64,000 nucleotides of DNA from an uncultured virus (IMG/VR IMGVR_UViG_3300027770_000035) (lineage: Duplodnaviria; Heunggongvirae; Uroviricota; Caudoviricetes). Shown here in pieces: positions 1 to 64,000 of the stretch. The DNA lies in the IMG/VR virus record IMGVR_UViG_3300027770_000035. One strand, 5' to 3'. Below the pieces are notes generated by a model. The model was given only the letters and a program-made list of their open reading frames with translations. It made no database searches and had not been told where the DNA came from. How positions within the stretch are numbered: the stretch's first letter is position 1; each line of letters starts with the position of its first letter. A program made the position numbers and the translations under genes.

Positions 1-75
1 CTTCAGGATATTATATTGCGTCTTGTCCTGGAAGTCAGGATAAAGAACATAGTTGATGGGAGCAAAGTATGGCAT
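1..75 (-). CDS. Baseplate wedge gp53-like protein, N-terminal part (runs off the window)
   Basis: ATG at 75 gives MPYFAPINYVLYPDF...; lies directly downstream of gp48-like gene; TTAAATA late-promoter-like motif at 81-87. Confidence 0.5.
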   Translation of the reverse strand, partial: MPYFAPINYVLYPDFQDKTQYNILK

Positions 76-94
76 ATGATTATTTAACTAGTCT

Positions 95-1195
95 CTATGA
101 CATTGGAACTGGAAGTATGATCGGTGTTTTCCCCGGTCCTGGTAAGGTAAATTCAGTTGGAACTTGCGTAGTAGCAGCTCCCTCTAACTTACCATTCACA
201 CCCGGAGATATAGCCAAACCTTCTCCATGAATATAACTATCAAAGGCATTCACAACAGACTTAGTCATGACCTGAGTTTCCTGGAATGATAGGCTCAATG
301 TTAGTTCTACGGGAGAACCATCGACGTGGGATACTATCTCCTTTTCTCCATAGGTAACATCCATCTTTGTTAGTACACAGGTGGAGATGGCAGGGAGATA
401 CGGATTTAGTTTAGGAGAACCCCCCTCATACATATAGAATGCCATATCAAATTCGGAAGGATAAGTTAAAGTCAATCCTCCACCCAATCCAGCAATCCCA
501 TTACCCAGATCAGGTAGCATATGATATCGGAGAAGGCGTATGATGTAGTCAATGGTATCAGTTTCTGTCTTATCCCGAGCCACTAACTTATATTGGAAGG
601 TGAAGTTTCTCAATTCCACACCCTTGAACAGGAGTTGTTTGTGGGGGTTGATTATTGCTCTAAACCCAGCCGATGCAGAATTTACTCCTATTTCTCTAGT
701 ATTGGCGGCAACGGTGCCTATTAACGTACCTAAAGATCCAGCAATAGGACTTTTTACTTTAAGAACATCAGTTGCTAATGATCCGCCGCCCTGTAAAATA
801 CTGTAACCTAATTTAGCCCCCGCAGTTCCAAAATCGAATCCCTCATACTTGGCCTCAGCATTAGCCGAAATGTTCAGTGGGATAGGTAGGTAGATAGATT
901 TCACGGTCTTACTTCCACCACTACTTCGACCAATGAAATTCCCACCTTGATTACTCTGGAACTTATCTATTATTGAACCAGTTATTTGTGAATCACCTGA
1001 AGCTTTACCTCGGGCCGGAACGCCAGCTACAGTTTTGATTGTAGGGGAAAATTTAATATCAGGAGATTTGGTATCACTATCTACATTGATGTATATCGCC
1101 ATGAACTGATTGCCATATCGATTACCTGCATGGACAAGATCATTTGGGTATACAATCGTAGTGGGATCAGTTGGGTTGGTCGCTAGGATGGCCAT
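95..1195 (-). CDS. gp48: Baseplate tail-tube cap, T4 gp48-like
   Basis: IYLPIP, NPHKQLLFKGVELRNFTFQYKL and YPSEF motifs; divergent from gp4. Confidence 0.75.
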   Translation of the reverse strand: MAILATNPTDPTTIVYPNDLVHAGNRYGNQFMAIYINVDSDTKSPDIKFSPTIKTVAGVPARGKASGDSQITGSIIDKFQSNQGGNFIGRSSGGSKTVKSIYLPIPLNISANAEAKYEGFDFGTAGAKLGYSILQGGGSLATDVLKVKSPIAGSLGTLIGTVAANTREIGVNSASAGFRAIINPHKQLLFKGVELRNFTFQYKLVARDKTETDTIDYIIRLLRYHMLPDLGNGIAGLGGGLTLTYPSEFDMAFYMYEGGSPKLNPYLPAISTCVLTKMDVTYGEKEIVSHVDGSPVELTLSLSFQETQVMTKSVVNAFDSYIHGEGLAISPGVNGKLEGAATTQVPTEFTLPGPGKTPIILPVPMS

Positions 1196-1204
1196 ATCAG
1201 ATAT

Positions 1205-1212
1205 TATTTATA
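1205..1212 (-). promoter_or_regulatory. T4-type late promoter TATAAATA
   Basis: Exact consensus 9 nt upstream of the gp48 ATG. Confidence 0.75.
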
Positions 1213-1237
1213 CATGCCGAATAAATATCTTCTAACA

Positions 1238-1681
1238 ATGAGTAAATACTTACAGGGGCAGTTCATTCCCATCAATCCGAAGAAGTATCGAGGCAACGTT
1301 AATAATATTATATATCGTTCGTCCTGGGAACTGAAGCTACTTCGATGGTTGGATGAACAGACCAATGTATTGGAGTATGGATCAGAGGAGATAGTCATTC
1401 CCTATATATCTCCGGTGGATGGTAAGCCACACAGATACTTCGTGGACTTCTATGTCAAGCTAAGAAGTTCCAACGGACAGATCAAGAAGTATATCGTCGA
1501 AGTCAAACCCTATGATCAGACTCTTCCTCCGAAGAAGAAGTCCCGAGTAACTCCCCGATATATCAAGGAGTGTCAGACCTATGCGGTCAATCAGGCTAAA
1601 TGGATCGCCGCCAAGAAGTTTGCCGAGTACAACAACATTGAGTTTGTGGTCATGACCGAAAAAGAATTATACGGTAAATAA
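1238..1681 (+). CDS. gp4: Head completion nuclease, T4 gp4-like (TnsA-type fold)
   Basis: NPKKYRG, YRSSWE, SEEIVIPY, HRYFVDF, EVKP, NQAKW motifs. Confidence 0.9.
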   Translation: MSKYLQGQFIPINPKKYRGNVNNIIYRSSWELKLLRWLDEQTNVLEYGSEEIVIPYISPVDGKPHRYFVDFYVKLRSSNGQIKKYIVEVKPYDQTLPPKKKSRVTPRYIKECQTYAVNQAKWIAAKKFAEYNNIEFVVMTEKELYGK

Positions 1682-1689
1682 ATACTCGT

Positions 1690-2334
1690 ATGGCATTCAA
1701 TGTAAACGATATAGTCACGAGTATCAATAAGGATGGAGTCCTCAAGCCATCTAAGTTTGAGGTTAAGTTCGTTCGTGGTGGGTTGAAAGAATTAGGTACA
1801 ATTCGTTGTATCGCCGCAATGATTCCTGGTATGACGATCAACACCACAGACTTCAGGTTACATGGTGGAATGCCCGTACTACGAGTACCAGTATCAAGAA
1901 CCTACAATGATATTAGACTAACATTTCTCACAACAAAAGATTCAAAAGATCGATATCAATTTGAGATATGGATGAAATCCATTCAGAACTTCAGTACAAA
2001 TACTATGGCATATTATGACGACATAAGTTCTGATATTACGATCAAGGTATATGATGAAGGTAATTTATCCCCCCAAACTAGACCTACGGTGGCCGACGTG
2101 GCTATTATTACTAAAGCTGGGAGTCAGCTCTCGCCCGGCGTGGCGAACCAAATTCTAACCTATGAAACAGATGCAAGTGCATATCAGGTCAAGGTTATAC
2201 GAGCCATACCTATATCAATAGATGATGTTGATCTATCCTGGGCCGACACCGATAAGCTAATGGAATACTCGGTAACATTCTCATACGAACAATTGCAAGT
2301 GATTGCATTAGACACCCATCCCCCAATGAAATAA
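1690..2334 (+). CDS. Tail-tube-like baseplate protein (gp54/gp19 family)
   Basis: Tube-fold pattern (PG..I.T, LTF, FEIWM, VTFSY); baseplate context. Confidence 0.65.
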   Translation: MAFNVNDIVTSINKDGVLKPSKFEVKFVRGGLKELGTIRCIAAMIPGMTINTTDFRLHGGMPVLRVPVSRTYNDIRLTFLTTKDSKDRYQFEIWMKSIQNFSTNTMAYYDDISSDITIKVYDEGNLSPQTRPTVADVAIITKAGSQLSPGVANQILTYETDASAYQVKVIRAIPISIDDVDLSWADTDKLMEYSVTFSYEQLQVIALDTHPPMK

Positions 2335-2348
2335 TCATGGAGATATAA

Positions 2349-3086
2349 ATGGCCTTACCAAAACTACAACACCCAACATTTGAAGTGAAGATTCCTTCTA
2401 CCCAGAAGTCTTTTATCTTTCGTCCCTACACAGTAAAGGAACAGAAGATTCTGCTGATGCTTCAGGACTCAAAAGATCCTGATGAATTAGTGCGTTGTGT
2501 CAAGGACTTAGTCGAGTCCTGTTGCACCGGAGATATTAATCCAGACAAGCTCACCTACTTCGATATCGAATATATTATTCTGAAGCTCAGGTCCAAGTCG
2601 GTCGGCGAAGTATCTACTCTGTCATTCAAATGTAATAATTCTGTTCCACAAGAGGATGAGACCACAAAGATCTGTGGAGCTACTACTACTGTAGATGTTA
2701 ACCTTGAGGATATCCAGGTAGACTTCTCGGCATCTAACAACAGAGATATTACTGTACACAATGATATGACTATCCGAATGGGTTATCCTTCTCTGAAGTC
2801 TGCCAAGTTACTGGAAGAGTACAACAAGTATCGGGATGCCAGTGTTCTGATGACAGCCATCGCCAGCGATATTGTTTCTATCTCGGACAAGGATACTGTC
2901 TATGATGACTACACCAAGGAAGAACTTATGGTGTTCATTACTGATCTGAAACTGAGTGTGTTTCAAAAGTTCCTCGAATTCTATATCGACAGTCCTAAGT
3001 TGAGAAAGAAACTGGACTTCAAGTGTAAGAAGTGTGGGTTTGTTGATGTTATTGTTTTGGAAGGTCTTACTGATTTTTTCGTCTAA
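2349..3086 (+). CDS. gp26: Baseplate hub assembly protein gp26-like
   Basis: MALPKL..P, FRPYTVKEQKILL, FDIEY..LRSKSVGE, CxxC, C-terminal EGLTDFF. Confidence 0.85.
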   Translation: MALPKLQHPTFEVKIPSTQKSFIFRPYTVKEQKILLMLQDSKDPDELVRCVKDLVESCCTGDINPDKLTYFDIEYIILKLRSKSVGEVSTLSFKCNNSVPQEDETTKICGATTTVDVNLEDIQVDFSASNNRDITVHNDMTIRMGYPSLKSAKLLEEYNKYRDASVLMTAIASDIVSISDKDTVYDDYTKEELMVFITDLKLSVFQKFLEFYIDSPKLRKKLDFKCKKCGFVDVIVLEGLTDFFV

Positions 3087-3106
3087 TTGTTAATAATGAA
3101 ACATTG

Positions 3107-3265
3107 ATGAATTACTATTTGAGTAATTTTACTATGATGCAGTTCTACAAGTACTCTTTGACTGAGTTAGATAATATGTATCCCTGGGAAAGAGAGATCT
3201 ACATTTCCCTGCTAAACAGACATATCGAGGAAGAGAACGAGAGACGAAAAAATGCCCAAAAATAA
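3107..3265 (+). CDS. gp51: gp51-like small protein, 52 aa (possibly expressed by -1 frameshift from gp26)
   Basis: Not in ORF track; MNYYLSNFTMMQFYKYSLTELDNMYPWEREIYISLL matches the gp51-like pattern. Confidence 0.8.
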   Translation: MNYYLSNFTMMQFYKYSLTELDNMYPWEREIYISLLNRHIEEENERRKNAQK

Positions 3266-5405
3266 GCCTAAAGATTCAGCAGGAAGATACCCAGCGAAGG
3301 CTGCTCCCGTAGTTGTGGCTCCTTCTTCGGACACCGCAGATTCACTCAGGGTAGTAACTCAAGGACTGTCTGCACTACTTACTCAGATCAAGATAGACAG
3401 ACAGAATGCTCGACGACGAGTGTTGACTCCCGAAGAGAAAACTCTTCGGGGTGTGCGTGCTAAAGCAGCCATTCCTGGTCTTCAAACCGAAATCGGAGAC
3501 TTAAATAAGACTTTGGAGAAGTTCGCCACTGTAGAAAAATATAAAAAATATATAGAAGAACAGAAAGTCGAGGCCAAGAAAGAAAAGGATAAGACTAAGT
3601 ACCAGGATGCTGCTGAGAGTAAGTTTGAGAGTGGGGACTTCATTGGTGGAATGTTATTCAAATTCTTGGGTAGAAATGAACCCAAGAAGGGAGACCTAAA
3701 GAAAGAGGAAGAAGAGAAACAACTAATAGAAGAACGTCTGAAGTTACAAGATAAGCTCTACGGTCTCCAAGAACGTGAGGCTAAATTACAAAGGTTGGCA
3801 GGAGTGGCTGCGACTCCGACTCCGATTGCTCCTGAGGCTCCAGCCACAGCACCAGAAGCAGCAAATCCTGTTGTCCCTGCAACACCAGCAGCCACAGCAG
3901 AAGCCGCAGCGAAACCTCAGGTTCAGATCCAAGCAGAAGAAACTCGTGTTAATGCCGAGCAAATCCATACCGATACTCAGACACAAACCACCATCATTCA
4001 GAGAACTTCTGATAGTATCGATAAGTTATGGACAGAACCTATCAATGTCAATGCTACTGTTACTGACTTCTCTGATCCTGCTCTGAAGAAGTTGGTGACT
4101 AAGTTAAAGGATGAAGGTATTGGTACTGGTGGCGGTGGGGGATTAGGGGGACTATTGGGGGGTCCCGTGGGAACCGCAGGTAAAGTAGTATCTCAAGGGG
4201 CATCCAAAGGTGGAGGATCATTTCTTAGTAAGGTATCTAAAGTAGGAAAAACTGCACCTATTATTGGTGGAGTATTGACTGCTGGATTAGGATTGATGCA
4301 GGGTGAGAGTATAGCCAAGGCTGGTAGTAAAGGTGTAGGGACTACTGTGGGAAGTATCGCAGGAGCTGCATTGGGGGCTTCATTAGGTCCAGTCGGCATG
4401 TTTGTCGGGGGATTGATTGGAGGAATTCTGGGAGATGTATTGGGAGGATTATTCGGAGACTTCCTAGATAATCTAGGTAACATATTCACTATGAAGAAGC
4501 CGCCAGATGAACCACAGAAACCAGGGGTTCCGCAGGTTGGCCAGAAAAATAATGTAACCTTGGCTGAGTTAAATGAATCGGGGTTGAACATTAAACAGGG
4601 AGCTATGAAGGAAGGAGGTACCGTATCAGAAAATGTAAAAGCTGGTGCGAATCAGATTATGAAGTCCACACAGTTGGGAAGTACAAGTAAGCCTAACCAG
4701 ATAACTTCACTTAATGATGATTTTCACCAAGAATTCGAACACCCCAAGGGTAATGCTTTTGACTTTACAGTTATGGGTGATAAACCAAGTAGAAAGGAAG
4801 GTCAGGCCATTATCAAGCAGATTATGGCCAACGACCCGAATGTCAGCAATGTTATTGATGAATATAATAATCCATCCAAAAATTCTATTGGAGGGGGGCA
4901 TTTTCATGTTCAATACAAGTCTGATAACCCTAAGAAAGAATTTATTGCACCACCTGCTGCTCCAGCTAAGCCTTCGGTAACCTCTACTGCTCCCACTAAA
5001 CAGAACATGGAGGAACGACCCACAGGGATATCTCCAACTCCCAGTCCTGACTTAGAAGCCCTAAAGAATCTGAATGATATATCAAATGCTCAAGGTATTA
5101 TTAATGAGAATAAGAAATGGGATGATGCTATTGCTATGGCAGCAAGTCATTCTACATTTCCGGCTACTGCATCGGCCCCTTCCTTTGTACCGGATTCAGG
5201 ACCACAGGAATCAAAACAATTATATAGAAAATCTATACAGACTGATATAATTAAGGATCAGGCTCAGGCTAAACAGGTACAATCAGTAGTAGTAGTACAG
5301 GACAACTCTGTGAAGTCATCTACTACATCTTCAGAGAAGGAAGCCAGAGATCCCTTCCTTCCGATACCCAATTACTTTCAAGGATACTTCTCACTTAAAA
5401 TATAA
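3252..5405 (+). CDS. Tape-measure/baseplate-hub-like protein with glycine zipper and M15-like peptidase domain
   Basis: Coiled-coil N-terminus, Gly-rich hydrophobic segment, HPKGNAFDF...GGHFHVQ motif; follows gp26/gp51. Confidence 0.6.
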   Translation: MPKNKPKDSAGRYPAKAAPVVVAPSSDTADSLRVVTQGLSALLTQIKIDRQNARRRVLTPEEKTLRGVRAKAAIPGLQTEIGDLNKTLEKFATVEKYKKYIEEQKVEAKKEKDKTKYQDAAESKFESGDFIGGMLFKFLGRNEPKKGDLKKEEEEKQLIEERLKLQDKLYGLQEREAKLQRLAGVAATPTPIAPEAPATAPEAANPVVPATPAATAEAAAKPQVQIQAEETRVNAEQIHTDTQTQTTIIQRTSDSIDKLWTEPINVNATVTDFSDPALKKLVTKLKDEGIGTGGGGGLGGLLGGPVGTAGKVVSQGASKGGGSFLSKVSKVGKTAPIIGGVLTAGLGLMQGESIAKAGSKGVGTTVGSIAGAALGASLGPVGMFVGGLIGGILGDVLGGLFGDFLDNLGNIFTMKKPPDEPQKPGVPQVGQKNNVTLAELNESGLNIKQGAMKEGGTVSENVKAGANQIMKSTQLGSTSKPNQITSLNDDFHQEFEHPKGNAFDFTVMGDKPSRKEGQAIIKQIMANDPNVSNVIDEYNNPSKNSIGGGHFHVQYKSDNPKKEFIAPPAAPAKPSVTSTAPTKQNMEERPTGISPTPSPDLEALKNLNDISNAQGIINENKKWDDAIAMAASHSTFPATASAPSFVPDSGPQESKQLYRKSIQTDIIKDQAQAKQVQSVVVVQDNSVKSSTTSSEKEARDPFLPIPNYFQGYFSLKI

Positions 5406-6319
5406 GGACTGATGATCCGAGCCAGTGCCTTGATGACAGGAGTCACAACAGAGTTACCTAATTGTTTATAGGTCTGACCATCCGAGCATACTTGTTTGAA
5501 GTCAGGGTATCCCATTACTTTGGATACTTCCATTGGAGTTAATTTTCTGGGGTTCTTATCTTCCTGTTTGATAAGAGCCTCGGACCCATCCTTATAGTAT
5601 CGAGCCGAGATCGTACCCACAATATCATCGGGGCCGAATAACTTATAGCCGAATCCATTACCCGCAGCCGAATGTTTATCCTTATGTCTCTTCAGACAGT
5701 TCCAGGTACCATCCTTTAGGGTATGCTTAGGATCAGCATTCTCTTCCAGAATAGATGATAGTCTTGGCCAAGTTCCATAGTCCGGGAACTCTAGGTCGGC
5801 AAAGTCGAAGGTATTCTCTTCTCGGAAGGCCACAATATAAATTCGTTCTCTCTTCTGAGGAACCCAAGGATAAGCCGGAATCAATCTGTAGTGTACATGA
5901 TATCCAGCCTGAGCGAGACTATTACGAATAGCATTGAAGGTTCTACCCTTATCGTGCTGAACCAATCCTCTCACATTCTCCAAGAATAATACTTTGGGTC
6001 TATGATGTGCGGCGATCTTTATGATCTCAAAGAACAACGTTCCTCGGACATCCATGAATCCTTCTCGGTGTCCTGCCATAGAGAATGGTTGACAAGGGAA
6101 TCCTGCAAGCAGAACATCGTGTGCCGGAATGTCCTGAGGATCCACCTTTGTAATATCTCCGGTGATAGGATGAGTATCATTAGGAAAGTTTGCACTATAT
6201 GTTTGCTGGGCATAGTTATCCCATTCCGAAGTGAATACACAGTTGCCTCCGATGGATTCAAATCCCTTTCGGATGCCACCAATACCTGCGAATAGATCAA
6301 TGAATGTAAATGGTTTCAT
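5378..6319 (-). CDS. dcm: C5-cytosine DNA methyltransferase, Dcm/EcoRII-like
   Basis: DLFAGIGG, GFPCQPFS, ENV, QKRER, TISARYYKDG, QLGNSV motifs. Confidence 0.9.
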   Translation of the reverse strand: MKPFTFIDLFAGIGGIRKGFESIGGNCVFTSEWDNYAQQTYSANFPNDTHPITGDITKVDPQDIPAHDVLLAGFPCQPFSMAGHREGFMDVRGTLFFEIIKIAAHHRPKVLFLENVRGLVQHDKGRTFNAIRNSLAQAGYHVHYRLIPAYPWVPQKRERIYIVAFREENTFDFADLEFPDYGTWPRLSSILEENADPKHTLKDGTWNCLKRHKDKHSAAGNGFGYKLFGPDDIVGTISARYYKDGSEALIKQEDKNPRKLTPMEVSKVMGYPDFKQVCSDGQTYKQLGNSVVTPVIKALARIISPYILSEKYP

Positions 6320-6897
6320 ATGTCGAGTGATGACCTTGTTGATTCGTTATGGGGAATAAATTTCTCAGTTGATTTTATTTTAGCGAGTTCCAGAAAATTT
6401 GAAACTCTATATCGTTCTCGGTCACAATAATCATCTCTATGACTATTCCATGATATTTGAATTCGTTTGGTTACATCTGTATTACTTCTACCACATTCAT
6501 TTATGCTCAGAGATTTGATATCAGAGAAAGGAATATACATAAAATCAATTTCCTTTTTGATGGCATTATAGATTGCGATTCTCAGCGATCCTATTTTATG
6601 CTGAATGTTGGGAATGTGTCCTCTAAATGTTTTGGTACTCCGTCTTGTAGCAGGTCTACTCACCGAAGAAGTCTTGGCATCAGTACCATCAGTAAAATCG
6701 TAGGGTAAACTTACCCCAATTGCCATTTCATATACACCATCCGAATTAAAGGCAAGAGATTCCTCATACAGATATTCAATATTGAAGTGAGAAGGATTTG
6801 ATATAATCGCCTCCTTCAACACTCTATTATGTGAATACAAGGGATGGTATTTGATTATGATATCATTTATAAAGGCATCTGTTTTGTTTGTATTCAT
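6316..6897 (-). CDS. Hypothetical protein, possible PD-(D/E)XK nuclease
   Basis: PYDFTDGTDAK motif; occupies the same flanks as the adjacent HNH gene. Confidence 0.4.
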   Translation of the reverse strand: MNTNKTDAFINDIIIKYHPLYSHNRVLKEAIISNPSHFNIEYLYEESLAFNSDGVYEMAIGVSLPYDFTDGTDAKTSSVSRPATRRSTKTFRGHIPNIQHKIGSLRIAIYNAIKKEIDFMYIPFSDIKSLSINECGRSNTDVTKRIQISWNSHRDDYCDRERYRVSNFLELAKIKSTEKFIPHNESTRSSLDI

Positions 6898-6986
6898 ATA
6901 TTAAAATTGGAAACTCGAATGGATTCAAATCCCTTTCGGATGCCACCAATACCTGCAAATAGATCAATGAATGTAAATGGTTTCAT
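6894..6986 (-). pseudogene. Duplicated 5' fragment of the methylase (30-aa mini-ORF)
   Basis: 6919-6997 repeats 6252-6330 (79 bp, one mismatch); reads MKPFTFIDLFAGIGGIRKGFESIRVSNFNI*. Confidence 0.85.
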
Positions 6987-7615
6987 ATGTCGAGTGAGGC
7001 CTCTCTTAATTGTTTATTGGCTTTCCTGGTTGCGTGACCTTTTCTAGTCCTCTCACTTCGTTGTTCTGGTGTTGTTTGTTTCAGCCAAGCTGCTGCACCT
7101 TTTCTACCCCTCTCACTTCGTTGTTCTGGTGTTGATTGTTCCAGCCAAGCTGCTGCACCTTTTCTACCAATCTCACTTCGTTGTTCTGGTGTTGATTGTT
7201 CCAGCCAAGCTGCTGCACCTTTTCTAGCAATCTCACTTCGTTGTTCTGGTGTTGTTTGTTTCAGCCAAGCTGCTGCACCTTTTCTACCCCTCTCACTTCG
7301 TTGTTCTGGTGTTGATTGTTCCAGCCAAAATACTCTACCTTTTCTACCAATCTCACGACAAAATTCTATCCAAGCCTCTGGATCTTGTTCTCCATTCTTA
7401 ATCAATCGATATGCATATAGATTACCAGGAGTACCCACCATCTTCCAACGAAGATGGTGGGCTACATAATGTTCCTTAATCGTGAGAGGAACGGTTTTGG
7501 TTGAATTCTTATCCTCATGTAGAGGAATGATATGATGGTTGTGATAGAGCGAAGAGTCCGATACTCTCTCCCTTGCTCTATCAATTATAGCGTCATGTAT
7601 TTTATTATAGTTCAT
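6983..7615 (-). CDS. HNH homing endonuclease with 20-aa C-terminal repeats
   Basis: MNY.KI, HHIIP, LT.KEH.VAH motifs; TPEQRSE..RKG repeats. Confidence 0.8.
   Translation of the reverse strand: MNYNKIHDAIIDRARERVSDSSLYHNHHIIPLHEDKNSTKTVPLTIKEHYVAHHLRWKMVGTPGNLYAYRLIKNGEQDPEAWIEFCREIGRKGRVFWLEQSTPEQRSERGRKGAAAWLKQTTPEQRSEIARKGAAAWLEQSTPEQRSEIGRKGAAAWLEQSTPEQRSERGRKGAAAWLKQTTPEQRSERTRKGHATRKANKQLREASLDI
7037..7356. repeat. 60-bp coding tandem repeat, about 5 copies
   Basis: Lines 7081-7140 and 7261-7320 are identical; other copies differ at a few positions. Confidence 0.95.
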
Positions 7616-7618
7616 ATA

Positions 7619-9013
7619 TTAAAATTGGAAACTCGAAAACTTCTCGTTCAATAATTTCTTACCCGAGAACTCACTGAAGTCCTCGACTGGCTCTGCTTCG
7701 ATATCCAATGCAGCAGTTCCGATATCATACAGTCTCATCTTACCTCGATCAACACCCACAGCAAATTTCTCGTTCTTGGTAACATCACCATAACGATTCT
7801 TGAGTTGCTTCATCATGAGTTGACCCAGACGTTTCATCTCTTCTGTATTGATAAGAGCCAACATAAAGTCAGCAGTGGCTGGGAGGCCGAAGCTTTCTGA
7901 AGTATCTGTCATCGATACATCAGATGATGCTGACCCACCACGAGTCAGCTGAGTTGCCGAGACAATAGGAACATTGAACTCGACTGCAAGACCACGAATC
8001 TCTTCGGCAATACTCTTTACAAGTATATACGAATTGACCGTGTTGGACATCTTGACACGAGACGAGGAACAGATATTCAGATAGTCGATGTAGATAATAT
8101 CAGGAACAAACTTCTTCTTGAGTTCAAGTTCATTGAGCAGATGTCGGAAGTGATTGACATTGGCAGATGCAGTCGGATACTCCTTCACAATCAACTTACC
8201 TGGTGCCTTGGCCTGAGCCTTGCCAATCAGATTCATATACTGAGCCTTGGATATCAGCTTCAGATTATCCAGAGAGATATCCAAAAGGTTCGCATCAATA
8301 CGTTCGGCGATCTTCTCCTCGGCCATTTCCATTGTGATGTAGAGGACATTCTTCCCCATCATCAGATTGGATGTTGCAAAGTGACACATCGCAAGTGACT
8401 TACCAGCATTGACTCCTGCCATAATAATATTAAGAGTCTTCTTGGGAAATCCTCCACAGGTTACAACATTCAACATATCAATGTCAAAAGGAATCTTCTC
8501 TTCCTGACGATGATAGAAGTCATACCGTGCCTCAGCATCCTCGTTATAGTCATGACCAACTCGGGGATCGAATGAGATAGAAAGAGCATCCTTGAGTAGA
8601 TCAGGAATGACTCCCTTGTCCTTCTTGTCTTTCTTGTTGGACTTATCATCGGCAATGATCGAAATAGATTCGAGCACCGCATTATGAATTGCCTTTTCCT
8701 TACAGAACTCTTCTGTCTTATTGATCATCCATTCATAGTTAGCCGACTCTTCATCTTCTGAATACATCTCAAGCTGAGTCATTGCAGCATCAACATCTTC
8801 CTGAGCGAGATAGTTAGTCTCGCCCAGGATTACCTTGATTGATTCTATGGTTGGTTGTTCGTTGTAGGTATCTACGAACTGAATGATCTTACGGAAGATG
8901 GCCTTCTCGATCTTATCCGAGAAGTATTCAGGCTTTATGTACGGAAGTGTTGCTCTACAGAAAGATTCATTTCTTACCAGATTCTTTAGGATCAGCGTCT
9001 CTATCTTCATCAT
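7619..9013 (-). CDS. gp41: Replicative DnaB-like helicase gp41
   Basis: AGVNAGKS Walker A, ITMEM, IDYLNIC, SATQ, SESFGLPATAD, QLKNRY. Confidence 0.95.
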   Translation of the reverse strand: MMKIETLILKNLVRNESFCRATLPYIKPEYFSDKIEKAIFRKIIQFVDTYNEQPTIESIKVILGETNYLAQEDVDAAMTQLEMYSEDEESANYEWMINKTEEFCKEKAIHNAVLESISIIADDKSNKKDKKDKGVIPDLLKDALSISFDPRVGHDYNEDAEARYDFYHRQEEKIPFDIDMLNVVTCGGFPKKTLNIIMAGVNAGKSLAMCHFATSNLMMGKNVLYITMEMAEEKIAERIDANLLDISLDNLKLISKAQYMNLIGKAQAKAPGKLIVKEYPTASANVNHFRHLLNELELKKKFVPDIIYIDYLNICSSSRVKMSNTVNSYILVKSIAEEIRGLAVEFNVPIVSATQLTRGGSASSDVSMTDTSESFGLPATADFMLALINTEEMKRLGQLMMKQLKNRYGDVTKNEKFAVGVDRGKMRLYDIGTAALDIEAEPVEDFSEFSGKKLLNEKFSSFQF

Positions 9014-9374
9014 CTTCCTTTTCTTTCTCACCATCAATAATTGTTTTAACAGAATCAGATATGATCTTTTCTACGCACTTCTTGAGGAAAGTCTCTAATG
9101 ATTTGACTCCTGGAATCTTCTTATAAGGATTATATTCAATCTGATAATCAAAGGTCATCAGAGAATCCTCACTCATCTTGAAATCTCGAAGAGAGACGAC
9201 AATATTCTTTAGTCGTCCCTCCTCAACCTTAACCATGATCTTGGCATCTTCACCCTCGGTCTTACCCAAGAAGTAACTACATTTCAGATCAGGCATCGGA
9301 ATCGTAGGCATCAATGCATACTCTACTTCATCCATATCAGATACTTCGGCAATCACATTCTTAGTCTTCTTCAT
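8967..9374 (-). CDS. Hypothetical protein at the T4 gp40 position
   Basis: ORF between uvsX and gp41; positional argument only. Confidence 0.4.
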   Translation of the reverse strand: MKKTKNVIAEVSDMDEVEYALMPTIPMPDLKCSYFLGKTEGEDAKIMVKVEEGRLKNIVVSLRDFKMSEDSLMTFDYQIEYNPYKKIPGVKSLETFLKKCVEKIISDSVKTIIDGEKEKEDDEDRDADPKESGKK

Positions 9375-10398
9375 TTGGGTCCCCTTGGTCATACGACATA
9401 ACCTTTGAATTCAACGAGTATTTATTCTTGACGAAGTCCTGAAAGGTCACATCAAGTAGAATAGGTTCCCAGAACTCTCGGGTGTTGGTGCCGTCCTCAC
9501 GATACTTCTTGTCTTGTGTGCCACGCACATACCAACCATTACTAGGCTTGGTAACATGACCAGACTCCAGTGCCATGTCAAGTAGACCAGACCACTGAGA
9601 GATACCAAACTCTGAATTGAATTCAATGGCAATCTTAGACTTCTCTTTCACGAATCGAGACTTCTCCACATTGATAATGAAGTTATAACCTACGACCTGA
9701 GTTCCTTCCTTTTCCTGCTGACGACCAATGATATAGATATTGTCTGCCGAATAATAGATACCAGTCCCACCAGAAACAATGTCCTTGGGATACAGCCCGA
9801 TCTCTTTATATGTATGATTGATGACAATGAACGGGATGTCCTTCATCTTGATATGAGGAGTGACAATACGGAACAGAGACTTCATTGCCTTGGCTCTGGA
9901 CATATCGCCCACAGACTTACCCTCGGCAGCATCGTCGGCTTCTTTCTTCGAAGCAAGATTACCCACAGAGTCAACTACAATAATAACCTTGTCAGTTTTG
10001 GTCAAGCCAGATAACTGTTTGACCAGATCTAGTTTGAGTTCTTCAATATCTTTGATAGGAGTATGAACTACCTGAGTATTGATATCAATACCAAAGTTTG
10101 CGAAGTATTGAGCAGGTGCTCCGAATTCAGAATCATAGAACAGAATGATCGAATCCTTATACTTATCCAGATATGCCTTGGCAAGAAGCAGAGCAAAGGA
10201 GGTCTTGAAGTGTTTACTCGGACCAGCAAATATTGTCAGTCCTCCGGTAAATCCTCCATCTAATTTCCCGGACATCGCAACGTTGATTGCAGGAACCTGA
10301 GTGGGAATCTGTACGATGTCCTCAAACATCTTGGACGATCCCAGAGAAGACGTTTCCTTGATAGTGGAATTGCTGATCAATTTTTGTAGTAGGCTCAT
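9361..10398 (-). CDS. uvsX: RecA-like recombinase UvsX
   Basis: AGPSKHFKT, YDSEFG, DSVGNLASKKE, VSGGTG motifs. Confidence 0.95.
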   Translation of the reverse strand: MSLLQKLISNSTIKETSSLGSSKMFEDIVQIPTQVPAINVAMSGKLDGGFTGGLTIFAGPSKHFKTSFALLLAKAYLDKYKDSIILFYDSEFGAPAQYFANFGIDINTQVVHTPIKDIEELKLDLVKQLSGLTKTDKVIIVVDSVGNLASKKEADDAAEGKSVGDMSRAKAMKSLFRIVTPHIKMKDIPFIVINHTYKEIGLYPKDIVSGGTGIYYSADNIYIIGRQQEKEGTQVVGYNFIINVEKSRFVKEKSKIAIEFNSEFGISQWSGLLDMALESGHVTKPSNGWYVRGTQDKKYREDGTNTREFWEPILLDVTFQDFVKNKYSLNSKVMSYDQGDPNEED

Positions 10399-10404
10399 AT
10401 GTAT

Positions 10405-10433
10405 ATTATACCTTATTTTTTAGTCTTAGTCAA
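10405..10433 (-). promoter_or_regulatory. Sigma70-type promoter for uvsX (leaderless)
   Basis: TTGACT-17-TATAAT, then 6 nt, then ATG. Confidence 0.8.
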
Positions 10434-12936
10434 ATAATGAATCAAGACTTACTTTCTTTTCCCAGTTCCAGTTAATCGCATCTAGAATCAATGACAGGGG
10501 ATCGAGGAAGGTCTTCTCGAATTGTTTCGCATAATCCACAGAATCGTGTAAGTTGAACTGCTTGGGTAACACCGAAGAGAATGAAATGATATCCTGATGA
10601 ATAATATTTGGTTCCTTCAGGTACACAAACTTGATCTTCTCACCCTCATGAATCTCCGAGTATTCTCCGGCCAGCTTATGAGTCTTCAGAAGTTTGTTGT
10701 ATAGTAACGACCCTCGGACATGAATGGGAGTTCCCTTCTTGAAGACATTGATTTTGTCTTTATACTTATCAAGACCATTTACTCCACGGGGAAATGCAAT
10801 CTCTTCTGGAGTCATTGTAAAGAAATCTTTCTTGAACTGAGCCACGAACTCAATCAGATCAGACTCCTGCTGGGTCATGATGATCTTCAAAGCCTCCTTG
10901 ATCCGAGACCTACAGGATCCAGGAGTAGAAGATTTGACTGCCTCGATCCCCATGATCTTCAGCTTGGGTTCTGTATATCGAATACCTTCGGAGTCGTGTA
11001 CGTGGAGAATATATCTCTTCTTGGCTGTCCAGATCCCACGGTCAGCAATACTCTCTCGTTTCATATACATCTTGTTCTCATACGCATTCATATATGATGC
11101 AAGTTCGTTATATGATTTATCGATGAAGGGACCGATCTGTTCTTCGCAGATCTTATCGATCATTGTTATGGTTTCTTGTTTAGTCTTACCAGCGAGAAAC
11201 TTATTACAAATAGGATCAAAATCAATATATACTGAGTCTGTATCAACTGCAATGATGTAGTCCTTATCTTGAGTTTTTAGTAGTCGGTTGAGATATTCAT
11301 TCAACTTGCGTTCGATCCAGCGGATACTTAGCTGACCTGACTTTGTGATGGCCTCGGCAATACGCACATCATACCATCGAGCATAGGCATTACCCAGCAT
11401 ACCGTATGCCGAATTGAGACAGATCTTCTTGGCCATCTGAAGGTTCTTATACTTGGAGATCTTGTTGGTGTATTCTTTGAGTTCTGATTCTGTAAGAGAA
11501 TCTCTCTTTAATTCCAACTCTTTCTCTGTGTCGATCTGAAGTTTCTTATATTGTTTACGCTGATCAAACATCCAGCCCATCAGAGCAGGAAGAAATCCCT
11601 GCTTGTCCTTTGAGAACATATGGCCATTCGCAGCCATACTAGACTCAAGAAAACTTAGATCCAGTCTCTTCTCTACCAGTGCATCCACAGTCACCTGCAG
11701 GTGTTCGTCGAGTAATGTCTCGGGTGAGATGTTGTACTGCTGAATCAGCATAGGATATAGAGATGTGAGATCGAAACTGACTACCCAGTTATAGAATCCG
11801 GCATTGGGATCTTTGACAAAGGCACCTTCGATAGAAGTCTTATCAGATTCTTTACGACACGGAATAACAGTCTTGTTCTTCAACAGAGCATTATAGATGA
11901 TAACATCCCACATACGAACCTGAGAGAACACGTCCTCGAAGTTCACCTTGGCATCATAGGCCATTGTGATTGCCAATTCAATCAGCTTCATCTTGTCTTC
12001 GAGCGCAATGATGATATCAATATCCTTGGCATTGTACTCGATGAACAACTCGAAGTTCTCTTTGTATAGTGTATGAAGCGAACCATACTCAGAGTAATCC
12101 AGCTTGCGAGTTCCCAATTCCACATAGGCAATATGGTCCAGCTTGTATGATTCCTGATTGGTATAGGTGAACTTCTTATACAGATCAATGTAATCTAGTA
12201 CAGAGATACCAAAGACATCATAGGTACTCTGAGTCCGACCCATAATCTCTACCTGCTGAGGTTTGAGGATCTTCCAGGGAGATAGCTGGCGTGCTCTTTT
12301 CTCTCCCAGAATATAACTGATTCGATTGGTGATGTATGGGATATCAAAGAACTTGACGTTCCAGCCTGTGATGATGTCCGGATAGTTGGAAGTCCACTCC
12401 TGAAGAAACTTATCTAACAGTTCCTCTTCGGTGGAACATTCAACATAGATACCACCTTCAAGATCCTTATTGTACACACCAAGACCAAATACTTTCTTGT
12501 GCTTTTTATTCGAACACTTCAGAGCAATCGCATTGATGACTTCATTTGCCGTGGCAATATCCGGGAATCCCTTTTCGCATTCGGTTTCGATATCGATATA
12601 TGCAATATTGATATCAGAGAGAGACCACTGAATGTCGTCGGGATAGTTGTGGGCGATGTATTGATACTGGGGCTGAATGTCGCCGTACACCGAGAAGTTA
12701 TCTACATCCTTATTCTCTTGGATGAACTCACGAGTTTCCTTGATATTACCTGCGGTGAATGGTACTACAGGATAACCATCAAGATTCGTCCAACCAGTAA
12801 CTTCAGTCTTAGACTTCGCTGGAACCCACACCAGAGGGTTGAAGTCTGGAATCTCCTCCTTATTGTTCTTACCCGAACGAACAAAGATCTGATTGCCATA
12901 GGATAAGACTGAAGTATACGGTTGGATAGTCACCAT
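10426..12936 (-). CDS. gp43: Family B DNA polymerase gp43
   Basis: DIET exonuclease motif, SFDLTSLYP, KICLNSAYG, DTDS; start ATG 12936 or GTG 12933. Confidence 0.97.
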   Translation of the reverse strand: MVTIQPYTSVLSYGNQIFVRSGKNNKEEIPDFNPLVWVPAKSKTEVTGWTNLDGYPVVPFTAGNIKETREFIQENKDVDNFSVYGDIQPQYQYIAHNYPDDIQWSLSDINIAYIDIETECEKGFPDIATANEVINAIALKCSNKKHKKVFGLGVYNKDLEGGIYVECSTEEELLDKFLQEWTSNYPDIITGWNVKFFDIPYITNRISYILGEKRARQLSPWKILKPQQVEIMGRTQSTYDVFGISVLDYIDLYKKFTYTNQESYKLDHIAYVELGTRKLDYSEYGSLHTLYKENFELFIEYNAKDIDIIIALEDKMKLIELAITMAYDAKVNFEDVFSQVRMWDVIIYNALLKNKTVIPCRKESDKTSIEGAFVKDPNAGFYNWVVSFDLTSLYPMLIQQYNISPETLLDEHLQVTVDALVEKRLDLSFLESSMAANGHMFSKDKQGFLPALMGWMFDQRKQYKKLQIDTEKELELKRDSLTESELKEYTNKISKYKNLQMAKKICLNSAYGMLGNAYARWYDVRIAEAITKSGQLSIRWIERKLNEYLNRLLKTQDKDYIIAVDTDSVYIDFDPICNKFLAGKTKQETITMIDKICEEQIGPFIDKSYNELASYMNAYENKMYMKRESIADRGIWTAKKRYILHVHDSEGIRYTEPKLKIMGIEAVKSSTPGSCRSRIKEALKIIMTQQESDLIEFVAQFKKDFFTMTPEEIAFPRGVNGLDKYKDKINVFKKGTPIHVRGSLLYNKLLKTHKLAGEYSEIHEGEKIKFVYLKEPNIIHQDIISFSSVLPKQFNLHDSVDYAKQFEKTFLDPLSLILDAINWNWEKKVSLDSLFD

Positions 12937-12953
12937 ACTATTATAGCGCACTT

Positions 12954-13709
12954 TCAAGCAGAAAGCAAGTTTTTTTTGAACTCAATAAAATCAGTCACAA
13001 GAACCAATTCACCATCAAGTTTCTCTATGATGAAGGATCCGGTCTCACACATATCTCCGGTATTCATATACAACATTCCAGTAATATACTTCTTCTCTGG
13101 AATATGAATGTGTCCGGCTGATACGCAGTCGAAGTTGTGTCTCTTGGCATATTCCACAACAGCAGTATCAAATGTGTTCAGAATACCAATTCTCTTCTTG
13201 GTCTCAGTCTTGAGATACTTAGACAGAGACCAATACTCCTTGCCGATTAACTTCCGGAATACATTGTAGTAATGATTGATACTGATTAGGAACTCATAGG
13301 CAACTGCACCCAACTTAGCCAACCACACATTAGACTTGATTATGAAGTCAAAGGCATCGCCGTGGATGAAAAGAATCTTACCATGACTAATCGAATCATA
13401 TGAGTACTGATTCACGACATAGATGTTATCCAGATTGAACGGTTCGTATTCTCTCAGGACTTCATCATGATTGCCAATGGTGGATATGATCTTGGTGCCA
13501 TTCCTAGCCTTCTTGAATAGAAGTCTCAGAATGTCATTATGCTTCTTGTTCCAGGATCTAGAGAATCCCAGTTGCCAGAAGTCAATGGTGTCACCATTGA
13601 GAATGATAGTATCTGTCTTGAAGAACTTCAATACTTCGAGTATCAGATCCGCATTACAGGCCTTGGTTCCCAGATGCAGATCTGACATCCAAAGAGATTG
13701 GACTTTCAT
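12954..13709 (-). CDS. Metallophosphoesterase, LpxH-like
   Basis: SDLHLG, GDTID, GNHD, HGD, GHIH, NTGD motifs. Confidence 0.85.
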   Translation of the reverse strand: MKVQSLWMSDLHLGTKACNADLILEVLKFFKTDTIILNGDTIDFWQLGFSRSWNKKHNDILRLLFKKARNGTKIISTIGNHDEVLREYEPFNLDNIYVVNQYSYDSISHGKILFIHGDAFDFIIKSNVWLAKLGAVAYEFLISINHYYNVFRKLIGKEYWSLSKYLKTETKKRIGILNTFDTAVVEYAKRHNFDCVSAGHIHIPEKKYITGMLYMNTGDMCETGSFIIEKLDGELVLVTDFIEFKKNLLSA

Positions 13710-13710
13710 A

Positions 13711-14148
13711 TTAGCTGAGGAAGAGTTTCTTTTCTTCTGCTCGGCGTTTGATTAACCCAGGAAGCACTTTGCCTCCAGCCATATTCCACTTAGCAAACTC
13801 TTCGGCTGCTCCGGTATAATCTTTTGTATTCAGTTTCTTGAGCAGAGTAGACTTGGAGAAAGCGCCTGATCCAATATTATACACTAAGTCACACAGAGCA
13901 TCAAATTGATTCTGGGTGAGTGGAACCTTCACAATTTTATTGACTAAGTCTACCACAGGTGTCAGTCTAGATAGAAGAAGACTTACTGCCTCGACTTCGG
14001 AGATCGTCCGTCCTTCATACTTCTGAGCCTCTGCTACACTAAGATTACATCCATAGCCGATCATCGGATTACCCACATCATCGGTAATCTTGGGCGAGAA
14101 TCCCTCGTTCTTCTTGATCATCTGAATTAGGTTTTCGGTTGGTTTCAT
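13711..14148 (-). CDS. GH24 lysozyme/endolysin
   Basis: EGF...D....IGYG, LTQNQFDAL, YNIG, GL.KRR..E. Confidence 0.9.
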   Translation of the reverse strand: MKPTENLIQMIKKNEGFSPKITDDVGNPMIGYGCNLSVAEAQKYEGRTISEVEAVSLLLSRLTPVVDLVNKIVKVPLTQNQFDALCDLVYNIGSGAFSKSTLLKKLNTKDYTGAAEEFAKWNMAGGKVLPGLIKRRAEEKKLFLS

Positions 14149-14242
14149 ATGGTTATTTATTGGTCCATATCATCATCAAGATATGAGGAAAGATACAACA
14201 ACACCAATACCATTAGTGTGATTGATATCGAGAGTTCCATAA

Positions 14243-14854
14243 TTAGGTCCACAAAGAGCGGCGAATCTTCATAAGTCGAATCAACATTGCTTCATCTTCC
14301 TTATCATATCGAGCCTCTATATCAGAATGCAATTTTAATGCTTTTCTTACCTCTTTGGTGATCTTTCCAACGAAAGGAGATTCGTTACCTCGGGAAGCCA
14401 TCAAGGCGTCCCATCCACTGAGTTCAGCAGGATCGGTTCTGTGGGGTCGAGTAATGGTCCACCAAAGATACAACTCTCTTTGTTCAAGAGCAGCATTTCT
14501 CTGAGCGAGGCAAGGATCTTCCCTTTCATCCATATTACATTCCCAATGCAGATAGTCGAGTCCATCCGTTATAGAACGGAACTTTCTGAACTTTCTCTGC
14601 CACCAAGGAAATGGATGAGTAGTTTGGTGACAGATATGATTCATCCAGGCCTTCTCGCCTTCGATAAAGTCTACCAGCATAGTGAAGTTGGTGTGAAGCA
14701 TCGTCTCCACAGTGTCACTGTAACCTACAGGCAGACCTGTTCGAACTACGTGATACTTATCATAAGTACGGTGAGCGATCCAGTACTTAACATTAATGAA
14801 TGCTATCTTAATATCAAAGATGCAGTCTTCTAGGAATTCTTGTAGTTTAGTCAT
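14243..14854 (-). CDS. Hypothetical protein
   Basis: 203-aa ORF with own TTGACT-17-TATAAT promoter at 14861-14889. Confidence 0.7.
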   Translation of the reverse strand: MTKLQEFLEDCIFDIKIAFINVKYWIAHRTYDKYHVVRTGLPVGYSDTVETMLHTNFTMLVDFIEGEKAWMNHICHQTTHPFPWWQRKFRKFRSITDGLDYLHWECNMDEREDPCLAQRNAALEQRELYLWWTITRPHRTDPAELSGWDALMASRGNESPFVGKITKEVRKALKLHSDIEARYDKEDEAMLIRLMKIRRSLWT

Positions 14855-14905
14855 AATATTATTATACCTTATTTGGTGGAGAAAGTCAACTGTTATTTAT
14901 ACAAT

Positions 14906-14935
14906 AAAAAAAGGAGCCAGATTGCTCTGGCTCCC
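14906..14935 (-). terminator. Intrinsic terminator
   Basis: GGAGCCAGA/TCTGGCTCC stem followed by T-run on the minus strand. Confidence 0.8.
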
Positions 14936-14958
14936 AAGTGTTACTCCCAGATGTCTAA

Positions 14959-17070
14959 TTAGACATTCGGGAACTGAACGTTCTCGGCATCACCAGAAAT
15001 GCTAGGATGAGCGACCAGAGTCTCATACATCTTACGACCGAAGCGACCACCCATTACTACTGTGCCAGTTTGAGCAAAGCCAGTAGAACCAGTGCCAGCC
15101 GGAGCAGACAGAGTTACCAGAGGAGGATTTACTGAGTACTTACCAGGATAGGTGATGGTGATTGAAGCCACAGCCATACCAGTAGCACCAGTAGAACCAA
15201 GAACAGCGACGCCAGATGCACCACCAGTAATGTTAGTGATGAATGCACCAGTAGCATGGGAAGCAATGGTTGAACTTAGTGCGCCACGAGTCACAGTAAC
15301 ATACTGCTGATTCCCACCAGTACCAGAAGACACCAGAGCAACCATCTTTTCTGTATCTACCTGGATAGTATCACCAGCAAAAATATTATTAGATGTGGTG
15401 ACAGGGAATGTGGTCAGAGCACCAGTCGCAGCAATACCAGCTTTCAGCTGAGATATGGCAGCATTGTTCGGACCAGTGGTACCGAAGTATACTGTGGGAA
15501 CTCCGTTGTAACGAGTACCAGTCGCACCAAAAGTTATAGAGTCAACATTACCAGCACCATCCTTCTGAAGTACCCAACCAGCGTGAGCAGCGTGCCGAGT
15601 ATAACCAGTGGATGCTGAACTATAACTTCTGCCACCAGTCAGGGTGAGATCAGTCACATTAGCATTAACACCAGTCGCAGCAGCAGTAGTGCTATTCTGC
15701 GCTCGGGTAACAAGTAGACCAGTGGAACCGATGAAGCCAGTCGCACCAACCAGAACCTGTTCCGCAGCACCAATGAGAAGAGTATCACCAGCAGAAATAC
15801 CCACAGTAGAAGTTAGACCAATCTGAGTCTGACCACTGGTAATGGTACCATTGAGACTATATGAACTGGCAGTAACACCAGCAATATAGGCAGGAGATCC
15901 CACACCAGTTGCACCAGTTCTACCCAGCTGCTGTTCGACGACAGACACACCATATACGTGTGCTCTGTTGCGTTGACTGCCAGCAATTTGGCTGTGTGAA
16001 CCTGCAGTGGCAGAAACAGCGGTATCATATACAGCATTCAAATACACAGGTTTCTGTTGAAGGTATGCAGTCAAGGAACCTGTTGCACCAATGCCAGCAG
16101 AACCAGCACCAGTAGCACCAAGGAATCCAGCAGTACCATGGATAATACTAGTGACTAGGATTGAAGAAACTTCTCGGACAGTCGCACCAGCACCAGTTGC
16201 ACCACCAGCAGTGAACAGAGCACGATTGACTGTCAGACCAGTGGACCCATTGATTGCAGTAACGAATACCTTTTCACCAGAAACACCACCAGTAGCACCG
16301 ATAATGAGTACGTCATTAACATTGATACCAGTAGTACTGGCCACACCAATCTGAAGACCATTGGCATTCACACCAGTCGCAGCAATATTGGCATTAAGAG
16401 TTGTGGTCTGGAAAGGAGCACCTGTTACGTTCTGAACAATATATTCGTAACCAGCACCTGTGGCACCGAGTACTACTGAGGTTCCATTATAAACGAGCAC
16501 TGAGTTACCTGTTACATTGTTGTAATCAACATTCACAACTGTAAGAGCAACGTTGATACCAGTGGCCGCAGGAGTTGTACTGGCAAGACCACGAGTGACG
16601 TTAAGAGTAAGATCCTGTACAGTGGCATTAACACCAGTCGCAGCAGCCACAGAACTATTATACGCACGACTCACAACAAGTCCGGTCGAACCGATGAAGC
16701 CAGTAGCACCAGAAATTTGCAGTTGTTCAGTACCAATCAAAAGAATATCGCTCTTGGCCATACCTGCGTTGGTGGTAACACCAATGGTAGTCTGGCTATT
16801 GGTAATAGTACCATTAAGAGTTGTGGCTGTTACAGGTGCAGCATTGACTCCAATTACTTCTGAACCATTGATTAGCACAGTACCAAGAAAAGCCTTGGCT
16901 ACCGAAGCTAATGACAGAGGACCTGTGGCACCTGCGGAAGCAGCCGGAAGGGCCACCACAATTGTTTCCAGGTCTTGGTTGTGAGCTACTACGTTTCCAG
17001 CAGCATTAATGTCAAATGTGACACCTCTGTTGCTAAGATCGGATACATCGAGATTTCCCCATGCGGGCAT
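14959..17070 (-). CDS. Virion structural protein with repeated beta domains and GATG motifs
   Basis: TATAAATA at 17116-17123, AGGAG SD; MPAWG start, HAGWV and GR..YETLVA motifs; repeated ~75-aa module. Confidence 0.7.
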   Translation of the reverse strand: MPAWGNLDVSDLSNRGVTFDINAAGNVVAHNQDLETIVVALPAASAGATGPLSLASVAKAFLGTVLINGSEVIGVNAAPVTATTLNGTITNSQTTIGVTTNAGMAKSDILLIGTEQLQISGATGFIGSTGLVVSRAYNSSVAAATGVNATVQDLTLNVTRGLASTTPAATGINVALTVVNVDYNNVTGNSVLVYNGTSVVLGATGAGYEYIVQNVTGAPFQTTTLNANIAATGVNANGLQIGVASTTGINVNDVLIIGATGGVSGEKVFVTAINGSTGLTVNRALFTAGGATGAGATVREVSSILVTSIIHGTAGFLGATGAGSAGIGATGSLTAYLQQKPVYLNAVYDTAVSATAGSHSQIAGSQRNRAHVYGVSVVEQQLGRTGATGVGSPAYIAGVTASSYSLNGTITSGQTQIGLTSTVGISAGDTLLIGAAEQVLVGATGFIGSTGLLVTRAQNSTTAAATGVNANVTDLTLTGGRSYSSASTGYTRHAAHAGWVLQKDGAGNVDSITFGATGTRYNGVPTVYFGTTGPNNAAISQLKAGIAATGALTTFPVTTSNNIFAGDTIQVDTEKMVALVSSGTGGNQQYVTVTRGALSSTIASHATGAFITNITGGASGVAVLGSTGATGMAVASITITYPGKYSVNPPLVTLSAPAGTGSTGFAQTGTVVMGGRFGRKMYETLVAHPSISGDAENVQFPNV

Positions 17071-17134
17071 AATTTGTTTCTCCTATAGGTTTATTTGTTT
17101 GTTGCTAGTACAATATATTTATATAAACCAGAAA

Positions 17135-17533
17135 TTAGAGAAGATCGTCCATCCAGTCAATTGCAGTAACATTATACGAACTCAGACATAAGGCACAATC
17201 TTCTCGAATGGTAGGAGGAATCAAGTCCTTTGGAACTGATTCAACACCCACCTTCCATGCATCTTTCTCGGTATGTTTGTCTCGATTGAGATCTCTCCAG
17301 TTTACTACATGGCCATATTCGTGAATCAGCAGAGAAGAGAGCATATTGTAATTGCTCTCTTTAGAGTCCTTATACAGTATTATATAGGAATCTGCTCCAG
17401 CCGTACCATTGATGATACGATCTTGCTTTGGTGTCTTGGCCTGTTCGTAGTATGAGGTATCCACTTCAACATCGACATCATCGTCCAGGATGAACTGTTT
17501 CAATTTGGTAAATCGTTGGATATCAGTCATCAC
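17135..17533 (-). CDS. Putative HEXXH zinc metallopeptidase
   Basis: LIHEYGHV followed by TEKDAW. Confidence 0.55.
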   Translation of the reverse strand: MMTDIQRFTKLKQFILDDDVDVEVDTSYYEQAKTPKQDRIINGTAGADSYIILYKDSKESNYNMLSSLLIHEYGHVVNWRDLNRDKHTEKDAWKVGVESVPKDLIPPTIREDCALCLSSYNVTAIDWMDDLL

Positions 17534-18030
17534 TTGCCTGTGCTCCCGAACCCACCAGTACGATTACCTTTGATAGCAGGTTTGTCTAATGTTTCGTTTA
17601 GACAGTATTGTAGATTAGCAACCAGTTCTGCCTGAGCAATTCGATCTCCATTGGCGAGATACACAACACTTTTCGAGGTATTATGTACGAGCATAAACAA
17701 GGGATCCACATAATCAGAATCAATGACTCCCTCTGCATTAGCCAGTGTTACACCATTCTTCCCTGCCATCGAGGATCGAATATGAAGTCGAACAGAATAT
17801 CCTTCGGGAATATCAAGAATCAATCCAGTAGGAATCATTGCTCGTTCTCCGGGAAGAACTGCAATAGTTCCTGTACTGAGGATATTATACTTCACATTGT
17901 GTGCAGTATACATCGTAACAGATGTGCCAGGCATATATGCCTGAAGATCAAAACAGGCTGCACCAAAGGTTGCCCAAGTAGGAGATGCAACATCTTCGGC
18001 CAGCTTATAGAATTTAAGATCGGGAATCAT
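17530..18030 (-). CDS. dut: Trimeric dUTPase
   Basis: ACFDL, RSS, GVIDSDY, RIAQ, RTGGFGSTG. Confidence 0.95.
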   Translation of the reverse strand: MIPDLKFYKLAEDVASPTWATFGAACFDLQAYMPGTSVTMYTAHNVKYNILSTGTIAVLPGERAMIPTGLILDIPEGYSVRLHIRSSMAGKNGVTLANAEGVIDSDYVDPLFMLVHNTSKSVVYLANGDRIAQAELVANLQYCLNETLDKPAIKGNRTGGFGSTGK

Positions 18031-18087
18031 TTCGGAACCTCATAATAATAACGTTAAGGGGAGTCTCCTCCCCTATACTATTATATC

Positions 18088-18273
18088 TTATTTCTCCTTC
18101 GAAGTCAAATTACCCTTCAAAATTCCGATCAATGCTCCTAGAGCGAAGATGAATTGATCGTGAAGATCAGGAATTCCCATCTTAAGAAATACACCAACAG
18201 TCACAATGATGACAAACAGAATCAATATGTTGCCACCGTCAGAAGCAATCCCATCCAGGAAACTCTTCCACAT
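18088..18273 (-). CDS. Small two-TM membrane protein, holin-like
   Basis: 61 aa from MWKSF; two hydrophobic segments and charged tail. Confidence 0.45.
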   Translation of the reverse strand: MWKSFLDGIASDGGNILILFVIIVTVGVFLKMGIPDLHDQFIFALGALIGILKGNLTSKEK

Positions 18274-18274
18274 A

Positions 18275-18658
18275 TTATACAGTTTCTTTGAACTTGGCCA
18301 CGGCCAATTCCAGAGCCGTGTTAAGGATATATGCAGGAACAGCGCCACCAGTATTAGTGGACTTGATATATGCATCAGTATTCTTTAGAGCAGTAACTGC
18401 CAGAGTCTTCAATTGGTGAGAAGTATCCTGACCAGGAACGAATAGATTCCTTAATCCAAACTTGGTGTAGGCAGCAAGAATCTGATCGTCGGTTTTAGTC
18501 GGAGTCAACTCAGCAATCTTCACTACGATTGGATAGATCTGATTGACAATCGGAGCGGCCTTGCTGATGGCAGACGAGAGAATCTCGATATCACGATCTA
18601 GGTTTCCCAATTTCTTGAAGATCGATTTTACGGAACTAAACAGTTTTGTGATGTTCAT
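18275..18658 (-). CDS. Hypothetical protein
   Basis: 127-aa ORF with AAGGA SD. Confidence 0.6.
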   Translation of the reverse strand: MNITKLFSSVKSIFKKLGNLDRDIEILSSAISKAAPIVNQIYPIVVKIAELTPTKTDDQILAAYTKFGLRNLFVPGQDTSHQLKTLAVTALKNTDAYIKSTNTGGAVPAYILNTALELAVAKFKETV

Positions 18659-18675
18659 ATAGTATGTCCTTTATA

Positions 18676-19365
18676 TTATTTGGCAGCATTCAGATAGAGC
18701 ATACCACCACTGATGCCATATGACAGAATCTTATCATACCAATGGGGTTTGGTAATCTTCTGAATGTGGTCGGCAGTCTGTTGTATACTCAAGGCTATCG
18801 GAGGGAATGTCCCAGCCACAGTAGCCGAGACCGTGTTGACATTGCCCATCAATGTCGGGATATTCGAGTCAATCAATCGAAAAGTCTTGGACCCATCTCG
18901 CACAACATTACGTGAATCAATGAGAAGATCTGTGGTCATATTCTGCCAGCAGAGTTCATTGATGACACAGTCAGTCTGAGTTCCAAACTTGGTGGTTAGT
19001 TGATTGTTGATTTTCTCAGGAAGCTTCGCATATACATCGACAATGGTATCCAGCTTATTTAGATGACCATTCACATCTGCGATGGCCACGGTCAAGTGAT
19101 TATCAATCCGAGATGCATTGATATCAACTCTGGTAAGTATGTCTCTTTGTACGGAACCAATACGATAATTTAGTTTATTGGTGGTGTCGCCCAGCAAGGC
19201 AAAGGTGTCTTTGCGAAGATCAGTAATTTGTTGAAGGGATTGTCGCTGAGTGTCCGCAATAATAGTCTTGGAGAACCGAGTCATATCCACGACTTCGTAG
19301 CTGAGTACACAGAAGAATACTATTACTGAGAGAGCTTTGAGAGTGTCTAAGATCTTAGAATACAT
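18676..19365 (-). CDS. Membrane-anchored helical protein
   Basis: N-terminal TM (ALSVIVFFCVLS), long helical body. Confidence 0.55.
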   Translation of the reverse strand: MYSKILDTLKALSVIVFFCVLSYEVVDMTRFSKTIIADTQRQSLQQITDLRKDTFALLGDTTNKLNYRIGSVQRDILTRVDINASRIDNHLTVAIADVNGHLNKLDTIVDVYAKLPEKINNQLTTKFGTQTDCVINELCWQNMTTDLLIDSRNVVRDGSKTFRLIDSNIPTLMGNVNTVSATVAGTFPPIALSIQQTADHIQKITKPHWYDKILSYGISGGMLYLNAAK

Positions 19366-19631
19366 ATCAGTGCGTCCTTTTGATTCCACATGTATTTATC
19401 TGTCAGAGCACCATCCTGAAAGACGAATACAATTGGGGACACTCTGATATTAGTATCCGCTGCCAGATCTCGTTGCTTGTCGATGTCTACTCTGAAGATC
19501 GGTAGATCAGGAAAGGTGGTGGTTAATTCAGTAAAATACTTATTACCTAATACAGATTGGGAAGAAGAGAACAGTACGACTGTCCTCCCCTTCCCTGTTT
19601 GTTCGGCGAATGTTTCTTTGGTCAGATACAT
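19347..19631 (-). CDS. Thioredoxin-fold protein lacking CxxC
   Basis: LTKETF, VVLF, RVDID..RDLA..NIR.SP..VFQDG pattern. Confidence 0.65.
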   Translation of the reverse strand: MYLTKETFAEQTGKGRTVVLFSSSQSVLGNKYFTELTTTFPDLPIFRVDIDKQRDLAADTNIRVSPIVFVFQDGALTDKYMWNQKDALICILRS

Positions 19632-19638
19632 TTATGCA

Positions 19639-21684
19639 TTAGCAGATCTTATCAATAAAACTCCTCACGATGGTCTGCTTCTCCTTTGTGATCTTATTGG
19701 AAGATATATACGAAGTATTTATATCCTCGATTGTGGTAGCAGACTTCATCTTATCACCATCCTTCTTGACTTGGAAACATGCAGGGTCGATGAAATACGT
19801 CTCATCATATCCCATCAACTTGGCAGTATCTACCACAGCAAATGGAGCCGCAGTATCAGTATATTTCCGACCATACCTAGATGTTTTACTTCGCATATCC
19901 AGGATATAGAAGTTAACTACATTGACGTATTGAACCCTCTTCTTCATAAGTTCTAGGATCGCCATCGGCACAGTATTCGATGCATAGGACGAGAACTGAC
20001 TATGGTTATTCAGAGTCTGGTTAATATTATCAAAGGAAACTTTCATCTTAGTCTTAGGATCAAATACTGAACCGTGATAGGAATGAAAGTCTATACCATC
20101 GGAGTCTCCGCCATCAGTGAGGAAAACCACATTCACAACCTCTGATCCATTTTCTTTTTTCATCTTGTTGACCACGGCATCAAGACAAAGACAAGCAGCA
20201 GCCAGAGCAGTTCCAGACAACTGGAAGTATGAACTATTACGATACTCACCCGACACAATCGTATCGAACATGGTGTTATATTCTTTGATCGACATCTGAG
20301 GAGAAAAGTATTCAATCAGATGGAATGCATGAGGCATATCGACTTGATGTTCTGGAGCAATATCTACCTTATAGTTATACCAGCGATGGTTGCTGTCTCT
20401 ACAGTTGCCTGTGAAATTTATGTCACTGAACCCATACACACTCACCGGAATGCCAGAGTTGCGACAGAATGACACCAGTTCCAAAACCTGGACCAGACAC
20501 GATTTCAAAATTTTTGACATCGATCCTGACATATCCAGGAACACAACCAGACCATGATTTTTACCCTTGAATTTGATTTGACCTGTCATGAAGATCTTAT
20601 CATCAAACTTATAGTTGGTAAGTTTATTCATATCCAGCTTACCAGATCGGAAGTTCAAAGTCTTCTTATATTCGGAGGCTTTCTTTTTCATCTCGAAGAT
20701 CTTGGAGTAATAATCAATGGTAGACTTCCGAGTCTTATTGAATGATGTCCGTGAGGTAGAAATATTAAAGTCAATAGGTTCAACATCATCTTCGTCATCT
20801 TCGACTGATATAGGAGGGTTGAAAATTCCTTTCATATGAAAGAAACTATCTAAGACTGTCTTGTAGGAAATTACAATCTTCTTGAGATCGATCTCAGGAA
20901 TATATTTCGTCTGAGCGGATCTAATTTGATCCTGATTCTTTTTGAGGAATTCTTCTTTGGCCTGTTCTAACTTATTGTTACCATACTTATTCTCGAAGGA
21001 GTCTGAGTCAGAAGATGAATCATCTTTGCCTTCGGATTCCTGATTGTCTTTGCCTTCGGATTCCTGATTGTCTTCGCCTTCGGATTCCTGATTGTCTTTG
21101 CCTGATGATTTCTTATTCTCGTGTTCTTCTTTACAATACTGATATACTTCTTTGCTGAGAGCAACCACATCTTCAAATGTCACAATCGCATCAATCTTGG
21201 CAACGAAGTGATCAAACATCTGATGTTTGGTGAAGTCAACTTTGCCAGGAATCTTGTAGTTCCAGTTGATCTGTTCGATGAGATTTCCCAGCAGAGCCGT
21301 CGCATCATCGATACAGAAGATACCACGTTTGAAAAGTTCTTCGTATCCGAAGTAGAATATATGTCTCATGCCAGGATATTTGGTCTTAACCTTGCGCTCA
21401 ATACGAGCATCCTCGACCACATTCATGACATTCTGGAATACCTTCTTACTACCCTCGAACGCATCAAGTTCAGTCGTCCAGGTATCTATAGGAGTATACA
21501 GAGCATGGCCGATCTCGTGGCCAACGAGCATTTCTTCTTCGACTACTGAGAGATTCTTCCAGTTAGGAATGATGAGACGACGGTACTTCAGATCAAAGTA
21601 TGCGGTCGGAGCATTCTTTTGAATGACATCGATGTCTTCGCCAGCCATCAGCTTGGCGAGTTTCTCTGTGTGTTCTCTAAGCAT
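19639..21684 (-). CDS. HEXXH peptidase-like plus vWA (CobT-like) protein
   Basis: HEIGHALYT, NVVEDARIE, MIDAS DMSGSM, LTDG. Confidence 0.85.
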   Translation of the reverse strand: MLREHTEKLAKLMAGEDIDVIQKNAPTAYFDLKYRRLIIPNWKNLSVVEEEMLVGHEIGHALYTPIDTWTTELDAFEGSKKVFQNVMNVVEDARIERKVKTKYPGMRHIFYFGYEELFKRGIFCIDDATALLGNLIEQINWNYKIPGKVDFTKHQMFDHFVAKIDAIVTFEDVVALSKEVYQYCKEEHENKKSSGKDNQESEGEDNQESEGKDNQESEGKDDSSSDSDSFENKYGNNKLEQAKEEFLKKNQDQIRSAQTKYIPEIDLKKIVISYKTVLDSFFHMKGIFNPPISVEDDEDDVEPIDFNISTSRTSFNKTRKSTIDYYSKIFEMKKKASEYKKTLNFRSGKLDMNKLTNYKFDDKIFMTGQIKFKGKNHGLVVFLDMSGSMSKILKSCLVQVLELVSFCRNSGIPVSVYGFSDINFTGNCRDSNHRWYNYKVDIAPEHQVDMPHAFHLIEYFSPQMSIKEYNTMFDTIVSGEYRNSSYFQLSGTALAAACLCLDAVVNKMKKENGSEVVNVVFLTDGGDSDGIDFHSYHGSVFDPKTKMKVSFDNINQTLNNHSQFSSYASNTVPMAILELMKKRVQYVNVVNFYILDMRSKTSRYGRKYTDTAAPFAVVDTAKLMGYDETYFIDPACFQVKKDGDKMKSATTIEDINTSYISSNKITKEKQTIVRSFIDKIC
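21021..21102. repeat. 24-bp coding tandem repeat (GKDNQESE)
   Basis: gccttcggattcctgattgtctt repeated three times. Confidence 0.9.
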
Positions 21685-21690
21685 ATGACC

Positions 21691-21797
21691 ACTATAGCAG
21701 GTCCAGTCAAAGAACGCAACCAGAGAATTCCCTTTAGAATCATCATAAATAAAGTTTTGAAATTTTAGTTGCAATCTCTCCGAGGATCAGCTATACT
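21691..21797. promoter_or_regulatory. Divergent sigma70-type promoter pair
   Basis: Minus: TTGCGT-17-TATAGT (21691-21719); plus: TTGCAA-17-TATACT (21769-21797). Confidence 0.75.
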
Positions 21798-21805
21798 GGG
21801 TTCAT

Positions 21806-22993
21806 ATGAAACGCAGATTGAATCCGATGCAAGAGTTTATCGAGGATGTCCGGGCAGCATTTCCTGATCACCATGACGGTATGACTCGCAGCCAATTGAT
21901 TCAGGTCTTTGAAGCCACTGGTAATGCCTCGGGTTATCAGGGATTTTGTAAGACTCCTGAATATAAAATTTCTCGTGGACTGTATAAACTACCCACATCT
22001 ATGATCGAGGATACCAAAGTTCAAATGAATATCTCTAAACGGCAACGTGTACCCGAGCCTACACCTATTAATAGTGCGGTGGATACTCCCAAGACAGCTA
22101 TTAGTCTGGTGCCTACTACAGATCCAGACTTTGTGGCATTCGGTGACTATCGTATTGTATATAATCTGGTGAAGGCCAACTCATTCTTTCCGGTGTATAT
22201 CACTGGAGAATCTGGCAATGGCAAGACCAAGATGGTCTATGAGGCCTGTGCCAAGGCCAAACGAGAACTCATTCGTGCCAACATCACAGAGGTTACCGAC
22301 GAGGACGATCTGATTGGTGGATTCCGACTGGTTGATGGTAACACCATCTGGCAGGACGGTCCTGCAATCGAAGCCATGAAACGTGGTGCCGTGCTGTTGC
22401 TGGACGAGATCAATCTTGGTTCTCCCAAGATCATGTGTCTTCAGCCAATTCTCGAAGGTAATCCTATCTATATCAAGAAGACCAACGAATTGGTTTATCC
22501 TGCACCAGGCTTTACTGTGATTGCCACGGCTAACAGCAAGGGTAAGGGATCGTCTGATGGTCGATATATGGGCAGCAATATTCTCAATGAAGCCTTCCTA
22601 GATCGATTTGCCATCACAATCGAACACGACTATCCTTCGACTACGGTGGAAACCAAGATTCTGAATCAGATTCTCACCAAGAATAATGTCACTGATAAGG
22701 ATACTGTGGACTTTGTTCCTCGCCTCATTGAGTGGGCTGCGGCGATTCGCAATACCTTCCGGGAAGGTGCCATTGATGAGATCGTGACTACTCGTCGCCT
22801 GATTCATATTATGAACTTCTACATCTTCTCAGGAACCAAGAATCGTATGAAGGCAATTGAATATTGCATCGCTCGATTCGATGATGAGACCAAGGCATCC
22901 TTCAAGTCTTTGTATCAGAAGTTCGATGCCACTATGGGAATCAATAACACCTGGGATGATTTTGTTATGCCACAAACCTCTGATGCAGCTTAA
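21806..22993 (+). CDS. cobS: MoxR/CobS-like AAA+ ATPase
   Basis: GESGNGKT, DEDDLIGGFRL, LLLDEI, ATAN.KG.G, NEAFLDRF. Confidence 0.9.
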   Translation: MKRRLNPMQEFIEDVRAAFPDHHDGMTRSQLIQVFEATGNASGYQGFCKTPEYKISRGLYKLPTSMIEDTKVQMNISKRQRVPEPTPINSAVDTPKTAISLVPTTDPDFVAFGDYRIVYNLVKANSFFPVYITGESGNGKTKMVYEACAKAKRELIRANITEVTDEDDLIGGFRLVDGNTIWQDGPAIEAMKRGAVLLLDEINLGSPKIMCLQPILEGNPIYIKKTNELVYPAPGFTVIATANSKGKGSSDGRYMGSNILNEAFLDRFAITIEHDYPSTTVETKILNQILTKNNVTDKDTVDFVPRLIEWAAAIRNTFREGAIDEIVTTRRLIHIMNFYIFSGTKNRMKAIEYCIARFDDETKASFKSLYQKFDATMGINNTWDDFVMPQTSDAA

Positions 22994-23024
22994 CGAGGAT
23001 TGTAATAAACTTCTGAATGATATC

Positions 23025-23049
23025 AAGGCTAGGGAAACCTAGCCTTTTT
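23025..23049 (+). terminator. Intrinsic terminator
   Basis: AGGCTAGG-GAAA-CCTAGCCT followed by T-run. Confidence 0.8.
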
Positions 23050-23079
23050 CTTTGGAGCTAAATAAAAACAGGAGTCGTT

Positions 23080-23361
23080 ATGCCAACATATGAGTATCGT
23101 TGTTCCGATTGTGATCATGAATTCGAGAAGCAATTGAAGATGGCCGAGAACAAGTTACCAGAGTCTCAGCCATGTCCTGCCTGTGCCCAATCCAAAATCA
23201 AACAGTTTGTATCACAAATGAATCTTGGAGATTCTGTAAGGCTTGGTGTATCCAAAGTCCCGTCAGACTTCAACAAATTTGTTCTGGATAGAATCCGTAC
23301 AGGCCATCCCCGTCATACAATGGGAAATCCCAAGGCACCAAATAATATTAAAGAGATCTAG
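23080..23361 (+). CDS. FmdB-family zinc-ribbon protein
   Basis: MPTYEYRCxxC...CPxC; CTAAATA and GGAG upstream. Confidence 0.85.
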   Translation: MPTYEYRCSDCDHEFEKQLKMAENKLPESQPCPACAQSKIKQFVSQMNLGDSVRLGVSKVPSDFNKFVLDRIRTGHPRHTMGNPKAPNNIKEI

Positions 23362-23375
23362 AAAAGAGGTTGCAC

Positions 23376-24131
23376 ATGTCAGCAAAACTTCCAGCATCCC
23401 CGAAGTCTCAGACCCGCACAAAGAAGAATCTAGACCAACCCAAGATAGACGCCAGTTTCAAATTGAGATCCATTGTACCGCTCACGAACACTCAGAAGAA
23501 GATCTTTACTGAGTTCGATCAGGCAAAGAATCTGGTTCTGATGGGAACTGCCGGAACAGGAAAGACTTTTTGTTCTATGTATCTGGCATTGAAATCCATC
23601 GTCGATAATAAGAATAATACTGGCCCCAACAAAATTATCATTATCAGATCAGTAGTTTCTTCCAGAGATGTGGGGTTTCTCCCAGGAACACTGAAGGAGA
23701 AGCTGTCTGTGTACGAGGCTCCATACAAAGCAATATTTTCTGAATTGTTGGGCCGAGGCGATGCCTGGGAAATCATGAAGACCAATGGTGTTGTAGACTT
23801 CGTATCTACTTCATATCTACGAGGAACCAGCATCAATGATTCATTCATTATTATGGATGAATTTCAGAACTGTAACCTGAGTGAACTTGATACTATCATG
23901 ACTCGTGTTGGTAAGAATTCTCGAATGATCTTCTGTGGAGATCTGGAACAGACTGATCTACTCAAGAGTCGATTTGATGTAACAGGTCTGCCAAAGTTTG
24001 TATCCATCATAGAGCAGATGCAAAGTTTTAATATCGAAGAGTTTGGTGTGGATGATATTGTCAGATCTGGAATCGTGCGAGAGTACATTCTTGCAAAAAA
24101 ATCCTTGGGTATTGGTTGCGTGCTGGAATAA
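23376..24131 (+). CDS. phoH: PhoH-like ATPase
   Basis: GTAGTGKT, GFLPG..EK, YLRG, DEFQN, CGD.EQTDL. Confidence 0.92.
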   Translation: MSAKLPASPKSQTRTKKNLDQPKIDASFKLRSIVPLTNTQKKIFTEFDQAKNLVLMGTAGTGKTFCSMYLALKSIVDNKNNTGPNKIIIIRSVVSSRDVGFLPGTLKEKLSVYEAPYKAIFSELLGRGDAWEIMKTNGVVDFVSTSYLRGTSINDSFIIMDEFQNCNLSELDTIMTRVGKNSRMIFCGDLEQTDLLKSRFDVTGLPKFVSIIEQMQSFNIEEFGVDDIVRSGIVREYILAKKSLGIGCVLE

Positions 24132-24139
24132 GAAAATTG

Positions 24140-24820
24140 ATGAGAAAAATATATAATCATTTAGGATTGATGCTTCCTGAGTTGGAAGCATCAACAGGAG
24201 ACGATGGAAAACGAATTTACACTACGCCTAATGGCAAAAAGTATTTGTCTGTTACTTCTGTGCTTGGTTCCCTTTCTAAGGACTCAATTGCGGCCTGGAG
24301 GAAAAGAGTAGGAGAAGAGGAAGCCAATCGAGTATCTAGACGAGCCACCACACTGGGAACCACTATTCATAAGATCACCGAAGACTACATCAATAATGTA
24401 GAAGACTACTATGGTGATGTGGGTTTCTATGAGAAAATGATCTTCTCGTCGTTCCAAGAATCTCTGCACCGGATCGATTATGTGATGTGTCAGGAGGTCG
24501 CACTGTATTCGGATCTACTTCAGGTTGCTGGTCGAGTAGATTGTATTGCAGAGTTTGATGGAGAACTATCTATCATCGACTTCAAGACTGCAAATAAACT
24601 CAAAGACGAAGAAGATATTCTGAGTTACTTCATGCAGCTAACAATGTATTCTCTTATGTTTGAGGAGATGACAAAGATTGTTATTCCTAACATTGTTATT
24701 CTGATGATCACCACGTCAGGAGATCGATTGGTATTCAAGAAGAAACGCAAAGATTATTATAAACCAGTGAAGGAGTTGTTAGATGCTCATCGAAGAAATA
24801 TCTCAGATAATAACTGCTGA
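24140..24820 (+). CDS. PD-(D/E)XK exonuclease (Cas4-like)
   Basis: SVTSVL, WRKRVG, GT.IH, AGRVDC, IIDFKT, YFMQ. Confidence 0.85.
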   Translation: MRKIYNHLGLMLPELEASTGDDGKRIYTTPNGKKYLSVTSVLGSLSKDSIAAWRKRVGEEEANRVSRRATTLGTTIHKITEDYINNVEDYYGDVGFYEKMIFSSFQESLHRIDYVMCQEVALYSDLLQVAGRVDCIAEFDGELSIIDFKTANKLKDEEDILSYFMQLTMYSLMFEEMTKIVIPNIVILMITTSGDRLVFKKKRKDYYKPVKELLDAHRRNISDNNC

Positions 24821-25208
24821 CCTCAAGATTGACCGCATGAATCTGGTGGATGAGGCATCACGAACACCCAATCTATTCACCAAGTATCTTGCCATGTTCC
24901 AGGAAGAAAAGCTCAAACTCAAAGCTGCAAAGAGAAAATACTTCTCGGTGTATAAGTCTCGTCGTGAGTTTTATATGGGCACCGCACCCGAAGAAGACTA
25001 CAGAGAAGAAGCCAATGAGAGAAAGGTTCTGCGTCAGGATGTAGAGATCTGGCTGGATGCTGATAACAAATTGCAGACGCAACAAGACCGAGTATCCTAT
25101 CAGGAATGCATTGTGGATATGTTGGAGCGTACTCTGAAAGAGATCAATTCTCGCACATTCCACATCAAGGAAATGATTGCGATGATTAGATTCGAGAGTG
25201 GAATGTAG
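24783..25208 (+). CDS. uvsY: Recombination mediator UvsY
   Basis: DLKID, P.LFTKY, R.FHIK.MI...RFESG; upstream of uvsW. Confidence 0.8.
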   Translation: MLIEEISQIITADLKIDRMNLVDEASRTPNLFTKYLAMFQEEKLKLKAAKRKYFSVYKSRREFYMGTAPEEDYREEANERKVLRQDVEIWLDADNKLQTQQDRVSYQECIVDMLERTLKEINSRTFHIKEMIAMIRFESGM

Positions 25209-25223
25209 AAACTAAATACATAT

Positions 25224-26708
25224 GTGAATATTTTCCTTAAACAATTAGATAATGTGTTTTGCCGAGTCGAGGCAGAACCTCATATTATACAGGAGTTGTC
25301 CGAAAAATTCACATTTGAAGTTCCGAATGCACGCTTTATTCCTTCAGTCAGAAGTAGACGATGGGACGGAAAGATTCGTCTGCTTCGCCGAGGGACCAAC
25401 AAAATATATATTGGTCTCAGTAAGTACATAGAAGAATTTGCCAAAGAAAACTCCTACACCTTCAGTAAAGATTTTGAATGCACTCAGACTCCTGTACCTC
25501 TTAATTTCTCCAAGTGGTTCTACAATGGAGAACAAATCCATCCTCACAACCATCAACTGCTGGCGATCTTTGCTGCTGTCAAGAACAAACGACAGATCTT
25601 CCTCTCACCCACTGGCTCTGGCAAATCCCTAATCATCTATACAATTGCAAGGAATCTTCTTTCTCGGGTTAAGGGGAAGATACTTGTGATGGTCCCAACC
25701 ACCTCCCTCGTCGAACAGATGTACTCTGACTTCGAACAATATGCTGGCACTGAATGGGATGTTGAGAAACACACCACCAGAATATATTCCGGAATGGTTC
25801 GAGAGGACAAGAGAATTGTAATCTCTACCTGGCAGTCCCTATATGATAAACCTGCTTCATACTTTGATGACTACAATGTGGTGATTGGTGACGAGGCCCA
25901 TCTATATAAGAGCAAGGAGATCTCGGCACTGCTGGAAAAGCTGGTCAACTGTGAGTATAGATATGGATGTACTGGCACCCTGGACGGAGAGAACTGTAAT
26001 CAATTGATCTTGGAAGGATTGTTTGGTCCGGTGTTCAATGTAGTATCTACCTCTGATCTGATAGAATCAAAACATCTTTCGAATTTTAAGATTAAATGTT
26101 TTGTCATCAAGTATCCAGATGCAGTTCGGAAGGCCAACAAGGATAATGAATATGAGGACGAGGTCCAGTTCCTTATTGGTAATGATAAAAGAAATAAGTT
26201 CATCGCCGATCTTGCTGTGAATACCCAAGGCAATACTCTGGTGTTATTCTCCAGAGTCGAGTCTCATGGTATGAAGTTATACGATCTCATCAAGCAACGT
26301 ACTAATAGACCAGTGCATTTCATCTATGGTGGGACCGACACCACCATTCGAGAAGACATTCGAACGAGTGTTGAACTGGCCGAAAATTCTATCATGGTCG
26401 CATCCTCTCAGATCTTTTCCACAGGGATAAACATCAAGTCTCTGGCTAACATCATATTCTCTCAGCCTTCCAAATCCAGAGTTCGAACTCTTCAGTCTAT
26501 TGGTCGAGCACTTAGAATCTCTGCCAAGAAAGAGATCGCTACCATCTTTGATATCTCGGATGATCTTACCTGGAAAGGCCGACCCAACTATACTCGGAAT
26601 CATTTTGTGGAACGACTCAAGATCTATACCGAAGAGGACTTCCAATACAGCATTAAAGAGGTGGATCTAGATACCATATATGGCTCACCCAGTATTCCTT
26701 TACTATAG
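25224..26708 (+). CDS. uvsW: SF2 helicase UvsW
   Basis: SPTGSGKS, DEAH, TGT, FSTGIN, QSIGRALR. Confidence 0.95.
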   Translation: MNIFLKQLDNVFCRVEAEPHIIQELSEKFTFEVPNARFIPSVRSRRWDGKIRLLRRGTNKIYIGLSKYIEEFAKENSYTFSKDFECTQTPVPLNFSKWFYNGEQIHPHNHQLLAIFAAVKNKRQIFLSPTGSGKSLIIYTIARNLLSRVKGKILVMVPTTSLVEQMYSDFEQYAGTEWDVEKHTTRIYSGMVREDKRIVISTWQSLYDKPASYFDDYNVVIGDEAHLYKSKEISALLEKLVNCEYRYGCTGTLDGENCNQLILEGLFGPVFNVVSTSDLIESKHLSNFKIKCFVIKYPDAVRKANKDNEYEDEVQFLIGNDKRNKFIADLAVNTQGNTLVLFSRVESHGMKLYDLIKQRTNRPVHFIYGGTDTTIREDIRTSVELAENSIMVASSQIFSTGINIKSLANIIFSQPSKSRVRTLQSIGRALRISAKKEIATIFDISDDLTWKGRPNYTRNHFVERLKIYTEEDFQYSIKEVDLDTIYGSPSIPLL

Positions 26709-26731
26709 TATATCACGTAACTACATCTAAT

Positions 26732-26760
26732 ATTATAGCGGGATTCTAGTCAAAAGTCAA
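26732..26760 (-). promoter_or_regulatory. Orphan sigma70-type promoter antisense to uvsW
   Basis: TTGACT-17-TATAAT; followed only by ATG-TAG. Confidence 0.6.
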
Positions 26761-26857
26761 GCATTACCTGATTAAAAAATCTTAATCATTGTAACCCTTT
26801 ACTTTCATTCCAAAACGAGGTATACTAAATGAGTAGTCGGAAAAAGGAAAAGTTGAT

Positions 26858-27092
26858 TATGAATTTTGGTCTAACCGTAGAACAACTCTTAGAAGATATC
26901 GAAGGTATTGTCAATAGACATCGGATGAACTACATCGATGCCATCGTCTTCTACTGTGATAAGAACAAGTTCGACATTGAGTCTTTGGCTACATTGATTC
27001 CCTCCTCTCTGCGTTCTAAGGTCGAAGAGTCTGCTCGTCAAACTCGGATGCTGAAGAAACAGTACTACAAGATCTCTACTCTTCCCATCTAG
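26858..27092 (+). CDS. gp33: Late transcription co-activator gp33
   Basis: IE.IV....NYIDAIVFYC....DIES...L...LRSKVE..A; alternative start 26829. Confidence 0.85.
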
Positions 27093-27095
27093 TAT

Positions 27096-27257
27096 ATGAC
27101 AAAGAAATCACGATATAACAGAGTGGTGTGGTCTGGGTCTAGGTCTTGGTCTTGGTCTTGGTCTTGTTCTAGGTCTGGGTCTTGGTCTGGATCTGGGTCT
27201 TGGCCTTGGTCTTGGTCTGGGTCTGGGTCTAGGTCTAGGTCTAGGTCTGGTATATAA
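27096..27257 (+). CDS. MTKKSRY-(Ser-X)n peptide, copy A (53 aa)
   Basis: MTKKSRYNRVVWSGSRSWSWSW...SRSRSRSGI*; fills the gp33-gp59 gap with 3-nt spacers. Confidence 0.7.
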   Translation: MTKKSRYNRVVWSGSRSWSWSWSCSRSGSWSGSGSWPWSWSGSGSRSRSRSGI

Positions 27258-27260
27258 TAT

Positions 27261-27887
27261 ATGCCCACACAGGAACGAGCCTACCAGTATTACAAATACT
27301 ATGTGGAGATGAAACTTCATTTCAACTCCCAGTCCTTTGACTTCTTCCGAGGCCACGGCACCCGATCATCTCCCAAGGCTTTCGTCGTAAGAAAAGATCG
27401 ATACTTCTTTGAGAAGATGGCATCGGTATTCAATGTTGAGAAGTATCTTGATAAATTGTTGATTGCTGCCAAAGAGAAGAAGAACTTCTACATCCGAGAT
27501 GTTATGACTCCGGATAACGAGAAGAAGTATCTGAAGACCAAAGGTTATATGGAAGCCTTTGATCGTGTGTTTGAGAAAGAGGTGTCTGATGTCGTAACAT
27601 ACTGTATCAAGAATAATGTGACGAAGAAGACCTTGTTGGAAGGTGATGATGAAGACAAACCCATTATCTATAATCTTCTCAGACAGAATGTGGTCAGCTA
27701 CGAAACCTTCATCTGTCTGGATAAGTTGTATGATGTGACTGACAGATTGGCGAAATTTTCTTTGGATCCTTTGGTAAATGAAACCACATTTTTCATAGAG
27801 AAATACAAACCCTTCTTCTCAAAGCACATTCCAAAGCGAGATCGTCTTAAAAGTATTATCAGTAATACGCTTGACTTGATGAACTAA
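27261..27887 (+). CDS. gp59: Helicase loader gp59
   Basis: Y..MKLHF...FDFF, F..RKDRYFFEK; between gp33 and gp32. Confidence 0.85.
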   Translation: MPTQERAYQYYKYYVEMKLHFNSQSFDFFRGHGTRSSPKAFVVRKDRYFFEKMASVFNVEKYLDKLLIAAKEKKNFYIRDVMTPDNEKKYLKTKGYMEAFDRVFEKEVSDVVTYCIKNNVTKKTLLEGDDEDKPIIYNLLRQNVVSYETFICLDKLYDVTDRLAKFSLDPLVNETTFFIEKYKPFFSKHIPKRDRLKSIISNTLDLMN

Positions 27888-27899
27888 ATATAGTATAAT
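27871..27899 (+). promoter_or_regulatory. gp32 promoter, sigma70-type with nested late motif
   Basis: TTGACT-17-TATAAT with CTAAATA (27884-27890) inside the spacer. Confidence 0.75.
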
Positions 27900-27983
27900 T
27901 GTTATGGGTGGTATGTGAATGCAATAACTACTATCAAACTTACTCAATTCTAGCATAGATGTATAGCAAACAGGAGAACAAAT

Positions 27984-28889
27984 ATGAATTTCAAAGACCT
28001 TAAGAAAACCAGCAGTGCAAATATCAATCAGCTTATTACCGAAATGGATAAGCTCTCGGGTGGTGGCAAGTCCTATATTGATGACCGTTACTGGACGCTG
28101 CCTCTGGATGAGAAGACTGGTAATGCCACTGCACTCATTCGATTTCTTCCAGTAGCAAAGGACAACAACATTCCCTGGGTGTCTCTATTCTCCCACGGTT
28201 TTCAGGGTCCTGGTGGATGGTACATCGAGAACTCCCTGACTACACTGGGACAGCCTGATCCGGTTTCAGAAAAGAATTCTGAACTCTGGAACACAGGTAT
28301 TGATGCCAATAAGGATATTGTTCGCAAACACAAACGCAAACAACATTTCATTACAAACATTCTTGTGGTTTCTGATCCTCGTAATCCTCAGAACGAAGGT
28401 AAGGTATTCCTATATAAATTTGGCAAGAAGATCTTCCAGAAGATCCAGGATGCTCTGAAGCCTGAGTTCGAGACCGACAAGCCTGTCGATGTGTTTGATC
28501 TCTGGAAGGGAGCCAACTTCCGACTGAAGGTTCGCAAGGTCGAAGGATATCCTAATTATGACAACTCATTCTTCGAGGGCGCAGCACCGATCTGTGAAGG
28601 TGATGAGTCCAAGATGGAAGCGGTCTGGAATTCTGAGTATGATCTGAAGGAAATCGTTTCTCCGAAGAACTTCAAGACCTATGACGAACTCAAGACACGG
28701 ATGAATCGTGTGCTGGGTAACACGGCAAAGGCTGGTCCGACTGCTGAATCGAAACAGACGATTCATGAATCTGCTCCGAAGAAGGCCAAGGCCGATCCCG
28801 CTCCTTGGGCTGCGGCTCATGAGCCTGAAGCTTCGGGTGACGACGAGGACGATGCCTTGGCGTACTTCAAGGGTCTGGCAGACGACTAA
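27984..28889 (+). CDS. gp32: ssDNA-binding protein gp32
   Basis: DDRYW, IRFLP, HGFQGPGGWYIENSLTT, GKKIF, GANF; acidic tail. Confidence 0.97.
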   Translation: MNFKDLKKTSSANINQLITEMDKLSGGGKSYIDDRYWTLPLDEKTGNATALIRFLPVAKDNNIPWVSLFSHGFQGPGGWYIENSLTTLGQPDPVSEKNSELWNTGIDANKDIVRKHKRKQHFITNILVVSDPRNPQNEGKVFLYKFGKKIFQKIQDALKPEFETDKPVDVFDLWKGANFRLKVRKVEGYPNYDNSFFEGAAPICEGDESKMEAVWNSEYDLKEIVSPKNFKTYDELKTRMNRVLGNTAKAGPTAESKQTIHESAPKKAKADPAPWAAAHEPEASGDDEDDALAYFKGLADD

Positions 28890-28895
28890 ACTATT

Positions 28896-28954
28896 TTCCC
28901 TTTAGAATCAATGACTTGCAGGGATTCCTTGCATCTTGTTGATTCTAAAGGGAA
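28896..28954. repeat. 16-bp perfect inverted repeat containing an IHF-like site
   Basis: TTCCCTTTAGAATCAA (28896-28911) / TTGATTCTAAAGGGAA (28939-28954); AATCAATGACTTG fits WATCAANNNNTTR. Confidence 0.8.
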
Positions 28955-28962
28955 TTCTTTTG

Positions 28963-28991
28963 TTGACTTCGTTGGCTGGATACGGTACAAT
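28963..28991 (+). promoter_or_regulatory. Sigma70-type promoter
   Basis: TTGACT-17-TACAAT. Confidence 0.75.
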
Positions 28992-29017
28992 AGTTATATA
29001 AGGTTGATTGAAACGAT

Positions 29018-29548
29018 ATGACACTCAGTGACTTGAAAGTACTCTACCCCAAAGCCACCGAAGAAACCTGGCACCAGCATTCATATGGATCCGGATGGGT
29101 CCAGAACACAGCGACCGTGGCCAACACAGCTTGGGTTGGACCTGATGCCCAGGTCCGGGATAATGCCTGGGTCTCGGGTACGGCCAGGGTCTTGGGTAAT
29201 GCCGTGGTCTCTGGTAATGCCGTGGTCTCTGGTAATGCCCAGGTATTTGGTAATGCCAGGGTCTCTGGTGCGGCCTGGGTCTCGGATAATGCCTGGGTCT
29301 GGGGTGCGGCCCAGGTATTTGGTAATGCCAGGGTCTCGGGTGATGCCATTGTCTCTGGTAATGCCGTGGTCTCTGGTGCGGCCTGGGTCTCGGATAATGC
29401 CTGGGTCTGGGGTGCGGCCCAGGTCTCGGGTGCGGCCAGGGTCTCGGGTAATGCCAGGGTCTCTGGTAATGCCAGGGTCTCGGGTCATGCCAGGGTCTCT
29501 GGTGCGGCCTGGGTCTCGGGTCATGCCATTGTCATTTGGAAGACATAG
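29018..29548 (+). CDS. Left-handed beta-helix hexapeptide-repeat protein
   Basis: VSGNAx hexapeptide repeats encoded by 18-bp repeats. Confidence 0.85.
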   Translation: MTLSDLKVLYPKATEETWHQHSYGSGWVQNTATVANTAWVGPDAQVRDNAWVSGTARVLGNAVVSGNAVVSGNAQVFGNARVSGAAWVSDNAWVWGAAQVFGNARVSGDAIVSGNAVVSGAAWVSDNAWVWGAAQVSGAARVSGNARVSGNARVSGHARVSGAAWVSGHAIVIWKT

Positions 29549-29555
29549 AAAAGTT

Positions 29556-29789
29556 ATGAAACATATCATTGAACGATTGAAAGACGACTTCGAACGACGA
29601 AAGAATTATCGGCGTCTCTCCTACAACGAGAGACGAATCAAGGATGCTGAGGTGGAAATGTTTCACTCCTATGCTCGGTGGCAGTCTCTTATTGCGGCAA
29701 ATGATGCGTCCATCAAAGCCAAGGAAGAGATCGCCGGATTGGTCCAGGACACCTATACTAAATTTGGGATGACCAACTTCAATGGATAA
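29556..29789 (+). CDS. Hypothetical protein (77 aa)
   Basis: MKHIIERL...; follows the beta-helix gene. Confidence 0.6.
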   Translation: MKHIIERLKDDFERRKNYRRLSYNERRIKDAEVEMFHSYARWQSLIAANDASIKAKEEIAGLVQDTYTKFGMTNFNG

Positions 29790-29964
29790 TCAATTAATAA
29801 TTCTTATAATTTTCCTTAATACACTCCACTGTTACTGCTGGTATCGTGCAGGAAAATGTCGAGGAGAAACTGAAATGATGAAGAAGTTAGAGAAGGACAT
29901 TCTCTATGTCGATTCTCTGATGCGTGCGGCGGAGGAGAAAAGAGAATACCACGGTGCAGACTGA
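29782..29964 (+). CDS. Small protein with N-terminal TM
   Basis: LIILIIFL segment; overlaps both neighbours. Confidence 0.5.
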   Translation: MDNQLIILIIFLNTLHCYCWYRAGKCRGETEMMKKLEKDILYVDSLMRAAEEKREYHGAD

Positions 29965-30163
29965 TTATCATGATCTCCTTTATTACGAGTTCCTTATCGG
30001 TATGCGTATTGAGGAAGCATCAAAAGATCTCACAAACTGTAGGATTCCTTGGCGTATTACAGCAAGTGAGGGTTATCCGGCAATGCTTACCTGTGATTTC
30101 AATCCGGTTCGTGTCAATCTAGAAGTCAAAAATGGTATTGTGACACGGGTGAAGTTTGGATAA
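29954..30163 (+). CDS. Peptidase inhibitor I78/potato-I-like protein
   Basis: LIGM...A ... LTCDFNPVRVNLEV.NG.V..V.FG pattern; start uncertain (GTG). Confidence 0.65.
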   Translation: MQTDYHDLLYYEFLIGMRIEEASKDLTNCRIPWRITASEGYPAMLTCDFNPVRVNLEVKNGIVTRVKFG

Positions 30164-30170
30164 AAATTCC

Positions 30171-30199
30171 TTGACTTTTGTTTGGTAGTATAGTATAAT
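30171..30199 (+). promoter_or_regulatory. Sigma70-type promoter
   Basis: TTGACT-17-TATAAT. Confidence 0.8.
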
Positions 30200-30228
30200 A
30201 GTAATGTAGTTGATTGAAAGGATAAAAT

Positions 30229-30477
30229 ATGAATACATCAAAGGCAACTCGTAACACTCGTAATCGGACTCAGGCAGAAAAGGTATTCACCTATCTCAAT
30301 GGTGGCGATGGTGATCGGACTCTGACTGCACGTCAGGCTCGGTCACGATTCCAGGTGAAGAATCTTCGAGCAGTCATCAGCGACATCCGGGATATGGGTG
30401 TTAATGTGGTGACTGAGATGCAGGAGACTCGTTCCAGCGATGCTCCTGTGGCTTTCTACTCTCTGGGTCTAGACTAA
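30229..30477 (+). CDS. Winged-helix DNA-binding protein
   Basis: TQAEKV..YL..LTARQARSRF...NLRAVISDIR..G. Confidence 0.7.
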   Translation: MNTSKATRNTRNRTQAEKVFTYLNGGDGDRTLTARQARSRFQVKNLRAVISDIRDMGVNVVTEMQETRSSDAPVAFYSLGLD

Positions 30478-30502
30478 CCGTCACACTTGGAAGGATACTT
30501 AT

Positions 30503-30868
30503 ATGGATAATGATACTGTTTGGAACGAAGAAAACACACTGTCTCCTCTTTCTCAGAAAGAGAATAAGTATCCTCCCGTGACGTTTGAATATAATGAAGA
30601 TCAGTTCCTGGATATTGCGAAATCCTATATTGCCTCAACCTATACCCAACACTATGTTGGAAACAAAGACGCAACTCAGGAAAAGCCAATTCAGGTAATT
30701 GATCTATTGATTAGTACTGGTCATGCAGAATCCTTCTTCCTTGCAAACGCCATTAAATACCTTGCCCGATATGGGAAGAAAGACGGCAAGAGCAAGAAGG
30801 ATCTACTGAAGACCATTCACTATGTTTGTCTGTTGTTGAATCTCAATCATAAAGAAGATACGAAATGA
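30503..30868 (+). CDS. DUF3310-like (T7 gp1.7-like) protein
   Basis: TY.QHY, IQVIDL, NAIKYLARYGKK.G, DLLK..HY. Confidence 0.8.
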   Translation: MDNDTVWNEENTLSPLSQKENKYPPVTFEYNEDQFLDIAKSYIASTYTQHYVGNKDATQEKPIQVIDLLISTGHAESFFLANAIKYLARYGKKDGKSKKDLLKTIHYVCLLLNLNHKEDTK

Positions 30869-31161
30869 AAGAAATGACTAATGAAGTAGATGTTCGAAAT
30901 GAAATTGTGAAATGCCTTCTGACTGGACCCACACTGGTTCTGTTTGAGAAGAAGGACGGCACAGTTAGGAAGATGATCTGCACTCTTCACCACAAGCTGA
31001 TTCCTGCAACCAAGGAAAAGTTGAATGATATGTCTCGGAACCCTGTGAGAAGTAATGCTGCAATCGCTGCATATGATCTGGAAAATGCAGGATGGCGGTC
31101 CTTTCTTGTGGACAAGGTTAACTTCTTTGAACCACTCAAACCGAATACTGCAACTGTATAA
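30865..31161 (+). CDS. WYL_2-like SH3 barrel protein
   Basis: F.KKDG.VR.M.CTL ... YDLE..GWRSF. Confidence 0.75.
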   Translation: MKEMTNEVDVRNEIVKCLLTGPTLVLFEKKDGTVRKMICTLHHKLIPATKEKLNDMSRNPVRSNAAIAAYDLENAGWRSFLVDKVNFFEPLKPNTATV

Positions 31162-31170
31162 AGGATAACT

Positions 31171-31470
31171 ATGGCTCGACGCTGGGAACGAACATCAGAG
31201 AAGTCTGTGCAAGTTGTAGAAACAGATAAGAAACAGTTGATCGAGGATTCAGAAGATATTGATCCTGAACTGTGTCAGACGTTTGCTATTAATGCATTGG
31301 AAAGTTTGTTTGCTTTTGATGATGTCGTTGATGATTATGATTTCAACACCACGGTCTTTTGTTTATTCATCGAGTGCATTCATATTCTTTCTTCCTGCGA
31401 GTGGACAGCCGATGAACTGAAGACCGAAATCGATAATCATATTGACTGCAATGGAGAAGATGATGAGTAA
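31171..31470 (+). CDS. Acidic hypothetical protein
   Basis: AAGGA SD; D/E-rich 99 aa. Confidence 0.6.
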   Translation: MARRWERTSEKSVQVVETDKKQLIEDSEDIDPELCQTFAINALESLFAFDDVVDDYDFNTTVFCLFIECIHILSSCEWTADELKTEIDNHIDCNGEDDE

Positions 31471-31690
31471 AGTATATTGCTGTGAGTGTAAACATTTAAC
31501 TAAGACATACCAGTGTGCTCATCCTAACAACACTAAACTCAGTTCTTCTTGGTATAATTCTAAGATTGTGGTGGTTAATTCAGAAATGACTAAACCCCAT
31601 ATGAAGAATTTGCATAATAATTGTGACCTGTTCAAACAAAAATCGACGTGGCAATCACTCAAAGACTGGGTCGCCGAGAGTCTAGTTTGA
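31460..31690 (+). CDS. Small Cys-rich hypothetical protein
   Basis: CCECKH...CAHP...N...NCDLF; SD ggag. Confidence 0.55.
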   Translation: MMSKVYCCECKHLTKTYQCAHPNNTKLSSSWYNSKIVVVNSEMTKPHMKNLHNNCDLFKQKSTWQSLKDWVAESLV

Positions 31691-31935
31691 TACCTCAATA
31701 CTCTGGACCTGATCGAAGTGGCATCTGTGTTTGTGGACATTCGTGGGATCGCCACCATCGAATGATTGTTATGAACAAAGAATATATTGAGGAGACTCAG
31801 GAAGGATATGTGCTTGGTGAGTGTTGTTTCTACGGATTCAATGCGGCAGGAGGCTTGATGCCGGATGGCCATGGTGAATGGATTGAACATTGTTCTGGGT
31901 ATCGGGACGGAGGATTAAATGTTCATATTAGATGA
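31687..31935 (+). CDS. Small Cys/His-rich hypothetical protein
   Basis: CVCGH...HH, EC, HCSGY; TTG start overlapping previous stop (start uncertain). Confidence 0.5.
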   Translation: MIPQYSGPDRSGICVCGHSWDRHHRMIVMNKEYIEETQEGYVLGECCFYGFNAAGGLMPDGHGEWIEHCSGYRDGGLNVHIR

Positions 31936-32137
31936 GAAAAAAATAGCCACTATTATTAAATTTCTTGATCATCCTAAGTGTACGGATAAACTGAAAGTTA
32001 AATTAGAGAAACGATCTACAGACAAAGGAAAATGGAATCTTGCAAAAGGTTGGTTGGAAAATTGGGAAACTGAAACCAAACTAAAGAGAAAATTCAAATC
32101 CATGTTTGTTCGAGGTGGATTGATGTCTCCTAAATAG
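31919..32137 (+). CDS. Basic hypothetical protein
   Basis: GGAGG SD before ATG. Confidence 0.55.
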   Translation: MFILDEKKIATIIKFLDHPKCTDKLKVKLEKRSTDKGKWNLAKGWLENWETETKLKRKFKSMFVRGGLMSPK

Positions 32138-32141
32138 TATT

Positions 32142-32387
32142 GATAGTGTTGATACAATCTGACGACTGGACAAGACCTGGGGGCGGGACCCAGCATCTCC
32201 ACCAAACTTATGGGGATGACATAGTATCGATTGACTGAAATAGGTGCGAGTAGCTATCCGTGAAGTACTCACGTTAATCAGAACAAAACAATAACGGCCA
32301 AATCTAACAAGATGAAGTCATTTGCTGCTTCTGCCTAATAGGTAGAGCACATTGGGATTCCCCTCCTAGAAACAGAACAGGGACAAT
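32142..32387 (+). ncRNA. ssrA: Circularly permuted (two-piece) tmRNA
   Basis: Acceptor piece GACCTGGGGGCGGGACCCAGCATCTCCACCA ends at 32204, before GGGGATG at 32212; G3:U70 pair; tag frame 32297-32338 AKSNKMKSFAASA*; outer ends approximate. Confidence 0.85.
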
Positions 32388-32413
32388 AAAGACCCTCATA
32401 TGAGGGTCTTTTT
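32388..32413. terminator. Bidirectional terminator
   Basis: Palindrome AAAGACCCTCATATGAGGGTCTTT between convergent genes. Confidence 0.8.
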
Positions 32414-32433
32414 GTTTATCCCCTATGGATTGA

Positions 32434-32997
32434 TTATTTTTTCTTATATGGTCCCCGTTTCTTTCCTGTCATAGCTAGACTCACTTTTTTCCTATTTTCT
32501 TCGGAAGCCATAGGATTTCTAGGTCCCTTCTTAGAAGCAGAATTTCTAGCGTTCTGTTCTGGGGTGCGTTTCTTTCCTGTCTGAGCAGCAGACATCTTGG
32601 CAATGGTTTCTGGGGATAGTTTTAGTTTCTTTCCTGTCTTAGCAGCAGATATTTTGGCCTTGGTTTCTGGTGACTGGGGTCCAGATTTAAAAAATGTACC
32701 ATTGGCATGAGCCATATTGATATACATTGGATTGCGAGCGACAGTAAATGCTTCTTGGAATACTATTTCTCGTTCCATTGCTTCTTGTCGAGTCTCGTGT
32801 CTAGTCAGAATAATGGTCTTAAATAAGTCAGGATGATCAGATAATTCCTGTTTCCAGATCGATTGGTATTTGTTTGACGCAACTGATCCTCTATAACCTT
32901 TGGAGATATTGTCAACAGATGTAGATCCAATGTAGAAGGGAGGAAGTTTGTTTCCGGTGTAGATGGTGAGGTAGGTGCAATAAATAAGTTTAGGCAT
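32434..32997 (-). CDS. GIY-YIG homing endonuclease with NUMOD3-like repeats
   Basis: CTY...FYIGS, Y.GS, E.E, YIN; SPETKAKISAAKTGKK repeats. Confidence 0.85.
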   Translation of the reverse strand: MPKLIYCTYLTIYTGNKLPPFYIGSTSVDNISKGYRGSVASNKYQSIWKQELSDHPDLFKTIILTRHETRQEAMEREIVFQEAFTVARNPMYINMAHANGTFFKSGPQSPETKAKISAAKTGKKLKLSPETIAKMSAAQTGKKRTPEQNARNSASKKGPRNPMASEENRKKVSLAMTGKKRGPYKKK

Positions 32998-33123
32998 ATG
33001 CTAACGTTCCTTAGTATGTGTTTAGAGGGTGGGTAGTGTTGATGCACTTCCACTCTCACTTCTTATTTAGTAAAATTGAATTTTCATCCTCACCTAAATA
33101 TTGGTGAAGGAGGGATTTTCAAC

Positions 33124-34161
33124 ATGCGTCTGAATCTAACAGAGTTAAATGGTGAAGCAGCAGTACTAAATAAATTTCTCCGGGACCGAATCGTGTCTCA
33201 GGACGAGGCCGTCAAGGAAGTCTGTATTGGATTCCAAAAGGCATTCTCCGATTTGTGTCCTGAAGAGAGACCGCTCGGCATCTTCTTCTTTGCCGGACCC
33301 ACAGGTACTGGTAAGACCAAGATTGTATATGACATTGCCAAATATTTTGACACCAAACCATTGGTTGTAAATTGCGGAGAGTTCCAGTCATCCTATGACA
33401 TCTCCAAACTAGTGGGGTCTCCTCCCGGATATATTGGCCACACCGAAACCAAACCTGTGTTCTCTCGTGAACGAGTACAGTTGAAGGGTAAGCCCACCAT
33501 CATTCTATTGGATGAAATTGAGAAGGCGTCCTCGGCATTCTTCAACATCATGCTGGGGATCTTTGACAAGGGAACTTTGTCCATCGGTGACAATACTGAT
33601 GTGGACTTCTCCACCTCATTCATATTCATGACATCAAATATTGGTATCAATAATATTGAGGATAAGACTGCCAAGTTTGGTTTCCATGAGATGACATTGG
33701 GAAAGAATCAGAAGGACACTGCCATCCGGGCATCGATGAAGAAGAAATTCTCTCCTGAATTTCTGAATCGTCTCGACAAGACAATCGTATTCAGTAATCT
33801 GACCAAGGAGGATTGTAAACAGATCCTGGAGTTGGAACTCTATGATATTCAGAAAAGAATGTCTAATTCTGATGAGAAGAAGATTATGTCTGTGATCAGT
33901 GAGACAGCAAAGGATAGATTGATTGAGGTGGGATACTCAGAGGAATATGGTGCGAGGTTCTTGAAGCGAGCACTGGAAAATCATGTGGTCAACCCATTAG
34001 CCAATGCTATATCACATCCAGATGTTCAGGAGAATGATATCATTTTTGTGGACTATGTTGACTCACAGTTTGTATTCGAGAAGAAAAAGAAAGCAATGAA
34101 GGCAGGGTCTACTCGGCTGGGATTCCAACTCGGGCAGACCCTTATCCCTAGACGAGCTTAG
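33124..34161 (+). CDS. Single-ring ClpA/ClpB-type AAA+ ATPase (NBD2 only)
   Basis: QDEAV, RPLG.F.FAGPTGTGKT, LVGSPPGYIG, LLDEIEKA, FSPEFLNRLD, YGAR.LKR. Confidence 0.9.
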   Translation: MRLNLTELNGEAAVLNKFLRDRIVSQDEAVKEVCIGFQKAFSDLCPEERPLGIFFFAGPTGTGKTKIVYDIAKYFDTKPLVVNCGEFQSSYDISKLVGSPPGYIGHTETKPVFSRERVQLKGKPTIILLDEIEKASSAFFNIMLGIFDKGTLSIGDNTDVDFSTSFIFMTSNIGINNIEDKTAKFGFHEMTLGKNQKDTAIRASMKKKFSPEFLNRLDKTIVFSNLTKEDCKQILELELYDIQKRMSNSDEKKIMSVISETAKDRLIEVGYSEEYGARFLKRALENHVVNPLANAISHPDVQENDIIFVDYVDSQFVFEKKKKAMKAGSTRLGFQLGQTLIPRRA

Positions 34162-35863
34162 AGAAACCATTGAGCTTGGTAAACTTCAAAGTATTTTGAA
34201 ATTTGTCGGCTACCTGATCCCCACGATGAGAAATAATAAACACATTAGTATTTTCAGAAATGGTGTTGAGGATTGAGATAAAATCTTCAATGCCATTTCC
34301 ATCCAATGATGAATCAAAGATCTCGTCCAGTATCAGTAGATTAGTTGATATAGAATTTTTGGCCTTGGCAATTTCTCTCCAGGCAAACAGGATGGCAAGA
34401 TCGATACGAAGCTTCTCTCCTTCTGAGAAGGATGCATAGGAGAAGGATTCTTTGTTGGCCTGTTTTATCACTTCGCCGAAATTCTCGTCTAATGTGTATG
34501 TGATATAGAAGTCCATCAGGTGCAAATACTTGTTGATGAGTTTGTTCATTGCAGGAAGATAGTGCTTGATGATCTTTGTCTTGATTCCATCATCCTTCAA
34601 CAGAATGGCAGCAATGGAATGTTGATGCTGATTCTCCAGCAGAGTATCTCGTTCATCAGTCAGCTTCAGATGATCACCTACCAAAGCCGAATACTCTTCC
34701 TTATTCTTCTTGATGTTATTCTGCTTCTCCTCTGTCAACTTCATATTGTCTTCGGAGATACGTTCAATATCCTTGGTCAGATAGTCAATATTGACCTCTA
34801 GATTTCTAATCTTGGTATTGGTCTCATTGATCTCATCAACCAGTTCCATATGACCTGCCAGATCATTCTTATAGTGCAAGATCTTGTCTGATAGATCGGC
34901 CAGAGCTTCTACATACTTATTGCTCTTATCAGTCTTATCAGAAATATTATTACTCTTGAACTCCTCATCAATATCTTGTTTACACGTTGGACAGCTGTCG
35001 TTGTTATTCAGGAATTCTACTTCCTTATTAATCAACTTATACTTTGTTGCTAGTGTGGTATGAAGAGTTTCTACTTCTCGGATCTTTGCCTTGGTCTTCT
35101 GAATGATCTGGTCATTAATAATGATGTCGGATATATCAGAGGACAGTTTCTTAATCTCCTGATTCCACTCCGTCAGCAATACATTCTTCTTATGCAGAGC
35201 AATATTATTATCATTGATCTTAGCATCATTACTCTGTTCAGAAGAACTGAGCAGGTGTTCTGCCATCCGAAGCTTCTCCTTGGATAGATCTACCTTATAT
35301 GAAGTACCATTGATCTGTTCCTTGGTCTCGACGATCCGAGTCTTGAGTAATCCATTCATCTTGGTGAATACATCGATGTCAAGAAAGTTCTCTACGATGG
35401 CCCGACGTTCATAAGGATTAAGTTTCATAAATGGTTGATAGGTTGCGTTACCAATCACCACGATCTGACAAAATGCCTTGTAGGTCATCCTCAGAATATT
35501 CTCTTCAAGATACTGCTGATAATCCTTGATGGCAGCATCCTGATGTATCATCTTAGAATTCTCATAGATCTCAAAGATGTTTGGTTTGATTCCTCGCACA
35601 ATCTTATACTTCTTATTGTTGAGAGAGAATTCAATCTCTACCATACAATCCCCGTTGTTGACACTGTTGATTAGCTGAGGTTTGTTGATCTTACGAAATG
35701 GTTTGTTGAATAGTCCATAGGTGATTGCATCAAGAATGGTGGATTTACCCGAACCATTCTTGCCTACAATCAGATTAGTCTTGTTCCCAGAAAGAGGGAT
35801 AGTCGTAAAGGTATTACCAGCAGAAAGAAAATTCTTATAACGAAGAGTCTCAAAAGTAATCAT
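34148..35863 (-). CDS. gp46: SbcC/Rad50-like recombination ATPase gp46
   Basis: KNFLSAGN, GKNGSGKST, CPTC hook, FSEGEK, LDEIFDSSLD. Confidence 0.95.
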   Translation of the reverse strand: MITFETLRYKNFLSAGNTFTTIPLSGNKTNLIVGKNGSGKSTILDAITYGLFNKPFRKINKPQLINSVNNGDCMVEIEFSLNNKKYKIVRGIKPNIFEIYENSKMIHQDAAIKDYQQYLEENILRMTYKAFCQIVVIGNATYQPFMKLNPYERRAIVENFLDIDVFTKMNGLLKTRIVETKEQINGTSYKVDLSKEKLRMAEHLLSSSEQSNDAKINDNNIALHKKNVLLTEWNQEIKKLSSDISDIIINDQIIQKTKAKIREVETLHTTLATKYKLINKEVEFLNNNDSCPTCKQDIDEEFKSNNISDKTDKSNKYVEALADLSDKILHYKNDLAGHMELVDEINETNTKIRNLEVNIDYLTKDIERISEDNMKLTEEKQNNIKKNKEEYSALVGDHLKLTDERDTLLENQHQHSIAAILLKDDGIKTKIIKHYLPAMNKLINKYLHLMDFYITYTLDENFGEVIKQANKESFSYASFSEGEKLRIDLAILFAWREIAKAKNSISTNLLILDEIFDSSLDGNGIEDFISILNTISENTNVFIISHRGDQVADKFQNTLKFTKLNGFSKLV

Positions 35864-35870
35864 AGATTAT

Positions 35871-36944
35871 TTATGCCTTTAGTGCTTCCATATACAGATT
35901 GCATAGCAGCTTCTGGATCTCGGCTTTCTTGTCTTCTGAATTAATGATATCAGAATAATCATTCAGAGAACTGTTGAGTAGTGATAGAGTATCCTCATCA
36001 AGAGTAATTCTTTCTTCTGATAAGAAGTCCTCATTCACATAGTCATCTACAATAGAAAGAGATGCAGGTTCAGCATCATTGATCTTGGCTAGATATCGAT
36101 CCAGCAGAACCGGATTGGTCTTACCCTTGATGTATACCTTTACGAAAGTGTTCTTGATCTTGGTTAGAGTATTCTTGGGAATACCCACATCCCGAAGATC
36201 CTTGGCTCCGGTATCATCATAATAGAACTTCCAGTACATCTTATAAGGATTCTCGATGAACTCCGTGGTATCCGTATCGGTATCATAGATATGGAATCCC
36301 TTGATATCATCGGCATCCGTAAACATAAGATCCCAGGGACAACCCAGATAATGAATGTTTCGAATAGAATGTTTGGAATGAAAGTGTCCGGTGAACACCG
36401 AAGAGAACTTCTCGAATAGATCCGGATTCATTCCATCCTGACAGATCGATCCCTTATGCATCTGGAATCCTGTTAGCGACAGATGTCCCATAACAACCTT
36501 ACACGAAGTGTTCTTGATTGCATCCAGAGTTCTTTGTTCATTCTCTGGTGTGATCCAAGGAAGATACAGAATCCCATTCAAAGCACCAGCCACATCAACT
36601 TCGGTTGGTTCAGAGACGATCCTGAGGTTATCATATTCTCTTAGAAGTAGATCAGGAGAATTGACATCATTGGTATTCTTGAAGTATGTATCGTGATTGC
36701 CAATGATCAGATCAATATTAAATCCCTTGGCTCGTGTCATAAATGTTCTGGCCCAGGTAAGTGTATTGAAGTTGACGTATTTCCTGCGATCCATCATATC
36801 TCCAAGATGGATGATGTTCTCAATCTTTCTTCGTTTCAGTTCAGGAAAGAATATATTGTCCAGGAACTTGTCAAAGTATTCAAGGAACAGTGGATTATCG
36901 TTACGAACTCCAAAGTGAGTATCAGTAATCAATGCAATTTTCAT
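35871..36944 (-). CDS. gp47: Mre11-like nuclease gp47
   Basis: ITDTHFG, LGD..DRRK, GNHD, GHFH. Confidence 0.95.
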   Translation of the reverse strand: MKIALITDTHFGVRNDNPLFLEYFDKFLDNIFFPELKRRKIENIIHLGDMMDRRKYVNFNTLTWARTFMTRAKGFNIDLIIGNHDTYFKNTNDVNSPDLLLREYDNLRIVSEPTEVDVAGALNGILYLPWITPENEQRTLDAIKNTSCKVVMGHLSLTGFQMHKGSICQDGMNPDLFEKFSSVFTGHFHSKHSIRNIHYLGCPWDLMFTDADDIKGFHIYDTDTDTTEFIENPYKMYWKFYYDDTGAKDLRDVGIPKNTLTKIKNTFVKVYIKGKTNPVLLDRYLAKINDAEPASLSIVDDYVNEDFLSEERITLDEDTLSLLNSSLNDYSDIINSEDKKAEIQKLLCNLYMEALKA

Positions 36945-36954
36945 GGTATTATAT

Positions 36955-37488
36955 TTACTCCATTAACAATTCAAGATTAATTTCAATTGGTTCTAGAAGT
37001 TTCTTTTTGCTGGCCATTCTCTCCTCGAACTTGGTGATGATAGATTGTGTGTTCTCGTTGATGATGGACTTCACCAGATCTACATGTTTCTTCTTTTCAT
37101 ACACATGATTGGTGAACAGTTCATGATGTTCAAAACTTTTGAATTTGATATAAGTTTGTTTTGATTCAAACTGGATCCTTCGCAGGAATGCAAAGAATAC
37201 AATCTGTGTGAAGTATGAGAATGGATTAGAGGAGATGCTGGGATCAAAGTTGTCCAGATAATGCAGACAATTCTCGATACCATCGGATACCATTTCTTCT
37301 TTGAATGAGTACCCAGAGAAGTTGGGACGACGAGCCAGTCCATTGGAAATATCCAGGATAACAGTACCGATGTCATCTGGGATAGGAGGGATGGGCGTTC
37401 CATTATCAATGGCCAATTGTTTCCGTATCTTGTATTCGTCTAATGATGCCAAAAACGTAACGTTGTCCACATAATGTTTTTTTGCCAT
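36955..37488 (-). CDS. gp55: Late sigma factor gp55
   Basis: HYVDN, RPNF.GY, EMVSDGIENC, NPFSYFTQI...AFLRRI. Confidence 0.95.
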   Translation of the reverse strand: MAKKHYVDNVTFLASLDEYKIRKQLAIDNGTPIPPIPDDIGTVILDISNGLARRPNFSGYSFKEEMVSDGIENCLHYLDNFDPSISSNPFSYFTQIVFFAFLRRIQFESKQTYIKFKSFEHHELFTNHVYEKKKHVDLVKSIINENTQSIITKFEERMASKKKLLEPIEINLELLME

Positions 37489-37536
37489 AGCACACCCCAA
37501 TACTATTATACCATATATATGAGAGAAAGTAAAGCT

Positions 37537-37860
37537 TTATTTTCTAGGAAAGTAAGAGGAAACAGCGTTGATTACCACAGTAATAAAGGTTGCAATGCCC
37601 ACAATAACCCAGGATACTCGCTCGACTTTCTCTACTCTTGATATCAGATCAGAAATAACCTTTGTGGTGTCGTCATGACTCTTCTCTATCATAGAGAACT
37701 TCTGTTCATGAAGAGATACAATCTTAGAGATATTATTGATCAGATCCTGGAGCTTATCATTGGTCTGATCCAACTTCGCAATGACCTTCTCGAACTGAGA
37801 GATGTCTCGTTTGAGGAGTTCGACTTCCAGAGCAAGGTTGTGGTTATTTTCTGGGTCCAT
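37537..37860 (-). CDS. Coiled-coil protein with C-terminal TM
   Basis: Heptad pattern then WVIVGIATFITVVI. Confidence 0.65.
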   Translation of the reverse strand: MDPENNHNLALEVELLKRDISQFEKVIAKLDQTNDKLQDLINNISKIVSLHEQKFSMIEKSHDDTTKVISDLISRVEKVERVSWVIVGIATFITVVINAVSSYFPRK

Positions 37861-38618
37861 TATTTTGGAGTTCCTAACATAATTTTCATACGAATTTTCC
37901 CACCAAGCATACGATTATACCAACCATCATATCCAGGATACTTTCCATTTGGATTCTCACCAACCCATTCAACTTTTTTCCCTAGTACATTCTCCACTCG
38001 TTTTTGATCATTGACGAATGGAACTTTATATCTAGTGATTAATATATGAGCAATAGCATCTGATGCTTCCCCATAATATCCCGGAGTATTTAATTGTTCT
38101 GCTGATATGTCAAGGTAGGCTTGTTTTGCTTCAGGACCACCATCTGAGGCTCCACCCAAAGACTTCAATCCGTGGGGAGTTATTCGGACCCACTTAACAG
38201 CATCTGCTTCAGGGTCTTGATCGGTGTCTATTGCCCACCAAATTACATTCGTATCATTCCCATCTTTTCCATAAGGAACATCTTTTGGGGAAGTGTAATT
38301 TGGATACCCACCAATTTTACTGTATGACTTATCGATCATATCATATAGATTGGCATTCAATTCTGAATCAGGTTCTTGTAGATCTTTATTGTCAATTTCA
38401 ACCCATTTGTTTTTGTTAGGTTTGGGTTTGAGGGTTGCGAATGATTTAGCTTCTACTGTGGGTGTGGCCCTTCTTGCTATAGCAGTTTTCTTCTTCTTGT
38501 AACCCAAGGGAGCATCGAATCCACCACCAACAGCAGGAGTACCCAAACCCACAGAGGCCGACCCAGTTTCCTCGTCGGTCTTCATACTCACTCTTTTTGC
38601 GTAGTATTTCTTTGCCAT
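37860..38618 (-). CDS. Hypothetical protein
   Basis: 252-aa ORF with 1-nt stop/start overlaps on both sides. Confidence 0.7.
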   Translation of the reverse strand: MAKKYYAKRVSMKTDEETGSASVGLGTPAVGGGFDAPLGYKKKKTAIARRATPTVEAKSFATLKPKPNKNKWVEIDNKDLQEPDSELNANLYDMIDKSYSKIGGYPNYTSPKDVPYGKDGNDTNVIWWAIDTDQDPEADAVKWVRITPHGLKSLGGASDGGPEAKQAYLDISAEQLNTPGYYGEASDAIAHILITRYKVPFVNDQKRVENVLGKKVEWVGENPNGKYPGYDGWYNRMLGGKIRMKIMLGTPK

Positions 38619-39004
38619 TATAGTTCCTTTAGGGTCTGAAGAAGATTATCATCTATGGTAAATCCATTCGGACAAAGTAATACTCCATCAATGATGAACT
38701 GATCCTCGGGCATTATATTCAGGAATACCAGAAACGTGGTGATGATATTCCAAGCAGTCTGATCAAACTCGGTGAACATAATCTTTGCGGTGGCCTCACC
38801 CGGAAATACATTGGACATACATATCAGGTGGTTGATGATCAATCGGACATTGACTCTTTTATTATTTAGGTATCTATTCAGAAGCACCTTGATGTGGCGA
38901 ACCTTCTTATAGTCAGATTCAAACTCCGCAAGCGAAACACAGCCAGGGTTAACATAGACCCTGGCTGCGAACAATACAATGTTATCTTTGGTTAGATTGA
39001 TCAA
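38618..39004 (-). CDS. Conserved T4-like hypothetical protein
   Basis: LT.DN..LFA...Y.NP.C....EF..D, RLIINH...NVF. Confidence 0.7.
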   Translation of the reverse strand: MINLTKDNIVLFAARVYVNPGCVSLAEFESDYKKVRHIKVLLNRYLNNKRVNVRLIINHLICMSNVFPGEATAKIMFTEFDQTAWNIITTFLVFLNIMPEDQFIIDGVLLCPNGFTIDDNLLQTLKEL

Positions 39005-39005
39005 A

Positions 39006-41102
39006 TTAGTGAGTCATCGGACGAGGAACCGCATCCTCGTCTTCTTCCTGATCCTCTTTATTCTGTTCATCATCTTCTTCATCAGGAGCAGAATCATCTT
39101 CTTCTTTGAGACGAATATCCATTCCCAGAAGATCATGAGAGGTAATATCAGCAGGATCAATAAGCACAGCACTGTGAGGATACTTGATATTCTTCAGAGG
39201 AAAGGGCTTTTCGGTTTCTTGATCCCACGGCTGAATGAGCAGCTTACCATCCTGGACATCAATAATCTTGTGGAGATCATTGCCATGAGGAAGTTCTTTC
39301 ATAGGACCAGATGCAATCTTTATGATGTCGCCAATGACCTTTGCGGAATCTTCTTCCTGCATTGGGCTGGTTCTACCGCCAATAGTATTCGGTTGGAAAT
39401 TGTTTGTAGTTTTAGTATCGAGGGGAGTTCCCTTATAAGCAGCATCATAAGCTGCAATTTCTTCAGGGTCAGTCAGTTGGATTTTTGTATAATTAACAAC
39501 TTTGCGGGGATTGCGAGATCTTCCTTTGTCTCTATCAAGAGCACCTTGAAATTCAGCAGAGTATTTTCCATTCCTACCATCTTCTAAATCATTTTCTTTG
39601 AGTTTGTCGGTCTGGTCCATATCTGCCTTAGTCATAGGAGATACTTTACCAAGTTCATGTGTGAGTTGAAGGACCTCATGTCCCATAGCAACAACTTTAT
39701 TATTGCCATTTCCCATAGACCAAGTACTCTGACCTTTATATTGTTTATTAATACCATCGCCATGATGGAATGAAGCAATATTAAGTACATGTCCACTAGG
39801 ATGGGTCATAGTGATACGTTTAGTACCGGTTTTATCCATGACTGGTACTCCCCCCATCTCAAATCCATGTTGAGATGCGAGTTTAATAATATCATCATCC
39901 TTCATAGATTCAGTAGTGAGTTTGTCGGTCTGGTCCATTTCCATATTCTCTGAACCATGAGGAGGAATTCCTTGACCTTCATCCTCATCCATAGGAAGTT
40001 GAGCTACCTTCTTGGCTTCATTCTCTAACTTCTTTTTGGCTTTGACCTTGGCATCTTTCTTTACAGTATCAGCCTGAGTCTTGGCCTTATTGATCTCATC
40101 AGTATCTACAGGAGTGATGGAAATAATGCCATCAGCCTTTTCTGTCTTGATTACCAGATGAGCCGCATGTTTATTCTTGACTACCTTGGAACGAACATCT
40201 TTTCCTTTGAGATAGACAACTACCTGAGGACTATCATCCTCAGAAGATTCTTGGAGAAATGATTCTAGTGTTTTGGATTTTGATTCGTACACTTCGATAT
40301 GTCCTGTTTTCTTGATTTCTGAAGCATTAGGATCTTCATTAGCATCCTCGATTTCCTTCTCTTCTCCCGGAGCACCCACAATTTTATCATACTCTGCCAT
40401 AGTAATGATGTTACCCTCAGCCGCCATCTTGGTAATTCTTTCGGTGACTGCATGAAGTTGTTCATCATCAACAGCATCTTCTCGGGCAAACTCCAGCATA
40501 CGAATGAACAACGGTATATCCATCTTGACTACATCAACAGGATTATCCTTATCCTCTTCGCCTTCTTCTTCGGTCACTTCTGTTTCATCAGAATCTTTAT
40601 CTTCCAGAGATAGATCGGACAGTCTCATCTTCTCTTCGCCAAAGTATACATGAAGATATGCCTTGTAATCGTCGGCGTCCTTATGAATACACAAGGTGAG
40701 TTCGCCCGGCTCTTCATTACCTTCATCATCCTTACCATAGATAGCAATAGGTTCGGCTGCATCAGTTGGATTGTCATGAAGAGCTACTTCGATCTGATCC
40801 GAGGAGCCTAGTGCAGATTTAGCCGACTCCTGATCAAAAGTAACTCCGATGGTGGCGAGTACTTCCTGGATCTTTTCCAGAGCCTCGTCCAGATCATCTA
40901 ATGCAATGTCGGCAAGTTCCTTGTTGACTGATCGAATAGCGGAGACTTCATCGATATCATCGGTGTCCTCTTCCTTCATAGGATCATCTTCGGACTTGAC
41001 CAGTGCAGTGCCAGATACCGGATCAACTTTGGGAGGCACTACAATAGGTGCAGTGCCTCCCTGATAACCTGTGTCTTCGAGAAAGAGTGAGAATGTTTTC
41101 AT
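39006..41102 (-). CDS. Acidic multi-module putative head-internal protein
   Basis: MKTFSLFLE start; internal DIPLFIRMLEFARED module. Confidence 0.65.
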   Translation of the reverse strand: MKTFSLFLEDTGYQGGTAPIVVPPKVDPVSGTALVKSEDDPMKEEDTDDIDEVSAIRSVNKELADIALDDLDEALEKIQEVLATIGVTFDQESAKSALGSSDQIEVALHDNPTDAAEPIAIYGKDDEGNEEPGELTLCIHKDADDYKAYLHVYFGEEKMRLSDLSLEDKDSDETEVTEEEGEEDKDNPVDVVKMDIPLFIRMLEFAREDAVDDEQLHAVTERITKMAAEGNIITMAEYDKIVGAPGEEKEIEDANEDPNASEIKKTGHIEVYESKSKTLESFLQESSEDDSPQVVVYLKGKDVRSKVVKNKHAAHLVIKTEKADGIISITPVDTDEINKAKTQADTVKKDAKVKAKKKLENEAKKVAQLPMDEDEGQGIPPHGSENMEMDQTDKLTTESMKDDDIIKLASQHGFEMGGVPVMDKTGTKRITMTHPSGHVLNIASFHHGDGINKQYKGQSTWSMGNGNNKVVAMGHEVLQLTHELGKVSPMTKADMDQTDKLKENDLEDGRNGKYSAEFQGALDRDKGRSRNPRKVVNYTKIQLTDPEEIAAYDAAYKGTPLDTKTTNNFQPNTIGGRTSPMQEEDSAKVIGDIIKIASGPMKELPHGNDLHKIIDVQDGKLLIQPWDQETEKPFPLKNIKYPHSAVLIDPADITSHDLLGMDIRLKEEDDSAPDEEDDEQNKEDQEEDEDAVPRPMTH

Positions 41103-41119
41103 AGTTGTCCTAGTTGTAT

Positions 41120-42451
41120 TTAGTGTTCGTAGAGGTATGTATTGATAACATCACGACGTTTTGCTGATTGGTCGCCTTCACCAGGAAGAACAATAACATT
41201 CCACTTAGGTGTATTACCTTCAGATTTTGCCATCATCTCATCATACGTCAGAATACTGGTGACACTAATGTCATAGGTTCGGGTCATCCACTTTTTAAGT
41301 TTAGTGACGGCTTCTTCTGATTTATAGGTCAACTTAGGTTTCTTGGCTCCAGGAACTGCTATCCTATGTAGAATGGTATCAAATCCAATTCCGGCCTTTT
41401 CCATCTCAGATCTTACCATAGTAATACTATTCTTAAAATTCTGTTCACCAGACAATCCTTTAATCTGAACCAAATCGGAAGATGGTGTCTTTCCTGCCGC
41501 AGCCTTCATCTTACCTCGTTGTTCGGGGTTGGCAGATACGGAGAAGTTGATAATAAAATTCTTGGGTCTGGCCGAGGAATGGACTACATCGGCCATCTTG
41601 GTGTAGGCATAGAAATCGACATTCGGGAATTTTCGTGCAATTTTCCATGCAAGATCTCGATATTGATCACTGAAGAAATCTCCAGCATCATGCCAACGAA
41701 CTACTACCGTAGTCGGCTTACCCGTGGCCTTATTAACTGTAGATTTAGGATCTTCATACTTATTCACCATGGCCTGAATTTCATCAGATAGCATCTTCTC
41801 AAATCCTGCGGGATCATTGATTAGGAAATTAAGAATCCGTGCCATAGATAGAAAGGACGCCACATATTGAATATACCCACCCTTTAAGGCATAACAATAT
41901 AATTTACAGGCACCAGCACCAGGACAGGTATCTACGGAAATTAGATCGCCAGTCTTTTCATTTACAGCAAATCCCTTCAGTGCAGGAATGCCCAGATTGA
42001 AATAAATTTCTTGAGTTCCATCCGAATGGATCATCTTCTCATTTTGCTTGAGGAGTTTCTTTGGACGAATCATAATACTCTTTTTGAGAGCATCTTCATC
42101 GACTACGGTGCCTTCGGGATCAAGGTATTTAAGTCCGGAGGCATGAACATGAGGCATAGTAAGCCTATACTTCTTTCTCTGCTTTGCCTGATCTCTATAT
42201 TCCTTTGGAGTGAGACCCGGAGTCTTCTTTTTGAATTGCAAATAATCCTGAAGTTCTTTACCTGACATCTTCCTATTAGGAGCACCAAGAAGCTCATCAT
42301 CGGCCTCTTCAATTTCTTCGTCTGCGGATTCCTTTTCAGGAGTCCACTTAGGAAATGTCTTATGATAAAAATCTACAATGCTACTAATCTGAATCCCATT
42401 CAGCGATTTTGATGATTTATCTTCTACTAAAAATTCTTTGAATGATAGCAT
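41120..42451 (-). CDS. GP88-like Cys-cluster protein with CTS-like N-terminus
   Basis: TCPGAGACKLYCYA, VRWHDAGDF, FYAYTK; MLSFKEFLVE start. Confidence 0.7.
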   Translation of the reverse strand: MLSFKEFLVEDKSSKSLNGIQISSIVDFYHKTFPKWTPEKESADEEIEEADDELLGAPNRKMSGKELQDYLQFKKKTPGLTPKEYRDQAKQRKKYRLTMPHVHASGLKYLDPEGTVVDEDALKKSIMIRPKKLLKQNEKMIHSDGTQEIYFNLGIPALKGFAVNEKTGDLISVDTCPGAGACKLYCYALKGGYIQYVASFLSMARILNFLINDPAGFEKMLSDEIQAMVNKYEDPKSTVNKATGKPTTVVVRWHDAGDFFSDQYRDLAWKIARKFPNVDFYAYTKMADVVHSSARPKNFIINFSVSANPEQRGKMKAAAGKTPSSDLVQIKGLSGEQNFKNSITMVRSEMEKAGIGFDTILHRIAVPGAKKPKLTYKSEEAVTKLKKWMTRTYDISVTSILTYDEMMAKSEGNTPKWNVIVLPGEGDQSAKRRDVINTYLYEH

Positions 42452-42856
42452 TTAATTTTCCTTGGTTACTCGATCTGTGTAATATGCGATGTGCCAACCC
42501 TTGATCTTCTCACCAGTAACATCTCCCGGCTTCTTATCCTTATACCAGTTGTATAGTGGCTTGCCTTTGTATGCCCACTGAGTAGTCCCATCACTTCGAC
42601 GAACCAATGTCCAGTCGTCGTGAGAATACTCTACCGAGGAATCATCAATATCATTAGATAGATTGATTGCTCTGAGTGGTGGCCATTTGATCGCACAATC
42701 CCCGTAACAGGTAGATACCGTGGGTTCCTTATCCGAATCAAAGATATAAAGAGTCATACCACTGGTATCGGTCAGAATACACTTCTTCCCCTTGAAGTTC
42801 TGAAGAACCTCAGAGGGAAGCCAGCTTTCTTTCAGGAATTGTTTGAATGATATCAT
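42452..42856 (-). CDS. Lipoprotein_15 (Y-x4-D repeat)-like protein with CTS-like N-terminus
   Basis: GMTLY.FDSD, C.GDCA..WPP, QWAYKGKPLY...KD.KPGD..G. Confidence 0.8.
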   Translation of the reverse strand: MISFKQFLKESWLPSEVLQNFKGKKCILTDTSGMTLYIFDSDKEPTVSTCYGDCAIKWPPLRAINLSNDIDDSSVEYSHDDWTLVRRSDGTTQWAYKGKPLYNWYKDKKPGDVTGEKIKGWHIAYYTDRVTKEN

Positions 42857-42862
42857 ATAGGA

Positions 42863-45800
42863 TTATTTAGGATTAGGATCGTAGTGCCTTTTCAATTCTT
42901 GTACAACTGATATTAATTTTTCCATAGTTTTCCCAGAATCAAATTCTTCAATTTCAGAATCAGGAGAAAATAAGTACCATCCAGTAACTCCGATTGGTTG
43001 ACTGGTATTCTGCCGCATACGCCGATAATACACTCTGAGAGTCCACCCCGACATTTTATAGACTTTCCCAGAATTTGAATACACATATCGGACCATTCCG
43101 GGCCGACCTGGAATAATCTCTTCCTTTTTGTATTCGAACCCAAGAGTCTGACTAAGAAACGATGCCAATTCAGATTTTGTTTTAGAAGTTTCTGGTGTTG
43201 GTTGTTTCTTATTTGTGTCTTCTGGAGGAGACCATTTAGTCTTTGTTATTTTTTCATAATTTGCTCTGGCCAAATCACCTTCAGGATCCTGCTGCATACC
43301 CATTCGTCTCATTGCAGCAATACCTTCAGGAGAAACTTCATTCAGAGATTCTTCTTTAACTGTAGACTTACCAGTACTACTTAGAGATTTTTCGGCCCAC
43401 AACTTACCCGCATCCCCACCCAACATCATCCAAGCAATGAATCCATTGGAAGGTGCTTCGGGATCATCCCAGCCAGTCTTCTTTTCTTTGTCATGACGGG
43501 TGAGTTTAACAAGAAGATTTTTGAGATCGGATTCGTCGAAAGGTTCTTTGAGTAATTTATTGGCAGTCTTAATTGTATCACTATTACCGCCACGATTAAA
43601 CTTAGATCTTAGTTCCAATCCATCAGTCGCATTGTCTTTAACTTCTTTGGGGGCAGTTACTTCTAACAATACTTCCTGATCTCCCTTGGGGTCTACTTGC
43701 AATTCGTCCTGTTCTTCAGAGAATTGTTTGAATGTTTTGATATTATTTTCGCCCATATGTTTGAAGTATGATACCTGTCTCTCTCGTTTGATTGCTTGTT
43801 CTTTGGAAGGATAGGGACCGCCCAATCGCTTGTGGGTCTTCTTGGAGAATAGAGTCCAACCATTCTTGGAGTGTACTATGTCTTCATTCATTCTGAGAAC
43901 GTTACGCACTTTAGTAGTGAATGTGTCGGGGTCATCTTCTTCTATATGCCGTTTTTTGGCATAGGCTGGGGGCGTAGAGGGTAACCATTCAAAATTGAAT
44001 GGACTACAGTTCAGATGACTATTTACTATTGATGTTATCTTAGATGACACTTTGGAAAAATTAACTTTGTCGATATTAAATGTTTCAAAGTGCATCGAGT
44101 TATCATCAAGTTCTATGAAAAATCTAACCCATCCATCTTTCATACCGTTCTCAGCACTTATAATCTTACCATCAGTTACATTTTTGATGAGGTGATCATG
44201 AACTCCTTCATTTTTCTTGGGGTCTGGTAAAAATAATTCACCCACAGGAGATATCCAACCCCAATAGGGATATTTGAACTCATGAGCTTCATTCATCTCA
44301 GAGACACCTCTGTATTTGTTTCTTAATTTCTTTAAGAACTCGTCTGGATCGGCAACCTCAATGGCATTGAGTGGGCGCCTTAGGTCAATACTGTTCTCGA
44401 AGTTATAACTCTTAAATATAGGTCTTTTAGTTACCTTATGAGCACGATCCAAGACTTGTTTTATTGCCGTAGAAATCGTTGGAGACAACTTAAACCCTCG
44501 TGAATACACGCTGAAAAACATCTCATAATATTGAGTTAAGAAGAAACGAACCCAACCTCGGTTGAAAGCCTTCTGTTCGGCGTCGTATGAGTCAGTATGA
44601 TCAAAATTATCGGTGGCGTCGTTTGGATTAGAAATATCAATTAAAATATCTCTGACATACTCTGCATGGAGTGTGTGGGTAGATTTGGGTTTATCGTATA
44701 TCTTACCATCAGCATCGATCCATCCCCAATAGATATATTTGAACTCATGAGCTTCATCAACCTGTTCTGATCTTACTTTCTTTGCCAGATCACTAGTCGC
44801 AGGTGTTATTGCCTTGGACAAGGCACCTCCTTTGGCTGTGGCAATAATCCCCATAGTGTTACCCCTTCCATATAGCGATACAACTTTACCGTTGACTTTA
44901 GCAGCCAAATTACCATCTGGTCCCATAACAACCGGATACACTTTCACATTACCCCGCTCATTACTGAAATCATTAGATGCATACATTGATATTTCAGGAT
45001 CATTGAATAACTTCTTCCAGAGAATGCGTGCTCCAGCACTCTGAGATTGATAGGCTCCAAGATTATAGTTGGCTTTGGTGATGATATCTTTATATAGAGT
45101 GAATCCGATATTCTTACCTTGATAGCGGGTGCCAACTACCATATACTCCACTATCATAATTTCGAATGGACTATTAGCTATTTTTGGATTTTTTGGATTA
45201 AGATTCAATACGGCAACCAAATCCGCTCCATTATGCACAAATACCCCAGTGGGGTTGAGGTATTTTGGATCTGGATACAATCCAACCGAATATTGGATTC
45301 CATCCGCCGTAATATGCGGTACATTATCAATAAGGTTTTTATTTACAGCATTAAGGATCGTTTTGTGTATTGGCCCATCAAGCGCCTTAGCATCTGCCTT
45401 ATCAATATCATTGGGTTCTATCTCATCCAAGATATCTTCGTCTAATTTCATTGCCAATCTCAGATCATTATACAATCCCTTGGCATATTTCCTATCGGGA
45501 ATAGAATCACAGAATTCTTCGTAGTCGCCGTCCTTAGCGAGTTGGCGAACCTTGGTGGCAGAAATCCCATCGGTACCTTCGGAATCTTCTTCTCGATCCC
45601 CAGCCTGGACTATTTTGACAGACTCGAATGCCTTATTCTTCTCGTTGTATTCTCGAATGAGCTTCGTGAATGGTTCATATTCGTCCTCACCACAGACATA
45701 TACAAGATGGTCGTATCCCATATCCTTTATCTTATTCAGGACATCATAGATAGTTTCACATCCTTTATCCCCAATATGAACACCCTCAAAAAATTTCTTG

Positions 45801-45976
45801 GCATAGGATACCTTTGTATCATAGTCGAGAGGATTCTTTTCGGCATCCTGAGTGTGAGAAATGAATAGATAGTGGTCGCCGGGAATGGATGTAAGCTTAT
45901 TGACCAGCTTTAGGTGACCCTTGGTGGGTGGATTAAATCTTCCGAATGCGGCGACTGCGGTATCTGATTTGGGCAT
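42863..45976 (-). CDS. Cytidyltransferase-like domain fused to GNAT-like and other modules
   Basis: FGRFNPPTKGH and SATKVR; V...YQGKNIG..LY, QSAGA..LW; duplicated AHEFKY.YWGWI module. Confidence 0.75.
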   Translation of the reverse strand: MPKSDTAVAAFGRFNPPTKGHLKLVNKLTSIPGDHYLFISHTQDAEKNPLDYDTKVSYAKKFFEGVHIGDKGCETIYDVLNKIKDMGYDHLVYVCGEDEYEPFTKLIREYNEKNKAFESVKIVQAGDREEDSEGTDGISATKVRQLAKDGDYEEFCDSIPDRKYAKGLYNDLRLAMKLDEDILDEIEPNDIDKADAKALDGPIHKTILNAVNKNLIDNVPHITADGIQYSVGLYPDPKYLNPTGVFVHNGADLVAVLNLNPKNPKIANSPFEIMIVEYMVVGTRYQGKNIGFTLYKDIITKANYNLGAYQSQSAGARILWKKLFNDPEISMYASNDFSNERGNVKVYPVVMGPDGNLAAKVNGKVVSLYGRGNTMGIIATAKGGALSKAITPATSDLAKKVRSEQVDEAHEFKYIYWGWIDADGKIYDKPKSTHTLHAEYVRDILIDISNPNDATDNFDHTDSYDAEQKAFNRGWVRFFLTQYYEMFFSVYSRGFKLSPTISTAIKQVLDRAHKVTKRPIFKSYNFENSIDLRRPLNAIEVADPDEFLKKLRNKYRGVSEMNEAHEFKYPYWGWISPVGELFLPDPKKNEGVHDHLIKNVTDGKIISAENGMKDGWVRFFIELDDNSMHFETFNIDKVNFSKVSSKITSIVNSHLNCSPFNFEWLPSTPPAYAKKRHIEEDDPDTFTTKVRNVLRMNEDIVHSKNGWTLFSKKTHKRLGGPYPSKEQAIKRERQVSYFKHMGENNIKTFKQFSEEQDELQVDPKGDQEVLLEVTAPKEVKDNATDGLELRSKFNRGGNSDTIKTANKLLKEPFDESDLKNLLVKLTRHDKEKKTGWDDPEAPSNGFIAWMMLGGDAGKLWAEKSLSSTGKSTVKEESLNEVSPEGIAAMRRMGMQQDPEGDLARANYEKITKTKWSPPEDTNKKQPTPETSKTKSELASFLSQTLGFEYKKEEIIPGRPGMVRYVYSNSGKVYKMSGWTLRVYYRRMRQNTSQPIGVTGWYLFSPDSEIEEFDSGKTMEKLISVVQELKRHYDPNPK

Positions 45977-45977
45977 A

Positions 45978-46967
45978 TTATTCTTGAAATGGGCTGTCCA
46001 GAGATTTTAATATGAAAGATCCGGTGATCTTGAAGTTCCGATCCCCACTACGAATGACCAATCCTTCTTGTGTATTTAGGGGACCCATCGTACTCGTGCA
46101 ATGTTTCAGAATCTCATCACCCAATGATATAGCAGCGTAGTATACAATAGAATCATTAAGTTCACGAGGTGTGGCATCTTTTCCACCAGAAGCCATCAAT
46201 TCCTTGTATCGTTTTCGAGTGGTCCTCATTGGATGAGATATTGTCACATTCTCTAACCATTGTTGAAGAGTCTTGGTATTGTCTCCAAATTTAACCTTGC
46301 GCTTTAGAATCGAATCGAGATCTGGTTTGGATTTCAGAGTCACCTGAATGGGTCCGAGAATAGCGAAACCCTTTTTCTTTCCAATAATATTGAGAGAATA
46401 GGTATAACTATTCAGAGCCTCTGAATCGACCTTGGTATCCACGATAGTTCTTCGGATTACCTTACCCTCACTATCCTTCTCGGTCACTCCCAACCTCAGA
46501 CCATGAATAGACAGGAAGTTAGTCACATTCGGATATTCGATTACGTTGACTTTATTCTTATCCACAAAATCCAAATTGAGAATTAAATTGGGATTGTCCA
46601 GAACACCCAATTTCTTCAGACTGGATTTGGTATATGGAAGGGCGGCATTCATAATATCCAGAACAATCTTACCATTTTGTTTCAGACCATCATTGAGATT
46701 CGAGGCTTCGAGGTCAGCAGCCTTGATTCCATTGAGATCTCTCGGATCTTTGATTGCTCCTCGATCAAGAACAAATTCTCCGTCTACCAATCGGACAGAT
46801 AGGTTGGTGCCATCGATCTTCACCGTGGCTTTCTTTTGGGAAAGGTATGGAATAGCTTCTCGGAACAATTGAATGAGTTCTGGTCCGGTCGATGCTATGT
46901 CATACGGATGGGGTTCGTGACCACCTGCACCTCCTTCCATCAGGAGAAATTTTTTGAATGAGAGCAT
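45978..46967 (-). CDS. Ligase-like nucleotidyltransferase-fold protein with CTS-like N-terminus
   Basis: H.PHPYD, VKIDG, EGLV, FKITG motifs. Confidence 0.6.
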   Translation of the reverse strand: MLSFKKFLLMEGGAGGHEPHPYDIASTGPELIQLFREAIPYLSQKKATVKIDGTNLSVRLVDGEFVLDRGAIKDPRDLNGIKAADLEASNLNDGLKQNGKIVLDIMNAALPYTKSSLKKLGVLDNPNLILNLDFVDKNKVNVIEYPNVTNFLSIHGLRLGVTEKDSEGKVIRRTIVDTKVDSEALNSYTYSLNIIGKKKGFAILGPIQVTLKSKPDLDSILKRKVKFGDNTKTLQQWLENVTISHPMRTTRKRYKELMASGGKDATPRELNDSIVYYAAISLGDEILKHCTSTMGPLNTQEGLVIRSGDRNFKITGSFILKSLDSPFQE

Positions 46968-46972
46968 TGGGA

Positions 46973-47125
46973 TTATTTATTTTTAGTAACTACAATCTGT
47001 ATAGATATCCTGTGATCTCGATCCCGATCCAATCCTAAACATTCAAGTACATACTTTTTAATTTTGGTTTGTTCTGGTAGGGTAACTTGTTTTCCTGGAT
47101 ATGTAATCTTAATAGTATCTGTCAT
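46973..47125 (-). CDS. Small late protein (50 aa)
   Basis: MTDTIKITYPGK...; TATAAATA at 47140-47147 and GAGG SD. Confidence 0.55.
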   Translation of the reverse strand: MTDTIKITYPGKQVTLPEQTKIKKYVLECLGLDRDRDHRISIQIVVTKNK

Positions 47126-47154
47126 AGTTGCCTCAAAACTATTTATACAAATGC

Positions 47155-47183
47155 AAAAAAGGAGACAGATTTCTCTGTCTCCT
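47155..47183 (-). terminator. Intrinsic terminator
   Basis: GGAGACAGA/TCTGTCTCC stem plus T-run. Confidence 0.8.
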
Positions 47184-47494
47184 CATGTCTTACTATGTTC
47201 AGGACATCTGGTCATCAACCAACCCAGCTTCACCAGGGTACCTGGCTTACCACATATCTCACAGATCTTATAGGATTGCTTCTCGGCTTCCGTAATCCTT
47301 AACTGGATTTCATCAGACTCCGCTCCGATATAAAATCTCAGACCACCAAATTTCTCTTTGACCTGACACACCTGACCATCCCAACCAAGTTTCTCCAGAT
47401 CCTCTACCAGAGTAGTAATCAATGGATGCCATCCAGGTCTTACATGAAGTAGGATCTCATCCAAAGATATATCTTTTCCATAATAATCTGTCAT
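47183..47494 (-). CDS. Conserved phage protein with zinc ribbon
   Basis: GW..L, QVKEKFGGLRFY, CEICG, C..H. Confidence 0.7.
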   Translation of the reverse strand: MTDYYGKDISLDEILLHVRPGWHPLITTLVEDLEKLGWDGQVCQVKEKFGGLRFYIGAESDEIQLRITEAEKQSYKICEICGKPGTLVKLGWLMTRCPEHSKT

Positions 47495-47955
47495 TCGGCA
47501 CCAAACCATTCTGGGATTCTACCGTGCTTCCAAGAAGCAAAGCCTCGTTTTTCTCCCTTATAATACTCTCGATATGCTTTCACAGCATCACCCTTGCACT
47601 TATAAATATCAGGCATCGCCTGAGCAAATGGAGTAATACCAAGATTCGGGAGATCTGGTACAGGCAATTGTTTAACCAACTCCACAGACTTATGGTCCTT
47701 ACCATATCGTCGAGTATACTCTTCTCCTATTGATAGGGTCAGATCTCGAAGATATATAAAGTTGGCAACAGATTCTCTGGCCCACTTGGTGCAAGGATGA
47801 TTTTGATATGCTGCCTTATATCCGATATCATGGCCAGACAATCGACAGGCAGTGGATAGCATCTGAGCATGTTCCAGAGGCATCTTGACAACATGCTTGT
47901 CGATCATGTATTCGGCACATAACGTAGGATCTTTATCAAGGATGAAGATGTTCAT
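47491..47955 (-). CDS. Pyrimidine-dimer glycosylase (DenV-family)-like protein
   Basis: MNIFILD.DP, DKHVVKM.LE.AQMLST, NHPCT.W, EY..RY.K.H, QAMPD. Confidence 0.8.
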   Translation of the reverse strand: MNIFILDKDPTLCAEYMIDKHVVKMPLEHAQMLSTACRLSGHDIGYKAAYQNHPCTKWARESVANFIYLRDLTLSIGEEYTRRYGKDHKSVELVKQLPVPDLPNLGITPFAQAMPDIYKCKGDAVKAYREYYKGEKRGFASWKHGRIPEWFGAE

Positions 47956-47975
47956 AGTATTATTATATCTTAAAA

Positions 47976-48050
47976 TGGCACTGCCGTCAAGACTCGAACT
48001 TGAAATATCTGAGTCAAAGTCAGATGTGTTACCAATTACACCACGGCAGT
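47976..48050 (-). tRNA. tRNA-Gln(TTG)
   Basis: Cloverleaf; TCTGA-CTTTGAC-TCAGA; CCA encoded. Confidence 0.93.
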
Positions 48051-48054
48051 AACT

Positions 48055-48129
48055 TGGCTCCCAGACCAGGACTCGAACCTGGAACCATCCGGTTAACAGC
48101 CGAATGCTCTACCATTGAGCTATCTGGGA
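48055..48129 (-). tRNA. tRNA-Asn(GTT)
   Basis: Cloverleaf; CTGTTAA loop; CCA encoded. Confidence 0.95.
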
Positions 48130-48135
48130 ATATTG

Positions 48136-48211
48136 TGGAGCCTCGTGCCGGGATTGAACCAGCGACATCCAGTTTACAAAACTGGCGCTCTACCAACTGA
48201 GCTAACAAGGC
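48136..48211 (-). tRNA. tRNA-Thr(TGT)
   Basis: Cloverleaf; CCAGT-TTTGTAA-ACTGG; CCA encoded. Confidence 0.95.
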
Positions 48212-48212
48212 T

Positions 48213-48289
48213 TGGTGATCTGTGAGAGATTCGAACTCCCGACCCTAGAGGTAGAAGCTCCATGCTCTATCCAACTGAGCTAACAGACC
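48213..48289 (-). tRNA. tRNA-Arg(TCT)
   Basis: Cloverleaf; CTTCTAC loop; CCA encoded; TATAAATA at 48295-48302. Confidence 0.95.
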
Positions 48290-48302
48290 AAACTTATTTA
48301 TA

Positions 48303-48644
48303 TTAGTCAACGATATTCAATCCAATCTGTCTGAGACAACTCTCGATCTCTTTAGTCAACGTTCCTTCTGCGACAAAGCCTCCACTAACACACATGCCAG
48401 AACAATACCAATCCATGTAGTCCTCGTTCAGTATGCCGACCAGACTTCGAATCTCGGCAACAATTCCACCAGAAGATCTCCAGGAATATGAAGCGACGAC
48501 ATCAATATCATCTACTGTATATTCCATATTGCAGAAGGCAGCATAGAAATTCTGAGCAAATGAATCATCGATGAACCTCCCAAGGAATGAGGAAGACTTC
48601 ACTCTGTCAATCAGATCAGTATCATCGAAATATTTCTTTGTCAT
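48303..48644 (-). CDS. Conserved phage hypothetical protein
   Basis: AQNFYAAFCN, SWRSSGGIVA, DYMDWYCSG. Confidence 0.7.
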   Translation of the reverse strand: MTKKYFDDTDLIDRVKSSSFLGRFIDDSFAQNFYAAFCNMEYTVDDIDVVASYSWRSSGGIVAEIRSLVGILNEDYMDWYCSGMCVSGGFVAEGTLTKEIESCLRQIGLNIVD

Positions 48645-49039
48645 AGTGTCTCGTATCCATTATCTACTGTGTAGTATACATTCTTGATTTCAAATTCCGC
48701 AATGGCTCGTTGACAACCATCACAAGGTTTTGAGATTCCCCATACACCTTTATTCTTCACCCTGCAAATATAAAGTGACGACTTCTTTAGTTGCCAGAGA
48801 TCCAGCTGTCTCAGAGCATTCTTGATGGTTGCTATCTCGGCGTGAAGAAATATTCTGTGTTCAGTGTCAGCATACTTCTTCTGAAATGGTGAAGACTTAT
48901 AGGATGAAGTTCCGTATGCCACAATCCTATTCTTATATTCCAATGCAGCTGCCAGTTTGTAATTGGCGACCTTTGGAGTGAGAGCAGCAATCTCGGAAAG
49001 ATCCTGAAGTATTCTCAGGATCTTCTGTTCACTTTGCAT
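48641..49039 (-). CDS. Zinc-dependent cytidine/dCMP deaminase-like protein
   Basis: HAE and SKPCDGC motifs; start at MQSEQ. Confidence 0.85.
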   Translation of the reverse strand: MQSEQKILRILQDLSEIAALTPKVANYKLAAALEYKNRIVAYGTSSYKSSPFQKKYADTEHRIFLHAEIATIKNALRQLDLWQLKKSSLYICRVKNKGVWGISKPCDGCQRAIAEFEIKNVYYTVDNGYETL

Positions 49040-49205
49040 AAGACCAAGACCCAGCCCCAGATGCTTGGCCAAACCCATCATAAGACCAAGACCTAGACCA
49101 AGACCAATTATCAGACCCAGACCCAGACTTAGACCTAGACCTAGACCCAGATAGCCTAGCAGACCTAGACCCCACAATTCGTTTGTATCTTGATTTCTTT
49201 GTCAT
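49029..49205 (-). CDS. MTKKSRY-(Ser-X)n peptide, copy D (58 aa, degenerate)
   Basis: MTKKSRYKRIVGSRSARLSGSRSRSKSGSGSDNWSWSRSWSY... Confidence 0.65.
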   Translation of the reverse strand: MTKKSRYKRIVGSRSARLSGSRSRSKSGSGSDNWSWSRSWSYDGFGQASGAGSWSYAK

Positions 49206-49208
49206 ATA

Positions 49209-49352
49209 TTAAGACCCAGACCCAGACCCAGACCAAGACCCAGACCCAGACCTAGACCCAGACCCAGACCAAGACCCAGACCAAGACCCAGACCAAGACC
49301 CAGACCCAGACCAAGACCCCACAATTCGTTTGTATCTTGATTTCTTTGTCAT
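49209..49352 (-). CDS. MTKKSRY-(Ser-X)n peptide, copy C (47 aa)
   Basis: MTKKSRYKRIVGSWSGSGSW...SGSGS*. Confidence 0.7.
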   Translation of the reverse strand: MTKKSRYKRIVGSWSGSGSWSGSWSGSWSGSGSRSGSGSWSGSGSGS

Positions 49353-49355
49353 ATA

Positions 49356-49553
49356 TTATTTACCAGACCCATACCCAGACCTAGACCAAGACCCAGACCC
49401 AGACCTAGACCTAGACCTAGACCAAGACCAAGACCCAGACCAAGACCCAGACCTAGACCCAGACCTATACCTAGACCAAGACCTAGACCTAGACCCAGAC
49501 CCAGACCAAGACCCAGACCACATAATTCGTTTGTATCTTGATTTCTTTGTCAT
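49356..49553 (-). CDS. MTKKSRY-(Ser-X)n peptide, copy B (65 aa)
   Basis: MTKKSRYKRIMWSGSWSGSGSRSRSW...GYGSGK*. Confidence 0.7.
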   Translation of the reverse strand: MTKKSRYKRIMWSGSWSGSGSRSRSWSRYRSGSRSGSWSGSWSWSRSRSRSGSGSWSRSGYGSGK

Positions 49554-49654
49554 ATCGATATTGGTGTCAGATCCCCAATTCACGATTCGTTAACTAGACT
49601 TTTGTACATCATCTAGAGGGTGTCTGAACTTACCTGTGAACGACCAATCAGTTC

Positions 49655-49909
49655 CTACTTACCCGGACCGAAGCTTTCGATGGACTGAGTCGTGACAAAC
49701 CAGGTACCAGTAGGCAGAGTCTGAGCATCCTTATACCCAGCTTCGGTGAATGCACCAGTCTCATATACAATCTGAGCATCGGCCAGCTTGACATGAGATT
49801 TAGTGACCTCGGAGACCGTACCAGCATAGATGTAATTCGAGCAGAACAACATCACACTCTTACCCTGGAAAGAATCAAGACCTTCAACAACGTTATTGAG
49901 ATTTTTCAT
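49655..49909 (-). CDS. Small beta-barrel protein, Sm/LSm-like pattern
   Basis: L.SFQGKSV.L....YIY.GTV..V...HVKL.DA.IV ... WFV....IESF resembles Sm1/Sm2 strands; AAGGA SD. Confidence 0.55.
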   Translation of the reverse strand: MKNLNNVVEGLDSFQGKSVMLFCSNYIYAGTVSEVTKSHVKLADAQIVYETGAFTEAGYKDAQTLPTGTWFVTTQSIESFGPGK

Positions 49910-49961
49910 AATTTATTTTCCTTTTCCTTTTTACTCCTCTTTTATTATACTACGGAGTCAA

Positions 49962-50099
49962 CTACCAATTTATGAAACTTAAACGTATGCAATCATCATA
50001 GTCGTGACGATAGTCATCCGCTTCATTTTGATTGTACTGTTCGAAGTCATCCGGTTCGTAGAACTCTTCAGCAGAGACATCATCAAAGTCATCGTTCAT
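49962..50099 (-). CDS. Highly acidic 45-aa peptide
   Basis: MNDDFDDVSAEEFYEPDDFEQY...; TTGACA-17-TATACT-6-ATG promoter. Confidence 0.65.
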   Translation of the reverse strand: MNDDFDDVSAEEFYEPDDFEQYNQNEADDYRHDYDDCIRLSFINW

Positions 50100-50105
50100 A
50101 TTCAA

Positions 50106-50186
50106 AGTATACCGCATCCCTCGGAGGATGTCAAGAGGAATCTGAAAATAGTTTCTCTTGACAATCGAAGATCGACGCCCTATACT
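50106..50186. promoter_or_regulatory. Divergent sigma70-type promoter pair (both leaderless)
   Basis: TTGACA-17-TATACT on each strand (50106-50134 minus; 50158-50186 plus). Confidence 0.85.
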
Positions 50187-50192
50187 ATAGGT

Positions 50193-50618
50193 ATGAATAA
50201 GAAATTCTCACCTGAACTCCACGATGAGTTCGATGTATTTGGTCGGGAGATCGTGAAGAAGTTCTTGGCCAAGACAATGAAGCTGGAAGCCAGAGACAAT
50301 CCGGACCAGTATGGTATTGATCTGGTCCTATATAAGAATGATACAATCGTAGGATATGCCGAGGTTGAGGTTCGGACCAACTGGAATGCTCTGAACTTTC
50401 CTTTTGATGAACTGAATGTTCCACTGAGGAAAGGTAAGCTGTTCAACAACGATCTTCCTTCGCTGTTCTTCTCGGTGAACCAGCCGGGCACGGCATTGAT
50501 GTACTGTTCGTCTAATCTTGTGATGAGATCTCGGATCGAGAATTCTCCCAACAAGTATATGAGAGAAGAAATGTTCTTCAAGGTTCCAGTAGAGAAAATG
50601 AAGTTTGTGGTACTATAG
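50193..50618 (+). CDS. Putative PD-(D/E)XK-fold protein
   Basis: NPDQYGIDL...AEVEVR..W; start set by promoter. Confidence 0.55.
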   Translation: MNKKFSPELHDEFDVFGREIVKKFLAKTMKLEARDNPDQYGIDLVLYKNDTIVGYAEVEVRTNWNALNFPFDELNVPLRKGKLFNNDLPSLFFSVNQPGTALMYCSSNLVMRSRIENSPNKYMREEMFFKVPVEKMKFVVL

Positions 50619-50629
50619 GATAATATATA

Positions 50630-50788
50630 ATGAACCCAAAAACCAGATCACTACTCGAAGAAGCCAAGATGATGTTATATGGAGTGGCCTTGTTGTCCCA
50701 GAAGGATGTGCCTGTCAATCATGTGAATGTTATGAGGATTGTGAACAAGCTTGAGAAGGCGTTGGAAAAAGACGGAGTTGTGACTTAA
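50630..50788 (+). CDS. Small hypothetical protein (52 aa)
   Basis: MNPKTRSLLEEAK... ends at the terminator. Confidence 0.45.
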   Translation: MNPKTRSLLEEAKMMLYGVALLSQKDVPVNHVNVMRIVNKLEKALEKDGVVT

Positions 50789-50790
50789 AT

Positions 50791-50827
50791 AAAAAAAGGG
50801 AGCCAATGAAGGCTCCCTTTCTCTTTT
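50791..50827. terminator. Bidirectional terminator after gp23
   Basis: AAAGGGAGCC/GGCTCCCTTT stem with A and T runs. Confidence 0.85.
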
Positions 50828-50854
50828 ATATGCACCCTGGTAAGGATGCAGTGA

Positions 50855-52150
50855 TTACATGAGGTTGAGGACTTTGATCTTCCGGAAGTAACCATTAGCA
50901 TTGGCAGTAAGAGCACCAGGTGTGGTACCGAAGAAGGGATTACCAACAAGACCGTAACGAGTCTTGAAGCCAATCTTGGGCTGGAAGGTGTTCGGATCGA
51001 CTGCACGTACCTGCTGCAACGGTACATACGGACAGAAGAACATACCAGCATCATACGGAGACTTACCCTTGTAACCGACAACCATAAGATCATTGGTTGA
51101 AGAGTAGAAGTAGGGATCAATGAATACCTTGTACTTGCCGTTTAGTGTACCAGCAAATGTGTCGGTGGATTCGTCAACATTGAGATCTGTCTTGAGAGCA
51201 GGAGCATAATCAAGCTTACCTGACATAGCCAGAGCAGAAGCAACGTCTGAAGAAACAACAAGGAAGTTACCAGCACCACGACGAGTGTCCTTGGCAATGA
51301 AGTTAGCATCACGTTCGGCCTGGAACAGAAGACCCTTGAAACGTTCTACTGACCAACGGCCATCAGAATCGGTATCAAGATCGAATACACCAGGTGTGGT
51401 GGTATTCTTCTGGGCACCAACCTTCGCAACGTTATAGATGTTTCCCATAACTTCACGATTGATTTCGAACATGATTTCATTGGAGAGGATGTTGGAGAGT
51501 TCAGACTCAGCATCGAGACCGTGAACTGCCTTCAAATCCTGCGCCATTTCGATTGTGTATTCTGACTTCAGCGCACGAGTCTGGGCTGTGACAGTTACCT
51601 TATCGAGTGTGAAACCCATTTCGTTCGGAGTCAGACCTTCACCGTTGATTGTGGTCATACCATTACCAAAGGCATAACCAGAGGCAAACGGATCTGTACC
51701 AGCAGCAGCAGGAGAGGTAGCACCAGAGAACGCAGAGTCTACAACGCCTGTGGGAGGAATGTAAAGGGCTTCTGTGGAATTCGGACCCACCTGGCCATTG
51801 GTCGCACCACCAGAGGTTGCGTAGCGTGACTTCATGGCGAAGATCAAACCAGTCGGCATTTGCATCGGTTGAACGCCACAAACTTCATACGCCATTAGCG
51901 TAGGCATTGAACGACGAACCAAGGCGATGAGAATAGGATCGAAACCACCACCAGTGGCAGCAGTACCTTGCAGAGCAGAGGCATCACCAGTAGGATAGGC
52001 TTCCTGGATGATCTGGCCCTGTTTGATCGCTTCACGTTCCTGATTTTCGAGAAGGATCGCTGTTACCTGCTTGCGATACTTATCGGTGATGGGGGCGAGA
52101 TCTGCATGATCCAGAACTCCCTTCCATTTATTTAGTAGATTTGTTGACAT
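50855..52150 (-). CDS. gp23: Major capsid protein gp23
   Basis: KW..VL, LLENQ, GVQPM..PTGLIFA, ELSNILS.EI..EINRE, FQPKIGFKTRYG. Confidence 0.98.
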   Translation of the reverse strand: MSTNLLNKWKGVLDHADLAPITDKYRKQVTAILLENQEREAIKQGQIIQEAYPTGDASALQGTAATGGGFDPILIALVRRSMPTLMAYEVCGVQPMQMPTGLIFAMKSRYATSGGATNGQVGPNSTEALYIPPTGVVDSAFSGATSPAAAGTDPFASGYAFGNGMTTINGEGLTPNEMGFTLDKVTVTAQTRALKSEYTIEMAQDLKAVHGLDAESELSNILSNEIMFEINREVMGNIYNVAKVGAQKNTTTPGVFDLDTDSDGRWSVERFKGLLFQAERDANFIAKDTRRGAGNFLVVSSDVASALAMSGKLDYAPALKTDLNVDESTDTFAGTLNGKYKVFIDPYFYSSTNDLMVVGYKGKSPYDAGMFFCPYVPLQQVRAVDPNTFQPKIGFKTRYGLVGNPFFGTTPGALTANANGYFRKIKVLNLM

Positions 52151-52197
52151 TTATTTCTCCTTGAAAGATGTTAGAACTATACTATTATTTATAAAAA

Positions 52198-53367
52198 TTA
52201 AAACTTGAGGCTGCGAGAGATGGTATCTACATACTTAGACATGCGAGTATTTTCGTGGAGTAATTCTCCTTGAGGACCAGTTTCAGTCTCCAACTTGGTG
52301 TCACTCTTTATCACAGTCTTGGTGAATGCATTTTCCTTGATTACCGCAACTTTATTCTTGAAACTCTTCTCATCTTCAAAGGCCACATCTTCAGTTAGTT
52401 TCTTGAACTTTTCTACTTGTGTTGCTGTCAGTCCCTTGGATGATTCAAGGACTAACATTTCCTTGCGTTGTTTGTTGTACTTAATACGCAACTGAGCATT
52501 CTTTTCAATCTGTTCATTCAGCTTTTGTTCGGCTTCAGTTACTTTGGTTCCTAGTTCAACAACCATGTCACGAGTAGGAATATTTGTGAAATTGTACTGC
52601 TCATACATACCCTTCATATTGGATAGGAATGACTCAGCAATCTGTACCTTGATGCCATTTTCCAGAGCAATCTTATTGTTTTCTGCCCACTCTTCGGCAA
52701 CATATGTCAGGTACTTATCGAGCTTGTTTGTGAAGGCTTCGCTGTAAGCTTCTTCAGGAGCAACCATCGGCATTTCAGAAGGAGCAACTTTAACGAAAGA
52801 CTTGAGTCTGGCCACAGCAGTGGGATCTTTAGCCAAGAACTTTAGAATAGTTGCAAATGCATCCACAAACGGTTTGGCCATTTGATTATTATTTAGATCA
52901 TTGAAAGTGGCTGTGAATGCAGGTTTCAACTTTGTGAAAGTCGGTCCCATCAATGCACGGAAGGCTTGCTTAAATTCATTGTCCTTGGCAAGTTCAGGGA
53001 AGTCTGCCAGAGCTAATGAGGCAGGATCACTATCATCTTCCTCATACATTTCATCTTCGGCTTCAGGATCCATTGCTTCGGCTTCCATCTTCTTCTCGCC
53101 GTCGTCTTCGGCTTCAGGATCCATTTCTTCATCTTCGGCTTCAGGATCCATTTCTTTGTCTTTAGGATCCTTTTCGTCGTCTACTGTAGGATCCATTGCT
53201 TCGGCTTCCATCTTCTTCTCGCCGTCGTCTTCGTCGTCTTCATCGTCGTGTGCTTCCATACGAGTTGCAACAACATCTTCGAGCATCGCCGAGATCCGTT
53301 TCTTCGCATCTTCCTTGATGTCGTTACCTTCAAAGATAGCGTCGAAAGATAATTTATTTTTTGCCAT
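52198..53367 (-). CDS. gp22: Prohead core scaffold gp22
   Basis: LDKYLTYVAEEW..NN.IALE.G, ESF; acidic MDPEAED repeats; synteny. Confidence 0.9.
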   Translation of the reverse strand: MAKNKLSFDAIFEGNDIKEDAKKRISAMLEDVVATRMEAHDDEDDEDDGEKKMEAEAMDPTVDDEKDPKDKEMDPEAEDEEMDPEAEDDGEKKMEAEAMDPEAEDEMYEEDDSDPASLALADFPELAKDNEFKQAFRALMGPTFTKLKPAFTATFNDLNNNQMAKPFVDAFATILKFLAKDPTAVARLKSFVKVAPSEMPMVAPEEAYSEAFTNKLDKYLTYVAEEWAENNKIALENGIKVQIAESFLSNMKGMYEQYNFTNIPTRDMVVELGTKVTEAEQKLNEQIEKNAQLRIKYNKQRKEMLVLESSKGLTATQVEKFKKLTEDVAFEDEKSFKNKVAVIKENAFTKTVIKSDTKLETETGPQGELLHENTRMSKYVDTISRSLKF

Positions 53368-53409
53368 GAGTTGATGTCTCCTGTTTTCTTGTATTATTAT
53401 TTATATAAA

Positions 53410-54054
53410 TTAAAGTTCTGACAGCCATTCTTGAAAGATTCGAATCTTCTCTTCCATCAAGTCGTTCTGTGAAACTTTATTGAGTCGTTTCTTTATTTGT
53501 GAAGCTTTCTTTTCTTGCAGTTTGCCATTGTTCCAGATCCATTCCTTCTCTTCCATAACAGCAGTTACGAATGCCTCAGGAGCCGAAGGATCGGCAACAA
53601 TGTCAGCGGCAGTCATTAGTCTGAAGTCAGGCTGCACAATATTCTTGGCACCTTGCTGTTTCAGAGTTCCTACACCACGAGAAGAAACTCCCAGAGTCGC
53701 TCCAGCATCAATGAGTGCCTTGACGATATTACCATTGGGTGTTCCTAGAATTTCTGCTCTGCCAATGAAGTTATTGCCATCACGAGTCAGGGATCGAATC
53801 ATATGAGACACTCGCTCTAACTGAATGGTAGGAGTATCAGGATGACCCAGTTCACCATAGGCCCGATTGGTATCAATATGTTCTTTGCTATATCGATCTA
53901 TTTCTTCGGAGAGAGTATCGATAGGATACTCTCTGCCATTACGATTCACCATATCACCCTGAATGAAGATACCTTCCAGAAAGTATTTTCTGGTTCCATC
54001 TTTTCCTTCTGTGATTACCTTTACTGAATCGTGGACTTCTGTTAAGAGTTTCAT
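53410..54054 (-). CDS. gp21: Prohead protease gp21
   Basis: NRNGR.Y, GELGHP, VSSRG.G, D.VADPSAP. Confidence 0.97.
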   Translation of the reverse strand: MKLLTEVHDSVKVITEGKDGTRKYFLEGIFIQGDMVNRNGREYPIDTLSEEIDRYSKEHIDTNRAYGELGHPDTPTIQLERVSHMIRSLTRDGNNFIGRAEILGTPNGNIVKALIDAGATLGVSSRGVGTLKQQGAKNIVQPDFRLMTAADIVADPSAPEAFVTAVMEEKEWIWNNGKLQEKKASQIKKRLNKVSQNDLMEEKIRIFQEWLSEL

Positions 54055-54072
54055 TTAGACTTTGACAACTCC

Positions 54073-54630
54073 TTATAGATTTGAGTACTGTTGAGAGTAT
54101 CCGGTCGCACCAGACAAAGCAGGACCAGTCGAACCAGTCATAGAATAGAAACCAGTCGCACCAGAGTTATAGGTACCAGTCAGAGGCTGCTTCAATACAG
54201 TCATAAGCACTGTGTAATATCCAGTCGCCGCAGTAAGAGAAATCTGACCAGTCTTACCAGCAACCCCAACATTGTTCCAAGCATATGCAGAGTAATCTCG
54301 TTTGATTCTCATCTGACCACTACCACTTAAATTGCAGATATTAACAGGAGATGTGCCTACCCAACTAAGAGTGAGTGGCTGAGACGTTGACCAATTGATA
54401 GATTCGATTGCAAGTTCGGCTGCAATAAGTCCGGTGGATCCACCAATAATACCTGTGGCCCCTGCCGGAGACCAGGATCCTGTTGCACCAATTTGATTAC
54501 CAACCCAACCAGTTAGGAATGAAGGATCGACAATAACAGAAGCAGATTCAGCAACATTCGAACCTGTTACCAATATGGTTGCTCTGTGTTGATCCTGTCG
54601 TAGAATTTGCGCTGTTCCGTTAAATGCCAT
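54073..54630 (-). CDS. GATG-rich structural protein between gp67 and gp21
   Basis: Beta-rich, seven G/A-A/S-T-G motifs; AAGGA SD. Confidence 0.65.
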   Translation of the reverse strand: MAFNGTAQILRQDQHRATILVTGSNVAESASVIVDPSFLTGWVGNQIGATGSWSPAGATGIIGGSTGLIAAELAIESINWSTSQPLTLSWVGTSPVNICNLSGSGQMRIKRDYSAYAWNNVGVAGKTGQISLTAATGYYTVLMTVLKQPLTGTYNSGATGFYSMTGSTGPALSGATGYSQQYSNL

Positions 54631-54639
54631 ATGGTATCC

Positions 54640-54798
54640 TTAGTATTTCCTGATGATTTCTTGTTTCATATTATTCAGAATCTCAGTTGCCTTAGCATAA
54701 AGAATCTTACTGACAGGACTTTCCAGTTTTGATGGTTGATTCTTCTTTGTTGCTGTTAAGATATCTTCAATGTATTTATTCTCAGTGGATTTTTTCAT
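54640..54798 (-). CDS. Small prohead core protein, gp67-like (52 aa)
   Basis: MKKSTENKYIEDIL...KILYAKA...L...KQEI; GGAG SD; directly after portal. Confidence 0.6.
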   Translation of the reverse strand: MKKSTENKYIEDILTATKKNQPSKLESPVSKILYAKATEILNNMKQEIIRKY

Positions 54799-54815
54799 AT
54801 ATGCTCCAATAATAT

Positions 54816-56369
54816 TTATTGCTCTGCTTCAGGAGTTTCTGGTTCTGGAGTTTCTACTGGAGTTTCTTCTTCTGGAGGTGGACCACCACCTTCAATACCA
54901 GTTTCTGTTTCTCGTTCCACCTCAGGATTAACCAGACCATTATCAACATCAATCTGTTCCATTTCCTGATCGGTCTGCTTCAAAAAGTTCTGGCGAATAT
55001 ACTTCTGGGAGTAGTAACCTTCACCCATGTCAATTGCCTGTTTTGCGACTTCCATTCTCCGAGAAATGATTTCAGATTCATTGAATTCCATGAAGTGAGA
55101 CTCACCACGGAAGTCATAGAAGATAAGGTGCTTGAGTTCTGTTTCCCATTCATCAGGAGTGATGATCTCTTTGAGAATCAATTGTTTCCTGAGTAGGTCA
55201 GAGAAAAGCGCAGAGAATCTGGTTCTAAGTCTTTGAACAAACTTGAAGAACTTGATTTCTTCTCTGTTAATTTCTGTGGATCTTCCTGTGTTGAATGTTG
55301 CAGCATCATCCAGACGAGCCACAGGGACGTGCAAAGATCGATATAGTTTGCGTTGGAAGTACTGAACGTCGGTGAGTTCACCAAGATTCATACCACCAGG
55401 AAGTGTTCCGATTTCTGTTCCACGCCCACCTTCACGACGAGGAAGCCAGAAGTCTTCGGTCATTGTCTGGGTCTTCTTGTCGTCTCTGACTTCACCAGTC
55501 TCGGAATCATATACAATCTTATTACGATATTTGTTCATAATATCGTTTACATATTGTTCGGCCTTGACCTTGGGTAGATTACCAACGTCAATGTAGAAGA
55601 TTCTGCGTTCTGGTGCTCGGGATAGACGATAGATAACAGTAGCATCTTCGAGCATTCTTAGTTGATTCAGTGGCTTGATTGCCTTGTGAAGATAAGAAAG
55701 CACAACAATATTATTCTTATCATCCACAAGACCTGATGTTACCGAAGCCACCGAATCCACCGGGAGTTTTAGATTCTGGTGCTCATTGTATACATAGAAC
55801 TCGGTGATATCAGAGATAACTTCCACACCACGAGGATTCTTTTCTCTGTTTACTTCCTTGATCCTTTTGACCCTACGAGGATCCATATAGGATAACTGTT
55901 GAATACCATCTTTGGGACTATTGGTATCAATGGCAATATAGTAATAGATTCTACCATCGACATACCATCTCCTGAAAATTTCGTATGAGTTCTTATCGAA
56001 ATTTAGCAGAGACAGGATGGTGGTAAATTCCTCTCTGATAGAATCTTTGATATCGTCCGAATACTTTACCTTCTGAAGATCAAGTGAGACAGGAGATTCC
56101 TGGCCATCAGTAGAGATAGCTTCGTTTACGATTTCGTCTATAGCAGATTCAACTTCGGCCTGAAGTCCGATTTCTCGATACTTGTTAATCAGCAGGTTCT
56201 CGTTTGTTGTAGAGAATTCCAAAGAGTAAGAAGTGCCAAAATACCCACCAGAAGATACTACGGAACCTTCGGTGTCAAGCGGAGGAACGATTGAGTTGAT
56301 ACTCTTTCGCTCCTCTTCCTTGAGTTCCTTTTCAGTACGAACAATTTTGAATCCAAAAAAATCTAACAT
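54816..56369 (-). CDS. gp20: Portal protein gp20
   Basis: FRRWYVDGR, YRLSRAPERRIFYIDVGNLPK, EDFWLPRREGGRGTEI. Confidence 0.98.
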   Translation of the reverse strand: MLDFFGFKIVRTEKELKEEERKSINSIVPPLDTEGSVVSSGGYFGTSYSLEFSTTNENLLINKYREIGLQAEVESAIDEIVNEAISTDGQESPVSLDLQKVKYSDDIKDSIREEFTTILSLLNFDKNSYEIFRRWYVDGRIYYYIAIDTNSPKDGIQQLSYMDPRRVKRIKEVNREKNPRGVEVISDITEFYVYNEHQNLKLPVDSVASVTSGLVDDKNNIVVLSYLHKAIKPLNQLRMLEDATVIYRLSRAPERRIFYIDVGNLPKVKAEQYVNDIMNKYRNKIVYDSETGEVRDDKKTQTMTEDFWLPRREGGRGTEIGTLPGGMNLGELTDVQYFQRKLYRSLHVPVARLDDAATFNTGRSTEINREEIKFFKFVQRLRTRFSALFSDLLRKQLILKEIITPDEWETELKHLIFYDFRGESHFMEFNESEIISRRMEVAKQAIDMGEGYYSQKYIRQNFLKQTDQEMEQIDVDNGLVNPEVERETETGIEGGGPPPEEETPVETPEPETPEAEQ

Positions 56370-56394
56370 TATATGGTATTATCCTTTTTGTTTG

Positions 56395-56919
56395 TTACTG
56401 ATCGTCAGTGTTATCGTTAGTCCACCAGTCATAATGCCAGGTAACGGGGAACTCTTCAATAGTATCGGTGGTATTCCAGTCAACATCAATTGCAGCAATT
56501 TCGGCTGGCCAGATATTTTCAATATAATAAGTTTTAATTCCAGCACCCTCTTTACTATATTGGGTCACTCTAGCACTAGCACTTTTATAGATAGTATCTG
56601 TTCTCACATTACCAACATGAGAATTAATTCCAGACATCCAAGTTTCTAATTGATCACGAACCCCGAAATCTTCAAGATTGATGATAGTAGTTGTCCAATC
56701 AGCAAAGGTGCGATCACCCGCAACCTTAATCTTTCTACCAAAGTAAGGGACTTCAATCATACCAATAGTAGATGCAGGTAGAGAAGCCGCTTTACAAGTA
56801 AATTCTAAATTAGGAATAGTTCCATCAGCCCAACTGATAACAACATCAAATAGGGTATTTCTTGCTCCTTCACTTACCTTCTCTAGAGCAGACTTAAAAT
56901 TGTTTACATTAAATGGCAT
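56395..56919 (-). CDS. gp19: Tail tube protein gp19
   Basis: GAR..LF.V, CKAASLP, GR.IK.AGDRTF..W, IEEF.VT. Confidence 0.95.
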   Translation of the reverse strand: MPFNVNNFKSALEKVSEGARNTLFDVVISWADGTIPNLEFTCKAASLPASTIGMIEVPYFGRKIKVAGDRTFADWTTTIINLEDFGVRDQLETWMSGINSHVGNVRTDTIYKSASARVTQYSKEGAGIKTYYIENIWPAEIAAIDVDWNTTDTIEEFPVTWHYDWWTNDNTDDQ

Positions 56920-56982
56920 ATTTTTTATCCTCTTTTATTTATTCTAAGATTTTGAAAGGGGAGAAATTAATCTCCCCTCGTA

Positions 56983-58950
56983 TTAGAATTGACCGACTAC
57001 TGTCTTGAAGTCAACGCCAGTAGCAACGGCGACGAAGTTCAACTGAATGTAATTGATTGAACGAGCTGGCTTGATGTAGATATCGCCAACGAACTGATTC
57101 GCATCAATTACTTGAGGAGTGTTATTTGTGGTGTCACAAACAACCTTGAAGTCTGTAATGCCATTCCGACCCTTGACTGTTCTCAGGAACGGTTCTACAA
57201 GACCAACAAACTGGGCACGAGTAGAAGCATTATTGAGTTCGAAGAGGGAGAACTTGGCAGCAGCCGAGATAGACTTTTCCAGAGTAATGAACAAACGACG
57301 AACATTGATTCTATCAAAGGCCGAAGGACGAGCCAGAGCAGTCTTGTCACCGAATAGCACAGTACCCAGACCAGGCTGAGAAATAACCGGATTGATACCC
57401 ACAGAATAGAGACTATCCCGATTTGCTTGAGTCGGATTCCAAGCCAGCTTAATTACGTTCTTGATAACACCACGATTGTAACCAGCAGGAGAATACCAAG
57501 GATCATTTGTTTGGTCGGTACGAGCACAAAGACCAGCAATGTCGCCATTAAGAGGAATCCAGCGGAAAACATCATTATACTTATCGTACTGATACTTCCA
57601 GTTAGAATCCATAAAGGCATAGGATGAATTCGGATTAACTGTGGTTGTCATATAGGTGACAAGAGCAGTAGATACCGCAGAATCCCCACCAGAGTTATTG
57701 ACGACATCAGCCTGAAGTGGTGAGAAGAATACTACACAATCCTTACGAGAATTGGCAATACCAACTAGAGCACTTACAGTAGCCTGAGGTTCTCGACCAG
57801 CCATCAATAGATCCACAGTCACAGTATCTGAGTTGAACAGATTATAACCATTATTATTATTGATTACTGAAGTTGAATAATCATCCTGACCACCAGAAAG
57901 AGACGCAGCAGTTTCTGTATCAGCCGCCCAAGTGGTAGCAATCTGACGGAATTTTGCAGTAGATACAAAGCCGCTAGTTGCAGTTCCCCAAGCAGTATTT
58001 GTGGTGTCAGCAGTAGTTGGAGCAGCATTCCACCAGATATACTTGGACTGGTTATTGATCACATTGGCATAGTAATTGGTTGTTCCAGAATCACTGATCG
58101 CATCAGAGAACTTAGAAAGGAACTGATACTTTTCAAGAACTATACCAGCAGTACCTGAGATAGCACCATTGTCATCAACAACTAGAATATGAACTTCATC
58201 AAGAGCACCCGTCGCACCCTTGGATGTTGCGAAGGTAGAGGTGGAAGGAGCAGTTGCGAAATAAGATTTAATTGTTGAGGAACCCCCAGAAATTACTCCA
58301 GTAGCACCAGCATAGTTGCCAGCATCAACAGTATATACACTCAGGCCATCACCTAGAATACCAGGGTACTTGGCGATCCAGGGACCAGCACCAGAGTAAG
58401 GAGAGTTCGCAAGATACGCTGTCTGATTCTTAACGAGTGCGGTGGTAACGCCAGAGTTGACGATTGAGTTAGCACCAGTCTGAACGAAGGTAATTCCTGT
58501 AGAACCAATAGCACCAGTCGCACCAGCGGATAGAGTAAATCCGGTGGAACCAGCAATTGCAGTGATTCTTGCATTGTTTGGCATTGCAGGACCATATACG
58601 GGCATACCGACTGCAATACCAGTCGCACCAGTAAGTCCAAAATTGGTTGCAGTAGCACCAGTCGCACCGATGGTTCCAGTGAACTTCAACTGACTTACTA
58701 CACGAACGTTGGTAAGATTGTTGGCATAGGAAAGGAAGTTAGCAGCAGTGAAGAAATCCCCTGCATTAGAAGTGCTCGGTTTACCAAACTGATTGACCAG
58801 ATCTACTTCTGAAATTACTGTTGTTAATTGATCAGCCGGACCCCATGCGAAGTGACCAGCAAACCCACCTACTGATGTCGATACTCCAGGGACGGCTGTA
58901 GTGAGATTGAACTCACTGACATTTACGCCTGGGCTTGTTAGAATTGCCAT
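56983..58950 (-). CDS. gp18: Tail sheath protein gp18
   Basis: SPGV...E, PW.SPAG.NRG, FDRINVRRLF, IYIKPARSIN. Confidence 0.97.
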   Translation of the reverse strand: MAILTSPGVNVSEFNLTTAVPGVSTSVGGFAGHFAWGPADQLTTVISEVDLVNQFGKPSTSNAGDFFTAANFLSYANNLTNVRVVSQLKFTGTIGATGATATNFGLTGATGIAVGMPVYGPAMPNNARITAIAGSTGFTLSAGATGAIGSTGITFVQTGANSIVNSGVTTALVKNQTAYLANSPYSGAGPWIAKYPGILGDGLSVYTVDAGNYAGATGVISGGSSTIKSYFATAPSTSTFATSKGATGALDEVHILVVDDNGAISGTAGIVLEKYQFLSKFSDAISDSGTTNYYANVINNQSKYIWWNAAPTTADTTNTAWGTATSGFVSTAKFRQIATTWAADTETAASLSGGQDDYSTSVINNNNGYNLFNSDTVTVDLLMAGREPQATVSALVGIANSRKDCVVFFSPLQADVVNNSGGDSAVSTALVTYMTTTVNPNSSYAFMDSNWKYQYDKYNDVFRWIPLNGDIAGLCARTDQTNDPWYSPAGYNRGVIKNVIKLAWNPTQANRDSLYSVGINPVISQPGLGTVLFGDKTALARPSAFDRINVRRLFITLEKSISAAAKFSLFELNNASTRAQFVGLVEPFLRTVKGRNGITDFKVVCDTTNNTPQVIDANQFVGDIYIKPARSINYIQLNFVAVATGVDFKTVVGQF

Positions 58951-59018
58951 ATTGTTTCTCCTTGATATACTGTGGTATGTACCTTGTTTACTTTAAGTAT
59001 TTATAAAAATCGAATCTT

Positions 59019-60614
59019 CTAACCCAGCAGCCATCTCATGTCTTCAACTTGTTCCTGAGTCATGGGACTCTCATCCCTAAAAATTTGACCATACTCTGTT
59101 TGGGTATCTCCATCATCCACATTAATCATACCCGAATTAGCATTTTTCATTTCCTTGAAATATGATTGAGTGGACATCCAAGCAAACATAACAAGATTCA
59201 TAACCAGATCATCATGGATTCCAGTATCTGCCGAGTATGAATCGGCCTTGGAAATAAAATTTGACAATTCATGAATCTGATCATGAGTTAAATCTATTAA
59301 CTTATCTTCTTCTATTAGATCTTTTAGTACCGCACAACCAAGTCGTTTTACAGATTTGGTCATCTCTACACCAGAATCGGAATTCTTAACGAACTCTGAA
59401 CTCAGTACCTGCCTTTTATTTAGCACAAATGTTTTTGCCAAATACTCATAACCATATTCAAAATGACATTCTTCGGCTACTGCTCGTCCGATAGAATTTC
59501 TTTCGATTACAAGAAATGCATTGTTATATTTTTCACACACAGGCATGACCGTCTGAGCCAAAAAGTAGGGTCGAGTCTTATTACACTTCCATGTATAGGC
59601 GACCCTATAGGGAATTTCGGTCGTATCAATAATAGTAATAGTAGAATAATCTCCCAAATTACCCCCAGCCACATCTACCATACAGGCATAGGAGTGACCC
59701 TCTTCGGGCTTATGATTGATAACTGTATTGAAATCACTTGATATCGGAACTGTAGCATATAATTCTCTCAACTTACTTCCCATAATAAGAGTGTTGGCCG
59801 ATCCCAGAAACTCGTTTCCATATTCCTGTCTGAATCCGAGATCTCCAAGAATTTCTGTCTGAGCCTTGGCCCAAGCAGCGTCTCGTCCGGGAACCTGATT
59901 CCATGAAATTTCAAAGGGAAAGAAGTCGTTCTGTTTGGCTTTGGCTTCAGAAAATAATCGATAGAATAGATTCAATCCATTGGGAGTGGATGCAATAATG
60001 ATTTTAGTTTCCTCACCCGAGGAGATTGTGGGAAAGGTCGATTTGAAGAATTCTACAGAATTATCTACGAATGCGAACTCATCAAGAAATAGTAGATTGA
60101 CTGAATACCCACGAATCGAATCAGCCGAAGTAGATGACGCAATAATACGTGAGTTATTACCTAGTTCCAGTGAACCCTTATTGAGGACCTTGGCTCCCGG
60201 CTGTAGAAAGAATGGAATGGTTTCATATGCAGCCACAATTCTATTAAGAATTTCTCTTGCGATTGCGGCCTTATTTGCAAGAATAGCTACGGTCTTGTCC
60301 GGATTAAAGAAGGCATACCATAGAATGAATGCGGCAGTAGTGATGGTCTTTCCACTTTGTCTGGGAGAAAGCAGCACAACTTTCCTATGCTCGTGGAAAC
60401 TCTTAATTAATCCCTTCTGATATCCTCGAAGTTTGAATGGAATAAATCCATGATCCAATGAATTAATCTTGACATACTTCTCGATAAAGTATTCGGGATC
60501 CTGGGCACAACGAACATATTCCTTTACTTGGTCTTCGGTATAATCCTCTGAGAGATTGATCCGTTTAATTAACGGATTCAAATAATATTCTTTATTCTTG
60601 TGAGTCGTTACCAT
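59019..60614 (-). CDS. gp17: Large terminase gp17
   Basis: PRQSGKT, ILANK, LDEFAF, STPNG, HDDLVM. Confidence 0.97.
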   Translation of the reverse strand: MVTTHKNKEYYLNPLIKRINLSEDYTEDQVKEYVRCAQDPEYFIEKYVKINSLDHGFIPFKLRGYQKGLIKSFHEHRKVVLLSPRQSGKTITTAAFILWYAFFNPDKTVAILANKAAIAREILNRIVAAYETIPFFLQPGAKVLNKGSLELGNNSRIIASSTSADSIRGYSVNLLFLDEFAFVDNSVEFFKSTFPTISSGEETKIIIASTPNGLNLFYRLFSEAKAKQNDFFPFEISWNQVPGRDAAWAKAQTEILGDLGFRQEYGNEFLGSANTLIMGSKLRELYATVPISSDFNTVINHKPEEGHSYACMVDVAGGNLGDYSTITIIDTTEIPYRVAYTWKCNKTRPYFLAQTVMPVCEKYNNAFLVIERNSIGRAVAEECHFEYGYEYLAKTFVLNKRQVLSSEFVKNSDSGVEMTKSVKRLGCAVLKDLIEEDKLIDLTHDQIHELSNFISKADSYSADTGIHDDLVMNLVMFAWMSTQSYFKEMKNANSGMINVDDGDTQTEYGQIFRDESPMTQEQVEDMRWLLG

Positions 60615-60981
60615 GATTTTTATTAGTGTCTTTCAACAACTTCTGCAATTCTGCCGTACTTCCTACGAAAATATTATTCTGAGTATTGTTCTGGGTGTCT
60701 GGTTTCTTATTGCCAGCAGTAAGATCCGATAGGTTCTTGGCAACATCAGCCGTGGTCTTGATAAGACCAGACACTACTTCAAAGGCTCGTGGAGATTCTG
60801 CACTCTTGGCAAATGCAATCAGATTGTCTAGGGCATCCTTGGATTGGGCGATGAGTTCATAGTAGATCTTTCTCACATTGTCATGATCCTGCTCATCACT
60901 GGAAGGCACTGCCACAGGAACTACTTCTGCCTTGGACATAGGTTCAAGATCAAAGAACTCGCTAATACTGTCGGGTTTCAT
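60592..60981 (-). CDS. gp16: Small terminase gp16
   Basis: SPRAFEV, NNIFVGSTAELQKLL. Confidence 0.9.
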   Translation of the reverse strand: MKPDSISEFFDLEPMSKAEVVPVAVPSSDEQDHDNVRKIYYELIAQSKDALDNLIAFAKSAESPRAFEVVSGLIKTTADVAKNLSDLTAGNKKPDTQNNTQNNIFVGSTAELQKLLKDTNKNHGNDSQE

Positions 60982-60983
60982 AT

Positions 60984-61367
60984 TTATGGTGTTGGTGTAT
61001 CATCCTGGATGATAGGAATGATAGGCTCCGCAGGATGCGGTGCGACGTACCACGGAGAAGTCCTCACCACATACGGAGGATTAGCTCTGTTGTCAATACT
61101 TGCAGCAATCTTGTCCTGCAATGACTTAACTGTATCTTCGCCAAGTTCGGTTTTTACCCATTGAATTACTGTGTCCAGAGTAAGATCCGAAAAGGCAGAG
61201 AAATTATCAGGGTTAGGAGGAGCAACTGTTACCTGTCCATACTGGTTGTCCTGATAGGTTCCATCAGTACCATTAAGATGCCAGCTAACCACAGCAACAA
61301 CTTCTGTTAAGTCGCCCTGTGTGGGTATTACCTTCATGTCGTTGCATTGCCATGTATATTTAATCAT
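60984..61367 (-). CDS. Tail-fibre-associated small protein
   Basis: YTW, V.W...GTDG, F..F.DLT...V..WV, PW; follows fibre gene. Confidence 0.6.
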   Translation of the reverse strand: MIKYTWQCNDMKVIPTQGDLTEVVAVVSWHLNGTDGTYQDNQYGQVTVAPPNPDNFSAFSDLTLDTVIQWVKTELGEDTVKSLQDKIAASIDNRANPPYVVRTSPWYVAPHPAEPIIPIIQDDTPTP

Positions 61368-61382
61368 TTTAGTTTTCCTCTA

Positions 61383-64000
61383 TTAGTTAGACATCATCGT
61401 AATCCAATTAGTTCCATCACTTTGTAACATCGCAAACTTCCCTCCCGACGACCCCCCAAGGAGTATTGCTGTTCCTGCCGTTGCTGACCCCAAAGGTACC
61501 ACATTACTTGCATTGCTTGTGAGTGAATTTGCAGTTATATTTTTTACATACAATATTCTCCCGGCATATGTTGCAGCCGACAAAAGAGTTATTGTACAAC
61601 TGGTAGTGGTAATGATTAACGAAGAATCAGTACTCGCCATAGTGTAAGTAGCAGCGTTGACTGTGGTTGGGGATTTAAGTGCAATGCTTCCTTCATGATA
61701 AACAGTAGATCCTGCGATGTATGCGGTATTAGCACCTTTTCCCCCAACCGCTCCTATTACTATTTCGTTACTTACACCTGCTGCCGAAGCATAACTACCA
61801 GCACCTATGTAAACATTATAAGTTCCTGTAGCCTGATTTGTTCCAGCATTTTGTCCTATAGCAATATTATTGCCACCAGTTGAGATTGAAGCACCACTAT
61901 TGTAGCCTAAGGTTGTGTTATTGGCACCAGTAGTAATTGCAGACCCGGACACATATCCTATAGCAGTATTACCATAACCACTTGTAATGGTGAGTAGTGT
62001 CTGTTGTCCAACGGCAGTATTACCAGCAATGCTTGAAGTGCCTAATCCAACTGTAATACCGTTAATCAGCGCATCCCCAGCCACATGGAGTAATTTGCTG
62101 GGACTGGTGGTCCCGATGCCAACGTTACCGTTGGCTAGAATGGTAGCTCTAATTCCGCCTGGAGTTCCTAATTGCAAAGCGGAACCACTGGAACCTGCTG
62201 ATATAAAAGTGGCATACGCTAACGTATTAGTCAGGGTGGCACCAGCCGTGCTTCCCTCGACTCCAACATATCCCAGCCCGGTATTAGCAGAAGAGTTGAA
62301 TTGGGTGTATACAGCACTGGTGTCATTGGTACCAGTGATACGAATCACAGCACCACTCCCAACGATTGCGAGTTTATTGCCTGGCGTTGTCGTCCCGATG
62401 CCAACGTTTCCGGTTGTTGTTTGAATATACAGGGCATCGGTTACTGCACCAGCACCAGTGTGGACTTTGAACTGATGATACTGCCCTGAGTATTCAAATC
62501 CCACACGAAAATCAGTACCAGGCAACCAACCCATAGTTTGATAATTCGTATCGGTTGTGAATCCAGCAGTTACCCGATTGTCAGAACTAGCTCTTCTAAC
62601 TTCTAATTGCCCATAGTTTCCTGTAATTGAACTTGGTAAACCAATAGCCACATTTCCATTAACTGCAAGTTTTGAGGTAGGTGTTGTCGTCCCGATGCCC
62701 ACGTTGCCGGATGTGGCTTTAATGGTCAGCTTATCATTGCCAGATGCCCTGAAAAACAGATCACCACCAGCGGCAGTGGAGTCTAAATACAAATTGTCTC
62801 CACCATCAACTTGAAGTACGGTTCTTGCTGTTCCAGCAGCATCTTTGATTTGGATGCCCTGAGTGTTGTCTAAAAGAATCTTACCACCAGCCACATGAAG
62901 TTTTGCCGTGGGAGATGATATCCCGATGCCAACATTTCCTGTACTGTTAATTCTCACCCGCTCTGTTACTTGTCCCCCCATAATTCTGGTGCCGAAAGCG
63001 AGGTAACTAGCATAATCGCCATCCGTGGCGTTTTCTTTGGCTCCTTTTATCAGTGCCCACTGGGCTTGCCAGTCCAGGTGATACCGTCCGCCGAATCCTA
63101 TGGAGCCGCCAACATCGATTCCCAATGCAGTATTCGTCTCCACGTTGAGCACGCCAGCATTGTTAGCGCCAGCTCCAAATACGACATTGGGACCTGTCAC
63201 GGTCATGGTGGAAGCAGTGAGACTATCTGCCGCTGTATTCACAGTACCACTCAGAACATCCAGCTTCACATTTGGTGCCGTCGTCCCGATGCCGACGTTG
63301 CCACTATTCAGTACAGAAAACTGTTCTGAAATAATATTAGTGGAAGTTCGTGTACCAAGAGATACACGTACCAATCCACTACCATCTTGATATCCAGTCA
63401 ATCCCCCGCCACGCACGTCCGATCCAAATTCAAGCAGTTCTTTGAGTGACGCACTTGCCACAGGAACAGCAATAGCTGGGGATGTTCTGCCATATGAATT
63501 TGCGGCACCAATCTGTAAACTAGCAGATGGACTGGTGGTCCCAATTCCGACGCAGCCGCTATTTCTATTTATGAATAACCGATCCGCCCAACCACCATTG
63601 TTGACCTGGCTTTGAATAGACAAATCTGTTCCGGCACCATTGTCTGTTGCGTTTTCAGAACCAAGAGCCAGGAACTGCCAGCGATCTTGGATAGTGCCAG
63701 TGGCCTGGCCACGGCGGAACAACAACCTGTTACCACTATTGCCTGATAGACCTTCAGTAGTGAGGGTTGCATATGAACCAGTTGAGCCAGTCGAACGTGC
63801 TGCAATAACAGAAGATGTGGCATATACATCAAGCAAATACGCAGGTGACGTCGTCCCGATGCCCACGTTGCCGCTATTAGTAATCACCATTCTCTGATTG
63901 GCCGAACCATTGGCACCAGTTTCAAACTTAATTTCGCCAGCATTGGCATTGAGAATAAGCCCCCCTGAAATATTTGCCTGCGTAGTAAGCACGCCTGCAT
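61383..64000 (-). CDS. Tail fibre/adhesin-like protein, C-terminal part (5' end off the window)
   Basis: Seven GNVGIGTTxP-type repeats and NTAxG repeats; frame open to the window edge. Confidence 0.8.
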   Translation of the reverse strand, partial: AGVLTTQANISGGLILNANAGEIKFETGANGSANQRMVITNSGNVGIGTTSPAYLLDVYATSSVIAARSTGSTGSYATLTTEGLSGNSGNRLLFRRGQATGTIQDRWQFLALGSENATDNGAGTDLSIQSQVNNGGWADRLFINRNSGCVGIGTTSPSASLQIGAANSYGRTSPAIAVPVASASLKELLEFGSDVRGGGLTGYQDGSGLVRVSLGTRTSTNIISEQFSVLNSGNVGIGTTAPNVKLDVLSGTVNTAADSLTASTMTVTGPNVVFGAGANNAGVLNVETNTALGIDVGGSIGFGGRYHLDWQAQWALIKGAKENATDGDYASYLAFGTRIMGGQVTERVRINSTGNVGIGISSPTAKLHVAGGKILLDNTQGIQIKDAAGTARTVLQVDGGDNLYLDSTAAGGDLFFRASGNDKLTIKATSGNVGIGTTTPTSKLAVNGNVAIGLPSSITGNYGQLEVRRASSDNRVTAGFTTDTNYQTMGWLPGTDFRVGFEYSGQYHQFKVHTGAGAVTDALYIQTTTGNVGIGTTTPGNKLAIVGSGAVIRITGTNDTSAVYTQFNSSANTGLGYVGVEGSTAGATLTNTLAYATFISAGSSGSALQLGTPGGIRATILANGNVGIGTTSPSKLLHVAGDALINGITVGLGTSSIAGNTAVGQQTLLTITSGYGNTAIGYVSGSAITTGANNTTLGYNSGASISTGGNNIAIGQNAGTNQATGTYNVYIGAGSYASAAGVSNEIVIGAVGGKGANTAYIAGSTVYHEGSIALKSPTTVNAATYTMASTDSSLIITTTSCTITLLSAATYAGRILYVKNITANSLTSNASNVVPLGSATAGTAILLGGSSGGKFAMLQSDGTNWITMMSN

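Follow-up and report, generated by a model that had tools for sequence, protein, structure and literature searches.

Behind a consensus promoter in an uncultured tailed phage lies a short minus-strand run of genes for an acidic peptide, a small beta-rich protein and an array of serine-repeat peptides: is this a phage system, and if so, which parts belong to it and what might they do? The window analyzed here is a 64,000-nucleotide stretch of a Caudoviricetes genome (IMG/VR IMGVR_UViG_3300027770_000035). Its overall layout at 49029..50134, as reported in a preliminary description, was confirmed, with the promoter, the 45-amino-acid acidic open reading frame (ORF), the 84-amino-acid gene, the spacer and the three short ORFs all found at the given positions on the minus strand; the accompanying interpretation was partly supported. 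In this T4-like phage the run lies behind a sigma-70-like (early-type) promoter (50106..50134, minus strand; TTGACA-17-TATACT, 11/12 matches), which has a mirror-image twin (50158-50186, plus strand; 11/12 matches) ahead of a divergent 141-amino-acid gene; promoter-like sites across the region numbered 9 versus 6.9 ± 2.6 in shuffles, a count that by itself is not significant. The very acidic ORF (49962..50099, minus strand; MNDDFDD..., MNDDFDDVSAEEFYEPDDFEQ...) may be near-leaderless, since its ATG falls ~7 nt past the -10 hexamer. The 84-amino-acid gene (49655..49909, minus strand) is followed by a 101-nt spacer (49554..49654, minus strand) and then by three minus-strand genes for what we call Ser-X microproteins: gene 1 (49356..49553; 65 amino acids, net charge +15), with the leader MTKKSRYKRIMW followed by (S-[GWR])n; gene 2 (49209..49352; 47 amino acids, net charge +6), which starts 3 nt past the stop of gene 1 (TAA-TAT-ATG); and gene 3 (49029..49205; 58 amino acids, net charge +10), in which the repeat is partly degenerate.

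The common 30-nt start of these three ORFs (MTKKSRYKRI) and their TAA-TAT-ATG joints were as previously described; the 30-nt start, ATGACAAAGAAATCAAGATACAAACGAATT, occurred exactly 3 times in the window versus 0 expected (100 shuffles). The stop of gene 3 overlaps the start of a 132-amino-acid cytidine/dCMP deaminase-family gene (48641..49039, minus strand; PF00383, E 6.9e-9; phrog_174), and the locus runs on, as had been noted, into four tRNA genes (Arg-TCT, Thr-TGT, Asn-GTT and Gln-TTG; 47976..48289, minus strand) that are downstream context only. The deaminase was a downstream neighbor in the window lineage only, the same gene being present in locus L133. No obvious Shine-Dalgarno sequence precedes the first Ser-X ORF of the window, which begins 101 nt past the gene before it. 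No unusual RNA fold was predicted in the spacer (z +0.9), and an Rfam search matched neither spacer nor arrays, returning only the four tRNAs and sub-threshold noise. Comparison of the locus with GenBank phages by blastn gave no match.

The 84-amino-acid protein had been credited with an Sm/LSm-like strand pattern, and the structure prediction proposed as a check, when run, gave an Sm/LSm barrel. The AF2 model (pLDDT 88.5) comprised a helix at residues 11-14 and strands at 18-23, 27-35, 39-50, 61-64, 69-73 and 77-82, with the N-terminal helix and strongly bent five-stranded antiparallel beta-barrel that characterize Sm, LSm and Hfq proteins. Its best match by VIA-align was an archaeal Sm protein (1ljo_A; Z 10.2, rmsd 1.9, 71 residues), and Z reached at least 8 for 30 PDB representatives, nearly all of them Sm/LSm; the top rows of a Foldseek search were likewise almost all Sm/LSm-type barrels (E from 1.6e-3, probability 1.00). 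At the sequence level, none of 27 family members matched the Pfam LSM or Hfq profiles at E<=10, the window protein matched no Pfam family, and a profile of the Sm-like family alignment (A1, 27 homologues) matched no Sm chain among PDB sequences. A PHROGs match (phrog_12061, E 0.0041) was obtained for the window protein only, 1 of the 27 members, and an ESM Atlas search gave no usable match. The family is nevertheless large, with 523 clusters (50% identity) at E<=1e-3, and shares the motifs NYIYAG, VYETG, D61, Q63 and IES; the residues conserved in A1 were Y26, Y28, G30, T51, G52, D61, Q63, E78 and S79. The window protein is acidic (net charge -2, pI 5.1), as are Sm-like proteins generally (n=107; median charge -3, median pI 5.0, pI <6 in 85%). 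Natural homologues with a tandem double domain (P0028, P0029 and P0061) are only a hint of ring assembly.

Is the Sm-like gene regularly followed by (Ser-X)n ORFs, as had been proposed? Among 80 IMG/VR loci with an Sm-like homologue, a set that includes duplicates of the same phage types, such ORFs followed in 69 by script and in 75 once the remainder had been read by eye; the 69 script-positive loci yielded 61 unique peptides. The Ser-X start fell -11 to +12 nt from the Sm-like stop in 48 of the 69, with a 4-nt ATGA/GTGA overlap of stop and start in 24, and the pair, judging from its layout, is usually translationally coupled. The 101-nt gap of the window recurred in L132 and L133, whereas most other loci had the tighter spacing. 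The pair was kept in homologues of down to 42% identity and recurs in many uncultured phages. Searched with three family members by tblastn, GenBank phages yielded a single record, the uncultured MW202825.1, which carries no annotation for either the Sm-like gene or its first peptide gene, and a scan of GTDB genomes yielded 3 MAG contigs and no cultured host. From the reciprocal side, the Sm-then-Ser-X order was found in 27 of 68 Ser-X-bearing hexamer loci; 38 had no Sm-like match, of which 19 had <350 nt of upstream sequence and 19 were informative. Ser-X genes with no Sm-like gene nearby (those 19 informative loci and one at 27096 in the window) suggest that the peptides may also act on their own. 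A complex prediction with two Sm-like chains and peptide residues 1-40 (score 0.02, mark 0.32) spoke neither for nor against an interaction. The acidic peptide, which the preliminary description had made part of the system, did not hold up as a conserved component: tblastn over all loci found it on just two contigs, both from close relatives, L003/L132 (100%) and L133 (91%, 33 amino acids), and this lineage-specific ORF was dropped as a third partner.

The Ser-X peptides share one design, in which a short Lys/Arg-rich leader, usually ending in Tyr or Trp, is followed by (Ser-Gly/Trp/Arg)n. They are 27-95 amino acids long and strongly basic (median net charge +10, range +5 to +19). Across Ser-X genes the alternating residues were Gly (38.5%), Trp (28.0%) and Arg (26.7%), in a nearly random order, WW and RR neighbors being slightly underrepresented (observed/expected 0.81 and 0.87). 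The peptides model as disordered: AF2 of the gene 1 product with alignment A2 gave a mean pLDDT of 50.2 and no fold beyond a weak helix at residues 4-12. A peptide search of a 5.8-billion-protein collection returned 2557 word-sharing candidates, of which not one reached E<=0.001; low complexity is the probable cause.

At the nucleotide level, the repeat is spelled in the window as GGTCTN hexamers. Ser codons in the bodies of its four Ser-X ORFs were TCT in 77 of 77 cases, and the alternating codons were GGG (34), TGG (24), AGG (20) and others (21). The hexamer GGTCTNGGTCTNGGTCT (<=1 mismatch) occurred 64 times in the window versus 0 in shuffles. Across 1493 hexamer units, position 1 was polymorphic (G 597, T 436, A 304, C 156), while positions 2-6 deviated in 4.7-8.0% of units, synonymous Ser wobble included. 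The dominant Ser codon differed by locus (TCT 31, TCG 18, AGC 7, TCA 2, AGT 2, TCC 1) with the product constant, in line with the expectation that the Ser-X frame is the conserved one; since lineages use different Ser codons (TCT, TCG, AGC, TCA), this frame is the one under selection, and a role as a DNA site is unlikely. The +1 frame reads GL, GA, GR or GQ/GH depending on the Ser codon, Ser-X alone being constant, and only 6 of 61 genes had an ATG or GTG <=90 nt upstream in the +1 frame. Each array is preceded by an in-frame start codon and conserved basic leader and ends in a stop; frame and start codon were intact in 61/61 unique Ser-X genes, a set preselected for an open Ser-X frame, for which the +1 and +2 frames are the informative contrast. 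A Gly-Leu frame, which array 3 shares with the deaminase as a TTG ORF (48641-49177), was considered and rejected: its product changes with the type of Ser codon, and the deaminase of relatives begins at a later ATG.

Not all Ser-X genes were found at the main locus, and the notion of a fixed locus gave way accordingly. The hexamer pattern search located 47 hexamers there and 17 at 27130-27248 (plus strand), a site unmentioned in the preliminary description, where a fourth Ser-X microprotein gene (27096..27257, plus strand; 53 amino acids, net charge +9, leader MTKKSRYNRVVW) sits exactly between the stop of a gp33-like gene (26829-27092) and the ATG of a gp59-like gene (27261-27887). Its leader differs from the other three in the window by three synonymous changes. 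This junction was occupied in 5/5 informative close relatives and empty in relatives at 51% identity, for a total of 5/76 informative loci. In relatives, Ser-X genes also lie between gp45 and gp44, and this junction held one copy plus a remnant versus three copies. One-copy and three-copy alleles of the main locus occurred together in lake samples: the one-copy allele (L003/L132) was without Ser-X gene 2, and RNA-library contigs of X16 and X18 joined 49175 to 49524, the one-copy form. At the extremes were up to ~14 tandem copies in L009 and remnants in L004 (MTKKSRYNSIQ followed by two stops) and L142 (a 13-amino-acid stump). Length and copy number change quickly among the peptide genes, which have also moved as cassettes into further gene junctions; uniformity within arrays at synonymous sites points to slippage.

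Recognizable neighbors of the pair belong to DNA metabolism or the early region: SSB in 4 loci; PD-(D/E)XK, YqaJ, AAA_24 and SNF2 genes; upstream genes that by eye read as ERF-like and RecT-like; and gp33, gp59 and gp32 beside the second copy in the window and gp45 and gp44 beside copies in relatives. RNA-library contigs identical to the window covered 49526-50088 and the arrays, and this cover ended at ~50088-50111, near the promoter, while DNA contigs ran on. Such an end is a weak hint of expression, as RNA-library contigs may contain DNA and give neither strand nor level, and the gaps in contig cover (X2 upstream of ~50111, parts of X16 and X18) prove nothing.

Which known systems does the pair resemble? 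Eukaryotic SmD1, SmD3, SmB and LSm4 carry Arg-rich low-complexity tails on an Sm fold, and the phage pair likewise combines an Sm-fold core, for which the fold match is direct, with a basic, repetitive and disordered dipeptide segment. It differs in that a gene of its own, frequently present in multiple copies, encodes the tail: a stop codon lies between the two genes at the loci examined, and none of 13 longer Sm-like homologues was a fusion to Ser-X, their extra length being N-terminal extensions or domain duplication. In addition, the phage repeat is Ser-X (Gly/Trp/Arg) rather than Arg-Gly, the core is acidic, and LSM sequence homology is absent. Hfq offers a second parallel as a small Sm barrel with a flexible tail that tunes nucleic-acid binding, according to the portions consulted (PMC5606850, PMC7144919, PMC13234807). 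Its chains, however, matched the 84-amino-acid model less well (Z 6.4-7.2) than did archaeal and eukaryotic Sm, no Hfq sequence motif was matched in the phage family, and the Hfq tail is described as fused and acidic (PMC5606850, in part), unlike the basic and separately encoded phage tail. A further parallel is the Tevenvirinae LSm-like fold family (GoF, MotB.1, Frd.2), small proteins that T4-like phages make early and that are predicted to form a five-stranded LSm-like barrel, whose wild-type function is given as unknown in the parts of the source consulted (PMC12152347); in that family a flexible linker connects the barrel to a C-terminal domain, whereas the 84-amino-acid protein is barrel only. 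Deep-profile relatedness to it was likewise not found: hhalign of A1 gave a probability of 0.49% with T4 GoF and 0.35% with MotB.1, the two members compared. In the portions of that paper covered by the terms repeat, tryptophan, low complexity and disordered, there is no mention of a repeat-peptide partner. An environmental, probably phage-borne Sm-like barrel also resembled the model (Z 6.8, rmsd 1.9, 59 residues); it shares 5% identity with the phage protein, was not found by the A1 profile in PDB sequences, and has a C-terminal instead of an N-terminal helix (PMC12152347, in part).

For the repeats themselves, the nearest likeness is with Borg tandem repeats, which are perfect, in-frame, fast-evolving DNA repeats encoding disorder-prone sequence; as described in the parts consulted (PMC9879509), these arise inside many unrelated genes, whereas here one specific hexamer design (NGG plus Ser codon) makes up whole genes of a stand-alone family, in which both the leader and the partner gene are conserved. 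The likeness to SR-type proteins drawn earlier is more limited: such proteins carry an RS domain on an RNA-recognition motif (RRM), the Pfam and PHROGs searches returned no RRM domain, and Arg makes up just 26.7% of the alternating residues, alongside Gly and Trp. The roles raised in the preliminary description, in RNA binding, condensates, cross-beta fibres or anti-defense, are speculative.

We tentatively favor a reading of the pair as a conserved two-part phage module, in which a ring-forming Sm-like hub and basic peptides bind or condense nucleic acid early in infection. The Sm-like protein would assemble into a ring and serve as hub or chaperone of the basic peptides, which carry the opposite charge and may dock on it via their leader; with Ser and Gly keeping them at even distances, the Arg and Trp side chains would bind RNA or single-stranded DNA by charge and stacking; and the complex would chaperone, anneal or condense nucleic acid early, comparable to the Arg-Gly tails of Sm proteins and the disordered Hfq tail. 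Against this reading count the acidity of the Sm-like protein, which is unusual for a direct nucleic-acid binder, its lack of a sequence match to Pfam LSM or Hfq, the 101-nt gap ahead of the first Ser-X ORF in the window, and the Ser-X genes that lie away from any Sm-like gene. It is unlikely, yet conceivable, that the detachable Ser-(Gly/Trp/Arg) tails and the ring make up a phage-built condensate or nucleic-acid-chaperone system with single-base retuning among Gly, Trp and Arg. With a hexamer of NGG plus a Ser codon, one base change would swap a spacer (Gly) for an aromatic (Trp) or cationic (Arg) sticker, and slippage would alter how long the tails are and how many genes encode them; in this way phages could, in few generations, adjust the material properties of a compartment of RNA or single-stranded DNA, with extra tail genes seeded beside replication genes.

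Other readings account for parts of the same evidence. It is unlikely, though worth considering, that the peptides form a counter-defense set of variable decoys or inhibitors aimed at a host defense or host factor, with the Sm-like protein keeping them soluble or being the true effector, and that an arms race lies behind their varying length, copy number and order of Gly, Trp and Arg. The location in the early region would suit this, as would copy numbers that vary between close relatives (at one and the same site, 1 or 3; at gp45/gp44, 1 plus remnant or 3), the ~14 tandem copies of L009 and the fact that only hexamer position 1 is kept polymorphic; but replication slippage alone also predicts rapid change, the near-random Gly/Trp/Arg order suggests composition over a specific binding sequence, and no known defense or anti-defense gene recurred among the neighbor proteins searched. 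A toxin-like or host shut-off pair, in which a basic Trp/Arg peptide would harm the nucleoid, ribosome or membrane and the acidic upstream protein would neutralize or dose it, is decidedly unlikely. Trp/Arg-rich peptides are often membrane-active or nucleic-acid-binding, the charges of the partners are opposite, and two small genes, acidic then basic, overlapping by ATGA/GTGA in 24/69 loci, follow the typical type II toxin-antitoxin order; many tandem peptide genes per Sm-like gene and distant genes such as that at 27096, however, misfit a one-to-one antidote, a hydrophobic segment is absent, and Ser makes up half of the residues.

We consider it improbable that Ser-X genes are selfish or near-neutral cassettes, of little use to the phage, that owe their spread and expansion to slippage and junction recombination, the link to the Sm-like gene marking only the family's origin. 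Exact insertion into a stop/start junction that relatives have empty, the remnants in L004 and L142 and the synonymous-site uniformity of arrays that points to slippage are what such cassettes would leave behind; against this, the pair is kept down to 42% identity and across at least 4 Ser codon families, which indicates long-term selection on the protein, and frame and start are intact in all 61 unique genes of the set selected for an open Ser-X frame. Already close to refuted is the view that the hexamer array itself is functional, as protein sites, a restriction-site decoy or a G-rich structure, with the ORFs incidental. GGG does recur every 6 nt (Gly is GGG in 570/624 codons across genes), and both the AGACC complement and the avoided GGTCTC resemble known restriction sites. 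Yet the hexamer varies by lineage (NGGTCT, NGGTCG, NGGTCA, NGGAGC) while the encoded Ser-X is constant, so that a restriction decoy or GGTCTC avoidance was dropped, and the Ser-X-frame start, conserved basic leader and terminal stop of each array, as well as the lack of an Rfam match, fit poorly with a DNA- or RNA-level element. Scarcely credible, finally, is a RiPP-like form of the precursor-peptide logic raised in the preliminary description, with a constant leader recognized by a modifying enzyme and a variable core: the leader-core arrangement is there, but no modifying enzyme recurred among 112 downstream neighbor proteins, in which the single candidate was a radical-SAM/B12 gene in L189; upstream neighbors were heterogeneous, and no such enzyme adjoins the window locus.

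A literature search found no earlier description of the Sm-like protein and Ser-X microprotein pair. If the pair works as proposed here, the Sm-like family with its 523 clusters would point to a class of early phage function that is widespread yet had escaped notice, and a viral Sm-type hub would have its low-complexity tails as separate, multi-copy and fast-evolving microproteins. An entire family of small genes, those for the Ser-X peptides, escapes gene finders and databases, as seen in the null peptide search and the unannotated genes of MW202825.1. The peptides also lend themselves, as a natural experiment, to asking how far function depends on how many aromatic and Arg residues a disordered chain has and in what mix, and for T4-like phages they represent a new kind of cassette at the stop/start junctions between core replication genes.

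The window belongs to a T4-like phage. Its minus strand encodes the portal, prohead protease, scaffold and major capsid proteins (Pfam PF07230, PF03420, PF25623 and PF07068) and also carries the Sm-like/Ser-X locus. A promoter-like site (TTGACA-17-TATACT, 11/12 matches; 50134-50106, minus strand) precedes an acidic ORF of 45 aa (49962-50099), the Sm-like ORF of 84 aa (49655-49909), a spacer of 101 nt, and three Ser-X ORFs of 65, 47 and 58 aa (49356-49553, 49209-49352 and 49029-49205), the last of which overlaps with its 3' end the start of a deaminase gene (PF00383; 48641-49039); a 113-aa ORF and, at the downstream end, four tRNA genes follow on the same strand. The 30-nt start shared by the three Ser-X ORFs occurred exactly three times in the window and never in shuffled sequences. 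In the frame set by their ATGs, the ORFs read MTKKSRYKRI and then Ser alternating with Gly, Trp or Arg, written as GGTCTN hexamers (Tandem Repeats Finder periods 6 and 147); counted over the four Ser-X ORFs of the window, the fourth of which is described below, the body Ser codon was TCT in 77/77 cases and the alternating codons were mainly GGG (34), TGG (24) and AGG (20). ORF reading, the count of the shared start against shuffles and codon counts thus bore out the layout, common start and Ser-X cores given in the preliminary description.

Several features of the surroundings may be recorded here. A second promoter-like site with identical hexamers (TTGACA-17-TATACT, 11/12 matches; 50158-50186, plus strand) stands back to back with the first as its mirror image, with 24 nt between the two (50106-50186 overall), and precedes a 141-aa gene (50193-50618, plus strand) between the capsid gene and the locus; this gene matched the phage PD-(D/E)XK endonuclease family PF24579 weakly (E 0.0054, below the curated cut-off) and may be a mobile nuclease gene. 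If the predicted minus-strand promoter is used, transcripts would begin at or beside the acidic-ORF ATG (50099). In the repeat bodies of the four Ser-X ORFs, Arg was encoded by AGG in all 20 cases, and some 750 nt downstream the same strand carries a gene (48213-48289) for tRNA-Arg(TCT), which decodes AGA and AGG; such tRNAs are common in T4-like phages, and the concurrence may be coincidence. Further downstream, a 1037-aa protein (42863-45976, minus strand) combines a cytidylyltransferase-like domain (PF01467; phrog_3041, E 4e-47) at its N terminus with a long remainder without a family, and its neighbors are a Lipoprotein_15-repeat protein and a GP88-like protein.

A word-indexed search found 27 homologues of the 84-aa protein, and an exhaustive profile search with its family recovered 523 clusters at E ≤ 1e-3 and 352 at E ≤ 1e-10. 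Its model, a short helix and a bent barrel (pLDDT 88.5, pTM 0.77), returned almost exclusively Sm/LSm-type barrels as top Foldseek rows (E from 1.6e-3, probability 1.00), and a second, Foldseek-independent structure search gave 30 representatives at Z ≥ 8, nearly all of them Sm/LSm; the best match was archaeal AF-Sm2 (1ljo_A; Z 10.2, rmsd 1.9 Å over 71 residues), whereas Hfq chains scored Z 6.4-7.2. The protein matched no Pfam family, and its PHROG match was marginal only, so that the Sm/LSm assignment proposed earlier holds at the level of fold and not as membership by sequence. The Sm-like proteins are acidic as a family: of 107, 85% had a pI below 6, with medians of −3 for charge and 5.0 for pI. 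After position 8, the window protein lacks four residues (EESG or similar) that are mostly present in 26 aligned homologues. Some family members (P0028, P0029 and P0061; 186-218 aa) consist of two Sm-like domains in tandem, and another, P0058, at 1010 aa, has thirteen matches to profile positions 57-78.

In full-text literature searches, no account of a phage Sm-like protein with a Ser-X repeat peptide as its partner came up. PMC12152347 was the closest paper found, and in the searched portion of its text no repeat-peptide partner was found by term. T4 GoF and MotB.1 showed no relation to the profile of the Sm-like family (hhalign probability ≤0.5%). Among GenBank phages, the family was found in one uncultured record only (MW202825.1, 4001-4616), where the Sm-like gene and a first Ser-X gene (60 aa, ATGA overlap) are unannotated and a second is listed as encoding a hypothetical protein.

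Scanning IMG/VR with the family alignment confirmed 93 relatives, and the analysis covered the best 80 loci; these are not independent, and they encode 61 unique peptides. A Ser-X ORF lay directly 3' of the Sm-like homologue in 69/80 loci by script and in six more by eye (L154, L163, L169, L191, L192 and L208, two of them cut by the contig end), so the adjacency seen in the window recurs consistently across these relatives. In the others, the sequence stops 7 nt past the Sm-like stop codon (L167), the Ser-X ORF is reduced to a 13-aa stump (L142) or lies upstream instead (L160 and L162), or there is no Ser-X ORF (L148). Among the 69 script-positive loci, 24 had a 4-nt overlap of start and stop (ATGA/GTGA), and in 48 the Ser-X start fell −11 to +12 nt from the Sm-like stop; judged from sequence, this spacing is the geometry of translational coupling. 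Reciprocally, of the 68 Ser-X-bearing loci among those listed by a hexamer scan, 30 had an Sm-like match in the available flank, and in 27 it was adjacent; 19 of the 38 without such a match had too little upstream sequence to judge, and the informative ones indicate that some Ser-X genes are not linked to an Sm-like gene, as is the case at 27096 in the window. No third recurring partner was found among the neighbors of the pair. Most of 112 downstream neighbor proteins had no Pfam family, and the recognizable ones mostly concerned DNA metabolism (SSB at 4 loci, PD-(D/E)XK/DUF2800, YqaJ, AAA_24, SNF2, VRR-NUC and deaminase); upstream ORFs were heterogeneous, with ERF-like, RecT-like and SSB-like sequences among them as judged by eye. 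The acidic 45-aa ORF, which had been counted as part of the system, was found only on two close-relative contigs (L003/L132 and L133) and drops out of the conserved unit. Between this ORF and the Sm-like gene, L132 has an insertion of about 400 nt (2036-2442), absent from the window, encoding a 119-aa ORF (MANTKLSSIEK...); in L143/L144, a 160-aa homologue of this ORF stands before the Sm-like gene.

Scans of IMG/VR by leader pattern and by hexamer gave 7 and at least 124 loci, respectively; 68 of the hexamer loci listed contain short Ser-(G/W/R) frames, many in tandem, with up to about 14 copies. Of the 61 unique peptide genes located after an Sm-like gene, 31 used mainly TCT for Ser, 18 TCG, 7 AGC, 2 TCA, 2 AGT and 1 TCC, and the +1 frame product varied accordingly (Gly-Leu, Gly-Ala, Gly-Arg or Gly-Gln/His), with an in-frame ATG/GTG within 90 nt upstream in 6/61; the +2 frame was free of stops in 27/61. 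The Ser-X product alone is constant across codon types, which argues that the peptide is the selected object and that the frame is conserved, as had been proposed. In a diverged copy in L007, Ser is written TCT, TCG, TCC and AGT, changes that are silent in the Ser-X frame but would replace Leu by Arg or Pro in the Gly-Leu one. The motif AGACC/GGTCTC had suggested an array of DNA sites; that idea did not generalize across lineages. In the third array, the Gly-Leu frame has no stops and continues in phase into the deaminase, giving a 178-aa ORF with a TTG start (48641-49177, minus strand), and some substitutions in the degenerate 3' part preserve Gly-Leu (GGTTTG, GGGCTG); we treat this preservation as chance, the alternative being a putative N-terminally extended deaminase.

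The hexamer scan also located a second site in the window (27130-27248, plus strand), where a 53-aa ORF reads MTKKSRYNRVVW and then (S-X)n. Compared with the other three leaders, its own has AGA>CGA, TAC>TAT and CGA>AGA, none of which alters the product of the Ser-X frame, as well as K>N and I>V; the silent changes were a first sign that this frame is read. This fourth ORF fills the gap from the stop of a gp33-like late-transcription coactivator gene (PF16805) to the ATG of a gp59-like helicase loader gene, downstream of UvsW and just upstream of gp32, with borders of stop-TAT-ATG upstream and TAA-TAT-ATG downstream. The junction held a Ser-X gene (53, 62 or 78 aa) in 5/5 informative relatives whose gp59-like protein was at least 95% identical, and was empty (...ISTLPI stop, two bases, ATG) in the five relatives with 51% identity; the insertion was absent from the other 66 informative loci (carriers, 5/76). 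Occupied against empty junctions indicate that the Ser-X gene behaves as a cassette landing exactly between a stop and the next start. Copy number varied as well: where the window has three Ser-X genes ahead of the deaminase, its nearest relative (L003/L132), with a 100% identical Sm-like protein, has one, L133 reads Sm-like, Ser-X, deaminase, Ser-X, Ser-X, and at a gp45-gp44 junction with nearly identical flanks L007 has three Ser-X genes and L004 one and a remnant.

The 61 unique peptides encoded after an Sm-like gene were 27-95 aa long (median 65) and carried net charges of +5 to +19 (median +10). Their bodies comprised 46.7% Ser, 18.5% Gly, 13.3% Trp and 13.0% Arg, with Gly, Trp or Arg making up 93% of the residues separating serines; the order of these three was nearly random (observed/expected 0.81-1.17), WW and RR neighbors being slightly rare. 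Leaders (median 11 residues, median charge +4) showed Tyr, Trp or Phe after a cluster of Lys and Arg in 46/61, as in MRGLKQKYR, MIRGKKQKW and MTKKSRYKR. Over 1493 hexamer units, position 1 was G in 597, T in 436, A in 304 and C in 156, and positions 2-6 each departed from the locus consensus in 4.7-8.0%, including position 6, the Ser wobble that is silent in TCN-type arrays; the arrays would thus be homogenized by slippage while three or four unit types are maintained in the mix. AlphaFold2 with 34 aligned peptides gave a mean pLDDT of 50.2 and a weak helix at residues 4-12 only, a low-confidence model that fits disorder. In the arrays of the window and of L132-L211, Gly was GGG in 570/624 codons, which places GGG on the coding strand every 6 or 12 nt and could allow G-quadruplexes in DNA or mRNA.

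Metagenomes from freshwater and lakes contained the locus stretch, as did six runs recorded as RNA. Contigs of RNA run X2 were identical to the window over 49526-50088 and across the arrays and deaminase, and their cover stops by about 50111, near the predicted −10 hexamer (50111-50106) and the acidic-ORF ATG (50099), whereas that of DNA run X1 extends to 50250; such RNA-library contigs bear on presence and not on strand, level or translation, and an RNA library may contain DNA. RNA runs X16 and X18 had a one-copy allele in which 49175 adjoins 49524 and the 348 nt between them are missing; it also has two hexamers (12 nt) inserted at 49082.

Together, these analyses describe a conserved, usually coupled pair of an acidic Sm-fold protein and a basic peptide, modeled as disordered and with well-mixed Trp and Arg, behind a predicted early-type promoter and with rapid change in peptide length and copy number. 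That rapid change could mark a variable counter-defense set, a reading we consider rather unlikely, and a host shut-off or toxin-like pair seems to us improbable. The precise landing of the fourth copy would suit a largely selfish cassette, but the recurrence of the pairing in most relatives speaks against it; we give this reading little weight. With the product constant while the codons change, an element acting at the DNA or RNA level is very improbable, and RiPP precursors, the precursor-peptide logic first suggested, are the least likely of the readings, no third partner having been found to recur. Mechanisms outside those named here take up the remaining probability. The reading we favor, tentatively, retains the RNA-binding and condensate logic: the Sm-like protein would oligomerize and hold or dose the peptides, perhaps via their conserved leader, and the peptides would bind RNA or ssDNA through charge and stacking. 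In this way the pair may chaperone or condense nucleic acid at an early stage of infection, close to the replication and recombination genes.
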